A stretch of 64,000 nt of DNA, from the NCBI GenBank assembly GCA_934153675.1, contig CAKPFG010000002.1, forward strand, positions 107,748 through 171,747, given 5' to 3'. A model generated the notes under the pieces. That model saw only the letters and a list, made by a program, of their open reading frames with translations. It had not been told where the DNA came from and did no database searches. This DNA comes from an uncultured Bacilli bacterium (lineage in GTDB: Bacteria; Bacillota_I; Bacilli_A; RF39; UBA660). Made by a program: the position numbers and the translations under genes. How positions within the stretch are numbered: position 1 is the stretch's first letter; every line of letters begins with the position of its first letter. Shown piece by piece: positions 1-64,000 of this stretch.

Positions 1-511
1 CTTTTGCATCTTTTAATAATTCAGATTGTTTAGCAGCCTTTTTAGTAACAGGAAGTAATATTAATCTTATTATTAACGTTGCAACTATAACTGATAATCC
101 ATAATTTTTTAATAAATTACCTAATTGAATTAAAACCCAAGCTAATGGTTTTACAAAAAGACTAGTCCACAAACCCTCATAACCACCAGATGTTATTTTA
201 AAATCATTACAGGCAACTAATTTATTTACATCTAGTAAATTATCCTTCTGTTTATTATATTCTGATTTAGAGATATCTTTATCCTTTAATTGCTTGTTTA
301 GTTTTTCAATTTTTTCATCTTTCGTTTTTTCATACAATTTTAATATATCTTTATCATTTGGTTTACACAAAATATTTGATGGTAATACTTGTCCTGTTTC
401 ATTATTTTTTACTATTTTTCCTTCACTATTTTTCAACTGCTTAGTACAACCCGTTACAATTACTACTAATAATACTAACAGTATAATTTTTATCTTTTTA
501 TGTTTTTTCAC
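1..511 (-). CDS. yidC: membrane protein insertase YidC/SpoIIIJ, N-terminal part (gene continues past window start)
   Basis: Minus-strand frame is open from 511 to the window edge. It is absent from the ORF track because it has a GTG start and no in-window stop. GGGAGGA SD lies just upstream. N-terminus VKKHKKIKIILLVLLVVIVTGC is a lipoprotein signal with lipobox. Later ...IIRLILLPVTKKAAKQSELLKDAK resembles the conserved YidC motif. Canonical position after rnpA. Confidence 0.8.
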   Translation of the reverse strand, partial: MKKHKKIKIILLVLLVVIVTGCTKQLKNSEGKIVKNNETGQVLPSNILCKPNDKDILKLYEKTKDEKIEKLNKQLKDKDISKSEYNKQKDNLLDVNKLVACNDFKITSGGYEGLWTSLFVKPLAWVLIQLGNLLKNYGLSVIVATLIIRLILLPVTKKAAKQSELLKDAK

Positions 512-848
512 TAAAATCCTCCCTTATAATACTTAATTTATTTAAAGCAAAATATAAAGCACTTTTCTTTTCTTGAAAAGTTTTTTTTAAAATTTCCTTC
601 CTTAATATTATAATACAATTAAAAGAATTTTCATAGTATTTAGAATCAATTATGTCTTTTATTTGTCTTTTTAATTTATTTCGAACAACTGCGTTTCCCA
701 ATTTTTTACTAACGGATATACCAAATTTATAATTATCATTTGTATTTTTTTCCAGATAAATAATAAAATAATTAAATTTGTAAGGTTTAGAATTTTTAAT
801 AATTCTAGTATATTCTAAATTATGCTTAATTATATTCTTTTTTTTCAA
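498..848 (-). CDS. rnpA: ribonuclease P protein component
   Basis: Track ORF 498..875 contains ...KFGISVSKKLGNAVVRNKLKRQIKD..., typical of RnpA. I prefer TTG at 848 with AAGGAGG 5 nt upstream. Lies between rpmH and yidC. Confidence 0.85.
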   Translation of the reverse strand: MKKKNIIKHNLEYTRIIKNSKPYKFNYFIIYLEKNTNDNYKFGISVSKKLGNAVVRNKLKRQIKDIIDSKYYENSFNCIIILRKEILKKTFQEKKSALYFALNKLSIIREDFSEKT

Positions 849-890
849 ATTTAACCTCCTTAAAACAAAAATCACTACTTAGAGTGATTA

Positions 891-1013
891 TTAACGAGAT
901 AATACTTTACGACCTTTTTTTCTTCTTCTTGTAATTATATTAGTTTTAATACGTGCCATAAAACCCATTTTCTTACTTTTTCTATGATTGTTAGGTTGAT
1001 ATGTTCTTTTCAT
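891..1013 (-). CDS. rpmH: 50S ribosomal protein L34
   Basis: Hand translation of minus strand gives [40 protein letters not shown] (40 aa), a classic L34. It is too short for the ORF track. Confidence 0.95.
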
Positions 1014-1109
1014 CGTACACCTCCATTATCTATAATATCTGCTTGCTTTATCAATTATATATATTTTTTTCAATTTTGTCAATTTCTTTTTTTAGATTAA
1101 TAAAAAAAG

Positions 1110-1252
1110 TTATGCACAATGATTTAAATGAAATATTCATTGAATTTAAATATTAAAATATAATTTTCAACATAATTTTAACTTATCCACATTTTAAACA
1201 AATGTTTACAAAAAATGATGTTTAAAACTTATGCACATTTTTTGTGTATAAG
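1110..1252. promoter_or_regulatory. oriC part 1: DnaA-box cluster upstream of dnaA
   Basis: Perfect TTATCCACA at 1183..1191. TTATGCACA at 1110..1118 and 1229..1237. Inverted TGTGTATAA (=TTATACACA) at 1244..1252. All lie in the rpmH-dnaA intergenic region. Confidence 0.85.
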
Positions 1253-1342
1253 TTTATTTTTTTTATTTTTTAAGGTTTTTTTCTTTCTTTTTTACACATT
1301 TTATTGTAAAATATTGATGTTGATTACGAAGAAGGTGAATTT

Positions 1343-2701
1343 ATGAACTTAAATAATATGTGGATAAATTTTTTAGAGAAAATTAAACAAAAAATTAGTA
1401 ATATATCATATGAAACATGGTTTAGTGAAACCAAGTTAATAAATATTAATGATGGTATTGCAAAAGTTCAAGTTCCATATCACATTCATAAAAAAAACCT
1501 TTCAGAAAATTATATTGATATTATAGAAGAAACATTTTTAGAAGTAACTGGTACAAATTTTAAATTTGAATTTTATTTAGAAGAAGAATTAGAAAAAAAT
1601 ATTAAATTAGATATAGAATCTATAGGTATACCAAATAATGACAATTTTGAAACAAATCTTGACACTAGATATTCATTTAATAATTATATAATAGGAAAAA
1701 GTAATAAATTTGCTGCTACTAGTGCTCTTGCTGTTGCTGAACATCCAGGTAAAATGTATAATCCTTTATTCATATATGGACCAAGTGGATTAGGAAAAAC
1801 ACATTTAATGCAAGCTATAGGTAATTTTATCGTAAAAAACAGTGCAAAAAGAGTTCTTTACATTACTTGTGATAATTTTGTGTCAGATTTTGTTGATATA
1901 TGTAGAAAAAATAATAATTCTAATAATTTAGAAGCAACAAAACAATTTAAAAATAAATACAGAGACGTGGACGTTTTGATTATAGATGATATTCACAATT
2001 TAGTAGGGGCCATTTCAGCCCAACAAGAATTTTTCAATACATTTAATGAATTATATAATAATGAAAAACAAATTATAATATCTTCAGATAGATCTCCTGA
2101 TGATATAAAAAGATTGGAAGAAAGATTAAAAACAAGATTCAATTGGGGATTAACAGTGAGTATAGAACCACCAGATTTTGAACTTAGAATGAATATAATT
2201 AACAAAAAAATTGAAAATCATGAGCTTAATAATAATTTTCCTGAAGATGTTAAAGAATATATTGCTAGTAATTGTATTGGAGATATTAGAAAACTAGAAG
2301 GAGCCTTAACAAGAGTGTTTGCTTATGCTACAATAATGAATGGTTCTGACATAAATATTAACTTAGCTGCTGAGGCTTTAAAAGATTATTTTGTAAAAAC
2401 AATAATTGCTAAAAATAATATAGAACAAGTAATGCATATTGTTAGTAGCAATTATAATGTCAGTGTAGATGATTTAAAATCAAAAAGAAGAATTAGTAAA
2501 ATAACTTTGCCTAGACAAATAGCTATGTATATATGTAGAATTTACTTAAATGAAAATTTGGTAAAAATTGGAAATGAATTTGGTGGAAGAAATCACACCA
2601 CTGTTATGCACGGAGTTGACAAAATAAAAAAAGAAGTAGACAAAAGTGCTGATTTAAACAATGAAATTCAAAAAATGGTAAATCAAATAAAAATGTGTTA
2701 A
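1343..2701 (+). CDS. dnaA: chromosomal replication initiator protein DnaA
   Basis: 452-aa ORF with AAA+ Walker A GPSGLGKTHL, box VII region, and C-terminal DNA-binding signature ...FGGRNHTTVMHGVDKI... Confidence 0.97.
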   Translation: MNLNNMWINFLEKIKQKISNISYETWFSETKLININDGIAKVQVPYHIHKKNLSENYIDIIEETFLEVTGTNFKFEFYLEEELEKNIKLDIESIGIPNNDNFETNLDTRYSFNNYIIGKSNKFAATSALAVAEHPGKMYNPLFIYGPSGLGKTHLMQAIGNFIVKNSAKRVLYITCDNFVSDFVDICRKNNNSNNLEATKQFKNKYRDVDVLIIDDIHNLVGAISAQQEFFNTFNELYNNEKQIIISSDRSPDDIKRLEERLKTRFNWGLTVSIEPPDFELRMNIINKKIENHELNNNFPEDVKEYIASNCIGDIRKLEGALTRVFAYATIMNGSDININLAAEALKDYFVKTIIAKNNIEQVMHIVSSNYNVSVDDLKSKRRISKITLPRQIAMYICRIYLNENLVKIGNEFGGRNHTTVMHGVDKIKKEVDKSADLNNEIQKMVNQIKMC

Positions 2702-2709
2702 AGTTTTAA

Positions 2710-2810
2710 TTATCAACAAGTTATCAACATCAATTTTCCCTTTGTAATAAAAGAAAAAAGTGATGTTATGCACATTATTGACATTAATAATAATAATAAT
2801 TATAATATAA
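2710..2810. promoter_or_regulatory. oriC part 2: DnaA boxes plus AT-rich unwinding region between dnaA and dnaN
   Basis: TTATCAACA at 2710..2718 and 2721..2729. TTATGCACA at 2766..2774. This is followed by (TAA)x5 at 2785..2799 and a pure A/T run. The bipartite arrangement resembles Bacillus oriC. Confidence 0.7.
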
Positions 2811-2830
2811 AAAGAAAGAAGGTTTTGGTT

Positions 2831-3952
2831 ATGAAAATAAAAATTAAACAAAATAAATTACTTGAAAATTTAAATTATGCAATTAGAGGAGTGTCTAACA
2901 AAAACTTGATTCCTATTTTAAGTTGTATTAAATTTGAGTTAAAAGAAGAAGGTTTGTATTTATTAAGTACAAATAATGAATTTGCAATAAAAACATTCAT
3001 TCCTAAAAAGGATATAGTTGAAATTATTGAATTAGGAGAAATAGTTATTTCAGGAAGATATATATATGATATTGTAAAAAAATTAAATAATGAAATTATT
3101 ACAATAGAAGAAATTATTGATTCACAAGTATTAATAACTACTAATAATTCTTCATTTAAGTTAAATTGTAATAAAGCGAATGAATTTCCTAATATTGATT
3201 TAGAATTTACTAAAAATCCGATTTTATTAGAAAAATCAATATTTAAAACAATGATTAATCAAATTATATTTTCAACTTCTTCGCAAGAATCTAGGCCTAT
3301 ATTAACTGGTATTAATTTTAAGGTTCATAAAAATATTTTAGAATGTACTGCTACAGATTCATATAGACTATCTAAAAAAACAATAGAACTTAAAGAAAAT
3401 ATTGAAAATGATATTAACATAGTAATTCCTAGTAAAAATTTAATTGAAACGTCAAAAATGTTAATTGATGATAATGATAAATTACAAATGCACATTTTTG
3501 CTAATAAAATTATTTTTAAATGTAATGATATTATTATTTTGTCTCGATTAATTAATGGTAATTATCCTGCTACTGATAAATTGATACCTGAAGATTTTTC
3601 TTTAACAGTCAAAGTTAAATTATCTGATTTTTATAATGCTATAGATAGAGCTTCATTATTAACTAATGAGGAAGAAAAAAATATTATAAATTTATTTATA
3701 GATAGTAATAAGGCCAAAATTACTTCTAATATTCCTGAAATAGGCAATGTAGAGGAAAATATCAATATAATAAATAATGAAAATAAAAATTTAAATATTT
3801 CATTTAGTTCTAAATTTATGATGGAAGCTATTAAAGTATTTAATTCTGAAGAAATAGAATTATGTTTTAATGGAGAAATTAAACCAATTATTATAAAGAA
3901 TATTAATAATAGTAAATTAATTCAACTAATTTTACCAATAAGAACATTTTAA
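2831..3952 (+). CDS. dnaN: DNA polymerase III beta sliding clamp
   Basis: MKIKIKQNKLLENLNYAIRGVS..., three-domain length (~373 aa), position after dnaA. ATG at 2831 is preferred because the track start (2768) would read through DnaA boxes and the AT-rich unwinding region. Confidence 0.93.
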   Translation: MKIKIKQNKLLENLNYAIRGVSNKNLIPILSCIKFELKEEGLYLLSTNNEFAIKTFIPKKDIVEIIELGEIVISGRYIYDIVKKLNNEIITIEEIIDSQVLITTNNSSFKLNCNKANEFPNIDLEFTKNPILLEKSIFKTMINQIIFSTSSQESRPILTGINFKVHKNILECTATDSYRLSKKTIELKENIENDINIVIPSKNLIETSKMLIDDNDKLQMHIFANKIIFKCNDIIILSRLINGNYPATDKLIPEDFSLTVKVKLSDFYNAIDRASLLTNEEEKNIINLFIDSNKAKITSNIPEIGNVEENINIINNENKNLNISFSSKFMMEAIKVFNSEEIELCFNGEIKPIIIKNINNSKLIQLILPIRTF

Positions 3953-3976
3953 AAAGCAATTTTTGCTTTTTTTTTG
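3952..3976 (+). terminator. intrinsic terminator after dnaN
   Basis: AAAAGCAA / TTGCTTTT 8-bp stem (3952..3959 and 3963..3970), 3-nt loop, then a T-run. Confidence 0.55.
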
Positions 3977-3990
3977 CATTTTTTTAGTAT

Positions 3991-4019
3991 ATACGACATA
4001 TTTTGGCAAAATACGACAT
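3991..4019 (+). promoter_or_regulatory. direct repeat pair ATACGACAT-N11-ATACGACAT upstream of the comK-like gene (possible operator)
   Basis: Identical 9-mers at 3991..3999 and 4011..4019, 20 bp centre to centre (about two helical turns). They lie just upstream of a TGATATAAG extended -10-like element at 4027..4035. Confidence 0.35.
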
Positions 4020-4061
4020 TTACAAGTGATATAAGAAATACCTAAGAAAGGGGGGATTATA

Positions 4062-4514
4062 ATGAAAAATTATGAAATAAATGAATCTACACAATTTATT
4101 AAACCTATTGATACAAAATGTTGTTTAATTTATGAGGAAGAAGAAAAATATGAAATTAGTAATTCTAGTAATAATATTATTAAATATAATTGTTCTTTTT
4201 ATGGAAGTTCATATATAGGTCGATGCGAAGGAACTAAATGTTTAACTGGAATAAAATCTAAATTTCCAATTATAATTGAGGAATCAAGAAAAATAATATT
4301 TTTTCCAACATCTTCAATTAGAACTAAGGATGCCATTTGGATATCTTTAAATCAAATTAAAGATATCAAAAAAGATAATAATAAAAGTATAATAATATTT
4401 AAAAATGGTGTTAATATAAAACTGCCAATATCATATTATTCTTTAAAAAATCAATATTGCAGAGCCATAATGTTAAAAGCTAAATTGTATGAAAGAATTG
4501 GAAAAGAAATGTAA
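4062..4514 (+). CDS. ComK-family transcription factor
   Basis: NCSFYGSSYIGRCEGTKCLTGIKSKFPIIIEESRKIIFFPTSSIRTKDAIWISL...NGVNIKLPISYYSLKNQYCRAIMLKAKLYERI aligns by eye with B. subtilis ComK (SCRFFGSSYAGRKAGT...KPPIMVDPSNQIFLFPTLS...WIS...NGKTMELPISYNSFENQVYRTAWLRTKFQDRI). GGGGGA SD. Confidence 0.8.
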   Translation: MKNYEINESTQFIKPIDTKCCLIYEEEEKYEISNSSNNIIKYNCSFYGSSYIGRCEGTKCLTGIKSKFPIIIEESRKIIFFPTSSIRTKDAIWISLNQIKDIKKDNNKSIIIFKNGVNIKLPISYYSLKNQYCRAIMLKAKLYERIGKEM

Positions 4515-4625
4515 TATTTCTTTTTTTAATGCTTAAATTGTGGTATAATATGTGTGTCTGTATAGGGATACTTATAATAGATAATTTCCATTTATTCTAC
4601 AGCTTAACATCAAAGAGGTTAAATT

Positions 4626-5735
4626 ATGTATTTAAAACGTGTTCAAATTCAAAATTATCGGAATTATTCTAATTTAAAAGTTTCTTTTAATAAAGGTATA
4701 AATATTATCTATGGTAACAATGCACAAGGAAAGACAAATTTATTAGAAGCAATATATGTATTAGCTTTAACTAATACATTTAAAAGTACTATGGAAAGTG
4801 ATCTTGTTAAATATAATAAAAATTATTTTAAATTATCTGGTGTTATAAAAAAAGAAAAATTAGATACATTATTAGAAGTTATGTATTGTAATAATAGAAA
4901 AATTTTATCAATAGATAAAACGGTAATGAATAAAGTGAGTGAGTATATTTCTGCTTTAAATGTAATTTTATTTACCCCTGATGATTTGGATATAATAAAA
5001 GGTCCTCCTTTAAATAGGCGAAATTTTTTAAACATTGAATTATCTCAATTATATAGAAATTACTATATATTATTAAATGAATATAATAAGGTTTTAAAAA
5101 CTAGAAATGAATTTTTAAAATTACAAAAGCCCAATAAAAAGTATTTAGATATATTAACTGAATTTTTGATTGAAAAAAATATAGCTATTTATAAAATTAG
5201 AAAAAAATTCATTAATAAAATTAATTTATATTGTGAGAAAATATTTTATGATATTTCTGGATTAAAGCATTTTAAAATATTATATAAACCCAATTTTGAT
5301 TATTTTCTTTATGAATATAATAAAAATAAATGTCTTGAAATATTTAGTCATAAATATAAAACAGAATATAAATCTTTGACAACTTTTTATGGTGTACATA
5401 AAGATGATTTTGAATTTTATTTAGGGGATATTAATTTAAAAAATTTCGGTTCGCAAGGCCAACAAAGATTAGCCATTTTAGCTCTTAAACTTTCTGAAAT
5501 AGAGATTTTTAAAAATTGGCAAAATACCTTTCCAATTTTATTACTTGATGATGTCTTTAGTGAAATAGATAAAGATAAAAGCAACAAACTTATGAATTAT
5601 TTAAACAGTAAATTACAAGTTATTATAACAACGGTTTCTCTTGAAAATGTTGATAATAAAATTTTATCTTGTGCTAAGATATTCAATATAGAAAATGGAA
5701 AATTAAAAATACAGAGAGGTGATTTTAATGAATGA
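4626..5735 (+). CDS. recF: DNA replication and repair protein RecF
   Basis: N-terminal Walker [19 protein letters not shown]-like signature [16 protein letters not shown]. Walker [13 protein letters not shown]. Confidence 0.95.
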
Positions 5736-7653
5736 AAATAAACATTATGATGCTTCAGACATTCAGGTACTAGAAGGACTTGAAGCAGTAAGAAAACGTC
5801 CAGGTATGTATATAGGAACTACAGATGTTAAAGGATTACATCATTTAGTTTGGGAAATAGTTGATAATTCAATAGATGAAGCTTTAGCAGGATATTGTAA
5901 GAATATTGAAATAATTATAAATAAAGATAATTCTATTACAGTAAAAGATGATGGTAGAGGAATTCCTATTGGTATTCATGCAAAAACAGGTATTTCTACT
6001 GTAGAAACTGTTTACACAGTGTTGCATGCTGGTGGTAAATTTGGAGGTGGTGGCTATAAAGTCTCAGGTGGTTTACACGGCGTAGGTGCTTCTGTTGTAA
6101 ATGCCTTATCTAGTTGGGTAATTGTAAGGGTATACAAAGATGGAAAAATTAACGAATGTAAATTTGAACGTGGAGGAAAAACAGCACAAAAATTAATAGT
6201 TGTAGGTGATTGTGATAAAAATAGGACTGGAACTACAGTTACTTTTAAACCAGATCCAACAATTTTTGATACAGATATATTTGATTATAATACTTTAATG
6301 GTAAGAGTAAGAGAATTAGCCTTTTTAAATAAAGGACTTTCTTTAACTTTAAGAGATGATAGGGATGATGAGGATACTACGGGAAAAACCTTTATGTATG
6401 AGGGTGGAATTAGTGAATATGTAAGATTTATTAATCAGGAAAAAACCGTATTGCATAATGATATTATTCATTTAGAGGGGGAGGAATCAGGAGTTTTCTT
6501 TGAAGTTGCTATGCAATATAATAACTCTTATAAAGAAAATATATATTCATTTGTTAACAATATTAATACTCATGATGGTGGAACACATGAGGAAGGTGTC
6601 AAACGTGCACTTACGAGAGTTATTAATTCATATGCAAGAAAGAATAATATATTAAAAGAAAAAGATGAAGCGTTAACTGGTGATGACGTAAAAGAAGGTT
6701 TGACAATGATTATCTCTTGCAAACATCCTAATCCACAATTTGAAGGTCAGACAAAGGGACGACTTGGTAATTCAGAGGTTAGAAAATTAGCTGATAATGT
6801 ATTTTCTAAAGGATTTGAAAGATTTTTGATGGAAAATCCTGAAGAAGCAAAATTAATTATTAATAAAGCCTTATTGGCGTGTAGAGTTAGAAATGCAGCT
6901 AAAAAAGCAAGAGAAATAACAAGAAAAAGTGATCTTACTACTACTAATTTTTATGGGAAGTTGTCGGATTGTAAAAGCAAAGATCCTAAAATTTCGGAAA
7001 TTTTTATAGTCGAAGGAGATTCAGCAGGAGGATCTGCTAAAAAGGGTAGAGATTCAATGACTCAGGCGATACTTCCTTTACGTGGAAAAATATTAAATGT
7101 AGAAAAGGCACGATTAGATAAGGCTCTTAGTAATGAGGAAATCAGAACGATTATTACTGCATTTGGGACAGGTATAGGTGAAGAATTCAATATAGATAAA
7201 TTAAGATATGATAAAATAATAATAATGACCGATGCCGATGTTGACGGATCACATATTAGAGTTTTGCTGTTAACTTTATTTTATAGATTTTTTAAACCTA
7301 TAGTAGAGGCAGGGCATGTATATGCTGCTCAACCACCATTGTTTAGAATAACACATGGAAAAACAAGAAAATATGTACTTACAGAAGAAGAAAAAGAAGA
7401 TTATTTGAATTCATTATCTGAAAGTGTAAGAAATCGTGCTGAAATAGCTCGTATGAAAGGTTTGGGGGAAATGGATGCTGAAGAACTTAACGAAACAACA
7501 ATGGATATAGAGCATAGAATTTTAAGAAAAATAACAGTAGATGATTTAGTTGCTGCAGATAATATCTTTAATAAATTAATGGGTGATGAAGTAGATCCGC
7601 GTAGAAAATTTATTGAAGAGAATGCTACATACGTAAAAAATTTGGATATATAG
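5728..7653 (+). CDS. gyrB: DNA gyrase subunit B
   Basis: [30 protein letters not shown]..., GHKL ATPase, Toprim [25 protein letters not shown] 5728 chosen (GAGGTGA SD). Confidence 0.97.
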
Positions 7654-7663
7654 GAGGCTTTTT

Positions 7664-10150
7664 ATGGATAATAATACAATAAATAATAATGAAGAAAATT
7701 TCTCTGGAAAATTTCATGAAAGGGATAGTCTATCCATTAATGATATTGTATCAGAAGTAAAAGATTCATTTTTGGATTATTCTATGAGTGTTATTACATC
7801 ACGAGCAATTCCTGATTTAAGGGATGGTTTAAAACCTGTTCATAGAAGAATATTATGGTCAATGTTTGAAGAGGGAAATATGCCTGATAAGCCTCATAAA
7901 AAATCAGCAACAACCGTTGGTTATGTTATGGGACATTATCATCCACATGGAGATACTTCAATTTATGATGCGATGGTTAGATTAGCTCAAGATTTTAATC
8001 AAAGATATATGTTAGTAGATGGACATGGTAATTTTGGTAATATCGAAGGCGATGGTGCTGCTGCTTATCGTTATACAGAAGCAAGACTTTCAAAAATCTC
8101 ACTTGAATTATTAAGAGATATTAGAAAAAATACGGTAAATATGTCATTAAACTTTGATGAAACAACCAAAGAGCCAGATGTTTTACCAAGCAGGTTTCCA
8201 AATGTTCTCGTAAACGGTTCTATGGGAATTGCAGTTGGTATGGCAACCAATATACCACCCCATAATTTGGGTGAGGTTATAGATGGATGTATCGCTTATA
8301 TAGATAATTCTGAAATAGAATTACCTGAGTTAATGCAATATATCAAAGGTCCAGATTTTCCAACGGGTGGAATAATTTTGGGAAATAGTGGAATTGTAAA
8401 GGCGTATTCAACAGGAAAAGGTACAATTACTATTAGAAGTAGAGCTGAAATACAAGAAGCAGGTAATCATCATTTAATTATTGTTACTGAGGTTCCATAC
8501 GGAGTAAATACTTTGGATTTAAAAAATAAAGTAGCCGAATTAGTTCATAATAAAATAATAGATGGTATTGCTGATTATCATACTGATTTAAAGAATGGGG
8601 TAAAAATTACAATTACTTTAAAAAAAGATGCTAATCCACAAGTAGTATTAAATAATTTATATAAACATACCAATTTTCAAATTAGCTATGGTATAAATTT
8701 GTTAATGCTTGACAATGGCACACCAAGAACATTAGGGTTAAAATCAATTATTACTAAATATATAGATTATCAAAAAGAAGTAGTAATTAGAAGATTACGT
8801 TTTGATTTGGGTAAAGCAGAAGAAAGAGTTCATTTATTAGAAGGTTATAAAATAGCTTTAAATCACATTGATGATGTAATTAAAATAATTAAAGAATCTG
8901 AATCTGATGTAATTGCAAAACAAAAATTAATAGAAAAGTTTGCCTTTTCTGAAATTCAGGCTAATTCTATACTTGAACTAAAATTAAGAAGATTAACTGG
9001 ACTTGAAAGGGAAAAAATAGAAAACGAATTATCTTCATTATTAAAATTAATAAACGAAATTAAAGATACATTATCAAGTAATCATAAAATATTAGAAGTA
9101 ATAAAGAAAGAAATGCTAGAAATAAAGGAAAAATATAGTGATGAAAGACGTACATCTATTGATATGACAGCAGTTGATTATATAGAAGACGAATCTTTAA
9201 TTCCTGTAGAAGATATCGTTGTTACATTAACAAATAACGGATATATAAAGAGAATAAATAGTGAAAATTACCGTTTGCAAAATAGAGGTGGAGTGGGTAT
9301 TAAAGGCATGTCTACTAATGAAGAAGATTTTGTTGAAAAAATAATTTCTATGACAACTCACGATTATTTAATGATTTTTACAAATAAAGGTAAAGTATAT
9401 AGATTAAAGGGTTATGAAATTCCTCTTTATAGTAGACAATCAAAAGGAATACCTATTATTAATTTGCTTACAATAGATAAAGATGAAAAAGTAACTACAA
9501 TGTTGAAAATTACACCTAATAATTCTAATGGATATTTGATATTTGCAACAAAATTTGGCTTAATAAAAAGAACAAATGTTCGTGAATTTAATAATATTAG
9601 ATCAAGTGGTAAAATTGCTATTACTTTAAAGGATAATGATGAATTAGTTGAAGTAAAAGAAACAAATGGTTCAAATGAAATATTGATGGCAGCTTCTAAT
9701 GGTAGAATGATACGATTTGTTGAAAATGAAATTAGGATAATGGGTCGTACAGCATCGGGTGTCAAAGGTATCGATATAGAAAATGGTTATGTAGTTGGTT
9801 GTGAAATTTCAGAACAAAATAAAGAAATATTAGTTGTTACTGAAAATGGTTTTGGTAAAAAAACTAGCATAGATGAATATCGTATGACACATAGGGGAAG
9901 TAAAGGTGTGAAAGCTTTAAATGTTACAGAAAAAAATGGTAATATAGTTGCCTTTAAAAGTGTCAAAGGAAATGAAGATTTAATGATAGTAACAAATAAT
10001 GGAATTATTATTCGAGTACCTTTAAATCAAGTTTCTACTACTGGTAGAGTGGCACAAGGTGTTAAATTAATTAATCTAAAGCAAGGTCAAAAAGTCAGTA
10101 CTATAACATTAGTTGAATCTGAAAAAAATGATTTGGGTAACAATGAATGA
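7664..10150 (+). CDS. gyrA: DNA gyrase subunit A
   Basis: SRAIPDLRDGLKPVHRRIL, active-site region AAAYRYTEARL, C-terminal beta-pinwheel repeats. Confidence 0.97.
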   Translation: MDNNTINNNEENFSGKFHERDSLSINDIVSEVKDSFLDYSMSVITSRAIPDLRDGLKPVHRRILWSMFEEGNMPDKPHKKSATTVGYVMGHYHPHGDTSIYDAMVRLAQDFNQRYMLVDGHGNFGNIEGDGAAAYRYTEARLSKISLELLRDIRKNTVNMSLNFDETTKEPDVLPSRFPNVLVNGSMGIAVGMATNIPPHNLGEVIDGCIAYIDNSEIELPELMQYIKGPDFPTGGIILGNSGIVKAYSTGKGTITIRSRAEIQEAGNHHLIIVTEVPYGVNTLDLKNKVAELVHNKIIDGIADYHTDLKNGVKITITLKKDANPQVVLNNLYKHTNFQISYGINLLMLDNGTPRTLGLKSIITKYIDYQKEVVIRRLRFDLGKAEERVHLLEGYKIALNHIDDVIKIIKESESDVIAKQKLIEKFAFSEIQANSILELKLRRLTGLEREKIENELSSLLKLINEIKDTLSSNHKILEVIKKEMLEIKEKYSDERRTSIDMTAVDYIEDESLIPVEDIVVTLTNNGYIKRINSENYRLQNRGGVGIKGMSTNEEDFVEKIISMTTHDYLMIFTNKGKVYRLKGYEIPLYSRQSKGIPIINLLTIDKDEKVTTMLKITPNNSNGYLIFATKFGLIKRTNVREFNNIRSSGKIAITLKDNDELVEVKETNGSNEILMAASNGRMIRFVENEIRIMGRTASGVKGIDIENGYVVGCEISEQNKEILVVTENGFGKKTSIDEYRMTHRGSKGVKALNVTEKNGNIVAFKSVKGNEDLMIVTNNGIIIRVPLNQVSTTGRVAQGVKLINLKQGQKVSTITLVESEKNDLGNNE

Positions 10151-10166
10151 TGTTTCACGTGAAACA
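10151..10166. promoter_or_regulatory. parS site 1 (ParB/Spo0J binding palindrome)
   Basis: TGTTTCACGTGAAACA, a perfect match to the Firmicute parS consensus TGTTNCACGTGAAACA. It is embedded in a 34-bp perfect palindrome (10142..10175) that starts inside the gyrA stop codon and is followed by TTTTATTT, so it may double as the gyrA terminator. Confidence 0.85.
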
Positions 10167-10204
10167 TCATTCATTTTATTTATAAATAATTATATTTATA
10201 ATAG

Positions 10205-10234
10205 TTGACATCATCCTTTAAAATGATGTATATT
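10205..10234 (+). promoter_or_regulatory. sigma-A type promoter of the SRP RNA
   Basis: TTGACA (10205..10210), 18 nt spacer, TATATT (10229..10234). Confidence 0.6.
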
Positions 10235-10237
10235 GTA

Positions 10238-10312
10238 TGTGCACAACATTTATATTTGAATCAGGTCAGAGAAGGAATTCAGCAGCCTTAAGAATCTCTA
10301 AATGTGTGTGCT
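10238..10312 (+). ncRNA. ffs: signal recognition particle RNA, short 4.5S-like form
   Basis: Core CAGGTCAGAGAAGGAATTCAGCAGCC resembles the conserved SRP domain IV motif (E. coli GGUCAGGUCCGGAAGGAAGCAGCC). The flanks GCACAACATTTA / TAAATGTGTGTGC pair as a closing helix. A T8 run follows. It has its own promoter and no ORF. The neighbourhood (tadA/dnaX) matches B. subtilis scr. Ends are approximate. Confidence 0.7.
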
Positions 10313-10327
10313 TTTTTTTGTAATAAA

Positions 10328-10343
10328 TGTTTCACGTGAAACA
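10328..10343. promoter_or_regulatory. parS site 2
   Basis: TGTTTCACGTGAAACA, perfect, ending 2 nt before the tadA SD (AGAGGAG). Confidence 0.85.
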
Positions 10344-10356
10344 TAGAGGAGTTATT

Positions 10357-10773
10357 ATGGATAAATATATGAATTTAGCAATCAAGGAAGCACTTAAGGC
10401 AAAAAATGGAGGAGATGTTCCTGTTGGTGCTGTAGTTGTACATAAGAACAAAATAATTAGTAAAGCCTTCAATAAAAAAGAAAAAAGCAAAAATGCTATA
10501 TGTCATGCAGAAATAATAGCTATAAAAAAGGCTTGCAAAAAAATTAATAATTGGCATTTAAATGACTGTATTCTTTATTGTACTATGGAACCTTGTATGA
10601 TGTGTTGTGGCGCTATTTTACAATCAAGAATAAAAAAAGTATATTTTTTAGTAAAAAATGATAAATATGGATGTACAGATTTATTAAAAAATAGTAAAAT
10701 AGAATTTATAAAATTAGAAAACGATCTAAAAATGAAAAAAATATTAAATGAATTTTTTTCATCAAAAAGATAA
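10357..10773 (+). CDS. tadA: tRNA-specific adenosine deaminase
   Basis: CMP/dCMP deaminase zinc motifs HAEIIAI and PCMMCCGAI. ATG 10357 is preferred because the track N-terminus MFHVKH is just the translated parS palindrome. Confidence 0.9.
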   Translation: MDKYMNLAIKEALKAKNGGDVPVGAVVVHKNKIISKAFNKKEKSKNAICHAEIIAIKKACKKINNWHLNDCILYCTMEPCMMCCGAILQSRIKKVYFLVKNDKYGCTDLLKNSKIEFIKLENDLKMKKILNEFFSSKR

Positions 10774-10775
10774 AA

Positions 10776-10791
10776 TGTTTCACGTGAAACA
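10776..10791. promoter_or_regulatory. parS site 3
   Basis: TGTTTCACGTGAAACA, perfect, immediately after the tadA stop and 2 nt before the dnaX SD (AGGAGGA). Confidence 0.85.
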
Positions 10792-10802
10792 TAGGAGGAA
10801 AA

Positions 10803-12464
10803 ATGTATCAAGCTTTATATAGAAAATATCGCCCTCAAAATTTTAACGAAGTAGTTGGTCAAAAAATTATAGTAAAAACGTTAATTAATGCTATAAAAAC
10901 CAATAAAATTTCTCATGCATATTTGTTTGCTGGGCCAAGAGGCACAGGAAAAACAAGCATTGCTAAAATTTTTGCAAAAACTATTAATTGTAAAAATTTA
11001 AATAATGTTACACCTTGCGAAAATTGTGATAGTTGTCTTTCTTTTAATTCTAAGAAAGATATAGATATGATTGAGATAGATGCAGCCTCTAATAATGGTG
11101 TAGATGAAATAAGAAATCTAAAAAATAGTGTTAATTTTGTTCCAAATAATAGTAAATATAAAGTATATATTATAGATGAGGTTCATATGTTATCAACATC
11201 TGCTTTCAATGCTTTATTAAAAACATTAGAAGAACCACCTGAGTTTGTAATTTTTATATTAGCAACAACTGAATTGTATAAAGTTCCAGAAACGATTATA
11301 TCAAGATGTCAAAATTTTGAATTTCGTAGAATTTCTATTTCCGATATGTCGTCAAGACTTTTACAAATATGTGAAAAGGAAAATATATTAATAGATAATG
11401 ATGCAATAAATGAAATATCTAAAATTTCAAATGGTGGTATGCGTGATGCAATAGGATTATTGGATCAATTATCAGCATATACAACAAAGAAAATAACAAT
11501 AGATGATATTAATGACGTTTGTGGATTTATTTCAAACGAACATTTGTTTGAAATAATGAGCTTAATAATTGATAATAATTTGGATGAAGTATTAACAAAA
11601 ATAAACAAATATAACGACGAGGGGAAAGACTTAACTATTATTTTGAAAAAGATAGCTGAACAATTGAAAAATGTCTTAATATATATTAATGCCTCAGAAT
11701 ATTTTGATGATAAAAATTTAATAGAAAAATATGAATATTTTGCAAATAAAATAGCAGAAAAAAAAATAAATAAAATGATAAATGAAATTACAGAATCATT
11801 AAAAAACATGAAATATGAAAATGATAAACTTTTTCTTTCACAATTATGTATTATTAGAATATTTAATGTTATTCGTAGTAATACTATTTCTATGGATAAT
11901 AAACAAGATGAAATTATTAAAAATTTCAAAAATTCGATAGATAGTAATTATCCAAAAATAAAAAATGAAAAACAATTGGTAAAAAAAGAAAATACAAAAA
12001 TTATTCAATTTAAAAAGATTCGAATTAATAATACTCTTGCTCAATTTAACAAAAGAGATTTACTTGAATTTAAACAAGAATTGAATAAGTTACATTCATA
12101 TATATCAAATAGTAAATTTGCTTCCACTATATCTATTATTTTAGATGGAATTGTTAAAGCTAAGGGAAACGAATATGTAATATTTGTATATTCAGATAAA
12201 AAAATGTCTACATATTTTAATGAAAAAATAAATGATATTGAAAATACTTTGTTTTTTATATTAAAACAAAAATATAAAGTTATTTCTGTTTGTGTTGATG
12301 AATGGGAAATAATAAAAAATGATTTTAATAATAGTTTAAAGATGGGCGAAAAAAAGTATGTTTTAATGGATGAAGTTGCAATTATTGATGATAAATCTCA
12401 AAATAATGATATAAAAATCAATGATATTGACAATTCATTCAATGAAATAGTAAAATATATTTAG
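10803..12464 (+). CDS. dnaX: DNA polymerase III subunit gamma/tau
   Basis: MYQALYRKYRPQNFNEVVGQ..., Walker A GPRGTGKTS, zinc module CENCDSC, KVYIIDEVHML, SRC motif ISRCQ. Confidence 0.95.
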   Translation: MYQALYRKYRPQNFNEVVGQKIIVKTLINAIKTNKISHAYLFAGPRGTGKTSIAKIFAKTINCKNLNNVTPCENCDSCLSFNSKKDIDMIEIDAASNNGVDEIRNLKNSVNFVPNNSKYKVYIIDEVHMLSTSAFNALLKTLEEPPEFVIFILATTELYKVPETIISRCQNFEFRRISISDMSSRLLQICEKENILIDNDAINEISKISNGGMRDAIGLLDQLSAYTTKKITIDDINDVCGFISNEHLFEIMSLIIDNNLDEVLTKINKYNDEGKDLTIILKKIAEQLKNVLIYINASEYFDDKNLIEKYEYFANKIAEKKINKMINEITESLKNMKYENDKLFLSQLCIIRIFNVIRSNTISMDNKQDEIIKNFKNSIDSNYPKIKNEKQLVKKENTKIIQFKKIRINNTLAQFNKRDLLEFKQELNKLHSYISNSKFASTISIILDGIVKAKGNEYVIFVYSDKKMSTYFNEKINDIENTLFFILKQKYKVISVCVDEWEIIKNDFNNSLKMGEKKYVLMDEVAIIDDKSQNNDIKINDIDNSFNEIVKYI

Positions 12465-12475
12465 GAGGGATAAAT

Positions 12476-12769
12476 ATGAATATGCAAGCAATGCTGAAAA
12501 AAGCACAGAAAATGCAAAATGATATGATGAAAACACAAAATAAAATTAATGAAAAAGTTTTTATAGGAGAATCATCTTTTGTTCATGTTGAAATGAAGGC
12601 CGGAAATATAATATCTATAAAAATAAATAGTGATTCTATAGATCATGATGATATAGAAATTTTGGAAGATATGCTTGTTGTGGCTATACAAGATGCTAAA
12701 AATAAGTATGATAAAGAAATGGAAAAAGAAATGGGATCTTATACTAATGGTCTTCCTGGTCTATTTTAA
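12476..12769 (+). CDS. ybaB: YbaB/EbfC family nucleoid-associated protein
   Basis: 97 aa, MNMQAMLKKAQKMQNDMMKTQ..., conserved dnaX-ybaB-recR position. Confidence 0.9.
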   Translation: MNMQAMLKKAQKMQNDMMKTQNKINEKVFIGESSFVHVEMKAGNIISIKINSDSIDHDDIEILEDMLVVAIQDAKNKYDKEMEKEMGSYTNGLPGLF

Positions 12770-13374
12770 TGCATTATCCTAATACTATTTTAGATTTAAT
12801 ACAATGTTTTAAAAAATATCCATCAATAGGTGAAAAAACGGCTGAAAGATTGGCGTTATATACCTTAAATTTAGATGATTCTATTATTGAATTGATGGCT
12901 AATTCTTTAAATAATATCAAAACAAAAATAAAAAAATGTAAAATTTGTAATAATTATACTGAAGATGATATTTGTTATATATGTAATAGCAATCGTGATA
13001 GCAAATTACTATGTATAGTTGAAAGTGCTAAAGATATTAATCTATTAGAAAAAAATAATATATACAATGGTTATTATTTTGTTTTGGATAATTTAATTTC
13101 ACCTTCAAATGGATTAGATCCATCCGTTATTAATTTTGAAAGAATAATTGAATTAATAAAAAATAATAATGTTAAAGAAATAATAATAGCAATTAAACCA
13201 ACTGTTGATGGAGAAACAACTTCTATGTATATATCTAAGCTATTGGAAGATTATGATGTGGTAGTATCTAGAATTGCCTTAGGTATACCTATTGGTGCTG
13301 AAATAGACTATGTTGATTCATTAACTCTTGAAATGGCTATCGAAAATAGAAAAGTAATTAATGGTAAAAAATAA
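12769..13374 (+). CDS. recR: recombination protein RecR
   Basis: HhH N-terminus YPSIGEKTAERLALY, C4 zinc finger CKICNN...CYICN, Toprim domain. Confidence 0.95.
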   Translation: MHYPNTILDLIQCFKKYPSIGEKTAERLALYTLNLDDSIIELMANSLNNIKTKIKKCKICNNYTEDDICYICNSNRDSKLLCIVESAKDINLLEKNNIYNGYYFVLDNLISPSNGLDPSVINFERIIELIKNNNVKEIIIAIKPTVDGETTSMYISKLLEDYDVVVSRIALGIPIGAEIDYVDSLTLEMAIENRKVINGKK

Positions 13375-13405
13375 TTAAATCAACATATAATTAAATGGTG
13401 ATAAT

Positions 13406-13594
13406 ATGTTAAAAATTATTCTCAAAATGATTAAAAGAATAGTTTTTAGTTCTTTTTTGTTATATGGTTATAATTTGATTATTGGGCCACTAAATTTAAT
13501 GATTCCTATAAATATTATAACTATCTCAGCATTATCTGTTTTTGGGATACCTGCTTTATTAAGTTTTATTTTTGTATATATAATTGTCTTTTAA
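13406..13594 (+). CDS. BofA-family small membrane protein (pro-sigma-K processing inhibitor-like)
   Basis: 62 aa, two TM segments. ...LMIPINIITISALSVFGIPALLSF resembles the BofA family core (N..t....G.PG...l). It has the same position relative to recR as bofA in B. subtilis. Confidence 0.5.
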   Translation: MLKIILKMIKRIVFSSFLLYGYNLIIGPLNLMIPINIITISALSVFGIPALLSFIFVYIIVF

Positions 13595-13615
13595 TATTCA
13601 TATTGTATATAAATT

Positions 13616-14518
13616 ATGTTTGATAATTATAAAGATACTCAAAAAATTGCTTATAATATTTTGAGTAATTCAATTAAAAACAATAAAATTTCTCATGCAT
13701 ATTTAATTGAATCAAAGGGAAATGAAAAAAGTTATGACTTTGCATTATCATTTGCAAAGGCTTTATTGTGCCCTAAAAAATTAACTAATAATAAAAATTG
13801 TATTGGTTGTAATCAATGCCAAATAATAGATGATAATAATTTTCTAGAATTAGAAGTTATTGATACTGATGATATGTGGTTAAAAAAAGAAAAAATAGAA
13901 AATTTACAAAGTGATTTTAATTTTAAACCTATTATAGGCAAAAATAAAATATATATTATTAAAAATGCAGAAAAATTAAAAGAAAACTTGTCAAATAAAT
14001 TATTAAAGTTTATAGAAGAACCCGCACCAGGAATAATTGCTATATTATTAATTGATAATAAAAGTAAAATTCTTGATACTATATTATCTAGATGCCAATT
14101 GATTAGTTTAAATAATGAAGAAAAACATACTATAATTGATGATGATTTAACAAAAATAGTAATAAAATTTATTGAGTACGTAGAACAAGATAAATTAGAA
14201 ACAATTTTATATACAAATTCTTTGTTACATGATCATATGAATGATAGAAATAATTATATTGAAGTTTTAAATGTTATATTAGACTTTTATAAAAGTGTAT
14301 TAAATTATAAAATCAATATTCAAAAATACTATATTAGTAATGATTATATTGTTGAAATAAAAAAAATTGGTGAAAAAATATCTTTTAATAACATTTTAAA
14401 AAAAATTGATATAATAATTAATTTAAAAAAGGCTATATTAAACAATGCTAATATAAATTTAATTGTTGATAAGTTAATTATTGATTTTGCAGGGGTGGAT
14501 AAAAATGAATCAAATTAG
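13616..14518 (+). CDS. holB: DNA polymerase III subunit delta prime
   Basis: ISHAYLIESKG..., zinc-like C..C..C, KIYIIKNAEKL, SRCQ motif. Synteny with ricT. Confidence 0.85.
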   Translation: MFDNYKDTQKIAYNILSNSIKNNKISHAYLIESKGNEKSYDFALSFAKALLCPKKLTNNKNCIGCNQCQIIDDNNFLELEVIDTDDMWLKKEKIENLQSDFNFKPIIGKNKIYIIKNAEKLKENLSNKLLKFIEEPAPGIIAILLIDNKSKILDTILSRCQLISLNNEEKHTIIDDDLTKIVIKFIEYVEQDKLETILYTNSLLHDHMNDRNNYIEVLNVILDFYKSVLNYKINIQKYYISNDYIVEIKKIGEKISFNNILKKIDIIINLKKAILNNANINLIVDKLIIDFAGVDKNESN

Positions 14519-15284
14519 ATTAAAAATGTCAGAGGAAGTAATAGATATATATACAAAAGACAGTGTTAAAATCGGTGATAATATAATTGTTGAATTAAAC
14601 AACGTTTTATTTTATGGTGTTACAAAAAGTATAAAAAATATAAAAGAAAAGAAAAAAATAAATTCTTTATATAAATATGTACGATTAGCTAATTCTAAAG
14701 ATAAAAAAATCATAAAAAAAAATCATATAGATTCTCAAAAAGCATTTATTAAATGTAGAAAATTAATAGAAACATATAAACTTCCTATGAAATTAGTTAA
14801 TGTATCATTTTCTTTTGATAGAAAGCAATTAATTTTTAAATTTATTTCTGATGATAGGATTGATTTTAGAAATTTAGCTAAAGAATTGGCTAGAATATAT
14901 AAAACTAGAATTGAATTAAGACAAATTGGGGTAAGAGATAAGGCAAAAGAAATTGGCGGATGTGGTCAATGTGGGCAACAATTATGTTGTACTAGAATGC
15001 TGAAAAATTTTAACAGTGTTTCGATAAACATGGCTAAAAATCAAAATATTGCTTTAAATCCTAATAAGATTAATGGTGTTTGTGGTAGATTACTATGCTG
15101 TTTAAAATACGAAGACGAATGTTATAAGGAATGTCGAAAAGAATTGCCAAAAATTGGCAAAGAGATAATTACAGCAAAAGGGAAAGGTAAAGTTGTGTTT
15201 GTCGATCCTTTATCTAAAAAGTATAATATTTTAACAGAAGATAAAGATATAGTAGAGTGTGATGTAAATGATAGTGTTAAATGA
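14505..15284 (+). CDS. ricT: PSP1-domain protein RicT/YaaT (stage 0 sporulation protein)
   Basis: PSP1 C-terminal core ...IDFRNLAKELARIYKTRIELRQIGVRDKAK..GGCGQCGQQLCC...CGRLLCCLKYE. ATG 14505 chosen (GGGGTGGA SD). Confidence 0.85.
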   Translation: MNQIRLKMSEEVIDIYTKDSVKIGDNIIVELNNVLFYGVTKSIKNIKEKKKINSLYKYVRLANSKDKKIIKKNHIDSQKAFIKCRKLIETYKLPMKLVNVSFSFDRKQLIFKFISDDRIDFRNLAKELARIYKTRIELRQIGVRDKAKEIGGCGQCGQQLCCTRMLKNFNSVSINMAKNQNIALNPNKINGVCGRLLCCLKYEDECYKECRKELPKIGKEIITAKGKGKVVFVDPLSKKYNILTEDKDIVECDVNDSVK

Positions 15285-15993
15285 TTTATTAAATTATAAA
15301 AATTATAAAATATATCAAGATACTGATATGTTTTGTTTTTCCTTAGATTCTGTTTTGCTTTCTAATTTTGTAACTTTGAATAGTAAAATAAAAAAAATAT
15401 TAGATATTGGTTGTGGTAATGCACCAATACCTTTAATTTTAACTACAAAGACAAAAGCTGACATTATTGGTATAGAGATACAAAAAGATGTGGCAAAATT
15501 AGCTCAACAATCTGTAGATTATAACCATTGTACAGAAAAGGTGAAAATATATAATGAAGATATAAATGATTTTTATATCAAACAAGAGTCTGATAGCTTT
15601 GATGTTATAGTAAGTAATCCACCTTACTTTAAGGTAAATAAAAAAACTAAGCAAAATATATCTAATTATAAAAAAATTGCAAGACATGAAATATATTTAA
15701 ATATAGAACAAATTTGTAAAATAAGTAAAAAATTATTAAAAAATAATGGAGTTTTTGCAATAGTTCAGAGACCTGACAGGTTGTTAGAAATAATATCTTG
15801 TATGAAAAAAAATAATATAGAACCAAAGAAAATTCAATTTATTTATCCAAAAAAAGGTAAAGAATGTAATCTTGTTTTGATAGAGGGAAATAAAAATGGC
15901 AAAAGTGGTCTTAAAATATTGCAACCAGTATATGTTCATAATGAAAATGGAGATTATACAAATTATATATTAAGTTTATTTAGTGATAGGTGA
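15268..15993 (+). CDS. SAM-dependent methyltransferase, YabB/TrmN6-like (N6-adenine type NPPY motif)
   Basis: Motif I LDIGCGNAPI, motif IV VSNPPYF. Position after ricT as yabB in B. subtilis. Confidence 0.7.
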   Translation: MIVLNDLLNYKNYKIYQDTDMFCFSLDSVLLSNFVTLNSKIKKILDIGCGNAPIPLILTTKTKADIIGIEIQKDVAKLAQQSVDYNHCTEKVKIYNEDINDFYIKQESDSFDVIVSNPPYFKVNKKTKQNISNYKKIARHEIYLNIEQICKISKKLLKNNGVFAIVQRPDRLLEIISCMKKNNIEPKKIQFIYPKKGKECNLVLIEGNKNGKSGLKILQPVYVHNENGDYTNYILSLFSDR

Positions 15994-16107
15994 AGGTTGA
16001 AAATAAAAATATAAATTAAAGCATGTCAAAAATCGTCAATGAAGGCGTTAAAATAAAAAGTACATTTGTACGCGTTCTTTGAAAATAGTAAATTGTTATT
16101 AGGTATT

Positions 16108-16375
16108 CTACATAGTAATAACATAACCTAAAGAAGTTAAATAAGAATTCATTTTTTCTGGGGAGTTTTTAATTTGTTTATTAGATTTAAAATTACGATT
16201 AAGTAATGTATTAAATCTTCCATAGTCAAATATTTCTCCAGTAAGTAGGATATGATAAATACTAGTGAGTAAAAGTCTAGCTATGGCAATAATTGCTTTT
16301 TTATGTCCAGGATGTCTTTTTAAAGATTCATATCTTGCTTTAATATATGAACATGAGTTATCTTTATATGTACTT
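16108..16375 (-). pseudogene. IS110-family transposase remnant (C-terminal ~90 codons only)
   Basis: Minus-strand translation gives ...SYIKARYESLKRHPGHKKAIIAIARLLLTSIYHILLTGEIFDYGRFNTLLNR...*. The (R)KG-KKAI-A-AR-LL--IY--L pattern is typical of IS110 transposase C-termini. No upstream catalytic part, no start codon, and no ORF of 60 aa or more. Confidence 0.55.
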
Positions 16376-16559
16376 TAGAGATTAACGACGCATATAAAAA
16401 TACTAAAACAAAAGATAAAATTCTTTCACCACTCATCTCCACGTGCTATTGTAGTATGCCCAATAACAGTTTACTATTATATCAAAAAAAGAATTATTTT
16501 AATTACAATGTGTGCCTTTCAGAGGACTGAAAGGACGAAGAAAGGAATGTTAGTTAAAA

Positions 16560-17399
16560 ATGAAAGAAAATAAGAAAGCAAAATTATACTTGATTCCAAC
16601 ACCAATAGGTAATTTTGATGATATTAGTATACGAGTTATAAATGTATTAAAAGAAGTTGATATAATATTTTGTGAAGATACAAGAACAACGTCAATTTTA
16701 TTATCAAAATTAAATATCAAAAAAAAGTTGATAGCAAGTCACAAATATAATGAAAGTAAAAATATTAACAAAATTTTAAAATATTTGAGTGAGAATTTAG
16801 TTGTTGGAATTGTTAGTGATAGAGGAACACCAGTAATTAGTGATCCTGGATATATATTAACAAAAAATGTTATAGAAAATGGATATGAAGTAGTAGCCAT
16901 TCCAGGACCTACTGCATTCGTACCGGCTTTAATAGCTTCTGGGATAAACCCCCACCATTTTTTATTTTATGGATTTTTAGATTCGAAAAGATCTCAAAGA
17001 AAAAAGGAATTAGAGAATTTAAAATTAGAAAGGCATACAATTATATTTTATGAGGCCCCACATAGATTAAACGAAACAATAAATGATATGAAAATGATTT
17101 TGGGAAATAATAGGAAGGTATCTATTTCCCGGGAAATATCAAAAAAATATGAAAGAACATATCATGGGAAATTATTTGATATATTGGATAAAATAGATGA
17201 AACAAGAGGAGAATTTGTAATAGTTGTTGCGGGAAATAATTCAGTAGATACTAGTATCAATATTCCTATAATTGAGCATATTAAAATATATGAAAATCAA
17301 AATATTAGTACGATGGATGCAATTAAGCAAGTAGCTAAAGATAGACATATGAAAAAAAATGAAGTATATAAAGAATATTTGAAGGAGAAAGAAAAATGA
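16560..17399 (+). CDS. rsmI: 16S rRNA (cytidine1402-2'-O)-methyltransferase
   Basis: Tetrapyrrole-methylase fold: LYLIPTPIGN..., CEDTR, DRGTPVISDPG, PGPTA. Confidence 0.9.
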   Translation: MKENKKAKLYLIPTPIGNFDDISIRVINVLKEVDIIFCEDTRTTSILLSKLNIKKKLIASHKYNESKNINKILKYLSENLVVGIVSDRGTPVISDPGYILTKNVIENGYEVVAIPGPTAFVPALIASGINPHHFLFYGFLDSKRSQRKKELENLKLERHTIIFYEAPHRLNETINDMKMILGNNRKVSISREISKKYERTYHGKLFDILDKIDETRGEFVIVVAGNNSVDTSINIPIIEHIKIYENQNISTMDAIKQVAKDRHMKKNEVYKEYLKEKEK

Positions 17400-17950
17400 A
17401 ACTAGTGGTTGGTCTTGGCAATCCTTTAGAACAATATAAAAATACTAGGCATAATGTTGGTTTTATGGTGCTAGATGAAGTAGCTAATATTTTAAATAAA
17501 AATTTTGATAAAGAAAAGTTTCAGGGGTTATATTTTTGTACTAATATAAAAAATGAGAAGGTAATGTTTTTAAAACCACAAAAATTTATGAATTTATCTG
17601 GGGAGGTCGTTAAAAAAATAGTTGATTTTTATAAAATTTCAATTAATGATATATATATTATAAGTGATGACCTAGATTTGCCGGTAGGTAAAATTAGATT
17701 GAAAAAAAAAGGAAGCAGTGGGGGGCATAATGGATTAAAAAATATTTTTTCTTTACTTAATACAACAGAAATAAAGAGAATAAAGATAGGAATATCTAAT
17801 AATAAATTATGTGATACCAAAAATTATGTTTTGGGGAAGTTTGGTAAAGAAGAGATAATATCTATAAATGAAGCGATAAAAACAGTATCTGAAATTATTT
17901 TACATTTACCAGATACAGATTTTGATAAATTGATGTCTAAGTATAATTAA
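17396..17950 (+). CDS. pth: peptidyl-tRNA hydrolase
   Basis: MKLVVGLGNP...Y..TRHNVGF, ...GGHNGLKNI. Confidence 0.95.
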   Translation: MKLVVGLGNPLEQYKNTRHNVGFMVLDEVANILNKNFDKEKFQGLYFCTNIKNEKVMFLKPQKFMNLSGEVVKKIVDFYKISINDIYIISDDLDLPVGKIRLKKKGSSGGHNGLKNIFSLLNTTEIKRIKIGISNNKLCDTKNYVLGKFGKEEIISINEAIKTVSEIILHLPDTDFDKLMSKYN

Positions 17951-17961
17951 GAGGGGATACA

Positions 17962-20900
17962 ATGTTTTTTATAGATGAAAATATGGATTTTAATAAAACT
18001 TATATTAATGGTTTAACTGTAGAATTAAAGGGCTATTATCTTTATAATCTTTATAAGAAAAAGAATGATTCCGTTCTTTTTGTTACTTCAAATTTATATG
18101 ATGCAAATAAAATATATCAGATTGTTTTAAATTATACTGATAAAGTATTATTTTTCCCCATGGATGATTTTTTAACGAGTGAAGCTTTAGCTATTAGTCC
18201 TGAATTTTTATCATATCGTTTAGATTCTTTAAGTAAAATAATTTATGAAAAATATATAGTAATTACTAATTTAATGGGGTATTTAAGATTTTTACCGAAA
18301 AGAAATATCTATGAAAAGAATATCATTAAATTAAAAATTGGAAATTATTATAGTATTAAACAATTAGCAAACCAACTTAGTTTATGTGGTTATGAAAGAG
18401 TTACAGTAGTAAATCAAAGTGGACAAATGGCGATTAGGGGGTTTGTTTTGGATGTTTATCCTTTTCAAAGGGCAAATCCAATAAGAATAGAATTTTTTGA
18501 TGATGAAATAGAGAAAATAAGTGAATTTAATGTTAATTCACAATTAAGATTCAAATATTTAAATGAGGTATTAATATTTCCCAACACAGAATTTATAACT
18601 AATAAAAGCAATGATGATGAAAAAAAACATTATTATCTCGATACTTATAAAGAAGCTGAGAGTTTATATGATTTTATTAAAAGTCCAATAGTATGTTTTA
18701 ATGATTATAATGAAATTTTAAATTCTTATAATTTATTACAAGAAGAGATTAATACATATAAAAAAGAAAATAATATAAAAGAAAATATAAAATATATGTA
18801 TTGTTTTGATGATATAAAATATCAAAAATTTTTATATTTTGATACTTTTAGTACTAATAGTGAAGAATTTATAGATTATAAATCAAAATCAATTAACAAT
18901 TTTATCCAGGAAAAAGATTTATTTTGGTTTTTAAATAAAAGTATAAAAGATAATTATACTATAATAATATGTTTAAACAATGTTATGATTAAAAGAAAAA
19001 TATTAGACAAATTAAAAGATTTTTCTGTTGTTGATACAAATATTGATAATATATTTAAAAATAAAATTAATATTATTATTAAAAAAATGACTAGTGGATA
19101 TCAATTTGGAAAATATATAATAATTACTGAAAAGGAATTATTTAATAAAAAAGATATAGATTATGTTTATAAATCTAAATTTAGAATGGGTAGTAAAATT
19201 AGAGATATTACAAAATTACATAAAGGTGATTTTGTTGTACATATAATCCATGGAATTGGTATTTATATGGGAATAAAGACATTACCCAAAAATGGAACAC
19301 AAAGGGATTATATATGGCTTTCATATAAAGATGGCGATAATTTATATGTTCCTGTTGAAAAACTTGATTTTATAACTAAATATTCATCCAATGATGGCTT
19401 TGTTCCTAAACTTAATAAGTTAGGTTCAACTGAGTGGGAAAAAACAAAAATAAGAGTGCAAAAAAAAGTAAAAAGCATGGCTATGGATTTATTAAAATTA
19501 TATACTTTAAGGCAGGCTTCTAAAGGTTTTGCTTTTTCTAAGGATACTTCAGAGCAATTAATTTTTGAAAGTGAGTTTCCCTATAAAGAAACAAGTGATC
19601 AGTTAAAAGTAATTGATGAAATTAAAAATGATATGGAAAGTATTAAACCTATGGATCGTCTATTGTGTGGAGATGTTGGTTATGGAAAAACAGAGGTAGC
19701 TTTTAGAGCTATTTTTAAAGCTATAATGAACAATAAACAAGTAGCAATTTTATGTCCTACTACACTTCTTTCTTCCCAACATTATTCCAATGCTTTGGAA
19801 AGATTTAAATCATTTCCAGTTTCTATTGCTTTATTGAATCGTTTTGTACCTAGTGCTAAGCAAAAAAATATTTTAAAAGATTTAAAAGAAGGTAAGATAG
19901 ATTTATTAATAGGTACGCATAGAATATTGGGTGATGATGTAATTTTTAAAAGATTGGGATTATTAATTATAGATGAGGAACAAAGATTTGGAGTTAGGCA
20001 TAAGGAAAAAATTAAAACTTACAAAAATAATATTGATGTATTGACATTATCGGCAACTCCAATTCCACGAACCTTACAAATGGCTGTATCTGGTATTCGT
20101 AGTTTATCTTTAATTGAAACTCCTCCAATTGATAGATTTCCAATTCAAACTTATGTATTAGAAGAAAATTTTTCAATTATTAAAGATGCAATAAATAAAG
20201 AAATTGCACGACAAGGCCAAGTATTTATTTTATATAATAAAATAGAAGACATGGAAGAAAAAAAACAAAACATTAATAATTTAGTTCCAAATGCAAAAAT
20301 TGCTTGTGTAAATGGAAAAATGGATAAAAATAAAATTGAAAAAATAATGTATGATTTTCAAAATTTAAAGTACGATGTTTTGTTATGTACAACTATAATA
20401 GAAACAGGAATTGATATACCATCTGTAAATACACTTATTGTTATTGCTGCAGATCATTTTGGTTTATCCCAATTATATCAGATTCGTGGAAGAGTAGGTA
20501 GGAGTAATAAAATAGCGTATTGTTTTTTAATGTATAATAAGGGGAAAATATTATCAGATATTGCTAAAAAGAGATTGAGTGTAATTAAAGATTTTACTGA
20601 ATTAGGGAGTGGGTTTGCAATAGCAATGAGAGATTTATCTATTAGAGGTGCTGGAAATATTCTAGGTGGAGAACAATCAGGCTTTGTAGATAGTATAGGT
20701 ATTGATATGTTTCTTAATATGTTAAATGATGAGGTTAAAATATTAAAAGGAGAAACTGTAATTAATGATACATGTGAACAGCCATTAATAGAAGTATCTA
20801 ATAATATATCTAGTGACTATGTAGAAGAAGAGGATCTAAAAATTGAAATTCATAAAAAAATTAATTCGATTGATTCAATTAAAAGTTTAGAAAATCTAAA

Positions 20901-21231
20901 AAATGAATTTGAGGATAGATTTGGTAAATTAGATGAAAAAATTATAATTTATATGCATGAGCAGCTATTTGAACATTTAGCCCATAATTTAGGAATAACC
21001 AAAGTAAAACAAACAAAGAATAATATTTCAATAATTTTACCTAAAAAATATAATAAAATAATAGATGGAGATAAATTGTTTATTGACGTAATAAAGTTAA
21101 ATAAAAATTTTCGTTTTTCTATGAAATTAGGATCTATTATAATAGAACTTGCAATAAATAAATTAGAAAAACATTATATATATTATTTAATAGAATTATT
21201 GCAAATAATAAAAAAAGATATAAAAAGTTAG
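17962..21231 (+). CDS. mfd: transcription-repair coupling factor
   Basis: 1089 aa, CarD-like domain, helicase motifs GDVGYGKTEVA, DEEQRFG, TLSATPIPRTL, QLYQIRGRVGRS. Confidence 0.95.
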   Translation: MFFIDENMDFNKTYINGLTVELKGYYLYNLYKKKNDSVLFVTSNLYDANKIYQIVLNYTDKVLFFPMDDFLTSEALAISPEFLSYRLDSLSKIIYEKYIVITNLMGYLRFLPKRNIYEKNIIKLKIGNYYSIKQLANQLSLCGYERVTVVNQSGQMAIRGFVLDVYPFQRANPIRIEFFDDEIEKISEFNVNSQLRFKYLNEVLIFPNTEFITNKSNDDEKKHYYLDTYKEAESLYDFIKSPIVCFNDYNEILNSYNLLQEEINTYKKENNIKENIKYMYCFDDIKYQKFLYFDTFSTNSEEFIDYKSKSINNFIQEKDLFWFLNKSIKDNYTIIICLNNVMIKRKILDKLKDFSVVDTNIDNIFKNKINIIIKKMTSGYQFGKYIIITEKELFNKKDIDYVYKSKFRMGSKIRDITKLHKGDFVVHIIHGIGIYMGIKTLPKNGTQRDYIWLSYKDGDNLYVPVEKLDFITKYSSNDGFVPKLNKLGSTEWEKTKIRVQKKVKSMAMDLLKLYTLRQASKGFAFSKDTSEQLIFESEFPYKETSDQLKVIDEIKNDMESIKPMDRLLCGDVGYGKTEVAFRAIFKAIMNNKQVAILCPTTLLSSQHYSNALERFKSFPVSIALLNRFVPSAKQKNILKDLKEGKIDLLIGTHRILGDDVIFKRLGLLIIDEEQRFGVRHKEKIKTYKNNIDVLTLSATPIPRTLQMAVSGIRSLSLIETPPIDRFPIQTYVLEENFSIIKDAINKEIARQGQVFILYNKIEDMEEKKQNINNLVPNAKIACVNGKMDKNKIEKIMYDFQNLKYDVLLCTTIIETGIDIPSVNTLIVIAADHFGLSQLYQIRGRVGRSNKIAYCFLMYNKGKILSDIAKKRLSVIKDFTELGSGFAIAMRDLSIRGAGNILGGEQSGFVDSIGIDMFLNMLNDEVKILKGETVINDTCEQPLIEVSNNISSDYVEEEDLKIEIHKKINSIDSIKSLENLKNEFEDRFGKLDEKIIIYMHEQLFEHLAHNLGITKVKQTKNNISIILPKKYNKIIDGDKLFIDVIKLNKNFRFSMKLGSIIIELAINKLEKHYIYYLIELLQIIKKDIKS

Positions 21232-21284
21232 TTTATAGAATAAAAATTTTATTCTCCTCCAAAATATATTTAGAAGGAGATAAA

Positions 21285-21815
21285 ATGAAACAAACAGGAA
21301 TTATTAGAAGAATTGATGAATTAGGTCGTATTGTAATTCCCAAAGAAATTAGAAATAATTTACGATTAAGAAGTGGTGAAAATTTAGAAATTTATTTTAA
21401 TGATGATAGCATTATAATGAAAAAATTTTCTATGATAAAAAGAATGTCTGATTTAGCTCAGGAATTGACTGATGCTATTTATACATTTTTAAAAGGTAAT
21501 ATATTAATTACAGATTTACACACAGTTATTGCTTGTACTGGTTCTTTTAAAAAAGAAATTATAAACAAAAATATAAGTAATTATTTAATTGAAAAAATAG
21601 AAAAAAGGGAAAAAATGTTTGAGGGTCATAAAAAAATAATAGAAATTGTTGAAAATAAAGAATATGAATGCAGTTATTTGACTAATCCTATTCTAAAAAA
21701 TGGGGAGGTAATAGGATTAATTGTTATATTTTCTACAGAAGAGAAATTAACTTTTGATAAATTAAGTATAATTGAAATAGTATCCTCGTTTATATCCAAG
21801 TATCTTGAAGAATAA
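21285..21815 (+). CDS. spoVT: stage V sporulation protein T (AbrB-family regulator)
   Basis: SpoVT/AbrB swapped-hairpin N-terminus TGIIRRIDELGRIVIPKEIRNNLRL plus ~120-aa GAF-like C-domain. Lies directly after mfd as in B. subtilis. Confidence 0.85.
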   Translation: MKQTGIIRRIDELGRIVIPKEIRNNLRLRSGENLEIYFNDDSIIMKKFSMIKRMSDLAQELTDAIYTFLKGNILITDLHTVIACTGSFKKEIINKNISNYLIEKIEKREKMFEGHKKIIEIVENKEYECSYLTNPILKNGEVIGLIVIFSTEEKLTFDKLSIIEIVSSFISKYLEE

Positions 21816-21895
21816 AAATTTATATGCTATAATAAGCTCGATTGAGTGAATTAATGATTACAAAATACTGTGATTATTTTTAAAATAGGAGGAAT

Positions 21896-23437
21896 ATGAA
21901 AGATAAATTTTATATATCAACGGCGATTACTTATACGTCATCAAAACCTCATATCGGCAATACATATGAAATAGTATTAGCAGATTCTATAGCTAGATAT
22001 AAACGTTTACAGGGATATGATGTTTATTTTCAAACAGGAACAGATGAACATGGACAAAAAATAGAGTTAAAAGCAAAAGCATCAGCAATGAATCCACAGG
22101 AATATGTGGATAAAGTTTCTTTAGAAGTTAAGCAAATATGGGATATAATGAATACAAGTTATGATAAATTTGTACGAACTTCTAACCCAAATCATAAAAA
22201 GGTGGTTCAAAAAATTTTCAAAAAGTTATATGATCAAGGTGATATTTATAAAGGAAAATATGAAGGATTGTATTGTACACCTTGTGAATCATTTTTTACG
22301 CATTCTCAACTTATAGATGGCAAATGTCCAGATTGTGGGAGGGAAGTAACAAACGAAAGTGAAGAAGCTTATTTTTTCAAATTAAGTAATTATTCTACCA
22401 AATTAATTAAATATATAGAAAACCATCCTGATTTTATTCAACCAGAAAGCAGAAAAAATGAAATGCTAAATAATTTTTTGCGTCCAGGTTTACAAGACCT
22501 TTGTGTTTCTAGGTCATCATTTGATTGGGGGATTCCTGTTAGTTTTGACAGTAAACATGTTATTTATGTATGGATAGATGCATTAAGTAATTATATTACC
22601 TTTTTAGGTTATGATCCTGATGGAATGAGTGATAAATTTAATAAATATTGGCCTTGTGATATACATTTAATAGGTAAGGATATATTAAGATTTCATACTA
22701 TTTATTGGCCGATTTTACTTATGGCGTTAGATTTACCAATGCCAAAGAAAATATTTGGTCATCCTTGGATGCTTATGGGAAATACAAAAATGAGTAAATC
22801 TAGGGGTAATATAGTTTATGCTGATGTCCTTGTTAAAAAGTATGGTGTAGATGCTGTTAGATATTATATGTTGCATGAAATGCCTTTTTCGAGTGATGGA
22901 ACATTTACAGATGAACTACTTATTGAACGTTATAATTCTGATTTAGCCAATATTTTAGGTAATTTAGTTAATAGAACTATGGTAATGGCAAAAAAATATT
23001 TTGAAGGTATTGTAAGGGAACCAGAATTAGTAGAGGATGTAGATGAAGATTTAAAAAACACTGTGTTATCAGCAAAAGAAAAAGTGGAAAAGAATATGAA
23101 TAGTTTACATATTGCATTAGCAATAGATGATGTTTTTGAAATATTTAGACGTAGTAATAAATACATAGATGAAACCACTCCTTGGATTTTGGCTCGCGAA
23201 GGTAATGTTTCTCGTTTAAAAACTGTTATTTATAATTTATTGGAATCTATTCGTATTGGAGCTGTATTATTACAACCATTTTTGCCTGATACTGCTGATT
23301 GTATATTTAAACAATTAAATACAGAAAATCGAAGTTATGATTCAATAAATAATTTTAAAGGCCTTGATTATGGAATTAAATTGAATGAACCTCATTTATT
23401 GTTTGAAAAAATAGATAAAGTGTCAACTAACGTGTAA
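21896..23437 (+). CDS. metG: methionine--tRNA ligase (short form)
   Basis: HIGN (class I HIGH) motif, zinc knuckles CTPCE / CPDCG, KMSKS motif. Confidence 0.95.
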   Translation: MKDKFYISTAITYTSSKPHIGNTYEIVLADSIARYKRLQGYDVYFQTGTDEHGQKIELKAKASAMNPQEYVDKVSLEVKQIWDIMNTSYDKFVRTSNPNHKKVVQKIFKKLYDQGDIYKGKYEGLYCTPCESFFTHSQLIDGKCPDCGREVTNESEEAYFFKLSNYSTKLIKYIENHPDFIQPESRKNEMLNNFLRPGLQDLCVSRSSFDWGIPVSFDSKHVIYVWIDALSNYITFLGYDPDGMSDKFNKYWPCDIHLIGKDILRFHTIYWPILLMALDLPMPKKIFGHPWMLMGNTKMSKSRGNIVYADVLVKKYGVDAVRYYMLHEMPFSSDGTFTDELLIERYNSDLANILGNLVNRTMVMAKKYFEGIVREPELVEDVDEDLKNTVLSAKEKVEKNMNSLHIALAIDDVFEIFRRSNKYIDETTPWILAREGNVSRLKTVIYNLLESIRIGAVLLQPFLPDTADCIFKQLNTENRSYDSINNFKGLDYGIKLNEPHLLFEKIDKVSTNV

Positions 23438-23526
23438 AATGTAATAAAAAGTCGATTAAAAAAGATAATTTTTGCTTTATCTTTTTTTCTTATTATGTTA
23501 TCCTTAACAAGGATAAGGAGAAGAGT

Positions 23527-23700
23527 ATGACAACAGAAGAAATTTGTGGAAAGTTAATGACTCTTTTATTAGTTGCTGTAACTTTCTGTATATTAGGTAG
23601 TTTTGTTGTTAGTTTGGATGTAGTAGATTTTATATATTTAATAGTGTTATATACATATATATATTTGTGTTATAGTACTCAAAAATCACACAAAAAATAA
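23527..23700 (+). CDS. hypothetical small membrane protein (57 aa)
   Basis: Hand-found ORF MTTEEICGKLMTLLLVAVTFCILGSFVVSLDVVDFIYLIVLYTYIYLCYSTQKSHKK*. AAGGAGAAG SD 4 nt upstream. Two hydrophobic segments. Below the track cut-off. Confidence 0.35.
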   Translation: MTTEEICGKLMTLLLVAVTFCILGSFVVSLDVVDFIYLIVLYTYIYLCYSTQKSHKK

Positions 23701-23738
23701 ATTATACTCTTTTTGTATAATTTTTTTATGGAGGAATT

Positions 23739-24473
23739 ATGATAGATACGCATTGTCATTTAGATAATTTAGAAAACATAGATGAAATAGTAAATACATT
23801 TGATGGAATAATTATTACTAGTGGATATGATGATAAATCTAATTTAAAGGTATTAGAACTTGTTAGTAAGTATAAAAATGTATATGGAACTTTGGGTATT
23901 CATCCTGAAGAAGCTTCTGATGAATATAATTTAAATATAATTGAATCAAATTTATTAAATCCTAAAATAGTTGCTATCGGTGAAATAGGTCTTGATTATC
24001 ATTATATTAAGGATAACAAGATTAAACAACAGCAACTATTTATGAAACAATTAGATTTAGCTACAAAATATTCCCTTCCAGTGATTGTTCATAGTAGAGA
24101 TTCTATATCTGATACGTATAATATATTAAGTAAATATAAATTAAAAGGTTCTATTCATTGTTTTTCATCAAGTATAGAAATGGCCCAATCTTTTATTAAA
24201 TTAGGATATAAAATAGGGGTTGGTGGTGTTATAACTTTTAAAAATGCCAAAAAATTAGTGAATGTAATAAATAAAATTGATATAAAAGATATTTTAATAG
24301 AAACAGATAGCCCTTATCTAAGTCCAGAACCATATAGAGGAAAAATTAATAAACCTCATAACGTATATTATGTTTCTAAAAAAATATCTGAAATAAAAAA
24401 TATTGAAATAAAAGATGTTATAAATATTACTAATCAAAATGCTAAAAATTTATTTAATATTCCAGTTATTTGA
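23739..24473 (+). CDS. tatD: TatD-family metal-dependent DNase/hydrolase
   Basis: MIDTHCHLD..., GEIGLDY, VIVHSRD, ETDSPYL. Confidence 0.9.
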   Translation: MIDTHCHLDNLENIDEIVNTFDGIIITSGYDDKSNLKVLELVSKYKNVYGTLGIHPEEASDEYNLNIIESNLLNPKIVAIGEIGLDYHYIKDNKIKQQQLFMKQLDLATKYSLPVIVHSRDSISDTYNILSKYKLKGSIHCFSSSIEMAQSFIKLGYKIGVGGVITFKNAKKLVNVINKIDIKDILIETDSPYLSPEPYRGKINKPHNVYYVSKKISEIKNIEIKDVINITNQNAKNLFNIPVI

Positions 24474-24531
24474 CGAGATATTAAAAATATGTTACAATTG
24501 CAATGTCATGTGAATGACTTTGAGGTGAAAA

Positions 24532-25173
24532 ATGAACATAAAAAAGATGTCGTTATTAGTGTCATCAGGTTTAGTCTTTTTTTTAATTGTGGGCGTTATT
24601 ATAAATACTATATCATTAAATAAAAAAAGATTAGCTGAAAAGGTAATAACTACTATAAAACATCAGATAAGCCCTGATAGTATGGTATCTTCTTATAACT
24701 ATATTGAAATAAAAAAAGAAGTAATAGAAAATAAAAAAAATACTATTAAAGTTGAAGATGATGTAGATACTAATAATGGAGATGATAATGTCTTATATGT
24801 TGGTAAAATGACTGGATATGGAGCAGATTGTAAGGGATGTAGTGGTTTGGGTAGTTTATCGTGCAAAACGTTAGATGGTAGTAAACATTCCCTTAGCGTA
24901 GATGGAGAGTATTATTATGATAATACTTATGGCAATGTCAGAATAGTAGCAGCAGATTTAGGAAAATTTCCCTGTGGAACAATAGTTAAAATTGATCATT
25001 CTAACTTAGGTTCTTTTTATGCTGTTGTTTTAGATACTGGTAGTAGTGTTCAAAATGCATGGCAAAATGGTCTTGTTTGGATGGATTTAGCTTTTAAAAC
25101 AGAACAAGATCCAAATATTTATTCATCTACAAGCAATAGTACTACTTATACTGTACAAAGATGGGGATGGTAG
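24532..25173 (+). CDS. membrane-anchored 3D (RlpA-like double-psi beta-barrel) domain protein, YabE-like
   Basis: N-terminal TM. C-terminal ...GKMTGYGADCKGCSG...VAADLGKFPCGTIVKI...AVVLDTGS resembles 3D-domain cell-wall proteins. Follows tatD as yabE does in B. subtilis. Confidence 0.55.
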   Translation: MNIKKMSLLVSSGLVFFLIVGVIINTISLNKKRLAEKVITTIKHQISPDSMVSSYNYIEIKKEVIENKKNTIKVEDDVDTNNGDDNVLYVGKMTGYGADCKGCSGLGSLSCKTLDGSKHSLSVDGEYYYDNTYGNVRIVAADLGKFPCGTIVKIDHSNLGSFYAVVLDTGSSVQNAWQNGLVWMDLAFKTEQDPNIYSSTSNSTTYTVQRWGW

Positions 25174-25197
25174 ACCCCTTTTTTAATGGGAGGATTT

Positions 25198-26043
25198 ATG
25201 AAATATTCACAAAAAGACATGTTAAATATACTTAATACATATAATTTTAAATTTAAGAAAAAATATGGACAAAACTTTATTATTGATGTTAATATTATTA
25301 ATAATATTGTGAATAAATCAGAAATAGATAATTCTACTTTAGTAATAGAAATTGGTCCTGGAGCGGGATCACTAACATATAAATTAGTAAATAAAGCCAA
25401 ATTTGTTTTGTGTTATGAAATAGATAAAAGTGTAGATAAAATATTAAAAAGTAATCTTTCTTCTTATAATAATTATAAGATAATTTATGATGACTTTTTG
25501 AAAAGAAATATTCAAGATGATATAAAAAATTACAAATACGATAAATTATATGTTGTTGCTAATTTACCATATTATATAACAACACCAATAATAACTAAAA
25601 TTGTAGAAAATAAAATTGATGTAAATAAAATGATTATTATGGTACAAAAAGAAGTTGGAGAAAGATTTAAAGCAACAAGTGGTAAAGATTACAATTCATT
25701 ATCTATATATTTAAATTATTATTTTAATATATCTAAAATAATGGATGTAAGTAGGAATGTGTTTATGCCTAAACCAAATGTTGACAGTATAGTTATTAGT
25801 TTGGAAAAAAAAGCAGTTAAATTGAATGTAAAGGATGAGAAATTATTTTTCAAATTAGTTCGTGATAGTTTCAGACAAAAAAGGAAAATGTTAAAAAATA
25901 ATTTAAAAATGTACAATTTAGAAGTTATAAACAAAGTTTTGCACAAAAATGGGTATAATTTGAATAATAGAGCAGAGCAAATTCCTGCAAATATTTTTGT
26001 TGAAATAGCAAATGAACTATATAATTCACAAAAATGTGCATAA
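25198..26043 (+). CDS. rsmA: 16S rRNA (adenine1518/1519-N6)-dimethyltransferase
   Basis: KKKYGQNFI, EIGPGAGSLT, ANLPYYITTPI. Confidence 0.93.
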   Translation: MKYSQKDMLNILNTYNFKFKKKYGQNFIIDVNIINNIVNKSEIDNSTLVIEIGPGAGSLTYKLVNKAKFVLCYEIDKSVDKILKSNLSSYNNYKIIYDDFLKRNIQDDIKNYKYDKLYVVANLPYYITTPIITKIVENKIDVNKMIIMVQKEVGERFKATSGKDYNSLSIYLNYYFNISKIMDVSRNVFMPKPNVDSIVISLEKKAVKLNVKDEKLFFKLVRDSFRQKRKMLKNNLKMYNLEVINKVLHKNGYNLNNRAEQIPANIFVEIANELYNSQKCA

Positions 26044-26092
26044 CTGTGTATAAAACTTTAAAATAGGTACAATATTAAGTAGGAGGAATTCT

Positions 26093-26617
26093 ATGAAATA
26101 TGTACCTTATTTTATTATAGTAATAATTTTATATGTGGTAATAGGCCAAATGTTTTCTAATAATTTTAAAATTCCAGAAGAATCAATAAGAGTTAGAGTA
26201 ATTGCTAATAGTAATTCAGAATATGACCAAAATATAAAAATGAAGGTTAAAGATATAGTTTCGAATGATATGAGCAAATTATTAAAGAATACTAAAAATA
26301 TAACTGATGCTAGAAATATAATAAATAATAATATTAATTATTTAGATAATGATATATATAAGTATTTATCGAGGATAGATTATAGCTTGGATTATAAAAT
26401 AAATTTTGGTTATAATTATTTTCCTAAAAAGGTGTATAAAGGTATTGAATATAATGAAGGTATGTATGAATCATTAGTAGTAACATTGGGTGAAGGCAAA
26501 GGTAATAATTGGTGGTGTGTATTATTTCCACCGGTATGTATGATAGAAGCAGAAGAAAGCACGGACTTAGAATATACAACATTAGTTAAGGAAATGATTA
26601 ATAAATATTTTAAATAA
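26093..26617 (+). CDS. spoIIR: stage II sporulation protein R
   Basis: Signal anchor, then IRVRVIANSNSEYDQNIKMKVKDIV... and NWWCVLFPPVCM, both hallmark SpoIIR motifs. Confidence 0.8.
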   Translation: MKYVPYFIIVIILYVVIGQMFSNNFKIPEESIRVRVIANSNSEYDQNIKMKVKDIVSNDMSKLLKNTKNITDARNIINNNINYLDNDIYKYLSRIDYSLDYKINFGYNYFPKKVYKGIEYNEGMYESLVVTLGEGKGNNWWCVLFPPVCMIEAEESTDLEYTTLVKEMINKYFK

Positions 26618-26645
26618 AAATTCATAACATTAAGTAGGTGATAAT

Positions 26646-27176
26646 ATGAGTTTTTTTATATTAATAACGATTGCAATAAGTCTTAGTATGGATGCTTTTA
26701 GTCTATCACTTGCTTATGGTACTTTGGATATAGAAAAAAAAGACATATTTCTACTTTCTATAATAGTTGGTATATATCATTTTATTATGCCTAATTTAGG
26801 GTTTATATTAGGTAAAAATATATTAAGATATATTCCTGTTACAAGTGATTTTATTGTTTTTATTATTTTAATAGTAATAGGTATAGAAATGATTATCGAT
26901 ACTATAAAAAAAGAAAGTAATTTAACAAAAATGCCTTTATATCAAATGCTCATATTTGGTTTTATGGTAAGTATAGATAGTTTTTCTATTGGTTTAGGAT
27001 TAGAGAGTCTATGTAAAAATATTATTGTATCATCAATAATTTTTTCTATTACTAGTTTATTATTTACAATGTTAGGCCTTTTCGTAGGTAAAAAAATTAA
27101 TCAATTATTTGGTAAAATATCTACTTTAATAGGTGGCAGTATATTAATTTTAATAGCTTTTATATATATTATTTAA
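26646..27176 (+). CDS. MntP/YtaF-family (DUF204) membrane protein
   Basis: Six TM segments with duplicated S(M/I)D(A/S)FS(L/I) motif (LSMDAFSLSL, VSIDSFSIGL). Confidence 0.7.
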   Translation: MSFFILITIAISLSMDAFSLSLAYGTLDIEKKDIFLLSIIVGIYHFIMPNLGFILGKNILRYIPVTSDFIVFIILIVIGIEMIIDTIKKESNLTKMPLYQMLIFGFMVSIDSFSIGLGLESLCKNIIVSSIIFSITSLLFTMLGLFVGKKINQLFGKISTLIGGSILILIAFIYII

Positions 27177-27244
27177 TTAAATTTAATGTCAAAATTTGTA
27201 AACAATAATATGAAAATAGATTAAGCTTTTTTCAGTAGTAGAAG

Positions 27245-27480
27245 AAGAATATAAAGTAGGAAATATGAAAAATATAAATGAAGTAACATATAATGGCATT
27301 AATTTTTACGTTATAGAAAATAGTGATGAGAATAGTATTTTGTAACACTGTTAAAAAAAGACCATTCACAGTAGATGAAATAAATATGAAGAAACATGAC
27401 TATTGTTAATATGTATATAGAAGATTCAGTAAGGCTAGCATATAATGAAAATAACACAGTTAGATAAAAAATTGGTATAT
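27245..27480 (+). pseudogene. decayed fragment of a paralog of the pilin-like gene at 38819..40084
   Basis: 27285..27336 matches 39472..39523 with 2 mismatches in 52 nt (by eye). Weaker similarity with indels and in-frame stops extends on both sides. No intact ORF. Confidence 0.7.
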
Positions 27481-27702
27481 ATAGATTCCAATTTTTTAGT
27501 TATAGTTAATGTTATATATATAAGTTATAAATATTTAATATCTTGTTGAATTCTAAGTAAAGTGCACAATTAAGTGTGAAGTAATAAAAATTATGTATTT
27601 TCAATAAAAATCTACAATATTTAATATCTTTGTAATATCTTATTTAAAAATGTTTCAAACCTAATAAAAAAATGTTATAATGCTTATGAGGAGATAGTAA
27701 TT

Positions 27703-28551
27703 ATGTTAGTAAATATGAAAAAAATGTTAGTGGATGCTAAAAATGGGAAGTATGCAATACCACATATTAATATAAATAATTTAGAATGGACAAGATATGT
27801 GCTTGAGGAATCACAAAAATTAGAAACTCCTATAATACTTGGAGTTAGCGAGGGTGCCATGAAGTATATGGGTGGATTTAAAACTGTAAAAGATATGGTG
27901 GTTGATTTAATGGAATATTTAAATATCACAGTTCCAGTTGCACTTCATTTAGATCATGGTAGTAGCTTTGAAATTTGTAAAGAAGCTATAGATTGTGGTT
28001 TTACTTCTGTTATGATTGATGCTTCAAAGTATGGATTAGAAGATAATATTCGCATAACTAAAGAAGTTGTTCTTTATGCTAAACAACGAAATGTTACAGT
28101 AGAAGCTGAAATCGGTAGAGTTGGTGGTCAGGAAGATGAAGTCAATGATGGTATAGTTTATGCTGATGTTTTTGAAAGTGTAAAATTTACTAAAGAAACG
28201 GGAATTGATTTTTTAGCCCCTGCTTTAGGAAGCGTTCATGGATTATATAAAGGAAAACCAAAATTAGATTTTTCTCGCATGAGTGAAATTAGTGAATTAA
28301 CCTCTTTACCTTTGGTTTTACATGGCGGTAGTGGTATATATGATGAACAAATAAAAAAAGCTATAAATTGCGGAATAACTAAGATAAATTTTAATACTGA
28401 ATTACAAATAGCTTGGAGTAATGCTTTGAGAGAAAAGATAAAAATTAGTGATGCTTATGATCCAAGAAAGATTATTAAATTTGGTGAAGAAGCCTTGAAG
28501 GAATGTTTAAAAAATAAATGTGCATTACTTGGAAGTATTAAAAAAGCATAA
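27703..28551 (+). CDS. fba: class II fructose-bisphosphate aldolase
   Basis: MKKMLVDAKNGKYAIPHININNLEW, HLDHG, LVLHGGSG. Confidence 0.93.
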   Translation: MLVNMKKMLVDAKNGKYAIPHININNLEWTRYVLEESQKLETPIILGVSEGAMKYMGGFKTVKDMVVDLMEYLNITVPVALHLDHGSSFEICKEAIDCGFTSVMIDASKYGLEDNIRITKEVVLYAKQRNVTVEAEIGRVGGQEDEVNDGIVYADVFESVKFTKETGIDFLAPALGSVHGLYKGKPKLDFSRMSEISELTSLPLVLHGGSGIYDEQIKKAINCGITKINFNTELQIAWSNALREKIKISDAYDPRKIIKFGEEALKECLKNKCALLGSIKKA

Positions 28552-28598
28552 CACGTTATTGGGCATTTAACATAAAATATATTAGTGTTGGAGGTAAT

Positions 28599-29855
28599 AT
28601 GAAACAAATAAGAATAACTGGTGGAAATAAATTGTCTGGTACAATAAAAATAAGTGGTGCTAAAAATAGTGCAGTTGCACTTATACCAGCTGCTATTTTA
28701 TGTGATGATAAAGCAACTATATTTAATGTTCCAAATATATCTGATATAGATGCTTTAAACGAAATTTTAGAATATCTTGGAGCTTCTGTTAAAAGAGATG
28801 GGGAAACTATGATAATAGATTCATCAACAATTGTTAATAAAGCAATTCCAAAGGGAATATCTAAAAAGTTAAGAGCTTCTTATTATTTTATGTCTTCATT
28901 ACTTGGTAAATATAAAAAGGTTGAAATGTATTTTCCAGGTGGTTGTTCAATTGGAGCACGTCCAATAGATCAAACATTAAAGGGTTTTCGTGCTCTTGGA
29001 GCTGAAGTTATAGAAGATGGTGATAAATATACAATATATGCATCAGAACTTCATGGGGGATATGTTTATTTAGATGTACCAAGTGTTGGAGCTACTATTA
29101 ATACAATTTTGGTAGCAGCTAAGGCCAACGGAACAACTATTATAGAAAATGCTGCAAAAGAGCCTGAAATTGTCAATGTTGCTACTTTTTTAAATAATAT
29201 GGGGGCTAAGATAACTGGTGCTGGTACTAGTCAAATTAAAATAGTGGGTGTTGAAAGATTACATAGTTGTATGCATGAGGTAATTCCAGATAGAATAGAA
29301 GCTGGAACATATATAATTGCAGGTGCTTTAATGGGAGAAAATTTAAAAATAAGTAATCTTATTTTAGATCATGTTGAGTCTTTAACATCTAAATTAATTG
29401 AAATAGGTGCAGAGATAGAAGAAGGTAATGATTATTTAATTATTTCTAGGGGGAATAATTATAAAAATACTAAAGTAAAAACTTTGGGATATCCTGGGTT
29501 TCCAACTGATTTACAGCAACCTATTACAACGTTATTAACACAGTGTAATGGGCTTAGTGAAGTTGAAGAAACTGTATATGAAAGAAGATTTCAAAATATT
29601 GAATTTTTGAATAAAATGGGTGCAGATATAAGAATATCTGATGATAAAGCATTTATAAATGGACCTAGTAATTTAAAAGGAAAAGAAGTTACTGCTACCG
29701 ATTTAAGAGCTGGGGCTTGTTTAGTATTAGCTGGTCTTGTTGCTGATGGTGTAACTAGTATAGATAACGTTGAACATATTTTAAGAGGTTATGAAAATAT
29801 AATTGAAAAATTAACAAATGTTGGGGCTAAAATTGAATTAGTTGACATACAATAG
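28599..29855 (+). CDS. murA: UDP-N-acetylglucosamine 1-carboxyvinyltransferase
   Basis: KLSGTIKISGAKNSAVALIPA, active-site PGGCSIGARPID, GFPTDLQ. Confidence 0.95.
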   Translation: MKQIRITGGNKLSGTIKISGAKNSAVALIPAAILCDDKATIFNVPNISDIDALNEILEYLGASVKRDGETMIIDSSTIVNKAIPKGISKKLRASYYFMSSLLGKYKKVEMYFPGGCSIGARPIDQTLKGFRALGAEVIEDGDKYTIYASELHGGYVYLDVPSVGATINTILVAAKANGTTIIENAAKEPEIVNVATFLNNMGAKITGAGTSQIKIVGVERLHSCMHEVIPDRIEAGTYIIAGALMGENLKISNLILDHVESLTSKLIEIGAEIEEGNDYLIISRGNNYKNTKVKTLGYPGFPTDLQQPITTLLTQCNGLSEVEETVYERRFQNIEFLNKMGADIRISDDKAFINGPSNLKGKEVTATDLRAGACLVLAGLVADGVTSIDNVEHILRGYENIIEKLTNVGAKIELVDIQ

Positions 29856-29889
29856 AAGTAGGTGTAAATCTACTTTTTTTGGTGATAAA

Positions 29890-30444
29890 ATGAAAAAAAT
29901 AATCTTTACTTTAGTTTGTATATTGACAATAATTTTAATATATTTTATGAAAAAAGATGGAAAAATAATGATTTTTGAAATTTCTGATGTTAATATTTCT
30001 AGCAAAAAGGTAATAAATTTGTTAAATCGAAAACAAAAATTAAATGATTATATTAAATATATTAATAATAAAAATTATACATTAATTGAACTTTTAAATG
30101 ATATAAATAATAATAAAAAAATAACAAATAAATATTATATAAATAGCTTATTTGTAAAAAGTAATTATATATTTTTAAATATTGGTAATAATGATATTAA
30201 GTATTATATTTCAAATGGAAAAAGTATGTATGACAATCTTGATAATTTTATTATTGATTATGAAAATATATTAAGAAAAATAAAAGAAGTAAGTAAGGAA
30301 CAAATAATTATTATTTTCGATTATGATTTGCAAGAAAAATATAATGATTATCTTTATAATAGGTTATCAAAATTTAAAAAAGAATATTCGGTTTTACTTT
30401 TTAGTAGAGAAGATTTATATAATTATCTAAAATATCTTTACTAA
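29890..30444 (+). CDS. hypothetical membrane-anchored protein
   Basis: N-terminal TM (IIFTLVCILTIILIYF), N/K/Y-rich body. LNIGNND faintly recalls SGNH block III, but no catalytic GDS block is seen. ATG 29890 preferred over the track start. Confidence 0.4.
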   Translation: MKKIIFTLVCILTIILIYFMKKDGKIMIFEISDVNISSKKVINLLNRKQKLNDYIKYINNKNYTLIELLNDINNNKKITNKYYINSLFVKSNYIFLNIGNNDIKYYISNGKSMYDNLDNFIIDYENILRKIKEVSKEQIIIIFDYDLQEKYNDYLYNRLSKFKKEYSVLLFSREDLYNYLKYLY

Positions 30445-30483
30445 AGGTTATTTTTATTATAAAATATTACTAGAGGTGATAAT

Positions 30484-31125
30484 ATGGAAAAAGTTTTTCC
30501 TAAGATATTTTTATGGATGTTTTTGGGACTTTTGATAACGTTTGGTGTTGGTTATTTTGTTTCATTGAATGAAAATGTGATGTATAATCTATTTTCAGGT
30601 TATAAATATATAGTTGTATGGATTGTGGAATTAGTTGTAGTTATAGTACTTAGTGCTAGAATAAATAAGCTTAGTGTGATGACAGCAAGAATTTTATTTA
30701 TTATGTATTCATTACTTACAGGGCTTACTATTTCAACTATATTTGTTGTATATTCGATTGATTCAATTCTTTATGTATTTTTAATTACATCTATATTATT
30801 TTTAGTATTTGGTATAATTGGTTATTTTACTAAAATAGATTTATCAAAATTAGGAGTAATATTAATGATGATGTTATTTGGATCTTTAATTTGTATTATT
30901 ATTAACATGTTTATAAATAATCAAACATTTGATTTAGTATTATCTATAATAATGGTAATTATATTTTTAGGATATATTGCTTACGACATTAACGTTATTA
31001 AAAGAAGATTATACGGAATAGATGATGAAGATAAATTAGCAATTTATGGTGCTTTACAACTTTATCTAGATTTTATTAATTTATTCTTAAGATTATTAGA
31101 TTTATTTGGAAAAAATAATGATTGA
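30484..31125 (+). CDS. Bax inhibitor-1/YccA family membrane protein
   Basis: Seven TM segments. C-terminal ...AIYGALQLYLDFINLFLRLLDLFG is typical of the BI-1 family. Confidence 0.8.
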   Translation: MEKVFPKIFLWMFLGLLITFGVGYFVSLNENVMYNLFSGYKYIVVWIVELVVVIVLSARINKLSVMTARILFIMYSLLTGLTISTIFVVYSIDSILYVFLITSILFLVFGIIGYFTKIDLSKLGVILMMMLFGSLICIIINMFINNQTFDLVLSIIMVIIFLGYIAYDINVIKRRLYGIDDEDKLAIYGALQLYLDFINLFLRLLDLFGKNND

Positions 31126-31211
31126 TGTTGCATTAATCTTTTTTTTTTGATAAAATATGTAGGAACTTAAATTTCTATGGCAATTATTGTCATGGCGGAA
31201 GGAGAGAAAAA

Positions 31212-31424
31212 ATGAAAAAGGGAATACATCCAAATTATATTGATACTAAAGTAATTTGTGCTTGTGGTAATACGTTTACTGTAAAGTCAAATAAAGAAGA
31301 ATTACATTTAGAAGTTTGTAATGAATGCCATCCTTTTTATAAAGGTGGGAAAGGTGTTTCAACTTCTAAGGCTGGACGTATTGAAAAATTTAATCGTAAA
31401 TACGGTTTAAATAAAGAAGCATAA
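31212..31424 (+). CDS. rpmE: 50S ribosomal protein L31 (Cys-containing type A)
   Basis: MKKGIHPNY..., CACGN...CNECHPFYKG. Confidence 0.95.
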   Translation: MKKGIHPNYIDTKVICACGNTFTVKSNKEELHLEVCNECHPFYKGGKGVSTSKAGRIEKFNRKYGLNKEA

Positions 31425-31484
31425 AAAATATGCTTTTTTTGTATATTTTTTTAAATTGATATAAATAATAATATTGGTGATATA

Positions 31485-32216
31485 ATGAATCTATTTAATG
31501 TTGATTTAAAGGAACTTTTTGATGTATTGATTAGAGCTTTATTATCATTAATTACCCTTTTTTTAGTAACTAAAATGCTTGGAAAAAAACAAGTATCGCA
31601 ATTGTCATTGTTTGATTATGTAATAGGAATTTCCATTGGTAATTTTGCTGCTGAAATGACTATTAATCTTGAATCACAAGAAATAAATGGTATTTTTGCA
31701 GTAGTGATTTTTGGATTTGTTGCATATTTAATTTCTATTTTAACAATGAAAAGTATTAGAATGAGAAGATATTTTATAGGAACGCCTAGTATTATTATTA
31801 ATAAAGGTAAATTTAATGAAAACAATTTAAGAAAATATAAAATGGATATTAATGATGTTTTAGAGCAGTGTAGATTAAATGGATATTTTGATATTAGTCA
31901 AATCGAATATGCAATTTTAGAAGCTAGTGGTGAGCTTAGTATTTTGCCTAAAACTGATTATAGACCAGTTAATTTAAATGATATGAAATTAAAAATTCCA
32001 AAGGAAGGATTGTGTGCTAATGTAATAATTGATGGTAAAATTATGTATGATAATTTACAATTAATAAAAAAAGATAAGCAGTGGTTGTTACAACAATTAA
32101 AAATAAAAGGTTATACATCTTTTTCAAATATATTACTTTCTACTGTTGATATTAATGAAAAAGTGATGATTTATAACAAAAGTATTAATGCCAAGGAACA
32201 CGATTTTTTAGAGTAA
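31485..32216 (+). CDS. DUF421 (YetF-like) membrane protein
   Basis: LGKKQVSQLSLFDYVIGISIGNFAAE is the DUF421 hallmark. Three TM segments plus a soluble C-domain. Confidence 0.75.
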   Translation: MNLFNVDLKELFDVLIRALLSLITLFLVTKMLGKKQVSQLSLFDYVIGISIGNFAAEMTINLESQEINGIFAVVIFGFVAYLISILTMKSIRMRRYFIGTPSIIINKGKFNENNLRKYKMDINDVLEQCRLNGYFDISQIEYAILEASGELSILPKTDYRPVNLNDMKLKIPKEGLCANVIIDGKIMYDNLQLIKKDKQWLLQQLKIKGYTSFSNILLSTVDINEKVMIYNKSINAKEHDFLE

Positions 32217-32325
32217 AATTTCATTTTACATAATTTAACATAGGTTTTTAATTTAAATTTTTAAAAATTTCTTTACATTTTTCTTTATTGTGATATAATT
32301 GATGAGTGATTAGGAAGTGTTATAT

Positions 32326-34131
32326 ATGAAAAAGAAAAATATTGCTATTATTGCTCACGTAGATCATGGTAAGACAACATTAGTTGATAAATTACTTCAA
32401 GCTTCTGGAACTTTTCGTGATAATGAAAATGTTCAAGAACGTGTTATGGATTCTAATGATATAGAACGTGAACGTGGTATTACTATTTTAGCCAAAACTA
32501 CGGCTATTAATTATAAAGGCTATAGAATAAATATATTGGATACACCAGGTCATGCTGATTTTGGTGGGGAAGTTGAACGTATTATGAATATGGTGGATAG
32601 TGTTTTACTAGTTGTAGATGCATATGAAGGCACAATGCCACAAACACGATTTGTTTTAAAAAAAGCATTAGAAGCACATGTAAAACCTATTGTTGTTGTT
32701 AATAAAATAGATAAACCAGCTGCTCGTCCAAAAGAGGTAATTGATGAGGTAATGGAATTATTTATTGATTTGGGTGCAGATATAGAAGATTTAGATTTTC
32801 CAAGGGTTTATGTATCAGCAATAAATGGTACATCAAGTTTTTCTCCTGATATTTCTACTCAGGAGCGTGATATGACTAAAGTTCTTGACCTTATAATAGA
32901 AAACGCTTTAGACCCTAAAGTTAGTGAAGGTTCTTTACAATTTCAACCAGCTTTACTTGATTATAATGATTTCGTTGGAAGGATTGGTATTGGTCTTGTT
33001 AAAAGAGGTAATATAAAATTGAATCAAATGGTAAGTTGTGTTAGAACGGATGGTACTATAAAACAGTTTAGAATAGCAAAAATGTATGGATTCTTAGGCC
33101 TTAAAAGAATAGAAATAGAAAGTGCAGAGGCAGGAGATATTATTGCTATAGCAGGATTACCAGATATTTCTGTTGGTGAAACTGTATGTGAGGTAGGTAA
33201 GGAAGAAGCACTTCCGTTACTTAGAATAGATGAGCCTACATTACAAATGAACTTTGGTGTTAATACTAGTCCATTTTGTGGACGTGATGGGAAGTTAGTA
33301 ACTGCTCGTAAAATTGAGGAAAGACTATTTAAAGAAACTGAAAGAGATGTATCTTTAAAGGTGGAACAATATGATAATGAAACCTGGACAGTGTCAGGAC
33401 GTGGAGAACTTCATTTAGGAATATTAATAGAAAATATGCGTCGTGAAGGCTATGAACTTCAAGTTTCAAAACCTGAAGTAATTGTGAAGGAAATTGATGG
33501 GGTTAAATGTGAACCATATGAGGAGTTACAAATTGAGTGTCCTGAAGATTGTGTTGGTAACATTATAGAGCAATTAGGTACACGTGGTGCTAATATGATT
33601 AATATGAGTAATGTAAATGGTCATACGAGACTTTTATATGATATTCCGTCAAGAGGACTTATTGGCTTTACTACTGATTTTATGACAACAACTAAAGGTT
33701 ATGGTGTAATGAATCATTCCTTTAAAGAATACAAACCATTTGAAAATGTTGATATTGGAGAAAGAAAACTAGGTGTTTTAGTTTCTATGGATAATGGAAA
33801 ATCAACAGCTTATGCTTTAGGTGGTTTGGAAGATCGCGGTATAATGTTTATTGAACCAGGCGAAGAAATATATGAGGGTATGATAGTTGGAGAACATTCA
33901 AGGGAAAATGATTTGGCTGTTAATGTTATAAAAGGTAAAAATTTAACTAATACAAGAAGTGCTGGTAAGGACCATACAGTTGTATTAAAAAGGCCAAGGA
34001 CAATTACTTTAGAGTATGCATTAGATTATATTAATTCAGATGAACTTGTTGAGGTTACTCCAAATCATATTAGACTTAGAAAGAAAATTTTAAATACTGA
34101 AATTAGAAAAAAATATGATAGTAAAAAATAG
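32326..34131 (+). CDS. typA: translational GTPase TypA/BipA
   Basis: IAIIAHVDHGKTTLVD, DTPGHADFGGE, NKID, EF-G-like domains. An extended -10 promoter TGATATAAT lies at 32291..32299. Confidence 0.95.
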   Translation: MKKKNIAIIAHVDHGKTTLVDKLLQASGTFRDNENVQERVMDSNDIERERGITILAKTTAINYKGYRINILDTPGHADFGGEVERIMNMVDSVLLVVDAYEGTMPQTRFVLKKALEAHVKPIVVVNKIDKPAARPKEVIDEVMELFIDLGADIEDLDFPRVYVSAINGTSSFSPDISTQERDMTKVLDLIIENALDPKVSEGSLQFQPALLDYNDFVGRIGIGLVKRGNIKLNQMVSCVRTDGTIKQFRIAKMYGFLGLKRIEIESAEAGDIIAIAGLPDISVGETVCEVGKEEALPLLRIDEPTLQMNFGVNTSPFCGRDGKLVTARKIEERLFKETERDVSLKVEQYDNETWTVSGRGELHLGILIENMRREGYELQVSKPEVIVKEIDGVKCEPYEELQIECPEDCVGNIIEQLGTRGANMINMSNVNGHTRLLYDIPSRGLIGFTTDFMTTTKGYGVMNHSFKEYKPFENVDIGERKLGVLVSMDNGKSTAYALGGLEDRGIMFIEPGEEIYEGMIVGEHSRENDLAVNVIKGKNLTNTRSAGKDHTVVLKRPRTITLEYALDYINSDELVEVTPNHIRLRKKILNTEIRKKYDSKK

Positions 34132-34142
34132 AGAAAATAATT

Positions 34143-34367
34143 TTATTTCTCTATTTTTTTAAAAAAATCTGTAATATCTACGTCAAGTGCAATTGCTATT
34201 TGTTCTAAGGTATCTATTGAAATGGTTTGTCTCGTTTTTGATTCCAATTTAGCGATAAAGCTATCGCTTAAATAAAGTCGACTAGCCAAATCATGTTGTT
34301 TTAAGCCTTTTTGTAATCTATATTTTTTAATATTTTTACCTATTGTATTATATATATCATTTTCCAT
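34143..34367 (-). CDS. XRE-family helix-turn-helix transcriptional regulator (74 aa)
   Basis: IGKNIKKYRLQKGLKQHDLASRLYLSDSFIAKLE is a classic Cro/C1 HTH. It is one of very few minus-strand genes. Confidence 0.85.
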   Translation of the reverse strand: MENDIYNTIGKNIKKYRLQKGLKQHDLASRLYLSDSFIAKLESKTRQTISIDTLEQIAIALDVDITDFFKKIEK

Positions 34368-34609
34368 AAAATCCCTCGATATCTTAAATATATTTTCTCA
34401 TGAAAATGTTAGAAATATTATAGACAAATAGTCCATAATATTTTGTCGCATTAAAGATTTTAGATAAATATGTTAATTTATTGTTTAATATTTTATTTTT
34501 GATAGTTATAATTGTTACTTTTTTTATTAATAATTCCTAAATAATAGATTTATTAATAAAAATGTGATAAGATAAATATGTATTATGTTTTAAAAAAGGT
34601 GATAAAAAT

Positions 34610-35395
34610 ATGGCAAAAATAATTGCATTTGTTAATCAAAAAGGAGGAGTAGGTAAAACTACTTCAAGTATTAATTTAGCTGCATCATTAGGATTACTTG
34701 GAAAAAAGACATTGTTGATAGATTTAGACCCTCAGGGTAATAGTACTACTGGAGTTGGTGTTAATAAAGGGGAAAATAAAGCTAGTGTATATGAGCTTTT
34801 TGTTTCTAAGGCTGATATAAAAGACGTTATTGTTAAAACTGCTTTTAAGAATTTATATGTTATTCCTGCCTCAATAAATCTAGCTGGTGTGGATATGGAA
34901 CTTATGGAGTTATCAAGACAAGATCCATCTTTTATTGCACAGTTACAATTAAAAGATAAATTGCAAATTGTTAAAGATGCTTTTGACTTTATAATTTTAG
35001 ATTGTCCACCTTCATTGGGCTTAATAACAACTAATGCACTGGCAGCTTCAGATAGTGTAATAATACCTGTTCAATGTGAATTTTTTGCACTTGAGGGTAT
35101 TATGCAACTTTTAAATTCTATTATGATTGCACAAAAAAAATTAAATCCTACTTTGGATATAGAAGGAGTTTTATTAACCATGCTTGATAATAGAACCAAT
35201 CTTGGACTAGAAGTAGTAGAAGAAATAAAAAGTTATTTCAAGGACAAAGTTTATGATACAATAATTCCTAGATTAGTTAGATTATCAGAGGCTCCAAGTC
35301 ATGGAAAACCAATTCATGCTTATGATCCAAAAAGTAGAGGAACAGAAGCATATATTAATTTAGCTAAAGAGGTGATTACAAAAAATGGAAACTAA
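34610..35395 (+). CDS. parA: chromosome partitioning ATPase ParA/Soj
   Basis: Deviant Walker A NQKGGVGKTT, DLDPQGN, ILDCPPS. Confidence 0.93.
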   Translation: MAKIIAFVNQKGGVGKTTSSINLAASLGLLGKKTLLIDLDPQGNSTTGVGVNKGENKASVYELFVSKADIKDVIVKTAFKNLYVIPASINLAGVDMELMELSRQDPSFIAQLQLKDKLQIVKDAFDFIILDCPPSLGLITTNALAASDSVIIPVQCEFFALEGIMQLLNSIMIAQKKLNPTLDIEGVLLTMLDNRTNLGLEVVEEIKSYFKDKVYDTIIPRLVRLSEAPSHGKPIHAYDPKSRGTEAYINLAKEVITKNGN

Positions 35396-36263
35396 AAAAA
35401 GAGCATTGGGCATAGGGTTAGAACAATTATTTAATAATGAAAATTTGGATTTACAAAGTTTTGAACAACATGTATACGAAACTACTAATAAAGAAGAAAT
35501 AATAGAAGTATCCCTTTCTTCTTTAAGACCTAATCCATATCAACCAAGAAAAGTATTTGAAGAAAGTGCATTAACAGATCTTGCGAGTTCTATAAAAGAA
35601 CATGGCGTTTTTCAACCAATAATTATTAAAAAAAGCATTAAAGGATATGAAATAATTGCTGGTGAAAGAAGGGTTAGAGCTTCTAAATTAGCTGGCCTTG
35701 ATAAGATACCTGCTATTGTTAGAAATTTAAATGATGAACAAATGATGGAAATAGCTCTACTTGAAAATTTGCAAAGAGAGAATTTGAGTGCAATAGAAGA
35801 AGCGAAGGCTTACAAATCAATGATAGAAAATTTACATTTAACGCAGGAACAACTGGCATTGAAAATTGGAAAAAGTAGAAGTCATATTACCAATATACTG
35901 GGACTTTTGCGATTACCAGATGAAGTCCAAAATTTAGTGGTTAATAAAAAAATAAGTATGGGACATGCTAGAGTTTTAAGTAAGTTGGAAAATGATGAAA
36001 AAATAATTGAAATGGCAAAAGAAATAGTTGATAAAAAATTACCAGTTAGGAATGTAGAAGATTTATCTGCAAATAGTGAAAAAAAAGTAAAAAATATAAG
36101 ACATCATTCTAATATTAATAATTCTTATGCTCATGTGGAAGAAATGTTAAAAGAAAAATTGGATACTAAAGTAAGAATTAAAGATAATAAAATAGAAATA
36201 TCATTTACTAATGTAGCAGATTTAAATAGAATTTTAGATATGATTAATATTGGAGGAGAGTAG
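35385..36263 (+). CDS. parB: chromosome partitioning protein ParB/Spo0J
   Basis: ParB box GERRVRASKLAG, HTH LTQEQLALKIGKSRSHITN, overlaps parA stop. Confidence 0.93.
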   Translation: METKKRALGIGLEQLFNNENLDLQSFEQHVYETTNKEEIIEVSLSSLRPNPYQPRKVFEESALTDLASSIKEHGVFQPIIIKKSIKGYEIIAGERRVRASKLAGLDKIPAIVRNLNDEQMMEIALLENLQRENLSAIEEAKAYKSMIENLHLTQEQLALKIGKSRSHITNILGLLRLPDEVQNLVVNKKISMGHARVLSKLENDEKIIEMAKEIVDKKLPVRNVEDLSANSEKKVKNIRHHSNINNSYAHVEEMLKEKLDTKVRIKDNKIEISFTNVADLNRILDMINIGGE

Positions 36264-36264
36264 A

Positions 36265-37044
36265 TTGTTTAGTAAGGCATTTGTACAGGCAATAGTTGTT
36301 TTGATATTGTGTTTGATATTGTGTTATATATCAAAAAAAATTATTAGTAAATTACTTCGTATTAAATCAAGTAAAATACCAAAAAATAGACAAAAAAGTA
36401 TTATTAGTCTTATTAGTAATGTTGCTAGAGTATTTATTATTTTTATATCTATAACAATAATTTTAGAAGGATATGGGATTGATACTAAATCATTTATTAC
36501 CTCGCTTGGAGTATTTAGTTTGGTAATAGGACTTGCTTTACAAGACTTACTTAAAGATTTAATTACTGGATTTTCAATTATATTAGAGGGTCACTTTAAT
36601 ATTGGAGATTGGGTTTTAATTAATTCATTTAAAGGTGAAGTAATATCTTGTAGTTTGCGTACAACAAAAATTAAAGCGTATACTGGTGAAATTAAGGTGA
36701 TTTCAAACAGAAATATTACAGAGCTCATTAACTATAGTATGGATGATTGTATATCTATTGTTGATGTTGAGGTTGCATATGAAGAAAATCTTGATAATGT
36801 AGATACAATTATTAAAAATATGTGTAATGAATTTAAGAACGAAAAATTTGTTCATAATATTGATTTTTTAGGGCTTAATACTATTGGTTCAAATGGATTA
36901 GAATTTAGACTAGCGATAAAGAGTAGCTATTCTAATTCATTTGCTATTACTAGAAATTTAAAAAGAAAAATAGTAGATACTTTTGAGGAAAATAATATTA
37001 CAATTCCATATCAACAGGTGGTGCTTCATAATGCAAAATTATAA
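36265..37044 (+). CDS. mechanosensitive ion channel (MscS family)
   Basis: Three TM segments, then LALQDLLKDLITGFSIILEGHFNIGDWVLI (MscS pore/beta-domain signature). TTG 36265 with GGAGGAG SD preferred. Confidence 0.8.
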   Translation: MFSKAFVQAIVVLILCLILCYISKKIISKLLRIKSSKIPKNRQKSIISLISNVARVFIIFISITIILEGYGIDTKSFITSLGVFSLVIGLALQDLLKDLITGFSIILEGHFNIGDWVLINSFKGEVISCSLRTTKIKAYTGEIKVISNRNITELINYSMDDCISIVDVEVAYEENLDNVDTIIKNMCNEFKNEKFVHNIDFLGLNTIGSNGLEFRLAIKSSYSNSFAITRNLKRKIVDTFEENNITIPYQQVVLHNAKL

Positions 37045-37213
37045 ATTAGGTAGTACAGTAATAATGAAAAAAAACCATCCTTGTGGAGAAAATGTATTTA
37101 ATATTACAAGAGTAGGTGCGGATATAAAAATAAAGTGTGAGAAGTGTGGTAGAACGATTATGCTTTCCCGTCTAGATTTTAATAAAAAATTGAAGAAAGT
37201 TGTATCTTTTTAG
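37031..37213 (+). CDS. DUF951 family protein (YyzM-like)
   Basis: 60 aa, ...MKKNHPCGENVF.ITRVGADIKIKCEKCGR.IML.R. Conserved DUF951 pattern and spo0J-proximal position as yyzM. Confidence 0.75.
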   Translation: MQNYKLGSTVIMKKNHPCGENVFNITRVGADIKIKCEKCGRTIMLSRLDFNKKLKKVVSF

Positions 37214-37224
37214 GAGGATTTAGT

Positions 37225-38736
37225 ATGTCTAAGAAAACAGAAAGAATGAAAAGAAACCTGAAAAAACAGGGACCTATAACAACTATTATTATATTGTGTT
37301 TAATAATAGCTTTATTCAGTCTTATATTAAATTTATTTAAAATTAGTGGTAATATAACTGAGGCGGGAACACTTGAAACTTCATTAATTACAGTTAATAA
37401 TATATTTAGTAAGGATGGGGTTAAATATCTTTTAAATAACTCTATTATTAATTTTTCTTTGATGAATTGCTTAATATATGTTATTATGTCATTGATAGCT
37501 GTTTCTATGCTGGAATCTAGTGGTTTGTTAAACTATATATTATCTTTTTTTAAAAAAATAAAACCTAAATATGTTACATTAATATTTATTTTTATTGGTA
37601 TAGTTTCAACTTTATTAGGGGATTTTAGCTATGCATTATTATTGCCTTTAGCTGGTGTTTCTTATAAGATACTTGGACGAAATCCATCACTTGGTATTAT
37701 AACTATGTTTGTAGGAATAACGATAGGTTATGGGACTGGTATTGTACCAAATTATCAAGATTATCTATTAGGACAAATAACTACCAAATCAGCAACTAGT
37801 ATTGATGCTAATTATAATTATTATTTGTTTTCGAACTATTTTATATCTCTATCTAGTGTTTTAATATTAACTATATCATCAACTATTTTGATAGAAAAAA
37901 CGTTGAGTAAAAAACTTGGAAGATATGATTATTGTGATAATTCTAAATTGTCAAAAAAAGCATTTGTTGTAACTTCAATAGTATTTTTTCTGTTTCTATT
38001 CTTGATTATATATTCTTTGATACCAAAAATGCCTTTTTCCGGCATGTTGTTGAATGATAATTCAAATATATATGTGGTTCGTGTATTTGGTACATCTTCA
38101 GCGTTTGGTAATGGATATCCTCTTGTTATAGTAGGCATTTTTATAATTTGTAGTTATATATATGGTAGAATATCAGGTAATATTAGAAATAGTAATGATA
38201 CTACCTATTGTTTAACTAGATCTTTTGAAAATACAGGATATATATTTGTTTTACTTTTTTTTGCCTCTATTATGACTGGACTTTTAGAATGGTCTAATAT
38301 TGGTAGGGTAATTGCTACTAATATAGTAGATTTTATTGGTAGTTTAAATTTTAGTGGAGTTTCTTTAATATTTGTAATATTCCTAGCTATTATTATTATT
38401 TCAATATTAATACCAACAGCACTTGTAAAATGGAGTGTAATCGCACCGGTATTTGTTCCTGTTCTTATGAGAGCAAATATAACCCCGTCCTTTGCTCAGA
38501 CAATATTTGCATCTGCTGATGCTGTTGGAAAATTGTTTTCACCTATATATATATATTTAATAATTGCGATAGGATTTTTATACAAACATGACAAAAATAT
38601 GAATACAAGTATATTTAGTACAATGAAAAAAATGATGCCAACTATACTTTTATTGTCCTTAATTTATTTAATAATTATTTTAGGATGGTATTTAATTGGT
38701 TTACCACTTGGAATAAATTCAAATATAACAATGTAA
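37225..38736 (+). CDS. AbgT-family transporter
   Basis: 503-aa polytopic protein. By-eye alignment to E. coli AbgT: VNNIFSKDGVKYLLNNSIINFS / VKNLLSVEGLHWFLPNVIKNFS; WSVIAPVFVPVLMRANITPSFAQTIF / WSILAPIFVPMFMLLGFHPAFAQILF; GWYLIGLPLG / AWYLVGLPIG. Confidence 0.8.
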   Translation: MSKKTERMKRNLKKQGPITTIIILCLIIALFSLILNLFKISGNITEAGTLETSLITVNNIFSKDGVKYLLNNSIINFSLMNCLIYVIMSLIAVSMLESSGLLNYILSFFKKIKPKYVTLIFIFIGIVSTLLGDFSYALLLPLAGVSYKILGRNPSLGIITMFVGITIGYGTGIVPNYQDYLLGQITTKSATSIDANYNYYLFSNYFISLSSVLILTISSTILIEKTLSKKLGRYDYCDNSKLSKKAFVVTSIVFFLFLFLIIYSLIPKMPFSGMLLNDNSNIYVVRVFGTSSAFGNGYPLVIVGIFIICSYIYGRISGNIRNSNDTTYCLTRSFENTGYIFVLLFFASIMTGLLEWSNIGRVIATNIVDFIGSLNFSGVSLIFVIFLAIIIISILIPTALVKWSVIAPVFVPVLMRANITPSFAQTIFASADAVGKLFSPIYIYLIIAIGFLYKHDKNMNTSIFSTMKKMMPTILLLSLIYLIIILGWYLIGLPLGINSNITM

Positions 38737-38743
38737 TTTCTAT

Positions 38744-38782
38744 AAGAGTATTGATACATTTCAATACTCTTTTCTTTTTTTA
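38744..38782 (+). terminator. intrinsic terminator after abgT-like gene
   Basis: AAGAGTATTGA (38744..38754) pairs with TCAATACTCTT (38761..38771), 6-nt loop, then TTCTTTTTTT. Confidence 0.8.
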
Positions 38783-38818
38783 TAGATTGTGATATTATGA
38801 ATATGAAAGGTAGAATAT

Positions 38819-40084
38819 ATGAAAAATAAAAAAGCATTTACATTAATAGAATTAATAGCCGTATTAGTAATACTAGCTATATTAGCACTAATAGTAACCC
38901 CAATTGTATTAAATATCGTAAAACACTCTAAGGAATCAGCTAATAAAAGAAGTGTTGATGCATACGGAAAAAGTATAGAACTTGCCGTAGCTAATTATTT
39001 ACTAGATAAAGGAGAATTTCCAACAAACATAAGTGATTTAAAAATTGAATACTCAGGGGAAGAGGTTATATGTAATATTTCTCTATTAAATGAAGATTCA
39101 AGTGTATACTTATCAGAATGCAAAGTAGGAAGTAGTGATGTAAAGGATAAAAATACTAGCGATGGATGGTATCACTATGGTAAAAAAAGTTTAACTAATG
39201 AAGAATATGTTGATATGTATGGAAAATCATTAGAAAAAGCTATCAGTGAATATAAAGCAAGTAATAATAAATTACCAGAAGATTATCAAACTTTAAAGTT
39301 AGATTATAATTTAAAAAGTATCAAATGTAATGTTACCATTAATTATGATGGTACGGTATATTTAACAGAATGTATTCTTGATAAAAAAGAAGTAAAAGAT
39401 TCAAATAATGAAGATGGATATTATCACTATGGAAAAATAAAGTATAAAGCCTATAAAATAGGCGATGAAATAACATATAATGGTATTAATTTTTATGTTA
39501 TAGAAAATAGTGATGAGAATAGTGATTCTGTAACACTACTAAAAAGAGAACCATTAACAGTAGCTGAAGTAAATAAATATGGTGTAGGACATGTTAATGT
39601 CAATGTCTATTCGGATTATAAAGGGACAGCCTATGATGATAATGGATACGGAGGAATGGCATACTATTCAAGTTCAACATGTGGATATAATGGTTCTAAA
39701 TGGATAGGTACAGGATGTACGACAGATTATGCAAAAAGCGAAGTAAAATATGTAGTTGATGCATGGGTATTAGATAAACTAAAGGCAAGTGACCTAAAAG
39801 AGGATAAAACCGGCTATAGTGCAAGATTAATAACATATAATGAATTGACAAGCAACTTAGGATATCAAAAGACAAATGATTCACCGCTTCCACCATCAAG
39901 CAATGGAGAAACCCCAAGTTGGGTATATAATAGTAGCCATAGGTATTGGACGATGAGTCAATGGGGAGATTTCCCTCCTAACGTGTGGACTGTGGGCGGC
40001 AATGGCAACCTGTATAGCTCCTATGAGAGTAACTACGACGGTTCCGTGCGCCCCGTTATAACCCTCTTAAAATCTGCTATCTAA
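38819..40084 (+). CDS. prepilin-type N-terminal cleavage/methylation domain protein with two tandem pilin-like repeats and a lectin-like (DUF1566-like) C-terminal domain
   Basis: MKNKKA|FTLIELIAVLVILAILALIV is a class III (type IV pilin) signal with Glu+5. Two ~78-aa repeats follow. The C-terminus ...ARLITYNELTSNLG...YWTMS...VWTVGGNGN...VRPVI resembles the DUF1566/C-type-lectin-like pattern (wrLPt.EL...YWSst...W.v.f..G......vRcVR). Confidence 0.7.
   Translation: MKNKKAFTLIELIAVLVILAILALIVTPIVLNIVKHSKESANKRSVDAYGKSIELAVANYLLDKGEFPTNISDLKIEYSGEEVICNISLLNEDSSVYLSECKVGSSDVKDKNTSDGWYHYGKKSLTNEEYVDMYGKSLEKAISEYKASNNKLPEDYQTLKLDYNLKSIKCNVTINYDGTVYLTECILDKKEVKDSNNEDGYYHYGKIKYKAYKIGDEITYNGINFYVIENSDENSDSVTLLKREPLTVAEVNKYGVGHVNVNVYSDYKGTAYDDNGYGGMAYYSSSTCGYNGSKWIGTGCTTDYAKSEVKYVVDAWVLDKLKASDLKEDKTGYSARLITYNELTSNLGYQKTNDSPLPPSSNGETPSWVYNSSHRYWTMSQWGDFPPNVWTVGGNGNLYSSYESNYDGSVRPVITLLKSAI
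38951..39439 (+). repeat. in-frame tandem duplication (two ~78-codon units) inside the pilin-like gene
   Basis: Unit 1 is aa 45-123 (38951..39187) and unit 2 is aa 130-207 (39206..39439). Shared pattern: VDxYGKS(I/L)E.A...Y......P.....L...Y......C......D..VYL(S/T)EC......VKD.N..DG(W/Y)YHYGK. Confidence 0.8.
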
Positions 40085-40416
40085 GAAGAAGGATAACAAA
40101 AATTAAAAAAGTAGAAAAGCTAAAAATATATTGTAAATGATACTTAATAATTTATAATAATTTGTTCACAAATTATTGTGAGTATAATTTTGTCGTTGAA
40201 AGTGATTTGCTATTTATACTATAGCGGGTAATACTTGCTAATATTTAAAAATTTTCAATAATTTTATAAGTTATTTGTAAATTTGAAAAAAATTAATATT
40301 TATATTTAGTATTGAAATATACTGAATATATATTTATCATTTGTAGATTTTTTCAATTTTCTTTACATATTTTTACATAAAAGTGAATAGAAATTAAATA
40401 AATTTTTGATAATATA

Positions 40417-40444
40417 TTGAACATAATATTTTAATTGATATAAT
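40417..40444 (+). promoter_or_regulatory. strong sigma-A type promoter (extended -10)
   Basis: TTGAAC (40417..40422), 16 nt spacer, TGATATAAT (40436..40444). Confidence 0.6.
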
Positions 40445-40451
40445 TATATTG

Positions 40452-40537
40452 TAATGTCATTATAGGGGAAAAGAAAAAATGAGCAGAAACTATAAAAGAG
40501 AAATGACATTAAAAATATCGTAATGATATTTTTTTCT
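40452..40537 (+). other. short transcription unit: 10-bp stem enclosing a 14-codon mini-ORF, ending in an intrinsic terminator (candidate leader/attenuator or sRNA upstream of ychF)
   Basis: TAATGTCATT (40452..40461) pairs perfectly with AATGACATTA (40502..40511). AGGGGA SD then ATG at 40479 gives MSRNYKREMTLKIS*, stop at 40521..40523. Terminator AAAATATC-GTAAT-GATATTTT plus T-run at 40512..40537, with the stop codon in its loop. Confidence 0.45.
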
Positions 40538-40587
40538 TGTAAAAAATTAGCAAATATAGTAGAATATTTGTAGCTAGGAGATGGAAT

Positions 40588-41685
40588 ATGAGTTTAACAG
40601 CTGGGATTATAGGATTACCCAATGTAGGTAAAAGTACCCTTTTTAATGCTATTACAAAAAAGCATATATTAGCTGCAAATTATCCTTTTGCAACTATTGA
40701 ACCGAATGTTGGTGTTGTAACGGTGCCAGATTATAGATTGGATTATTTGAATAATTTGTATAAACCAAAAAGTTTAGTTAGTACAACTTTTGAGTTTACA
40801 GATATAGCTGGTCTTGTTAAAGGTGCTTCCCTTGGTGAAGGTCTAGGAAATAAATTTTTATCACATATACGTGAAGTTGATGCAATATGTGAGGTAGTCA
40901 GATGTTTTGATGATGAAAATATAATTCATGTGGAAAATCAAATTAATCCTATTAATGATATTGAAATAATTGAACTTGAATTAATAATGGCTGATTTAGA
41001 TATAGTTTTAAATAGATTATCTAAAATAGAAAAAAAAGCAAAAATGTCAAAGGATAAAGAAATAATAAAAGAAGTTGAAGTTTTAAATAAGGTAAAGAAA
41101 ATTTTGGAGAAAAACTGTTCTATTAGAAATATTGAATTATCAAAAGAAGAAAAATTAATTTTAAAACCTTTTAATTTACTTACATTAAAACCTATTATTT
41201 ATATTGCTAATGTCAAGGAAGATGATTTAGAAAATGGTAATGAGTATGTAAATGATGTTATTAGATATTCCAAAAAGGACAATGCTAAGGTAATTTGTGT
41301 GTGTGCTAAAATAGAAGAAGAATTATGTGAATTAAATAATAAGGAAAAATTAGAGTTGCTTTCTAGTTTAGGTATAAAAGAAAGTGGATTAGATCAGTTG
41401 ATCAAGTCAACTTATGAACTATTAGGTTTAAAAACATTTTTTACAGCGGGTAAAGATGAAGTTAGAGCTTGGACTTTTCATGAAGGTATGACAGCTAAAC
41501 AATGTGCAGGAATTATTCATACTGATTTTGAAAAAGGTTTTATCAAAGCAGAAATTATGAGTTATTCAGATTTAGAAAAATATCAAGATGAAAAGCAAGT
41601 AAAAGAAAATGGTAAAGTTAGATTAGAAGGTAAAGAATACTTGATGCAAGATGGAGATATATGTTATTTTAGATTTAATGTATAA
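40588..41685 (+). CDS. ychF: redox-regulated/ribosome-binding ATPase YchF
   Basis: [37 protein letters not shown]-like C-terminus ...[10 protein letters not shown]. Confidence 0.95.
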
Positions 41686-41695
41686 GTGGTGAGAT

Positions 41696-42646
41696 ATGAA
41701 AAAAAAAGTAGTTGTTTTAGGTGGAGGCACAGGGCTTTCTTATTTATTAAGCGGTTTAAAACAATATCCTTTGGATATAACTGCAATAGTATCGGTATGT
41801 GATGATGGTAGTAGTACAGGAATATTAAGAGAGGAATTTAATATACCTGCTGTTGGAGATATTAGAAAGGTATTAGTTTCTTTATCTGAAACAGAACCAT
41901 TGGTAGAAAAATTGTTTAATTATAGATTTAATACAACAAGTGATTTAAATGGTCATACTGTAGGTAATTTATTACTAACAGCTATTCAGGAAATAACGGG
42001 TAATTTATCTGATGGGATAGAAGCTTTGTCCAAGGTGTTGAATTTAAAAGGAAAAGTTGTACCATTAACGGAAGATAATGTTACTTTAATGGGGAAGATG
42101 GATGATGGCTCAATAGTAGAAGGAGAGCATAATATTACTCTTGATAGAAGAAAAATAAAAAGTGTGTTTTATAAAAGTGAACCTAAACCAACATCTTTAG
42201 CAATTACATCTATATTAGAGGCAGATTTAATTATTTTATCAATGGGGAGTCTATTTACAAGTATTATTCCAAATCTTATTTGTGATTCTATTATAGAAGC
42301 GCTGAAGAAAACAAAAGCTAAAATAATGTATACTTGTAACATAGTAACACAACCAGGTGAAACGGATAATTTTACAGTTACAGATCATGTAAAAATGTTA
42401 AATAAATATTTAAAATATAGAAAAATAGATGTGGTAATTGCTAATAATGGTTATATTAATGAGCATTTAGCAGATAAATATAAAAGTTTAGAACAAAAAG
42501 ATGCAGTGAGATATGATTATGAAAATTTTAAAAATTTTGATATGCAGGTTATAGGTGACGATTTAGTGACAGTTTCTAATAATTTAATTAGGCATAACGC
42601 ATTAAAACTTGGCTTTCATATTTTCTTTTATGCTATGAATAATTAG
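41696..42646 (+). CDS. yvcK: YvcK/CofD-family gluconeogenesis/morphology factor
   Basis: VVVLGGGTGLSYLLSGLK, DDGSSTG.LR, GPGSL-like MGSLFTSIIPNL. Precedes whiA. Confidence 0.9.
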   Translation: MKKKVVVLGGGTGLSYLLSGLKQYPLDITAIVSVCDDGSSTGILREEFNIPAVGDIRKVLVSLSETEPLVEKLFNYRFNTTSDLNGHTVGNLLLTAIQEITGNLSDGIEALSKVLNLKGKVVPLTEDNVTLMGKMDDGSIVEGEHNITLDRRKIKSVFYKSEPKPTSLAITSILEADLIILSMGSLFTSIIPNLICDSIIEALKKTKAKIMYTCNIVTQPGETDNFTVTDHVKMLNKYLKYRKIDVVIANNGYINEHLADKYKSLEQKDAVRYDYENFKNFDMQVIGDDLVTVSNNLIRHNALKLGFHIFFYAMNN

Positions 42647-42654
42647 GTGATATA

Positions 42655-43563
42655 ATGTCTTTTACAAGCAAAATAAAAACAGAATTAGTAAATACTGATG
42701 AAAAAAAGTTAGAAAAATTATCAATTTTATCAGGCTTTTTAAAAAATTCTAGTGAAGGTTCAGGTAATTTGAAAATTATTACTGAAAATGTATCTATTGC
42801 TAAATGGGCTTTTAACAATTTAAAAGATATATATGGAGCTTTAATTAAAGTATCAGTTAAGAATGGTTATAATTATAATAAAAACTATATATATAGCTTG
42901 AATTTATATTCAAAAAATGATGAGATAATAAAAGATTTATCATTAAATCACAATATTCCAAGTAATTATTTAATAGATGATGAAGATAGTAAAAGAGCAT
43001 ATTTAAAAGGTGTTTTTTTAGCGTCTGGTAGTGTTAATGACCCAAAAAAATCAAGATATCATATGGAATTTTCTTTTTTAAATAGTGAATATGCCACTTT
43101 TATTAATAATTTATTATTGTCTTATAATTTAAATAGTAAAATTCTAAAAAGAGATTTAAAATATGTAATATATATTAAAGAATCAGAAAAAATAGCTGAT
43201 TTTTTAAGAATTATTAAAGCTACTAGTGCACTTTTGTATTATGAGAATATAAGAATATATCGTAATGAAAAAAATAATTTAAATCGTATTAATAATTGCG
43301 AACAAGCTAATGTGGATAAAATGATTCAAACAGCAAAAAATCAAATAGATGATATAAATTTTTTAAAAGAAAAAGACGCATTCGATCTTTTGGATGATAA
43401 AGTTAAAGAAGCGTGTATTTATAGATTAAAATATAAAGAAGTATCATTATTAGAACTTAGTAGAATAATGAGCGCAGAAACACAAAATAGTATAACTAAA
43501 TCTGGATTACATCATAGATTTAGCAAAGTAAAAGATATAGTAAATAAAATGAAAAATAAGTAG
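42655..43563 (+). CDS. whiA: DNA-binding protein WhiA
   Basis: MSFTSKIKTEL..., LAGLIDADG-like middle domain (AYLKGVFLASGSVNDP), C-terminal HTH ...SLLELSRIM...ITKSGLHHRF.K. Confidence 0.9.
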   Translation: MSFTSKIKTELVNTDEKKLEKLSILSGFLKNSSEGSGNLKIITENVSIAKWAFNNLKDIYGALIKVSVKNGYNYNKNYIYSLNLYSKNDEIIKDLSLNHNIPSNYLIDDEDSKRAYLKGVFLASGSVNDPKKSRYHMEFSFLNSEYATFINNLLLSYNLNSKILKRDLKYVIYIKESEKIADFLRIIKATSALLYYENIRIYRNEKNNLNRINNCEQANVDKMIQTAKNQIDDINFLKEKDAFDLLDDKVKEACIYRLKYKEVSLLELSRIMSAETQNSITKSGLHHRFSKVKDIVNKMKNK

Positions 43564-43874
43564 TATTTGCAAGTCTTTCAAACAAGCTTGCATTTTTTTA
43601 GTAAAAATAATGCAAGTTAATGAATATGAAAGATAGAAAAATATTTCTATTAATAAAATTAATACTAATTTTGGTGATATCTGTATTAATATTTATCAAT
43701 TATAATAATTATTACTTTAGTCAATAAGAGTATTAATGTATGTGGTAAATATAGATTCAATAGAAAATAGTCCATATTATTTACAACTGATTTTATTTTA
43801 ACATTTATAAGTATTTTAAATGTGCACTTTAAATATTTTTAGATTTATTGTATAATGTTAATACAGGTGATTAT

Positions 43875-44822
43875 ATGGAGGATTTATTTAAAAAACTTGA
43901 TGATTTATTTTGCTTGTATGATACGTTTGTAATAATGGGACATAATAATCCAGATTTAGATTCATATGCGTCATCTCTTGCTTTATATATGAAATTGAAG
44001 GGCATGAATAAAAGTCCTTATATATTTTTAAATGAAAATAAAGATTATAATATACTTATGAAAAAGGCCTTGTGTAAAGTGTCGAATGTTAATTATATTA
44101 ATTCAAAAAATATAAATAATCTTTCGAATATATTACTTATTATTATTGATGTACATCAAAAAGATCGTTTAGAATATCCTGATATATTAAATTATGTTAC
44201 TGATTATGTATTACTTGATCATCATATAAAGGGTAGAAAATGTCTTAATAATGCCAAACTAATGTATATAAATACTAACTTATCTAGTATGGTAGAGCTT
44301 ATGACTTATTATTTAGATTATAGTGATATTAAAGTATCAGACGTTGTAGCAACTATTATGCTTGCAGGACTTGAAATTGATACCAATAATTATAACTTGA
44401 AAACAACATCGAGAACTTATAAGGCGGCATCAATGTTAGTTGAAATGGGTGCAGATATAACTTTCAAGCAAGAACTACTTAAGGAGAGTAAAGAATCTTT
44501 TGTAAAAAGAGCTGATTATATAAAAAATAGTTATACAATAAATGGAAATATAGCATTATGTGTACTTCCTGAAATTTCTAAGCCAGAAACATTAGCGGAA
44601 ATTGCTGATTTATTATTAACTTTTGATGATATAAAATCCTCATTTGCAATTGCTAAATTAAATGATAAAGAATTTGGTGTATCAGCAAGATCTTTAAATG
44701 GTGTTGATGTTCTTAAAGTTATTACTAAATTAGGTGGTGGTGGTTCTAATACTAATGCTGCATGTAGAACTTTAAAAAATTTATCTGAAATAAAAAATAT
44801 AATAATGAAAAATATGGGGTGA
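43875..44822 (+). CDS. stand-alone DHH/DHHA1 phosphoesterase (GdpP catalytic-domain-like / NrnA-like)
   Basis: Motifs HNNPDLDSYAS, IIIDVH, LLDHH, and DHHA1 LGGGGSNTNAA (the usual GGGH His is Gly here). Sits directly upstream of rplI, where gdpP (yybT) sits in B. subtilis, but lacks TM/PAS/GGDEF-like parts. Confidence 0.7.
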   Translation: MEDLFKKLDDLFCLYDTFVIMGHNNPDLDSYASSLALYMKLKGMNKSPYIFLNENKDYNILMKKALCKVSNVNYINSKNINNLSNILLIIIDVHQKDRLEYPDILNYVTDYVLLDHHIKGRKCLNNAKLMYINTNLSSMVELMTYYLDYSDIKVSDVVATIMLAGLEIDTNNYNLKTTSRTYKAASMLVEMGADITFKQELLKESKESFVKRADYIKNSYTINGNIALCVLPEISKPETLAEIADLLLTFDDIKSSFAIAKLNDKEFGVSARSLNGVDVLKVITKLGGGGSNTNAACRTLKNLSEIKNIIMKNMG

Positions 44823-44826
44823 TAAA

Positions 44827-45264
44827 ATGAAAATTATTTTATTGGAAGATGTTAAAAAACATGGTAAAAAAAATGATATTTTGAATGTAAAAGATGGTTA
44901 TGGTAATTTTTTAATTAAAGAAAAAAAGGCTGTGGTAGCTAGTGTGGAAAATGTAGCTAATTTAAAAAGAAATAATTTAAAAAAGGAAAAAGAAGAACAA
45001 TTAAAGGTTGCACAAAGTTTAAAATTAAAAGAAAAATTATCATTAGAATCTTTTATTTTTAAGGTAAATACTGGATCTGAAAATAAAGTGTTTGGTAGTG
45101 TAAGTGCCAAACAAATAGAAAAAGCATTAAAAGAAAAAGGGTATGATATAGATAAAAGAGATATTTTAATTTCTTCATCTTTATCTAGTTTAGGATTTCA
45201 TTATGTAGATATTCATTTGCATAAAAAAGTTACAGCAAAAATAAAAATTCAGTTAGTAAAGTAG
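44827..45264 (+). CDS. rplI: 50S ribosomal protein L9
   Basis: MKIILLEDVKKHGKKNDILNVKDGYGNFLI..., 145 aa. Confidence 0.95.
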   Translation: MKIILLEDVKKHGKKNDILNVKDGYGNFLIKEKKAVVASVENVANLKRNNLKKEKEEQLKVAQSLKLKEKLSLESFIFKVNTGSENKVFGSVSAKQIEKALKEKGYDIDKRDILISSSLSSLGFHYVDIHLHKKVTAKIKIQLVK

Positions 45265-45271
45265 GTGATTT

Positions 45272-46600
45272 ATGAAAGAGATGCCAAAAAATATTGATGC
45301 AGAACAATCTGTAATTGGAGCTATGTTTTTATCTAAAAAGGCATTACAAACAGCACTTGAAAATTTAAATGATGAAATGTTTTATTTAGATAGCCATAGA
45401 AAAATATTTTTTTGTATTAGTGAACTTGAAAAAATGGGAAAATCAGTTGATTTAACCACTGTTATTGAAGAATTAAATAATCATAATTTTTTAAAACAAA
45501 TAGGTGGTGTTGAATATTTAACAGAGGTTATTGAAAGCGTTCCTACTGCTTCTAATGTTAATGAATATATTAAAATAGTTGAGGATAAATATATTTTAAG
45601 AAAATTAATAGATGAGGCAACTAGTATTATAACTGAAAGTTATAATGCTAGTAGTAATATTAATGAGGTGATAGAAAAAGCAGAAAAAAAAATTTTTGAT
45701 GTTTCTAAAAATATTCGTTCTACTGAATTTAAAACTATTAAAGAAGTACTTACTAAAACACAAAGCGATTTAGAGAAATTGGCAAGTCAAAAAGGTGATA
45801 TTACCGGAATACCAACAGGGTATTATGAACTTGATAAAATAACTTCTGGATTTCATCCTCATGAATTAATAATAATTGCGGCTCGTCCAGGAATGGGAAA
45901 AACAGCTATTGCTTTAAATATGGTTACGAATATAGCTATAAATGCCAAAAAATCAGTTGCCCTTTTTAATATGGAAATGGGTGCAGAACAACTTGCTATG
46001 CGTATGATAGCATCAGTAGGACAAATAGATTCCTCAAAACTCAAAACTGGTACTCTTGCTCATAGTGATTGGAAACGTGTTAATGAAGCTATTAGTAGAC
46101 TTGCTTCTACTTCTATTTTTATAGATGATACAGCTGGTATTACTGTTAATGAAATAAGAGCTAAATGTAGAAGATTAAAGGCATCTTTAAGTGGGCTAGA
46201 TATTGTAGTTATAGATTATTTAACTTTAATTCAAGGAAGTAGTAAAAGTGGTTCAAATAGACAACAAGAAGTATCAGATATATCGCGTGCTTTAAAAACC
46301 ATGGCTATGGAACTTGATGTGCCTGTAATTGCTTTATCACAATTATCACGTGGGATAGAACAAAGAACTGATAAAAAACCTATGCTTAGCGATCTAAGAG
46401 AGTCTGGTGCAATCGAACAGGATGCTGATATTGTTGCTTTTTTACATTGCTCTGATGAGGAGAGAGAAAAAGAAAATAGTTTAATGGAATTTGTTATTAG
46501 GAAACATCGTAATGGTCCTTTAAAGGATATTCCGTTGATTTTTCAAAGAAATACAAGTACATTTGCTAATGTAGCAAATTTTGAAGAAGGTGAAGCATGA
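45272..46600 (+). CDS. dnaB: replicative DNA helicase
   Basis: AEQSVIGAMFL, Walker A ARPGMGKTAIAL, IDYLTLI, SQLSRGIEQR, SDLRESGAIEQDAD. Confidence 0.95.
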   Translation: MKEMPKNIDAEQSVIGAMFLSKKALQTALENLNDEMFYLDSHRKIFFCISELEKMGKSVDLTTVIEELNNHNFLKQIGGVEYLTEVIESVPTASNVNEYIKIVEDKYILRKLIDEATSIITESYNASSNINEVIEKAEKKIFDVSKNIRSTEFKTIKEVLTKTQSDLEKLASQKGDITGIPTGYYELDKITSGFHPHELIIIAARPGMGKTAIALNMVTNIAINAKKSVALFNMEMGAEQLAMRMIASVGQIDSSKLKTGTLAHSDWKRVNEAISRLASTSIFIDDTAGITVNEIRAKCRRLKASLSGLDIVVIDYLTLIQGSSKSGSNRQQEVSDISRALKTMAMELDVPVIALSQLSRGIEQRTDKKPMLSDLRESGAIEQDADIVAFLHCSDEEREKENSLMEFVIRKHRNGPLKDIPLIFQRNTSTFANVANFEEGEA

Positions 46601-48318
46601 AAAAGTTTGTGATATTTACGGGTATTTTAATATTATGTTCTTTTATTTTTTTACTAGGATTTAGTACGGAAAAATCAAAGGAACCTAATTCTTATTATCA
46701 AGTTTATCTAGATGGAAAAACTTTGGGAAATATAAAATCAAAAAAAGATCTTGAAAGATATATAGATTCACAAGCTAATACAATAAGAAATAATGTCAAA
46801 AACTATTCTATTAAATTGAATTTGATTAATGATACAAATGAAGTTATATCATCAATTGATGAGAGTAAAATAGGAGAAGATTATTCTAAATTTCAGCAGA
46901 TGGATATAGAAAGTAAGGTAAGTTATTTAATTAAGAATAAAGAAAAATGTAAAATAAGTGATGTTAAATACACTAGTATTAAAACATACCAAGAAGATAA
47001 ACTATGGAGTTTAAAAGCTGATGAAATATCTGATATGCAAAAATATTATGATGAAAATAAAATTTATTTAGAATCTAATAAAATTTATACTCCTAATGGC
47101 ATAGAAATGAAAAAAATCTTAACTTATAATGATGATATAGTATCTACTAAGCAGATGTATAAAAAAATTATTTCTTTAAAAAATTGTACTATTCCTGGAT
47201 ATAAATTTACTATAAAAAAAGATGATAAAGAGAAAAATATTTACGTGACTGATAAAACTATTTTTAATAAGTCAATTGATACGCTTGCTAAAATATTTAT
47301 CGGTGATGATAATTATTCAAAATATAAAGATAATAATCAGGCTGAAATAGATCAAACTGGTGAAATTATTAATAATGTTTATGTGCAAGAAGATATAACC
47401 TATAAGGCTGTTAATATTTCAACAGATGAACAAATATTTACAGATGAAAATGAATTGTCGCAATATTTATTATATGGTGATAATAAGAATGAAAATGTAG
47501 TAACAGTAAATAGTGGAGATTCCATTAGTAGTATATCTTATAATAATAAAATAAGCGTTGAGGAATTTTTAATTTCAAATCCAGAATATACTAGTGAAGA
47601 TAATTTACTTTATACTGGAAAACAAGTTAAAATTGCCAAGGTTGATCCACAGATTAATATAGTAGAGGAAAAATATAGTGTAAATGATGTTGAATCTAAT
47701 TATAAAACGGTTGAAATTTATGATAGTTCTATGAATCAAGGTGATGAAGTTGTTACTCAAAAAGGAGAAAACGGTATTGAAAGAGTAAGCCAAAATGTAA
47801 AAATTGTTAATGGGCAAATTACTTATGTAGAACCTGTAAGTAAACAAACTATTAAAAATGCAGTTGATAAAAAAATTACTGTAGGTACTAAAGTTACACC
47901 AAGTGTTGGTAGTACATCTTCTTGGGGTTGGCCAACTAATAGTGGATATACATTAAGCTCTAGATTTGGTTATCGTATTGCAGTGTTTGGTGAGGGAAAT
48001 TTTCATTCTGGTCTTGATATAGCCGGTACTGGTTATGGATCTCCTGTGTATGCATCCAATAATGGTGTTATTACTGAACTTTCATATGTACATTCTTATG
48101 GAAATCATATAGTTATTAATCATAATAATGGATATTATTCTTTATATGGTCATATGTCTGGTTATGCTAGTGGGCTTAAGATTGGTAGTGTAGTTGAACG
48201 TGGTCAATTAATTGGTTATGTTGGTTCAAGTGGTTGGGCAACAGGACCTCATTTACATTTTGAAATTAGAACTTGTCCTAAATATTCCTGTGTTGTAAAT
48301 CCTCAAAGATATTTATAA
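46597..48318 (+). CDS. membrane-anchored M23 (LytM) peptidase with LysM-like and G5-like domains
   Basis: N-terminal TM. LysM-like VVTVNSGDSISSISYNNKISVEEFLISNP...GKQVKIAK. G5-like ...VVTQKGENGIERVSQNVKIVNGQI. M23 motifs HSGLDIAG and GPHLHFEIR. Confidence 0.8.
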   Translation: MKKFVIFTGILILCSFIFLLGFSTEKSKEPNSYYQVYLDGKTLGNIKSKKDLERYIDSQANTIRNNVKNYSIKLNLINDTNEVISSIDESKIGEDYSKFQQMDIESKVSYLIKNKEKCKISDVKYTSIKTYQEDKLWSLKADEISDMQKYYDENKIYLESNKIYTPNGIEMKKILTYNDDIVSTKQMYKKIISLKNCTIPGYKFTIKKDDKEKNIYVTDKTIFNKSIDTLAKIFIGDDNYSKYKDNNQAEIDQTGEIINNVYVQEDITYKAVNISTDEQIFTDENELSQYLLYGDNKNENVVTVNSGDSISSISYNNKISVEEFLISNPEYTSEDNLLYTGKQVKIAKVDPQINIVEEKYSVNDVESNYKTVEIYDSSMNQGDEVVTQKGENGIERVSQNVKIVNGQITYVEPVSKQTIKNAVDKKITVGTKVTPSVGSTSSWGWPTNSGYTLSSRFGYRIAVFGEGNFHSGLDIAGTGYGSPVYASNNGVITELSYVHSYGNHIVINHNNGYYSLYGHMSGYASGLKIGSVVERGQLIGYVGSSGWATGPHLHFEIRTCPKYSCVVNPQRYL

Positions 48319-49077
48319 ATGCGTGTATGCGTATTATCAAGTGGTAGTAAGGGTAACTGTTCCTATATTGAAACTAATAGTCATAAAATATTAATTGATA
48401 TAGGTAACAGTTGTGCTTATGTAGAAAGATCACTTAGGAAAATTAATGTTGATCCAGATAGTATAGATATAATATTGATAACTCATGCCCATGTAGATCA
48501 TATAGCAGGTCTTAGGGTATTTGTAAAAAAACATAAGGTTAAAGTATTTATGACACAGGCTATATTGAAGGAAAGCAAGTTAAACATTGATTTTTTGAAA
48601 ATGGATAAATGTATTAAAATGGATAGTATGGTGATAAGTGCTATAAAAACATCACACGATGTAGATGATTCTTTAGGATATATTATAGAAGATGGACTTT
48701 TATCTGTTGTTTATATTACTGATACAGGATATATAAATGAAAGATATTACAAGCAGTTAAGAAACAAAAATGTTTATATTTTTGAAAGTAATCATGATCC
48801 TGAATTACTTATGAATAATGATAATTATCCTTACCATACTAAAATAAGAATCTTAGGAGATAAAGGCCATTTATCTAACGCAGACTCAGCTTACTATTTA
48901 TCAGAATTTATTGGTAGTAATACTAAAAAGGTGTATCTTGCCCATTTAAGTGAACAAAATAATACAGATTTATTGGCTTTATCTTCTTTGCAAAAAAAAT
49001 TAAAAAGTAAAGGAATTAATTTTGCAAATATTGAAATAGCACACCAAAATGAAATTAGTGAGGTATTTCAAATATGA
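48319..49077 (+). CDS. MBL-fold metallo-hydrolase (YycJ/WalJ-like)
   Basis: ITHAHVDH (HxHxDH) motif, ~250 aa, adjacent to rlmH as in B. subtilis yycJ-region synteny. Confidence 0.8.
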   Translation: MRVCVLSSGSKGNCSYIETNSHKILIDIGNSCAYVERSLRKINVDPDSIDIILITHAHVDHIAGLRVFVKKHKVKVFMTQAILKESKLNIDFLKMDKCIKMDSMVISAIKTSHDVDDSLGYIIEDGLLSVVYITDTGYINERYYKQLRNKNVYIFESNHDPELLMNNDNYPYHTKIRILGDKGHLSNADSAYYLSEFIGSNTKKVYLAHLSEQNNTDLLALSSLQKKLKSKGINFANIEIAHQNEISEVFQI

Positions 49078-49529
49078 TTAAAATTATATGTATTGGGAAA
49101 ATTAAAGAGGATTTTTATAAAAAAGCGATTGAAGAATATGTTAAAAGAATTGGTAAGTATACAAAATTAGAAATAGTTGAACTTAAGGATTATGATAAAA
49201 TTAATATAAATGATATCTTAAAAAAAGAAGGGGCATCTATTTTAAAAAATATTAAGGATCGTGATTATGTCATTACAATGGAAATAGAAGGTGTAAAATT
49301 AGATAGTATTGGTCTTTCTGAAAAAATAAATGGTATATATAATACTAATTTTAATATAGTATTTGTAATAGGTGGTTCATATGGTATTAGTGATTTAGTA
49401 AAGCAAAGAGCTAATTATCATTTATCTTTTTCTTCTCTAACATTTCCCCATCAGTTATTTCGTGTAATTCTCTTAGAACAGATTTATAGATCGTTTAAAA
49501 TAATAAATAATGAAACTTATCATAAATAA
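49074..49529 (+). CDS. rlmH: 23S rRNA (pseudouridine1915-N3)-methyltransferase
   Basis: SPOUT fold, MIKIICIGKIKE...Y.KRI, ...FVIGGSYGISD...LSFSSLTFPHQLFRVILLEQIYRSF. Confidence 0.9.
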   Translation: MIKIICIGKIKEDFYKKAIEEYVKRIGKYTKLEIVELKDYDKININDILKKEGASILKNIKDRDYVITMEIEGVKLDSIGLSEKINGIYNTNFNIVFVIGGSYGISDLVKQRANYHLSFSSLTFPHQLFRVILLEQIYRSFKIINNETYHK

Positions 49530-49603
49530 GATAAGTTTTTTTAAATATACCTTGCTATTCGTGGATTTTTATATTAAAATATACAATGAAAAGTGGTGGT
49601 TAT

Positions 49604-50914
49604 ATGGATGTAGAAAAATATTTAGTTGACATTTTTTGCAATAACTGTAAAATTGTTGTAGCTGTATCAGGGGGACCTGATTCAATGTATCTTTTACATG
49701 TGTTGCTAAAGGTAAGATTATCTAAAAATATAAAAATAATAGTAGCACATGTAAATCATAATATGCGAAAAGCAAGTGAACTTGAAAAAATGAAAGTTGA
49801 AGAATATTGCAGAAAGAATGATTTAATATTTGAATATTTATCTATTAATAAATATAATCATGATAATTTTCATAGTTATTCTAGAAAAATAAGATATAAA
49901 TTTTTCTTTGATTTAGTAAAAAAATATGATGCTAAATATTTATTAACTGCACATCATGGCGATGATCTTATGGAAACTATATTGATGCGTATAATGCGAG
50001 GTAGTACTGTAAAAGGTTATAAAGGATTTAGTATAGAAAGTGATGAAGGTAGTTTTAAAATATTACGTCCATTAATTTATATGACAAAAGAGCAGATAAA
50101 AAATTATATGGATGTACATCATTTATGGTATGCACTAGATGAATCAAATTTTAAAGATGTTTATACAAGAAATAGGTATAGGAAATATATTTTACCTATT
50201 TTAAAAAATGAGAATAAAAATGCTCATTTAAAATTTCTAGAATTTTCAAAAAAAATAAGTTTAATAAGTAATTTTTTTGATAAATATGTTGATTCGAAAT
50301 ATGGTGAAATTGTTTTTAATAAAAAAATAAATAATGTAGATTTAAAAAAAGAGGATAGGGTTGTTATAAACAGTATTATTTCTAAATACTTTAATGAAAT
50401 TAATAATTTTCCGATAGAAAAAATTGTCGATAAAAATATAGACAATATATATAATTGTATAAACAGTAGTAAACCTAATTGTATTATTGATTTACCTGGT
50501 GGTTTTCAATTTGTTAAATCATATGATTTATCTTATATAAAGAAGAAACAAGAAAAAGTTTTTTATAAATATGAGTTAGTTGACAATTTAAGTATAAAAG
50601 GATATGGTATTTTTAAATATTTAAAAAACTCTAATGAAAATAATAATAATATAATATACTTAAGTAATAGTGATATTAAATTACCTCTTTACGTACGAAA
50701 TAGAAATATTGCTGATTTTATGTATTTAAAAAATTGTGGCAAAAAGAAAATAAAGGATATATTTATTGAATGTAAAATTCCTATTGATCAAAGAGATAAT
50801 TATCCTATTGTTGTAGATAGTGATGACAATATAATTTGGGTTCCGGGACTAAAAAAATCTAAATTTGATAGAAAAAATAGTTTAAAGTATGATATAATAC
50901 TAAAGTACAATTAA
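49604..50914 (+). CDS. tilS: tRNA(Ile)-lysidine synthetase
   Basis: PP-loop VAVSGGPDSMYLL, TAHHGDDLMETILMR, C-terminal TilS domain. No fused or adjacent hpt. Confidence 0.9.
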   Translation: MDVEKYLVDIFCNNCKIVVAVSGGPDSMYLLHVLLKVRLSKNIKIIVAHVNHNMRKASELEKMKVEEYCRKNDLIFEYLSINKYNHDNFHSYSRKIRYKFFFDLVKKYDAKYLLTAHHGDDLMETILMRIMRGSTVKGYKGFSIESDEGSFKILRPLIYMTKEQIKNYMDVHHLWYALDESNFKDVYTRNRYRKYILPILKNENKNAHLKFLEFSKKISLISNFFDKYVDSKYGEIVFNKKINNVDLKKEDRVVINSIISKYFNEINNFPIEKIVDKNIDNIYNCINSSKPNCIIDLPGGFQFVKSYDLSYIKKKQEKVFYKYELVDNLSIKGYGIFKYLKNSNENNNNIIYLSNSDIKLPLYVRNRNIADFMYLKNCGKKKIKDIFIECKIPIDQRDNYPIVVDSDDNIIWVPGLKKSKFDRKNSLKYDIILKYN

Positions 50915-50929
50915 AGAAAGGAAGTTTGT

Positions 50930-52885
50930 ATGAGTAAAAAGACTGTAAAAAAGAGCGTATTTTCATATGTTTTATTAGCGTTATTAATCTTTGGAGTTAT
51001 TTATTTTTTCACTGTACTTAATAAAAAGGTGAATGACTTATCTTATAGTGAACTTATGAGTGCTATGGATAAAAAAGAAATTACTGAAATGACTATTACA
51101 CCAAATAATAATGCTGGTATTTATGAATTAACTGGTAAAATGAAGGATTATAAAGAGAATGAATCATTTAGTTCTTCCGCTCCTCTTTCTGATTCAACAA
51201 TTAAAGAGGTTTATGAAGGTAGAAAAAATTATGGTTTTGATGTAAAGGCTGCATCTGATCCATCATCAAGTCTATTTTGGTCATTTTTATTAAATATTTT
51301 ACCAATTGTTTTGTTGGTGGGAGTGGGTTTTTACTTTATTACAAGACAAATGGGAACTGCAAATAAATCAATGGATTTTGGAAAAAGTAGAGCACGTTTA
51401 ACTAGTGATAAAGATAAAGTTACTTTTAAAGAAGTAGCTGGATTAGAAGAAGAAAAAGAAGAAGTAGCTGAATTGATTGATTTTTTAAAGCAACCAAAAA
51501 AATTTCAAAGTATGGGTGCTAGAATACCGAAAGGTGTATTGTTAGTTGGTCCTCCAGGAACAGGTAAAACATTACTTGCTAAAGCTGTAGCAGGGGAGGC
51601 TAATGTTCCATTTTATTATATTAGTGGATCGGATTTTGTTGAACTTTTTGTAGGTGTAGGTGCCAGTCGTGTTCGTGATATGTTTAAACAAGCTAAACAT
51701 AATGCTCCTTGTTTGATATTTATAGATGAAATAGATGCTGTAGGTCGTCAAAGAGGTGCTGGTTTAGGTGGGGGACACGATGAACGTGAGCAAACTTTAA
51801 ATCAGTTATTAACTGAGATGGATGGTTTTGGAGCTAATGAAGGAATAATTATTATAGCGGCTACTAATAGACCAGATGTACTTGATCCGGCCTTACTTAG
51901 ACCTGGTAGATTTGACAGGCAAATAACAGTTAATTTACCAGATGTAAAGGGTCGTGAGCAAATATTAAAAGTACATGCTAAAGGTAAAAAATTTGCTAAA
52001 AATGTAAATCTTGCTAATATTGCCAAAAGAACTGTTGGTTTTAGTGGCGCCGATTTGGAAAATCTTTTAAACGAGGCAGCTTTGCTTGCAGTAAGACGTG
52101 GTAATGATAAAATTACTATGTCTGAAATTGATGAAGGACATGATCGTGTTATAATGGGACCTGCCAAGAAAAGCAAACAATATACAGAACATGAAAAGAA
52201 AGTAGTTGCATATCATGAAGCAGGACACGCTGTTGTGGGAATAAAACTTGAAGGTGCTAATGAAGTACAAAAGGTTACTATTATTCCACGAGGTGCTGCT
52301 GGTGGATATAATTTGATGTTGCCAAAGGAAGAAACATTTCTTTCAACAAAAAAAGAATTACTTGAAACTATTAGTGGTTTGCTTGGTGGACGTGTTGCTG
52401 AAGAAATAGAATTTAATGAAATCACAACTGGAGCTCATAATGATTTTGAAAAAGCTACAAAAATAGCTCGAGCTATGGTTACGGAATATGGTATGAGTGA
52501 ACTTGGACCAGTTCAATTTGAACATCAAGAATCAAGCGTATTTTTAGGTAGAGACTATAATAAAACACGTAATTTTTCAAGTCAAGTTGCCTTTGAAATA
52601 GATCAGGAACAAAGAAAAATAATTAATGAATGTTATGATGTAACAAAGAAAATAATAAGTGAAAATAGAGATTTATTAGACTTGATTGCTAAAACATTAT
52701 TAAAGTATGAAACGATTACAAAGGAGCAAATAGAATATTTAGTTAAAAATGGTCATATGCCTGATGAGAAAAATTTAGATGACATGTCTTTAGAGCAATT
52801 AAGAGAAATAGCAAAAGAAAAAGAAGTTAAAAATTATAGTAAATTAACTAAAGAAGAATTATTAGATGAATTAAAGGAACTTTGA
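50930..52885 (+). CDS. ftsH: ATP-dependent zinc metalloprotease FtsH (with Rho-N/SAP-like C-terminal tail)
   Basis: Two TM segments, Walker [17 protein letters not shown], zinc site HEAGHAV. The last ~35 aa [33 protein letters not shown] resemble the Rho N-terminal helix-extended-helix motif. Confidence 0.95.
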
Positions 52886-52900
52886 TAGTTCCTTTTTTTT
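52873..52900 (+). terminator. intrinsic terminator of ftsH
   Basis: AAAGGAACT (52873..52881) pairs with AGTTCCTTT (52887..52895), then T-run. The ftsH stop codon lies in the loop. Confidence 0.8.
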
Positions 52901-52953
52901 GTATCCTGTGTTAAAATTATTATAGATGATGATAAGTAATAAGAAGGTGGATT

Positions 52954-53997
52954 ATGAATAATAAAAGTGAAAATACATTTGTATCTGAAATTGAAGCACG
53001 ATTAAATACAAATACATTGAAGGATGTAAAAAAGTTAAGAGAAAAAAATCATAATAACTATTTTAAAATAGATATAGATTTTTTAAAAGGTGTTGATCAT
53101 AGATATGAAAAAAAATCTAGTTTTATAATAGATAAATATAATGGTATTAATTCTTTTGAACTTTTGAATCAAAGTTTCGATGAAGCTATTAATAGTCAAA
53201 AATTAATTTCTAGTATTAATAATGATGTTAATTTGTTAAAAGATGAGATTAGAAAAGACTTGATGACTGTTATTGATTATGTCGATAATTTAGAAGATAA
53301 AATTAATTTATTTAATATTAATAAAAAATCTTCTCTTGGAATATTAATTTTAAATAAGTATAATTCATATAAGTTATATTCATCAAATTTAGATCTTAAT
53401 AATATTAATTTAGCTATGAAATATCAAACCCAAAGATTAATATATTTAAAGGAAATAAATATGTTATTAGATAATTATAAAAAAACTAATACTAAATTTA
53501 ATAAGGATAACACTAAAATATTTATTAATAATTTGTATGATATTATAAGTGTATATATATATTTACTTACTGATAATGAGTTTCAGTTTACTAAAGAAGC
53601 AATAAAAAAAGTTCTATCTTATGATTTTGATTTTATTGATAAATATTTATATACTTATAAAATAATTCTTATTAAAATATGGAATAATTATGCAAATTAT
53701 TATTTTGTAACAGATTTAGATTTAAATAAAGATAATATATATTTACTTACTTTAAATAATGTGGATTATTATAGTGATAGTGGTTATATATGTGATGTTC
53801 CTAAGGATTTTATTACTTATTTTAATATGAGTAATGATGATATTATAAATTTTAAATTACCAAATAAATTAAAGGAAAAATATGAAATTTCTTTGAAAGG
53901 TTATAATACAAATAATATTAGTTACAAGGCATTATATACTAAGTTATCTAAAATAAATTTTGATAGTTTATTACCTGTTGTATATATCAAAAAATAA
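52954..53997 (+). CDS. hypothetical protein (347 aa, N/K/I/Y/D-rich, no recognisable motif)
   Basis: Long uninterrupted ORF with GAAGGTGG SD. No TM segment or signal, and no motif I can place. Confidence 0.5.
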   Translation: MNNKSENTFVSEIEARLNTNTLKDVKKLREKNHNNYFKIDIDFLKGVDHRYEKKSSFIIDKYNGINSFELLNQSFDEAINSQKLISSINNDVNLLKDEIRKDLMTVIDYVDNLEDKINLFNINKKSSLGILILNKYNSYKLYSSNLDLNNINLAMKYQTQRLIYLKEINMLLDNYKKTNTKFNKDNTKIFINNLYDIISVYIYLLTDNEFQFTKEAIKKVLSYDFDFIDKYLYTYKIILIKIWNNYANYYFVTDLDLNKDNIYLLTLNNVDYYSDSGYICDVPKDFITYFNMSNDDIINFKLPNKLKEKYEISLKGYNTNNISYKALYTKLSKINFDSLLPVVYIKK

Positions 53998-54192
53998 GCT
54001 AGTAAAAATATCAAATTTTTAAATTTAATATTATTTCAGATAGTTATTGCTAGATAATTTAAAAAGTAAAATGAAATATATAGATAATATATAAAATAGT
54101 AGATATACGTTTTTCATTATAGACTAAAAAAATTTGCTATCTAGATGAATTTTTCTATATTATAATTAAAAATTTATTATTTTAAAATAAAA

Positions 54193-54240
54193 CCTGATAA
54201 AAATATCTCTTTTCACTTTGATATTTTTATCAGGCTTTTT
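54193..54240. terminator. bidirectional intrinsic terminator between convergent genes
   Basis: 15-bp perfect stem CCTGATAAAAATATC (54193..54207) / GATATTTTTATCAGG (54220..54234), A-run before and T-run after. Confidence 0.8.
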
Positions 54241-54241
54241 A

Positions 54242-55441
54242 TTATTTTTTTATTAATTTATAAAACTTTTTTATTATTGGTTTGAATACTTTAATTAATT
54301 TATATTTAAATTTATTGATAATTAAATCATATTCACCAGAAAATTCTAGAATAATAGAGTTATATTTAGATTTGAAGATATATAATTGGTCATCTAATGT
54401 TCCACTAATTCCTCCTAAATTGCAATAATCACAGTTGTTATCTATGGAAATCTTTGCTGCTTCAAGGGCAACTCCACCTGATACATTTAATTTGTTTAAA
54501 GATCGGTCATTACCTGCATATAAATATTCACTAACTCTAATTCCGTCATTGTTTGGAACAATTAATAAAGCAGAAGATAGTGTAATAATATTTCCTTTAG
54601 TTTCCTTTAGTTTTTTTACATAGTTAATTTCTTCTTCTTTTCCATTATTATTTTTTAAAAAATTAATATATTTATCTAAATTAACATGCCCAAATATTAG
54701 ATATACTCTATTTTTAAAATTATCAATAATTTTGTTAAAATATTCTTCATTTCGTAGATGTATATTTTTATTTTCCTCTGTACATTTTAAAAGGTGTACA
54801 AATTGTTTAATATCTTTTTTCTCATGACTGTAAGTAAAATATACTCCTCTTTTTTTATGAAAATCCCCTAGATAGTATCTATATTTACTCTTAAATGTTT
54901 TTAATAGTTGTTCATAATTTATTTTTTCATTATTATCATTAATTAATGGTATTGCCATTTGATATCTTGGTTGTAAATTGGCGTGAAGATTTTTACTAAA
55001 TCCTTGATGTATATATCCTAAATTTAAAAGATTATTATGTTTGATGTTATAATTATGTGATAACACATCAAAACTTAAGTTTTTGTTTTTAGTAAATTTT
55101 TCACTGACACAAAAATTTGGGTCAATTTTTACAATATACGCTTTATATTTTTTTGCCAAAATTTTAATATTTTCAGTCATGAATTTTAATAGTTCTTTAT
55201 TTTCAAAGTCTATTAGATATCCTCTTGGAATATAAAACATAGTAAATCCTTTTCTTAATTTTCTTATTAAGATAGAACATGCAGCAACTAGAACTTTTTT
55301 TTCATAAACTCCACATAATATATTATCCCAATTGTTTTTAACAAGGGCCCAAGCTTTTTCTTGCATGAATGATGCATATTTATATTTTTTTATAAATTCA
55401 TTATATTCTTTAATGTTTATATCTTTTTTAAATGTGTACAT
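54242..55441 (-). CDS. FemAB-family peptidoglycan interpeptide-bridge aminoacyltransferase (FemX/MurM-like)
   Basis: MYTFKKDINIKEYNEFIKKYKYASFMQEKAWALVKNNW...FYIPRGYLIDF...KIDPNF fits the FemABX N-terminal pattern. ATG 55441 with GGTGA SD preferred over the track start at 55591. Confidence 0.75.
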   Translation of the reverse strand: MYTFKKDINIKEYNEFIKKYKYASFMQEKAWALVKNNWDNILCGVYEKKVLVAACSILIRKLRKGFTMFYIPRGYLIDFENKELLKFMTENIKILAKKYKAYIVKIDPNFCVSEKFTKNKNLSFDVLSHNYNIKHNNLLNLGYIHQGFSKNLHANLQPRYQMAIPLINDNNEKINYEQLLKTFKSKYRYYLGDFHKKRGVYFTYSHEKKDIKQFVHLLKCTEENKNIHLRNEEYFNKIIDNFKNRVYLIFGHVNLDKYINFLKNNNGKEEEINYVKKLKETKGNIITLSSALLIVPNNDGIRVSEYLYAGNDRSLNKLNVSGGVALEAAKISIDNNCDYCNLGGISGTLDDQLYIFKSKYNSIILEFSGEYDLIINKFKYKLIKVFKPIIKKFYKLIKK

Positions 55442-55535
55442 GAAATCACCATTACTATTATATCTTAAAGTAATTGATTTTACAACTTGTTTAAAAGGAA
55501 AAAAGATAGTATAATTGACTAATAGAGGAGAATTT

Positions 55536-57155
55536 ATGAAAAAAAATACATTTATACAAGGTGCTTTTGTCGCAACAGCTGGAATTATCATTGTTAAATT
55601 AATTGGCCTTTTATATGTTGTCCCATTTAATGCTATAATTGGTGAAAAGGGTGGTGCTTTATATGGATATGCTTATAATATTTATATGTTATTTTTGTCT
55701 ATATCAAGTGCTGGTTTTCCTTTTGCAATTAGTAAATTGACAAGTGAGTATAATGCTTTAGGTTATAAAAGAGCCATTTTAGATACTTATAAAATAGCAA
55801 CCAGAATTATTTTTTTGATATCTTTTGTTATATTCATATTATTATTTTTATTCGCACCTCAAATTGCTCATTTAATAATAGGTTCATCAACAGGTGGAAA
55901 TACTATCTCTGATATTGCTTTTGTAATTAGAATGGTTTCATTTGCTATTTTGATAGTTCCTTTTTTGAGCGTTGCAAAAGGTTTTTTGCAGGGGCATAAG
56001 TATATTTCTCCAACAAGTATTAGTCAAATAATAGAACAAGTAGTTAGGGTTATACTAATATTAGTAGGTAGTTTTTTAGCTTTAAAAGTATTTAATTCTG
56101 ATTTAAAAACGGCGGTTGGTATTGCTGTAAGTGGAGCTTTTTTTGGTGGTCTTGCTGCCTACATATATTTAAAAATAAAAATTAAACAAAATAAACTTTT
56201 AACTATTACTGTAGATGAACATAGGATTTCAACTAAAGAAATAATAAAAAAAATATTTAGTTACTCTATACCATTTATTATTGTTAGTTTAGTTTATAAT
56301 CTATATAATACTGTTGATATGATTTTAGTTTCTAGAACTATGAATGATATATTGCATATGGATGCTAAGGTAATTGAATCTGTAATTAGTGTATTTACCA
56401 CTTGGGGAGTGAAACTTAATAACATATTACTTGCAGTCACAACAGGTTTAACAACAAGTCTTATTCCTAATATAGTAGCAAGTTTTACTAAGGGTAATAT
56501 GAAGGATGTAAATTGTAAATTTAATAAGGCGATGCAATGTGTTATTCTTATTATAGTGCCAGCTACTATTTTTTTGTCCTTGCTTGTACAACCTGTGTGG
56601 ACTTTATTTTATGGTAAAAGTGTGTATGGACCTATCGTTTATAAAATGTTTGTTTTTACTGCTTTATTTGGCGGCTTTCATTCGATTGTTGTAAATACAT
56701 TACAAGGACTTAGTAAATATAGACTTGTTATATCTAGTGTATTATTAGGCCTTATTATTAATACTGTTTTTGATGTTCCATTTATGTTAATATCAAATTA
56801 TTTCGGTTTTAATCCAAGCTATGGTGCTATTATAGCAGCTATGTTTGGATATAGTGTTTCAATAATGATATCATTAAATGTACTTCATAAAAAGTATCAT
56901 TTTGATTTTTCCTCTACACTAACAAAAATTCCTTTATATTTAATATCTAATATAATATTTATTATAACAATATTAATTATGAAAATGTTTATTCCTACTA
57001 ATTTAACAGGTAGACTTATTCAAATACCAATACTTTTAGTATATGGAGTTATTAGTTTTATAATTTATATAATAATAAATTATAAAGCAGGTAACTTAGA
57101 AAATATAATTAATTTAAAGAAAGGAAGAAAAAATGAAAATAGGAATAGCGACTGA
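55536..57155 (+). CDS. MOP-superfamily flippase (MurJ / SpoVB-like polysaccharide biosynthesis protein)
   Basis: ~14 TM segments. N-terminus KNTFIQGAFVATAGIIIVKLIGLLYVVPF...GGALYGYAYNIY is typical of SpoVB/MurJ-type proteins. Divergent from the FemAB gene. Confidence 0.65.
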   Translation: MKKNTFIQGAFVATAGIIIVKLIGLLYVVPFNAIIGEKGGALYGYAYNIYMLFLSISSAGFPFAISKLTSEYNALGYKRAILDTYKIATRIIFLISFVIFILLFLFAPQIAHLIIGSSTGGNTISDIAFVIRMVSFAILIVPFLSVAKGFLQGHKYISPTSISQIIEQVVRVILILVGSFLALKVFNSDLKTAVGIAVSGAFFGGLAAYIYLKIKIKQNKLLTITVDEHRISTKEIIKKIFSYSIPFIIVSLVYNLYNTVDMILVSRTMNDILHMDAKVIESVISVFTTWGVKLNNILLAVTTGLTTSLIPNIVASFTKGNMKDVNCKFNKAMQCVILIIVPATIFLSLLVQPVWTLFYGKSVYGPIVYKMFVFTALFGGFHSIVVNTLQGLSKYRLVISSVLLGLIINTVFDVPFMLISNYFGFNPSYGAIIAAMFGYSVSIMISLNVLHKKYHFDFSSTLTKIPLYLISNIIFIITILIMKMFIPTNLTGRLIQIPILLVYGVISFIIYIIINYKAGNLENIINLKKGRKNENRNSD

Positions 57156-57570
57156 TCATCACGGTGTTTTGTATAAAGAAGAACTGACAAATTTTTTATC
57201 TTCACTAGGGTATAATGTAATAGATTATGGACCATTTTCATCAGATATGGTAGATTATCCTGATTATGCTTTTAAAGTTGGTGAAGCAATTAGAGATAAA
57301 AAAATAGATTATGGAATTTTAATTTGTAATACTGGTATTGGAATGAGTATTGCTGCTAATAAGGTTAAATCTGTAAGATGCGGTCGTGTATGTAATTTAT
57401 ATGATGCAAAGATGACTAGGAGAGATAATGATGCGAATGTTATTGCTTTATCTAGTCAGTTAGATCTTGAAAATGTAAAAGAAATATTGAATGTGTTCTT
57501 TACTACTGATTATGCTAATATAGAAAGATATAATAGAAGAATAGAGAAAATTAATAATTATGAATATTAA
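57133..57570 (+). CDS. rpiB: ribose-5-phosphate isomerase B
   Basis: MKIGIATDHHG..., ILICNTGIGMSIAANK, RpiB/LacAB family length. Confidence 0.9.
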   Translation: MKIGIATDHHGVLYKEELTNFLSSLGYNVIDYGPFSSDMVDYPDYAFKVGEAIRDKKIDYGILICNTGIGMSIAANKVKSVRCGRVCNLYDAKMTRRDNDANVIALSSQLDLENVKEILNVFFTTDYANIERYNRRIEKINNYEY

Positions 57571-57748
57571 GTTAATATTATATATTATAACAGTTCCAAT
57601 TTCTATATTAGCTTTAGACAGTATAAAAATAAATAATATTTTTAAAATAAATCATGTCTTTCAGGCTAGATTATTATATTTATTAATCAGTTTTTCCCTA
57701 GCTTATTTGTTTACAAATTTTTTGTATGATTTTTATTCAATTATATGA
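57560..57748 (+). CDS. DUF1146 (YwzB-like) small membrane protein
   Basis: 62 aa, two TM segments, ...FKINHVFQARLLYLLISFSLAYLFTNFLYDF. Sits just upstream of spoIID; B. subtilis ywzB lies nearby (ywzB-murAA-spoIID). Confidence 0.6.
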   Translation: MNIKLILYIITVPISILALDSIKINNIFKINHVFQARLLYLLISFSLAYLFTNFLYDFYSII

Positions 57749-57783
57749 TAAAGTAGTATGTTTTATATGAAAGGTAGTGTTAC

Positions 57784-58698
57784 ATGAGTATAAAAAAAAT
57801 ACTATTTTTTTCTTTTATAATAATAATTATTCCTTTTGTTATTGTAAACATTTTTATCAAAAATGATGAAATTACATTTAATTATACATCAAATTCTATA
57901 GTACGTGTTTTTAGGGAAAAAACAAAGACTATAGAAAATGTTCCACTTGAACAATATGTTTATGGAGTAGTTTCTTCAGAAATGCCTGCAAATTTTCCGT
58001 TTGAAGCTTTAAAAGCCCAAGCTGTTGCTTCAAGAACATATGTTATGTATCAAATTCAAAAAAATAGAAATAATAAATATGATGTTTATGATTCTGTTAA
58101 TAGTCAGGTATATAACTCTGATTCTCAATTGAAAGAAAAATGGCAGGATAAGTATACTGAGTATAGTAACAAAATTAAAAAGGTAATTTTACAAACTATG
58201 GGACAATATTTAGTTTATGATAATAAAATAATAGAAGCTTTTTTCTTTTCCACAAGTGTAGGATATACTGAAAATAGTGAAGATGTTTTTAGTGAACAAT
58301 TACCGTATTTAAGAAGTGTAGAAAGTAAGTGGGATCAAAAGTCACCTGCTTATAGTGATACTAAATTATTTTCAAAAAATAATTTTTATTCATTACTTGG
58401 TTTAGAATACAGTGATAATTTAACTATTACAAATATAAAAAAAACAAAAACTGGTAGAATAAAAAGTTTAAATATTAATGGTAAAATATTTAATGGTAAG
58501 GATATTAGAACTAAGTTAAATTTAAAATCAACTTTTTTTAATATAATAAATGAAGGCAATGAGGTAAAAATAACTACAAGAGGATATGGGCATGGTGTTG
58601 GAATGAGTCAGTATGGTGCAAATGGCATGGCATTGGCTGGCTTTACCTACGATCAGATTTTAAAATATTATTATACTGGTGTTGAAATAAAAAAATAA
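57784..58698 (+). CDS. spoIID: stage II sporulation protein D (lytic transglycosylase)
   Basis: SpoIID/LytB domain: LEQYVYGVVSSEMPANFPFEALKAQAVASRTY..., GYGHGVGMSQYGANGMA. Confidence 0.85.
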   Translation: MSIKKILFFSFIIIIIPFVIVNIFIKNDEITFNYTSNSIVRVFREKTKTIENVPLEQYVYGVVSSEMPANFPFEALKAQAVASRTYVMYQIQKNRNNKYDVYDSVNSQVYNSDSQLKEKWQDKYTEYSNKIKKVILQTMGQYLVYDNKIIEAFFFSTSVGYTENSEDVFSEQLPYLRSVESKWDQKSPAYSDTKLFSKNNFYSLLGLEYSDNLTITNIKKTKTGRIKSLNINGKIFNGKDIRTKLNLKSTFFNIINEGNEVKITTRGYGHGVGMSQYGANGMALAGFTYDQILKYYYTGVEIKK

Positions 58699-58752
58699 AA
58701 AAGATGTGTATAAAAACAAATAAAGTGTTAAGACTGTAAATGAGGTGATAAA

Positions 58753-59385
58753 ATGACAAGAAGACTTAAGAAACCTGTAATTTACAGTTTATATGCATTG
58801 GCATTTATAATGTTAATTTTGGGTATTTTTTTACTTGAAAAGAGTACTAATAAATTGGATTATAAAAATAAGGATTATCAATATGTATCAAAAACTGGAA
58901 TAGAGAAAGATGTTCCTGTTGTTAATACCAATAATATGCTTATAAAACCATATACAGATAATGATGTTACTATTGTAAAAGATTATTATGATTATAAGGG
59001 TAGTGAAGATGAACAAAAAGAATCTATAATTTATTATGAAGGAACCTATATGCCAAGTAATGGAATATCTTATGGTAAAGATAAAGAGTTTAATGTGATT
59101 TCTATACTTGATGGTAAAGTTACTAAAGTAAAAGAGGATACCACACTTGGGAATATTATTATAATTACTCATGATAATAAAATAGTATCTACTTACGAAA
59201 GTGTTAAAGATATATCTGTAAAAGAGGGAGATACAGTAAAACAGGGTGATGTAATTGCTAAAAGTTCTACTTCTAATATATCTTCTGAGTTAAATAATCA
59301 TTTATATTTTGAATTATCAATTAATGATCAATTAGTAAATCCAGAAGATTATTTTGGAAAATCAATCAATGAAATAGGAGCTTAA
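58753..59385 (+). CDS. membrane-anchored degenerate M23/LytM domain protein, SpoIIQ-like
   Basis: N-terminal TM. LytM fold ...GISYGKDKEFNVISILDGKVTKV...IIITHDNKIVSTYESV...GDVIAKS...NHLYFEL. The HxH zinc motif is H-L-Y here. Lies between spoIID and spoIIID. Confidence 0.55.
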   Translation: MTRRLKKPVIYSLYALAFIMLILGIFLLEKSTNKLDYKNKDYQYVSKTGIEKDVPVVNTNNMLIKPYTDNDVTIVKDYYDYKGSEDEQKESIIYYEGTYMPSNGISYGKDKEFNVISILDGKVTKVKEDTTLGNIIIITHDNKIVSTYESVKDISVKEGDTVKQGDVIAKSSTSNISSELNNHLYFELSINDQLVNPEDYFGKSINEIGA

Positions 59386-59441
59386 GGCTCTTTTTTATGT
59401 ATATTTTATATAATTTTTCATAATTTTTAATAGGTGATATT

Positions 59442-59690
59442 TTGAATGTTATTTCAAAAAGGGTGCTTAATGAGGCAAAATATATATTGAAAACAAAATA
59501 TACTATTAGACAGATAGCAGAAGAGTTTATGGTATCTAAAAGTACGGTGCATGTTGATTTAAATATAAGGTTAAAAAAGTTAGATTATTCTTTATATCAG
59601 AAAGTCAAACAAATTTTAATTAAACATTTAGAAGAAAGACATATTAGGGGTGGAGAATCTACAAGAAAAAAATATGAAAAATTAACTTAA
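59442..59690 (+). CDS. spoIIID: stage III sporulation protein D
   Basis: 82 aa. HTH TIRQIAEEFMVSKSTVHVDL... and C-terminal basic region. TTG start after AGGTGA. Precedes mbl/mreB as in B. subtilis. Confidence 0.85.
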   Translation: MNVISKRVLNEAKYILKTKYTIRQIAEEFMVSKSTVHVDLNIRLKKLDYSLYQKVKQILIKHLEERHIRGGESTRKKYEKLT

Positions 59691-59745
59691 AATTACAAAA
59701 ATGTATTAATATATGTTATAATTAAAAGTACGATGGGGTGATTTG

Positions 59746-60735
59746 ATGTTTTCAAAGGATATAGGAATAGATTTAGGAACAGCTAATGTATTAATTTATA
59801 TTAAGGGTCAGGGAATAGTTCTTAATGAACCTAGTATAGTAGCAATAGATGCTGAAACAAAAAAACCTTTAGCAGTAGGACATGAAGCAAGGGAAATGTT
59901 TGGGCGAACTCCGGGAAGTGTTAAGGCAATTCGTCCTATGAAGGATGGCGTAATAGCTGATTTTGAAATCACGGAAATGATGTTAAATAGTTTTATAAAA
60001 AAAGTAAATGGTAAATCTTTTTTTTCAAGGCCTAGAATTTTAATATGTTGTCCTTCAAATATTACACAGGTAGAAAAAAATGCTATTAAAGAGGCTGCTG
60101 AAAGAACAGGAGCAAGGAAAGTCTTTTTAGAAGTAGAACCGAAAGTAGCAGCAATCGGAGCCGGTATGGATATATCTAAACCTAGTGGCAATATGGTCAT
60201 TGATGTTGGTGGTGGTACTACTGATATAGCTATTCTTTCTTTGGGTGGAATTGTAACAAGTTCATCAATTAAAATAGCTGGTAATGTATTTGATGCTGAT
60301 ATAGTGAAATATATAAAAGACAAATATAAGCTTTTGATTGGCGAAAGAACTGCTGAAGATATTAAGTTTACTATTGGCTCGGTATTTCCTGGCAGTAGAA
60401 ATGAAAAAATGGAGGTTAAAGGTAGAGACTTAGTGACTGGTCTTCCACACACTGTGACCATTACTTCAGATGAAATTGAGGAATCCTTAAGGGAAAGTGT
60501 TTATGAAATTATTCATGCTACTAAAAATGTATTAGAACAAACACCACCAGAACTTTCAGCAGATATTATAGATAAAGGTATTGTAGTAACTGGTGGTGGT
60601 GCACTTATTCATGGATTTGATGAATTGCTTTCACATGAATTAAAGGTTCCTGTTTTTGTTGCAGAAAGCCCTCTTACTTGTGTAGTAGAGGGAACGGGAA
60701 TTTTACTTGATAATCTACATTTAATAGGAAAATAA
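59746..60735 (+). CDS. mreB: rod shape-determining protein MreB/Mbl
   Basis: DIGIDLGTANVLIY, actin-fold phosphate motifs DVGGGTTD, VTGGGALI. Confidence 0.93.
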   Translation: MFSKDIGIDLGTANVLIYIKGQGIVLNEPSIVAIDAETKKPLAVGHEAREMFGRTPGSVKAIRPMKDGVIADFEITEMMLNSFIKKVNGKSFFSRPRILICCPSNITQVEKNAIKEAAERTGARKVFLEVEPKVAAIGAGMDISKPSGNMVIDVGGGTTDIAILSLGGIVTSSSIKIAGNVFDADIVKYIKDKYKLLIGERTAEDIKFTIGSVFPGSRNEKMEVKGRDLVTGLPHTVTITSDEIEESLRESVYEIIHATKNVLEQTPPELSADIIDKGIVVTGGGALIHGFDELLSHELKVPVFVAESPLTCVVEGTGILLDNLHLIGK

Positions 60736-60756
60736 TAAAAAAATAGAAAAAAAGTA

Positions 60757-60785
60757 TTGCAATTTCAATGAAAATATTATATACT
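60757..60785 (+). promoter_or_regulatory. sigma-A type promoter of the tRNA cluster
   Basis: TTGCAA (60757..60762), 17 nt spacer, TATACT (60780..60785), about 35 nt before tRNA-Leu. Confidence 0.6.
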
Positions 60786-60819
60786 TAATGAGTAATTTGA
60801 TCTTTTGATTGAATTATGT

Positions 60820-60908
60820 GCCTGAGTGGCGAAATTGGTAGACGCACAGGACTTAAAATCCTGCGGGAGTCAAATCCCGTGCCGGTTCAAGTCCGGCCTT
60901 AGGCACCA
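60820..60908 (+). tRNA. tRNA-Leu (anticodon UAA)
   Basis: Hand-folded cloverleaf: acceptor GCCTGAG/CTTAGGC, anticodon arm CAGGA-CTTAAAA-TCCTG, long variable arm, T-arm GCCGG-TTCAAGT-CCGGC, encoded CCA. Confidence 0.95.
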
Positions 60909-60912
60909 TAAT

Positions 60913-61003
60913 GGAGAAATAACCAAGTCTGGTTGAAGGTACCGGTCTTGAAAACCGGCAGGTCGGAAACGGCGCGGGGGTTCGAATCCCTCTTTCTCCG
61001 CCA
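60913..61003 (+). tRNA. tRNA-Ser (anticodon UGA)
   Basis: Acceptor GGAGAAA/TTTCTCC, anticodon arm CCGGT-CTTGAAA-ACCGG, long variable arm, TTCGAAT T-loop, CCA. Confidence 0.95.
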
Positions 61004-61021
61004 TTAAAATTTATATAATAT

Positions 61022-61098
<77 letters not shown>

Positions 61099-61101
61099 TT
61101 T

Positions 61102-61177
61102 GGTCCCGTGGTGTAGCGGTTATCACGTCTGCCTGTCACGCAGAAGATCGCGAGTTCGATTCTCGTCGGGACCGCCA
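61102..61177 (+). tRNA. tRNA-Asp (anticodon GUC)
   Basis: Acceptor GGTCCCG/CGGGACC, anticodon loop CTGTCAC, TTCGATT T-loop, CCA. Confidence 0.95.
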
Positions 61178-61185
61178 TTTTTTTT

Positions 61186-61261
61186 GGCTCTATAGCTCAG
61201 CAGGTAGAGCACAGGACTGAAAATCCTGGTGTCGGTGGTTCAACTCCACCTGGAGCCACCA
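61186..61261 (+). tRNA. tRNA-Phe (anticodon GAA)
   Basis: Acceptor GGCTCTA/TGGAGCC, anticodon arm CAGGA-CTGAAAA-TCCTG, TTCAACT T-loop, CCA. Confidence 0.95.
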
Positions 61262-61356
61262 TTTAAAATTCAAAGCTGGGGTACCGGCTTTTATTTGGAT
61301 ACTATATTGACTTATGTTAAAAAAAGTGGTAGTATTATAGGTGTCTTTGATGACTT

Positions 61357-61433
61357 GCGCTCGTAGCTCAGCTGGATAGAGTGTTTGGCTACGAACCAAA
61401 AGGTCAGGGGTTCGAATCCCTTCGAGCGCACCA
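61357..61433 (+). tRNA. tRNA-Arg (anticodon ACG)
   Basis: Acceptor GCGCTCG/CGAGCGC, anticodon arm TTTGG-CTACGAA-CCAAA, TTCGAAT T-loop, CCA. Confidence 0.95.
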
Positions 61434-61438
61434 TTTAT

Positions 61439-61515
61439 CGGGAAATGGCTCAACTTGGTAGAGCACTTGGTTTGGGACCAAGGGGTTGCAGGTTCAAATC
61501 CTGTTTTCCCGACCA
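61439..61515 (+). tRNA. tRNA-Pro (anticodon UGG)
   Basis: Acceptor CGGGAAA/TTTCCCG, anticodon arm CTTGG-TTTGGGA-CCAAG, TTCAAAT T-loop, CCA. Confidence 0.95.
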
Positions 61516-61525
61516 TTTAGATTAT

Positions 61526-61552
61526 AAAGCCTTGAATTTCAAGGCTTTTATA
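61526..61552 (+). terminator. hairpin terminator after the tRNA cluster
   Basis: AAAGCCTT (61526..61533) pairs with AAGGCTTT (61541..61548), loop GAATTTC, then T/A-rich tail. Confidence 0.5.
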
Positions 61553-61612
61553 ATGATTTGATACTCATAACCATTAAAAAATACTTAATTAATTATAATT
61601 ATTATTTTTGTT

Positions 61613-62350
61613 TTAATGAATTGATGATGGTGATATCTTATCTTCATCATTTGATAACATATGGGAATATATATTGAATGTCATTGATATGGGGGAATGT
61701 TCTAAGCGTTCTGAAATAACTATTATAACTACATTCTTTGATAATAATAAGGATGCATGACTATGTCTGAAGTTGTGTATTTTTATTTTTTTTATATTCG
61801 CTTTTTTATAATATATATCTTTATTTCTGCCAATAGTAGTTGGGGCAAGCAAATTTAATCCACCAAAGGTATAATATTCTTCATCGAATCCAATACATTT
61901 TTTATAAAATTGTTTTCATTTATTTAGATATAAATAATAATTTTTAAAATCTTTCCAAGTTAGTGCTAATGCTTCACCTTGTCTTAATTCAGTGTAATAT
62001 AATGTTTTAAATAATGCTTTATATACATTATTATCTATTACACTAATATATTTAGAATGTTCTTCATAAGTCCAAAAATCAACGTTTTTCTTCAATTTAG
62101 TTTTTCTTTTCAAATTTCCAGTTAAACTTGCTATATTTTCTTTCAATCCATAAAACTTAATTGCATAATTCAAAATATTAACCATAGTGATATGTAAACT
62201 TGTATTATATTTGTGCCTAAAACCTTTTCTTTCGAATTGCTTACGATTTTCATATATATCATCAACATAGACTCTAAATTTCTATTTTTTTTATTTTTTA
62301 GATACTAGCCCATAGCTTTGAAATGATTTTATAATTCTAAATAGGACATA
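61613..62350 (-). pseudogene. tyrosine recombinase (phage-type integrase) pseudogene abutting tRNA-Pro
   Basis: C-terminal ...IHNFRHSHASLLLSKNV...ISERLEHSPISMTFNIYSHM (H-x-x-R, LGHS-like, catalytic Y). Core ...YKALFKTLYYTELRQGEALALTWKDF. One in-frame TGA at 61916..61918 separates the two track ORFs. The segment between the W-D-F box and HxxR is far too short (internal deletion). N-terminal SAM-like region is broken by further stops and frame changes above 62280. Confidence 0.8.
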
Positions 62351-63028
62351 TACTTATCTCTTTTTCTACAAGTAACTTTTACTCACAATTGCATATTATC
62401 ATTCTTTAAAATTATTGTAAATATTCTTTTGTGAGGTTTAGTTACAAGAATATTGAAATTAAGTTCTATATAAGATAAAATGAATTTAGATTAAGGAGAA
62501 GAAGTCGATATGAAAAAGCAAAAGTATGAAAATTTAGCTGAAGCTATAAGTAATAGTAGAAAAAAATGGAAAAAACTGCTTTAAGTATATTATGAGTTTT
62601 AAAAGAAAAAACTACCGTATTTGCTTTTTTCCAAGCTTGAATGAATTCCTTCAATGAAGATGTTTCTAGAAGTTTATCATTCTTTACAAGATTAGATATG
62701 GATGTAATAGATAAAATGTGTAAGGAAGATATAAGAGAATCAAAAAAGATTTTAAAGATGGATTTATAATTATTTAAAAAGGTAAGAAAATATTTTTAAA
62801 AGTTGAATTAGAGGTATAATATGTATCATTTATAGAACAAATGACAAGAATAAAATTTATTACTTAATTTACAAATTGAATAAAATGTGATATATATAGT
62901 ATAGAGGTAATATTTTAAATGTTATTATATTAAATTTTTAGTAAATGAAATTTTAAAAATATTTTTGATAAAAAATAAAAAATCAAATATTGAAATTAAA
63001 TATACCTAAAATAGAAAAATGGTGATTT

Positions 63029-64000
63029 ATGAACTATATAGGATCGAAACATTCGATAGTGGATTTTTTAGAAGAATCTATTATTGATTTTATAGATGAT
63101 GATGCAAAGGTATTTTGTGATATATTTGCAGGTACAGGTGTTGTTGGTAAAAGATTTAAAAGTTTAGGTTACGATATCATTGCTAATGATAATCAGTACT
63201 ATAGTTTTGTTATAAATAAAAATATTTTAGAAAATAATACTTTTCCTATGTTTTCTAAATTGCGATTAAGAGGTATTGATGTTTTTAATTATTTAAATCA
63301 ATTAAAAAATTACAAGGGTTTTATATATAATAATTATACTTTAGAAGGTACTAAGAAAGGTCTTTATAGTAGATGTTATTTTACTGAAGAGAATGCTATA
63401 AAGATTGATTCAATGCGAAATCAAATAGAAAAATGGTATAAAAAAGAATTAATAGAAAAAAACGAGTATTATTATTTAGTTAGTTGTCTTTTGGAGTCCG
63501 CAGATAAAGTTGCCAACACAGCTTCTGTTTATGAAGCTTTTTTGAAAAAAATAAAAAAATCAGCTCAGAGAGTTATAGAGATTAAACCTTTAGATCTTAT
63601 TAATAATAAAATCAAATCAAAGGTTTATATAGAAGATGCTAATGAACTGGTAAAATGTATTAAAGGTGATATTCTTTATTTAGACCCACCATATAATACA
63701 AGAAAATACTCATCTAATTATCATATTCTTGAAACAATTGCTTATGGTGATTGTCCAATAATTAAAGGAAAAACAGGAGTTAGAACTGATCAAATATCTT
63801 CTGATTATAATAGAAAAAACAAGGTTAAAAACGCTTTGGATGATTTATTAAAAAACGCTTCTTTTAAATATATATTTTTAAGTTATAATGATGAGGGAAT
63901 TATGAGTTTAGATGAAATTGAGGAAATAATGAAAAAATATGGAATTTATAAAAGATATGAAAAAAATCATAAACGTTATAAAGCCAATAAAAATAGAGAA
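63029..64000 (+). CDS. N6-adenine DNA methyltransferase, D12/Dam-like class (3' end beyond window)
   Basis: Hand translation MNYIGSKHSIVDFLEESI...DIFAGTGVVGKRF (motif I FxGxG) ...GDILYLDPPYNTRKYSSNYH (motif IV DPPY). Frame open to the window edge. GGTGA SD. Absent from the ORF track because no stop lies in-window. Confidence 0.8.
   Translation, partial: MNYIGSKHSIVDFLEESIIDFIDDDAKVFCDIFAGTGVVGKRFKSLGYDIIANDNQYYSFVINKNILENNTFPMFSKLRLRGIDVFNYLNQLKNYKGFIYNNYTLEGTKKGLYSRCYFTEENAIKIDSMRNQIEKWYKKELIEKNEYYYLVSCLLESADKVANTASVYEAFLKKIKKSAQRVIEIKPLDLINNKIKSKVYIEDANELVKCIKGDILYLDPPYNTRKYSSNYHILETIAYGDCPIIKGKTGVRTDQISSDYNRKNKVKNALDDLLKNASFKYIFLSYNDEGIMSLDEIEEIMKKYGIYKRYEKNHKRYKANKNRE

Follow-up and report, generated by a model that had tools for sequence, protein, structure and literature searches.

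A probable retroelement-diversified variable region at the 3' end of a type IV pilin-like gene from an uncultured Bacilli bacterium

The 3' end of a gene for a type IV pilin-like protein of 421 amino acids (38819..40084, + strand) carries a GC-rich segment that is, with good probability, the variable region (VR) of a diversity-generating retroelement (DGR) target gene. Positions are those of the window, the whole 64-kb stretch of DNA that was analysed. In prokaryotes no system for the targeted hypermutation of proteins is known other than DGRs, whose density is highest in the human gut. Hypervariability among relatives, the codon positions that vary, the modelled fold of the C-terminal domain and the retroelement cassettes of related bacteria all favour one of two readings first made from the sequence alone, namely a remote or orphan DGR target fused to a pilin-like N-terminus.

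Composition and variability of the 3' end

The segment stands out in codon usage and base composition. A patch of 32 codons at 39971..40066 (FPPNVWTVGGNGNLYSSYESNYDGSVRPVITL), in frame with the ORF at 38819..40084, has a G+C content of 0.552, and 22 of its 32 codons end in G or C, as the sequence-only reading had counted. The background for such codons is 0.132 (16,567 codons in 46 long ORFs of the window), and the remainder of the pilin-like gene is at 0.147. A count of 22 or more among 32 has a binomial probability of 7e-13. No 32-codon stretch in any other ORF has more than 12 G/C-ending codons, and the patch is by this measure the most extreme coding stretch of the window. For GC content (0.255 across the window), the segment 39957..40056 reaches 0.56 and ranks second among 100-nt segments, after a tRNA cluster near 61 kb. 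Three of the codons initially described as almost unused are indeed rare in the background (CTG 0.60, CGC 0.30 and CCC 0.78 per 1000 codons), whereas GTG, at 5.4 per 1000, is uncommon and was wrongly placed among them. TAC, AAC, GAC, AGC and GGC each occur 3-6 times per 1000 background codons. The C-terminal tail encoded after the patch is LLKSAI. The 500 nt 3' of the gene are AT-rich (0.11-0.23 GC), as previously described, and contain no ORF of at least 40 amino acids, and blastn detected no second copy of the patch there or elsewhere in the window.

The patch is the core of a somewhat longer variable stretch. The VR, TATTGG...GTGCGCCCCG, covers the 112 nt of 39944..40055 (+ strand), as delimited by hypervariable columns, by DNA alignments of paralogs and alleles and by the codon and GC anomaly. 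Its layout is that of a DGR-type VR, which occupies some 100-140 nt at an ORF's 3' end and has variable positions set between invariant ones. In 53 unique relatives of the same length, 14 hypervariable columns (entropy >2.5 bits, 10-14 residues each) alternate with invariant Y, T, M, V, V, R, P, V and T. Y, S, N, D and G are frequent in the hypervariable columns; the share of K, E, Q, M and W there is 2.8%, versus 18.3% in the other columns of these proteins. Where a variable codon is of the AAC/AAT type, its third position stays C or T, stops do not arise and 15 amino acids are within reach, and the depletion of K, E, Q, M and W is the repertoire expected from such codons.

At the DNA level, four VR copies of equal length from the window species were compared. 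The 45 variable sites fall 18/19/8 on codon positions 1/2/3, so that 37 of 45 lie at positions 1-2, compared with 38 of the 67 invariant sites. Adenine is present in at least one copy at 31 of the variable sites and makes up only 16% of the invariant ones. The adenine signature among the copies of this species is not clean, in that 8 of the 45 sites are third positions and 14 lack A in every copy. Codons of the AAC/AAT type are nevertheless indicated by the amino acid depletion, the 22 of 32 G/C-ending codons and the distribution over codon positions taken together.

The VR ends at a GC-rich 3' boundary, GTGCGCCC(C/T)G at 40046..40055 (+ strand), found in all copies of the species with only its ninth base changing (C or T). 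In related cassettes (L007, L028, L115, L165 and the list of further templates) the homology between template and variable region ends at the equivalent point, and the boundary is a candidate IMH-like element. The DNA 3' of the VR contains no significant hairpin (DNA fold z = 0.59).

Two explanations that need no retroelement bear on composition. The first is amino-acid selection or chance, a binding loop of Gly, Ser, Tyr, Asn and Asp that came to be written in G/C-ending codons. The variable columns are indeed rich in these residues, but A/T-ending synonyms exist for all of them and are preferred by the genome, a neighbouring paralog uses AT-rich codons for the equivalent segment, and the codon count has the binomial probability given above; this explanation is scarcely credible. 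The second, the other of the two original readings, is that the 3' end was replaced horizontally by DNA of a GC-richer organism. It would account for the local GC jump and for nothing else. No GC-rich homolog, full-length or partial, occurs among 2038 protein hits (the close relatives among them are all from AT-rich Bacilli MAGs), and exact-match hits in GC-rich genomes proved unrelated. The patch is found again, its invariant bases unchanged, in all diversified paralogs, in many AT-rich MAGs and in many species. In one sample, a 'plain' paralog with an AT-rich framework (...YLTMS...IRPVVTLSK, 0.29 GC) directly adjoins a VR copy at 0.44 GC, and MAG CAMKGA01 likewise has AT-rich plain and diversified copies; its diversified copies of the window type number five, and it also holds two cassettes with the other type of template. 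Transfer from a GC-rich donor is effectively refuted by this recurrence and by the AT-rich neighbour, and is very improbable.

Pilin-like stalk and modelled C-terminal domain

At its N-terminus the protein matches PF07963 (N_methyl, E=1e-7), TIGR02532 (E = 1.4e-6), GspG and ComGC, and by motif scan its gene is the sole prepilin-type ORF in the 64-kb window. The prepilin leader and hydrophobic N-terminal helix (MKNKKA followed by FTLIELIAVLVILAILALIV; 38819..38896, + strand) were assigned from the profile matches and the translation, with the helix modelled over residues 9-64. The FTLIE motif, Glu at +5 and the predicted helix are those of a class III signal. The residue at -1, between KK and FTLIE, is Ala rather than the usual Gly, which does occur there in some relatives (e.g., P0037 and P0062). 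Ala is, to our knowledge, the single replacement of that Gly that prepilin peptidases are reported to accept. Genes for a prepilin peptidase, an assembly ATPase and a platform protein were not found in the window. The sole pointers to such machinery are a ComK homolog at 4062..4514 and, in another lineage, the five-pilin operon described next.

Next come two pilin-like alpha/beta modules in tandem, each of about 85 residues (residues ~41-122 and 127-207; 38939..39439, + strand). They were recognised from an internal tblastn repeat of 34-41% identity, from the gap pattern of the alignment and from the modelled secondary structure. Paralogs have one, two or three such modules. The three-module form is P0044, which in another lineage belongs to a five-pilin operon without an RT.

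The VR lies in the C-terminal domain (residues 206-421; 39434..40081, + strand), which AlphaFold models with high confidence scores (pLDDT 92.3, pTM 0.90) and which is predicted to have a DUF6273/C-type-lectin-like fold. When Foldseek was run with this domain alone, DUF6273 phage proteins matched with probability 1.0 and a TM of ~0.5, and weaker matches were to FGE-like EgtB/CarF and to C-type lectins; a search with the full-length model was uninformative because that model is multi-domain. In relatives, Pfam identifies DUF6273 in 14 of 46 and Lcl_C, which we take to be the former DUF1566, in 3 of 46. The CLec/DUF1566 layout proposed earlier thus agrees with the modelled fold and with the relatives, but the window protein itself falls below the Pfam thresholds for both DUF6273 and DUF1566. 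The protein most probably presents a diversified head for ligand binding on a pilus or pseudopilus, into which the pilin-like part would be assembled.

The canonical DGR variable proteins with a C-type-lectin fold are Mtd of a Bordetella phage, TvpA of Treponema and LdtA of Legionella. The window protein resembles them in a VR occupying about the last 110 nt, in the CLec/FGE-like fold (here modelled), in NNC-type codons between invariant residues, in the GC-rich 3' boundary and in a repertoire poor in K, E, Q, M and W. Unlike them, it has a type IV pilin-like N-terminus instead of belonging to a phage tail fibre or lipoprotein, and neither template nor RT was found for it in the contigs searched. 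Its domain is nearest DUF6273, and the solved structures of Mtd and TvpA were not among the Foldseek hits.

Pili have been connected with DGRs before. DGR-diversified adhesins occur on the Type V pili of Bacteroides (bioRxiv 10.1101/2024.11.15.621889), and 'GspG-type pilin' domains are briefly mentioned among rare VR-bearing proteins (PMC11661182). Going by the accessible parts of the first report, the Bacteroides system is similar in concept, with gut bacteria using a retroelement to diversify that part of a pilus-associated protein which binds the ligand. The class of pilus differs, Type V in Bacteroidota versus a type IV pilin- or pseudopilin-like class III signal in Bacillota. The dispersed, multi-copy organisation seen in the window species is not described, in the accessible parts of either source, for the Type V adhesins or in PMC11661182.

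Dispersed copies and allelic exchange

The gene is part of a duplicated unit of about 1.5 kb (38774..40275, + strand) that comprises the gene, 45 nt upstream and ~190 nt downstream. In blastn comparisons the unit is 88.8% identical over 1525 nt to a paralog that adjoins RNase Y (L026) and 81-95% identical to L027. The non-coding 3' flank (40085..40275, + strand), identified by alignment and blastn, is common to most paralogs (it is absent from P0025) and is ~92% conserved among five copies at three chromosomal sites. At least three to five of these units are scattered in the species, to which MAG HGM10828 (CAAHEC01) also belongs and which has ~800x coverage in the Hadza assembly ERZ4561940.

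The ychF locus holds a gene form of 349, 421 or 423 amino acids depending on the strain. Among 10 assemblies the locus has three alleles and one 2-nt variant. The window's allele (A) is identical in six of the 10, including two haplotypes about 1% apart. Allele groups differ in gene length and also upstream of the VR, with 31% variable columns in 39718-39940. Substitutions between haplotypes cluster in the shared 3' flank, and in eight of the 10 the assembly breaks inside the pilin-like gene. Comparison of strains, proposed earlier as a check on confined variation, thus gives a divided answer: there are three alleles in 10 assemblies, but six are identical and the differences extend beyond the VR. 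Recent activity at the window locus is unproven, because the allele is the same in six assemblies.

This organisation recalls pilE/pilS of Neisseria, with a conserved N-terminus, a variable C-terminus, several copies with common flanks and replacement of one copy by another, here at the ychF locus. It differs in that each copy appears to be a complete gene that has its own start codon. Variation might then be of the pilin cassette type only, by gene conversion or recombination among paralogs and with no retroelement involved. The conservation of both flanks of the ~1.5-kb units at unrelated sites, the three gene lengths at the ychF locus, the clustering of haplotype substitutions in the shared flank and the assembly breaks are all as such exchange would have them, and the units can replace one another by recombination. 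Recombination cannot, however, create NNC usage against a background of 13% G/C-ending codons, and it leaves unexplained the depletion of K, E, Q, M and W, the bias to codon positions 1-2 and the codon-for-codon match of the VR framework to the AAC-rich templates of relatives. It accounts for the swapping of alleles and not for the codon signature, which, unlike silent-cassette exchange in Neisseria, points to template-directed mutagenesis. As the sole source of variation it is quite unlikely.

Retroelement cassettes in relatives and the cognate template

Close relatives commonly carry DGR cassettes. In related gut Bacilli MAGs they have the canonical order target, MutS_I-like ORF, bAvd, RT and template, and RT loci in gut Bacilli or 'Tenericutes' MAGs include L007, L028, L115, L165 and ~570 more. 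Across the RT clade, 386 of 478 mismatches fall at template adenines (27 loci with template/variable pairs). At L115 (VR ...AWYVDRHGGLDYDTASNSTRRGVRPVIT) all 12 of 12 mismatches between template and VR are at adenines; the figure is 18 of 21 at L165 and again at L028, where the other three are at alignment edges. The templates are AAC-rich, lie next to RTs and match the VR framework codon for codon.

At L028 and L007 the cassette directly adjoins a prepilin-type target whose N-terminal 125 residues are 60-64% identical to the window protein and which has, like it, a prepilin helix and pilin modules. In the L115 target only the VR is alike (36% over 36 aa, E = 0.004). In gut Bacilli MAGs, 18 complete ORFs of the '...GVRPVIT' type begin with a prepilin motif. 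The window gene shares with these cassettes the framework ...W.V...G.(L/V)....V....(G/S)VRPVIT and the point where homology ends. Their targets adjoin the RT, whereas the window gene has no RT within the flanks searched, and the L007 and L028 targets are of another C-terminal subtype (WLLSP...GVRPS) with another template sequence.

If the system works as characterised DGRs do, a template repeat at another place in the genome would be transcribed, the DGR reverse transcriptase with bAvd would copy it with random misincorporation opposite adenines, and the cDNA would replace 39944..40055 as far as the GC-rich boundary GTGCGCCCCG. Copying of the template would explain the C, G and T, including third-position C, in a genome of 25% GC, and misincorporation at adenines would explain why copies differ in the first two bases of codons derived from AAC or AAT. 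The cognate template is anticipated to be about 110 nt long, to read roughly TGGACGATGAGTCAA...GTGTGGAATGTGAACAACAATGGCAACGTGAACAACAACAATGTGAATAACAACGAAGGTTCCGTGCGCCCCG and to diverge after GTGCGCCCCG.

No such template and no RT-like ORF were found in the window or in ~9 kb upstream and ~5 kb downstream, no template or RT was found around the paralogs P0002, P0013 and P0025 (loci L026, L027 and L319), and the contigs known for the species gave no RT hits. Viral, metagenome, phage and plasmid collections yielded neither a cognate template nor an RT for the species (pattern scans, with BLAST for phage and plasmid). Scans with GTGCGCCCCGTTATAACC (genome and viral contigs) and GTTCGCCCAGTTATAAC (genome contigs) detect VRs and are blind to templates, because templates diverge before GTTATAAC; they uncovered a widespread VR family. 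Template-compatible degenerate patterns had no match in metagenome or viral contigs. A template-specific guess, GTGAACNACAATGGCAAC, retrieved related templates from gut metagenomes (L228, L244, L264, L274, L313 and L262), none of them cognate. The templates at 80 RT loci and on four RT contigs were all of other types, and a template-like segment in MAG CAKPHO (L120) was rejected as not a clean match to any VR there. A chimeric query joining the species N-terminus to an L007-type C-terminus had no hit above 69% N-terminal identity, which means that none came from the window species. The template and adjoining RT that the sequence-only reading had named as the thing to look for are thus present, with bAvd, in relatives, and within the contigs searched were absent for the species itself.

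These results bear on whether the VR is a fossil or orphan, made by a past DGR whose retroelement has been lost or silenced and changing now only by mutation and exchange among paralogs. Such a fossil would agree with the absence of template and RT from the contigs searched, with the invariance of allele A in six assemblies and with the occurrence of AT-rich plain paralogs. Allele C, P0013 and P0025 have third-position changes from C to T or from G to A (GTA, TCT, CCT, ACA) that resemble AT-biased decay. The search, however, reached a minority of the genome, and DGR cassettes abound in close relatives. The patch is still 55% GC with its NNC codons intact in a genome of 25% GC, and the invariant positions are identical across copies, which suggests that a template has reset the copies recently or repeatedly. 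Overall, a fossil VR is unlikely, if the most serious competitor here named. With a DGR origin granted, and in rough terms only, a live remote target is slightly favoured and a fossil rather doubtful. We infer that a cognate template and RT are present in the window genome and may still be active.

It is possible, and for now speculative, that in these small-genome gut Bacilli a single remote retroelement serves a dispersed family of full-length genes for type IV pilin-like proteins, at 3-10 genes per genome. Diversity would then arise in two tiers, adenine mutagenesis of the lectin-like pilus head and recombinational swapping of the ~1.5-kb units, and action in trans would give a surface repertoire like that of antigenic variation.

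The findings suggest that a common uncultured lineage of gut Bacilli uses type IV pilin-like stalks to carry variable lectin-like heads of the DGR type, with several such copies per genome dispersed among housekeeping genes. The mechanism would be a known one, on a pilin scaffold that has been little described. A sharp island of GC and NNC codons at the 3' end of a gene in an AT-rich genome is a usable flag for such targets that needs no template. Should the copies be live remote targets, the display scaffolds of DGRs would extend beyond phage tail fibres, lipoproteins and the Type V pili of Bacteroides, surveys restricted to the neighbourhood of the RT would miss most targets, and the family would offer a testable case of one template serving many distant loci.

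The patch and the gene that carries it

The GC-rich, NNC-codon patch at 39971..40066 (FPPNVWTVGGNGNLYSSYESNYDGSVRPVITL) is in frame with the open reading frame 38819..40084 (+), which encodes a pilin-like protein of 421 aa. The sequence-only reading had put it at about half G+C, with 22 of 32 codons ending in G or C. The count is borne out, and the measured G+C fraction is 0.552 in a window of 25.5% GC. G/C-ending codons make up 0.132 of the background (46 long ORFs, 16,567 codons) and 0.147 of the rest of the pilin gene; the chance of 22 or more in 32 is 7e-13, and the best 32-codon window in any other ORF has at most 12. The sole window region more GC-rich is the cluster of seven tRNA genes near 61 kb (60820..61512). 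A small SRP RNA (10230..10327) and an L31 ribosomal-protein leader (31175..31204) were also annotated. Of four codons described as almost unused here, CTG, CGC and CCC do occur at only 0.3-0.8 per 1000, but GTG is found at 5.4 per 1000. As had also been noted, the 500 nt 3' of the gene are AT-rich, with neither an ORF nor a copy of the patch, and no second copy was found elsewhere in the 64-kb window. The composition and NNC-codon bias of the patch are thus confirmed. A mini-ORF of 14 codons (MSRNYKREMTLKIS) at 40481..40525, with a purine-rich stretch upstream, lies about 60 nt before ychF.

A prepilin-type signal opens the protein: it matches PF07963 (E = 1e-7), and TIGR02532 and GspG/ComGC match at the N-terminus as well. 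Position -1 is occupied by Ala, not Gly. Next come two pilin-like modules, each about 85 aa long; among paralogs the number of modules is one, two or three. For residues 206-421 the structure prediction is confident (pLDDT 92.3, pTM 0.90). The model resembles DUF6273-domain proteins of gut phages (probability 1.0, TM ~0.5) and, more weakly, FGE-like EgtB/CarF and classical C-type lectins; in the PDB the top match is 9qa6, an IgA peptidase of Thomasclavelia ramosa (probability 0.98). For the suggested DUF1566-like C-terminal domain, Pfam detects DUF6273 in 14 of 46 relatives, and in 3 of 46 it detects Lcl_C (PF07603, the former DUF1566); the window protein itself falls below threshold. Annotation of the same region in two other assemblies (L185 and L186) gave a ComK match (PF06338) for a 150-aa ORF at 4062..4514, between dnaN and recF. 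ComK is a competence transcription factor, and this ORF could bear on a Com-type pseudopilus.

Hypervariable positions and plain copies

Database searching gave 2038 relatives of the window protein. In the close ones the N-terminal part is 95-100% identical, and discrete positions of the C-terminal part are scrambled. Across 53 unique sequences of equal length, entropy exceeds 2.5 bits in 14 columns (10-14 residues each), which are interleaved with strictly invariant Y, T, M, V, V, R, P, V and T. In diversity-generating retroelements (DGRs), adenine mutagenesis of AAC/AAT codons yields a restricted residue repertoire. The hypervariable columns show the repertoire expected from this process, with K, E, Q, M and W at 2.8% versus 18.3% in the remainder of the same proteins. 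At the DNA level, every base of GGTTCCGTGCGCCC(C/T)G and most third codon positions are common to the copies of this species, which diverge at first and second positions. A template-free comparison of four equal-length copies over 112 nt gave 45 variable sites, distributed 18/19/8 over the three codon positions versus 20/18/29 for invariant sites. Adenine is still present in at least one copy at 31 of the 45, and at only 16% of invariant sites, a good but not perfect adenine signature.

Plain versions of the gene also occur. Contig L319, from the same sample as a contig (L196) 100% identical to the window and probably from the window's own strain, has tandem paralogs at 2..730 and 747..1991. 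The upstream copy is AT-rich and plain (P0099-type); directly downstream is a variable-region copy (P0025), which lacks the 190-nt 3' flank common to other paralogs. GC is 0.44 in the patch of the latter and 0.29 in the equivalent segment of the former, where the same framework (...YLTMS...IRPVVTLSK) is written in ordinary AT-rich codons. The protein therefore has no need of the patch codons, and patch composition reflects the origin of the DNA. Simple amino-acid selection is rejected on the codon statistics and this plain paralog. The earlier alternative, a 3' end recombined from a GC-richer donor, is likewise rejected on the database relatives and the plain copy. The related MAG CAMKGA01 has the same split, with five diversified copies and at least five plain ones.

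Cassettes in related bacteria

Canonical DGR cassettes are found in relatives. In L007 (CAMKGA01) and L028, the target is of prepilin type and shares 60-64% identity with the window protein over its N-terminal 125 aa. It is followed by a small ORF, bAvd (PF22296), a reverse transcriptase (RT, PF00078) and an AAC-rich template; in L028, template adenines account for 18 of 21 mismatches, and the other three are at alignment edges. This RT clade is very common in MAGs of uncultured gut Bacilli, 'Tenericutes' and 'Mycoplasma sp. CAG' (573 loci, 80 of them retrieved). Across 27 loci with a detectable template/variable pair, 386 of 478 mismatches fall at adenines. The variable region of one complete cassette, L115, encodes ...GYWT...AWYVDRHGGLDYDTASNSTRRGVRPVITVYRSNL, the window framework, with 12/12 mismatches at adenines (18/21 in L165). 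Templates of the clade can be aligned to the window patch codon by codon, as in L078 (V-N-N-N-G-N-V-N-N-N-N-V-T-N-N-N-G-V-R-P), and in all these cases template/variable identity stops just past GT(T/G)CG(C/T)CC, equivalent to 40046..40055. The majority of cassette-adjacent targets have a plain membrane anchor. Among the complete '...GVRPVIT' genes of gut Bacilli MAGs, 18 start with a prepilin motif, and the pilin scaffold is therefore widespread.

Several other loci deserve mention. The small ORF directly upstream of bAvd (L115 2862..3281, L111 4361..4771, L112 1471..1881) has a MutS domain I match (PF01624; E = 6.8e-8 in L115) and appears to serve this RT clade as an accessory gene. In another lineage, L182 515..9145 (also L183) is an operon of five consecutive N_methyl pilin-like genes, among them a DUF6273-type member and P0044, a homolog with three modules of the window protein's kind. 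MAG CAKPHO has at least eight prepilin or variable-region copies. On its contig L120 (minus strand), an AAC-rich template-like segment ending at 4717, beside a variable region at ~4227..4349, was rejected as a clean cognate of any CAKPHO copy (at least 12 non-adenine mismatches); it could be a template that has degenerated or been retired. In MAG RUG12438, a 321-aa ORF (L011 5036..5998, minus strand) close to a pilin paralog has QGSPTS...YSDD motifs and resembles a retron- or Abi-type reverse transcriptase rather than one of a DGR.

Exchange between copies and the search for a retroelement

Ten assemblies of the locus (AbgT-family ABG_transport gene, pilin gene, ychF) were retrieved via the conserved neighbour YchF; contigs break inside the pilin gene in eight. 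The variable region occurs as three alleles. Allele A (the window and five others) is identical in 6/6, across two haplotypes ~1% apart in ychF; allele B occurs in four assemblies, one differing at 39963 and 40016; allele C, in one, has 6 extra nt. The question had been raised whether variation among strains is confined to the first two positions of the NNC codons. Beyond the variable region, allele groups also differ upstream of it (31% variable columns in 39718-39940) and in gene length (349, 421 or 423 aa). Each paralog is a ~1.5 kb unit (38774..40275) with shared flanks, and whole or partial units are therefore exchanged between loci. Recombination between copies would add a second layer of variation. 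The allele-A haplotypes have ~19 differences clustered in 40137..40239 (~100 nt) versus ~1% elsewhere; this cluster falls within the 3' flank common to paralogs and looks like a gene-conversion tract. Strains also differ 3' of the tRNA cluster, just past 61.5 kb (L187 12837..20518 versus L188 13163..20378), with an integrase, HTH and Mob_Pre island in one and a D12 methyltransferase in the other. The partial ORF at 63026..64000 is apparently also a D12 methyltransferase.

A cognate template or RT was not found in the 64-kb window, in ~9 kb upstream or ~5 kb downstream of it in other assemblies, around three other paralogs of this species, or in viral, metagenome, phage or plasmid collections. 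MAG HGM10828 is of the same species (99.4% identity over 1985 nt). No fixed re-diversification was seen at the ychF locus over the divergence sampled by the ten assemblies. The variable region may be live, with the retroelement present and active in this species, or it may be a fossil. The patch is best explained as a DGR variable region, and the gene as a remote (non-adjacent) member of a multi-copy pilin-like adhesin family.

For the Type V pili of Bacteroides, diversification of pilus adhesins by DGRs has been described (bioRxiv 10.1101/2024.11.15.621889), and a survey places 'GspG-type pilin' among the rare domains of proteins bearing variable regions (PMC11661182). The text of the large survey by Roux et al. 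does not mention prepilin targets. The DGR mechanism is already known; what is under-described is the type IV pilin-like scaffold, present in many dispersed copies.
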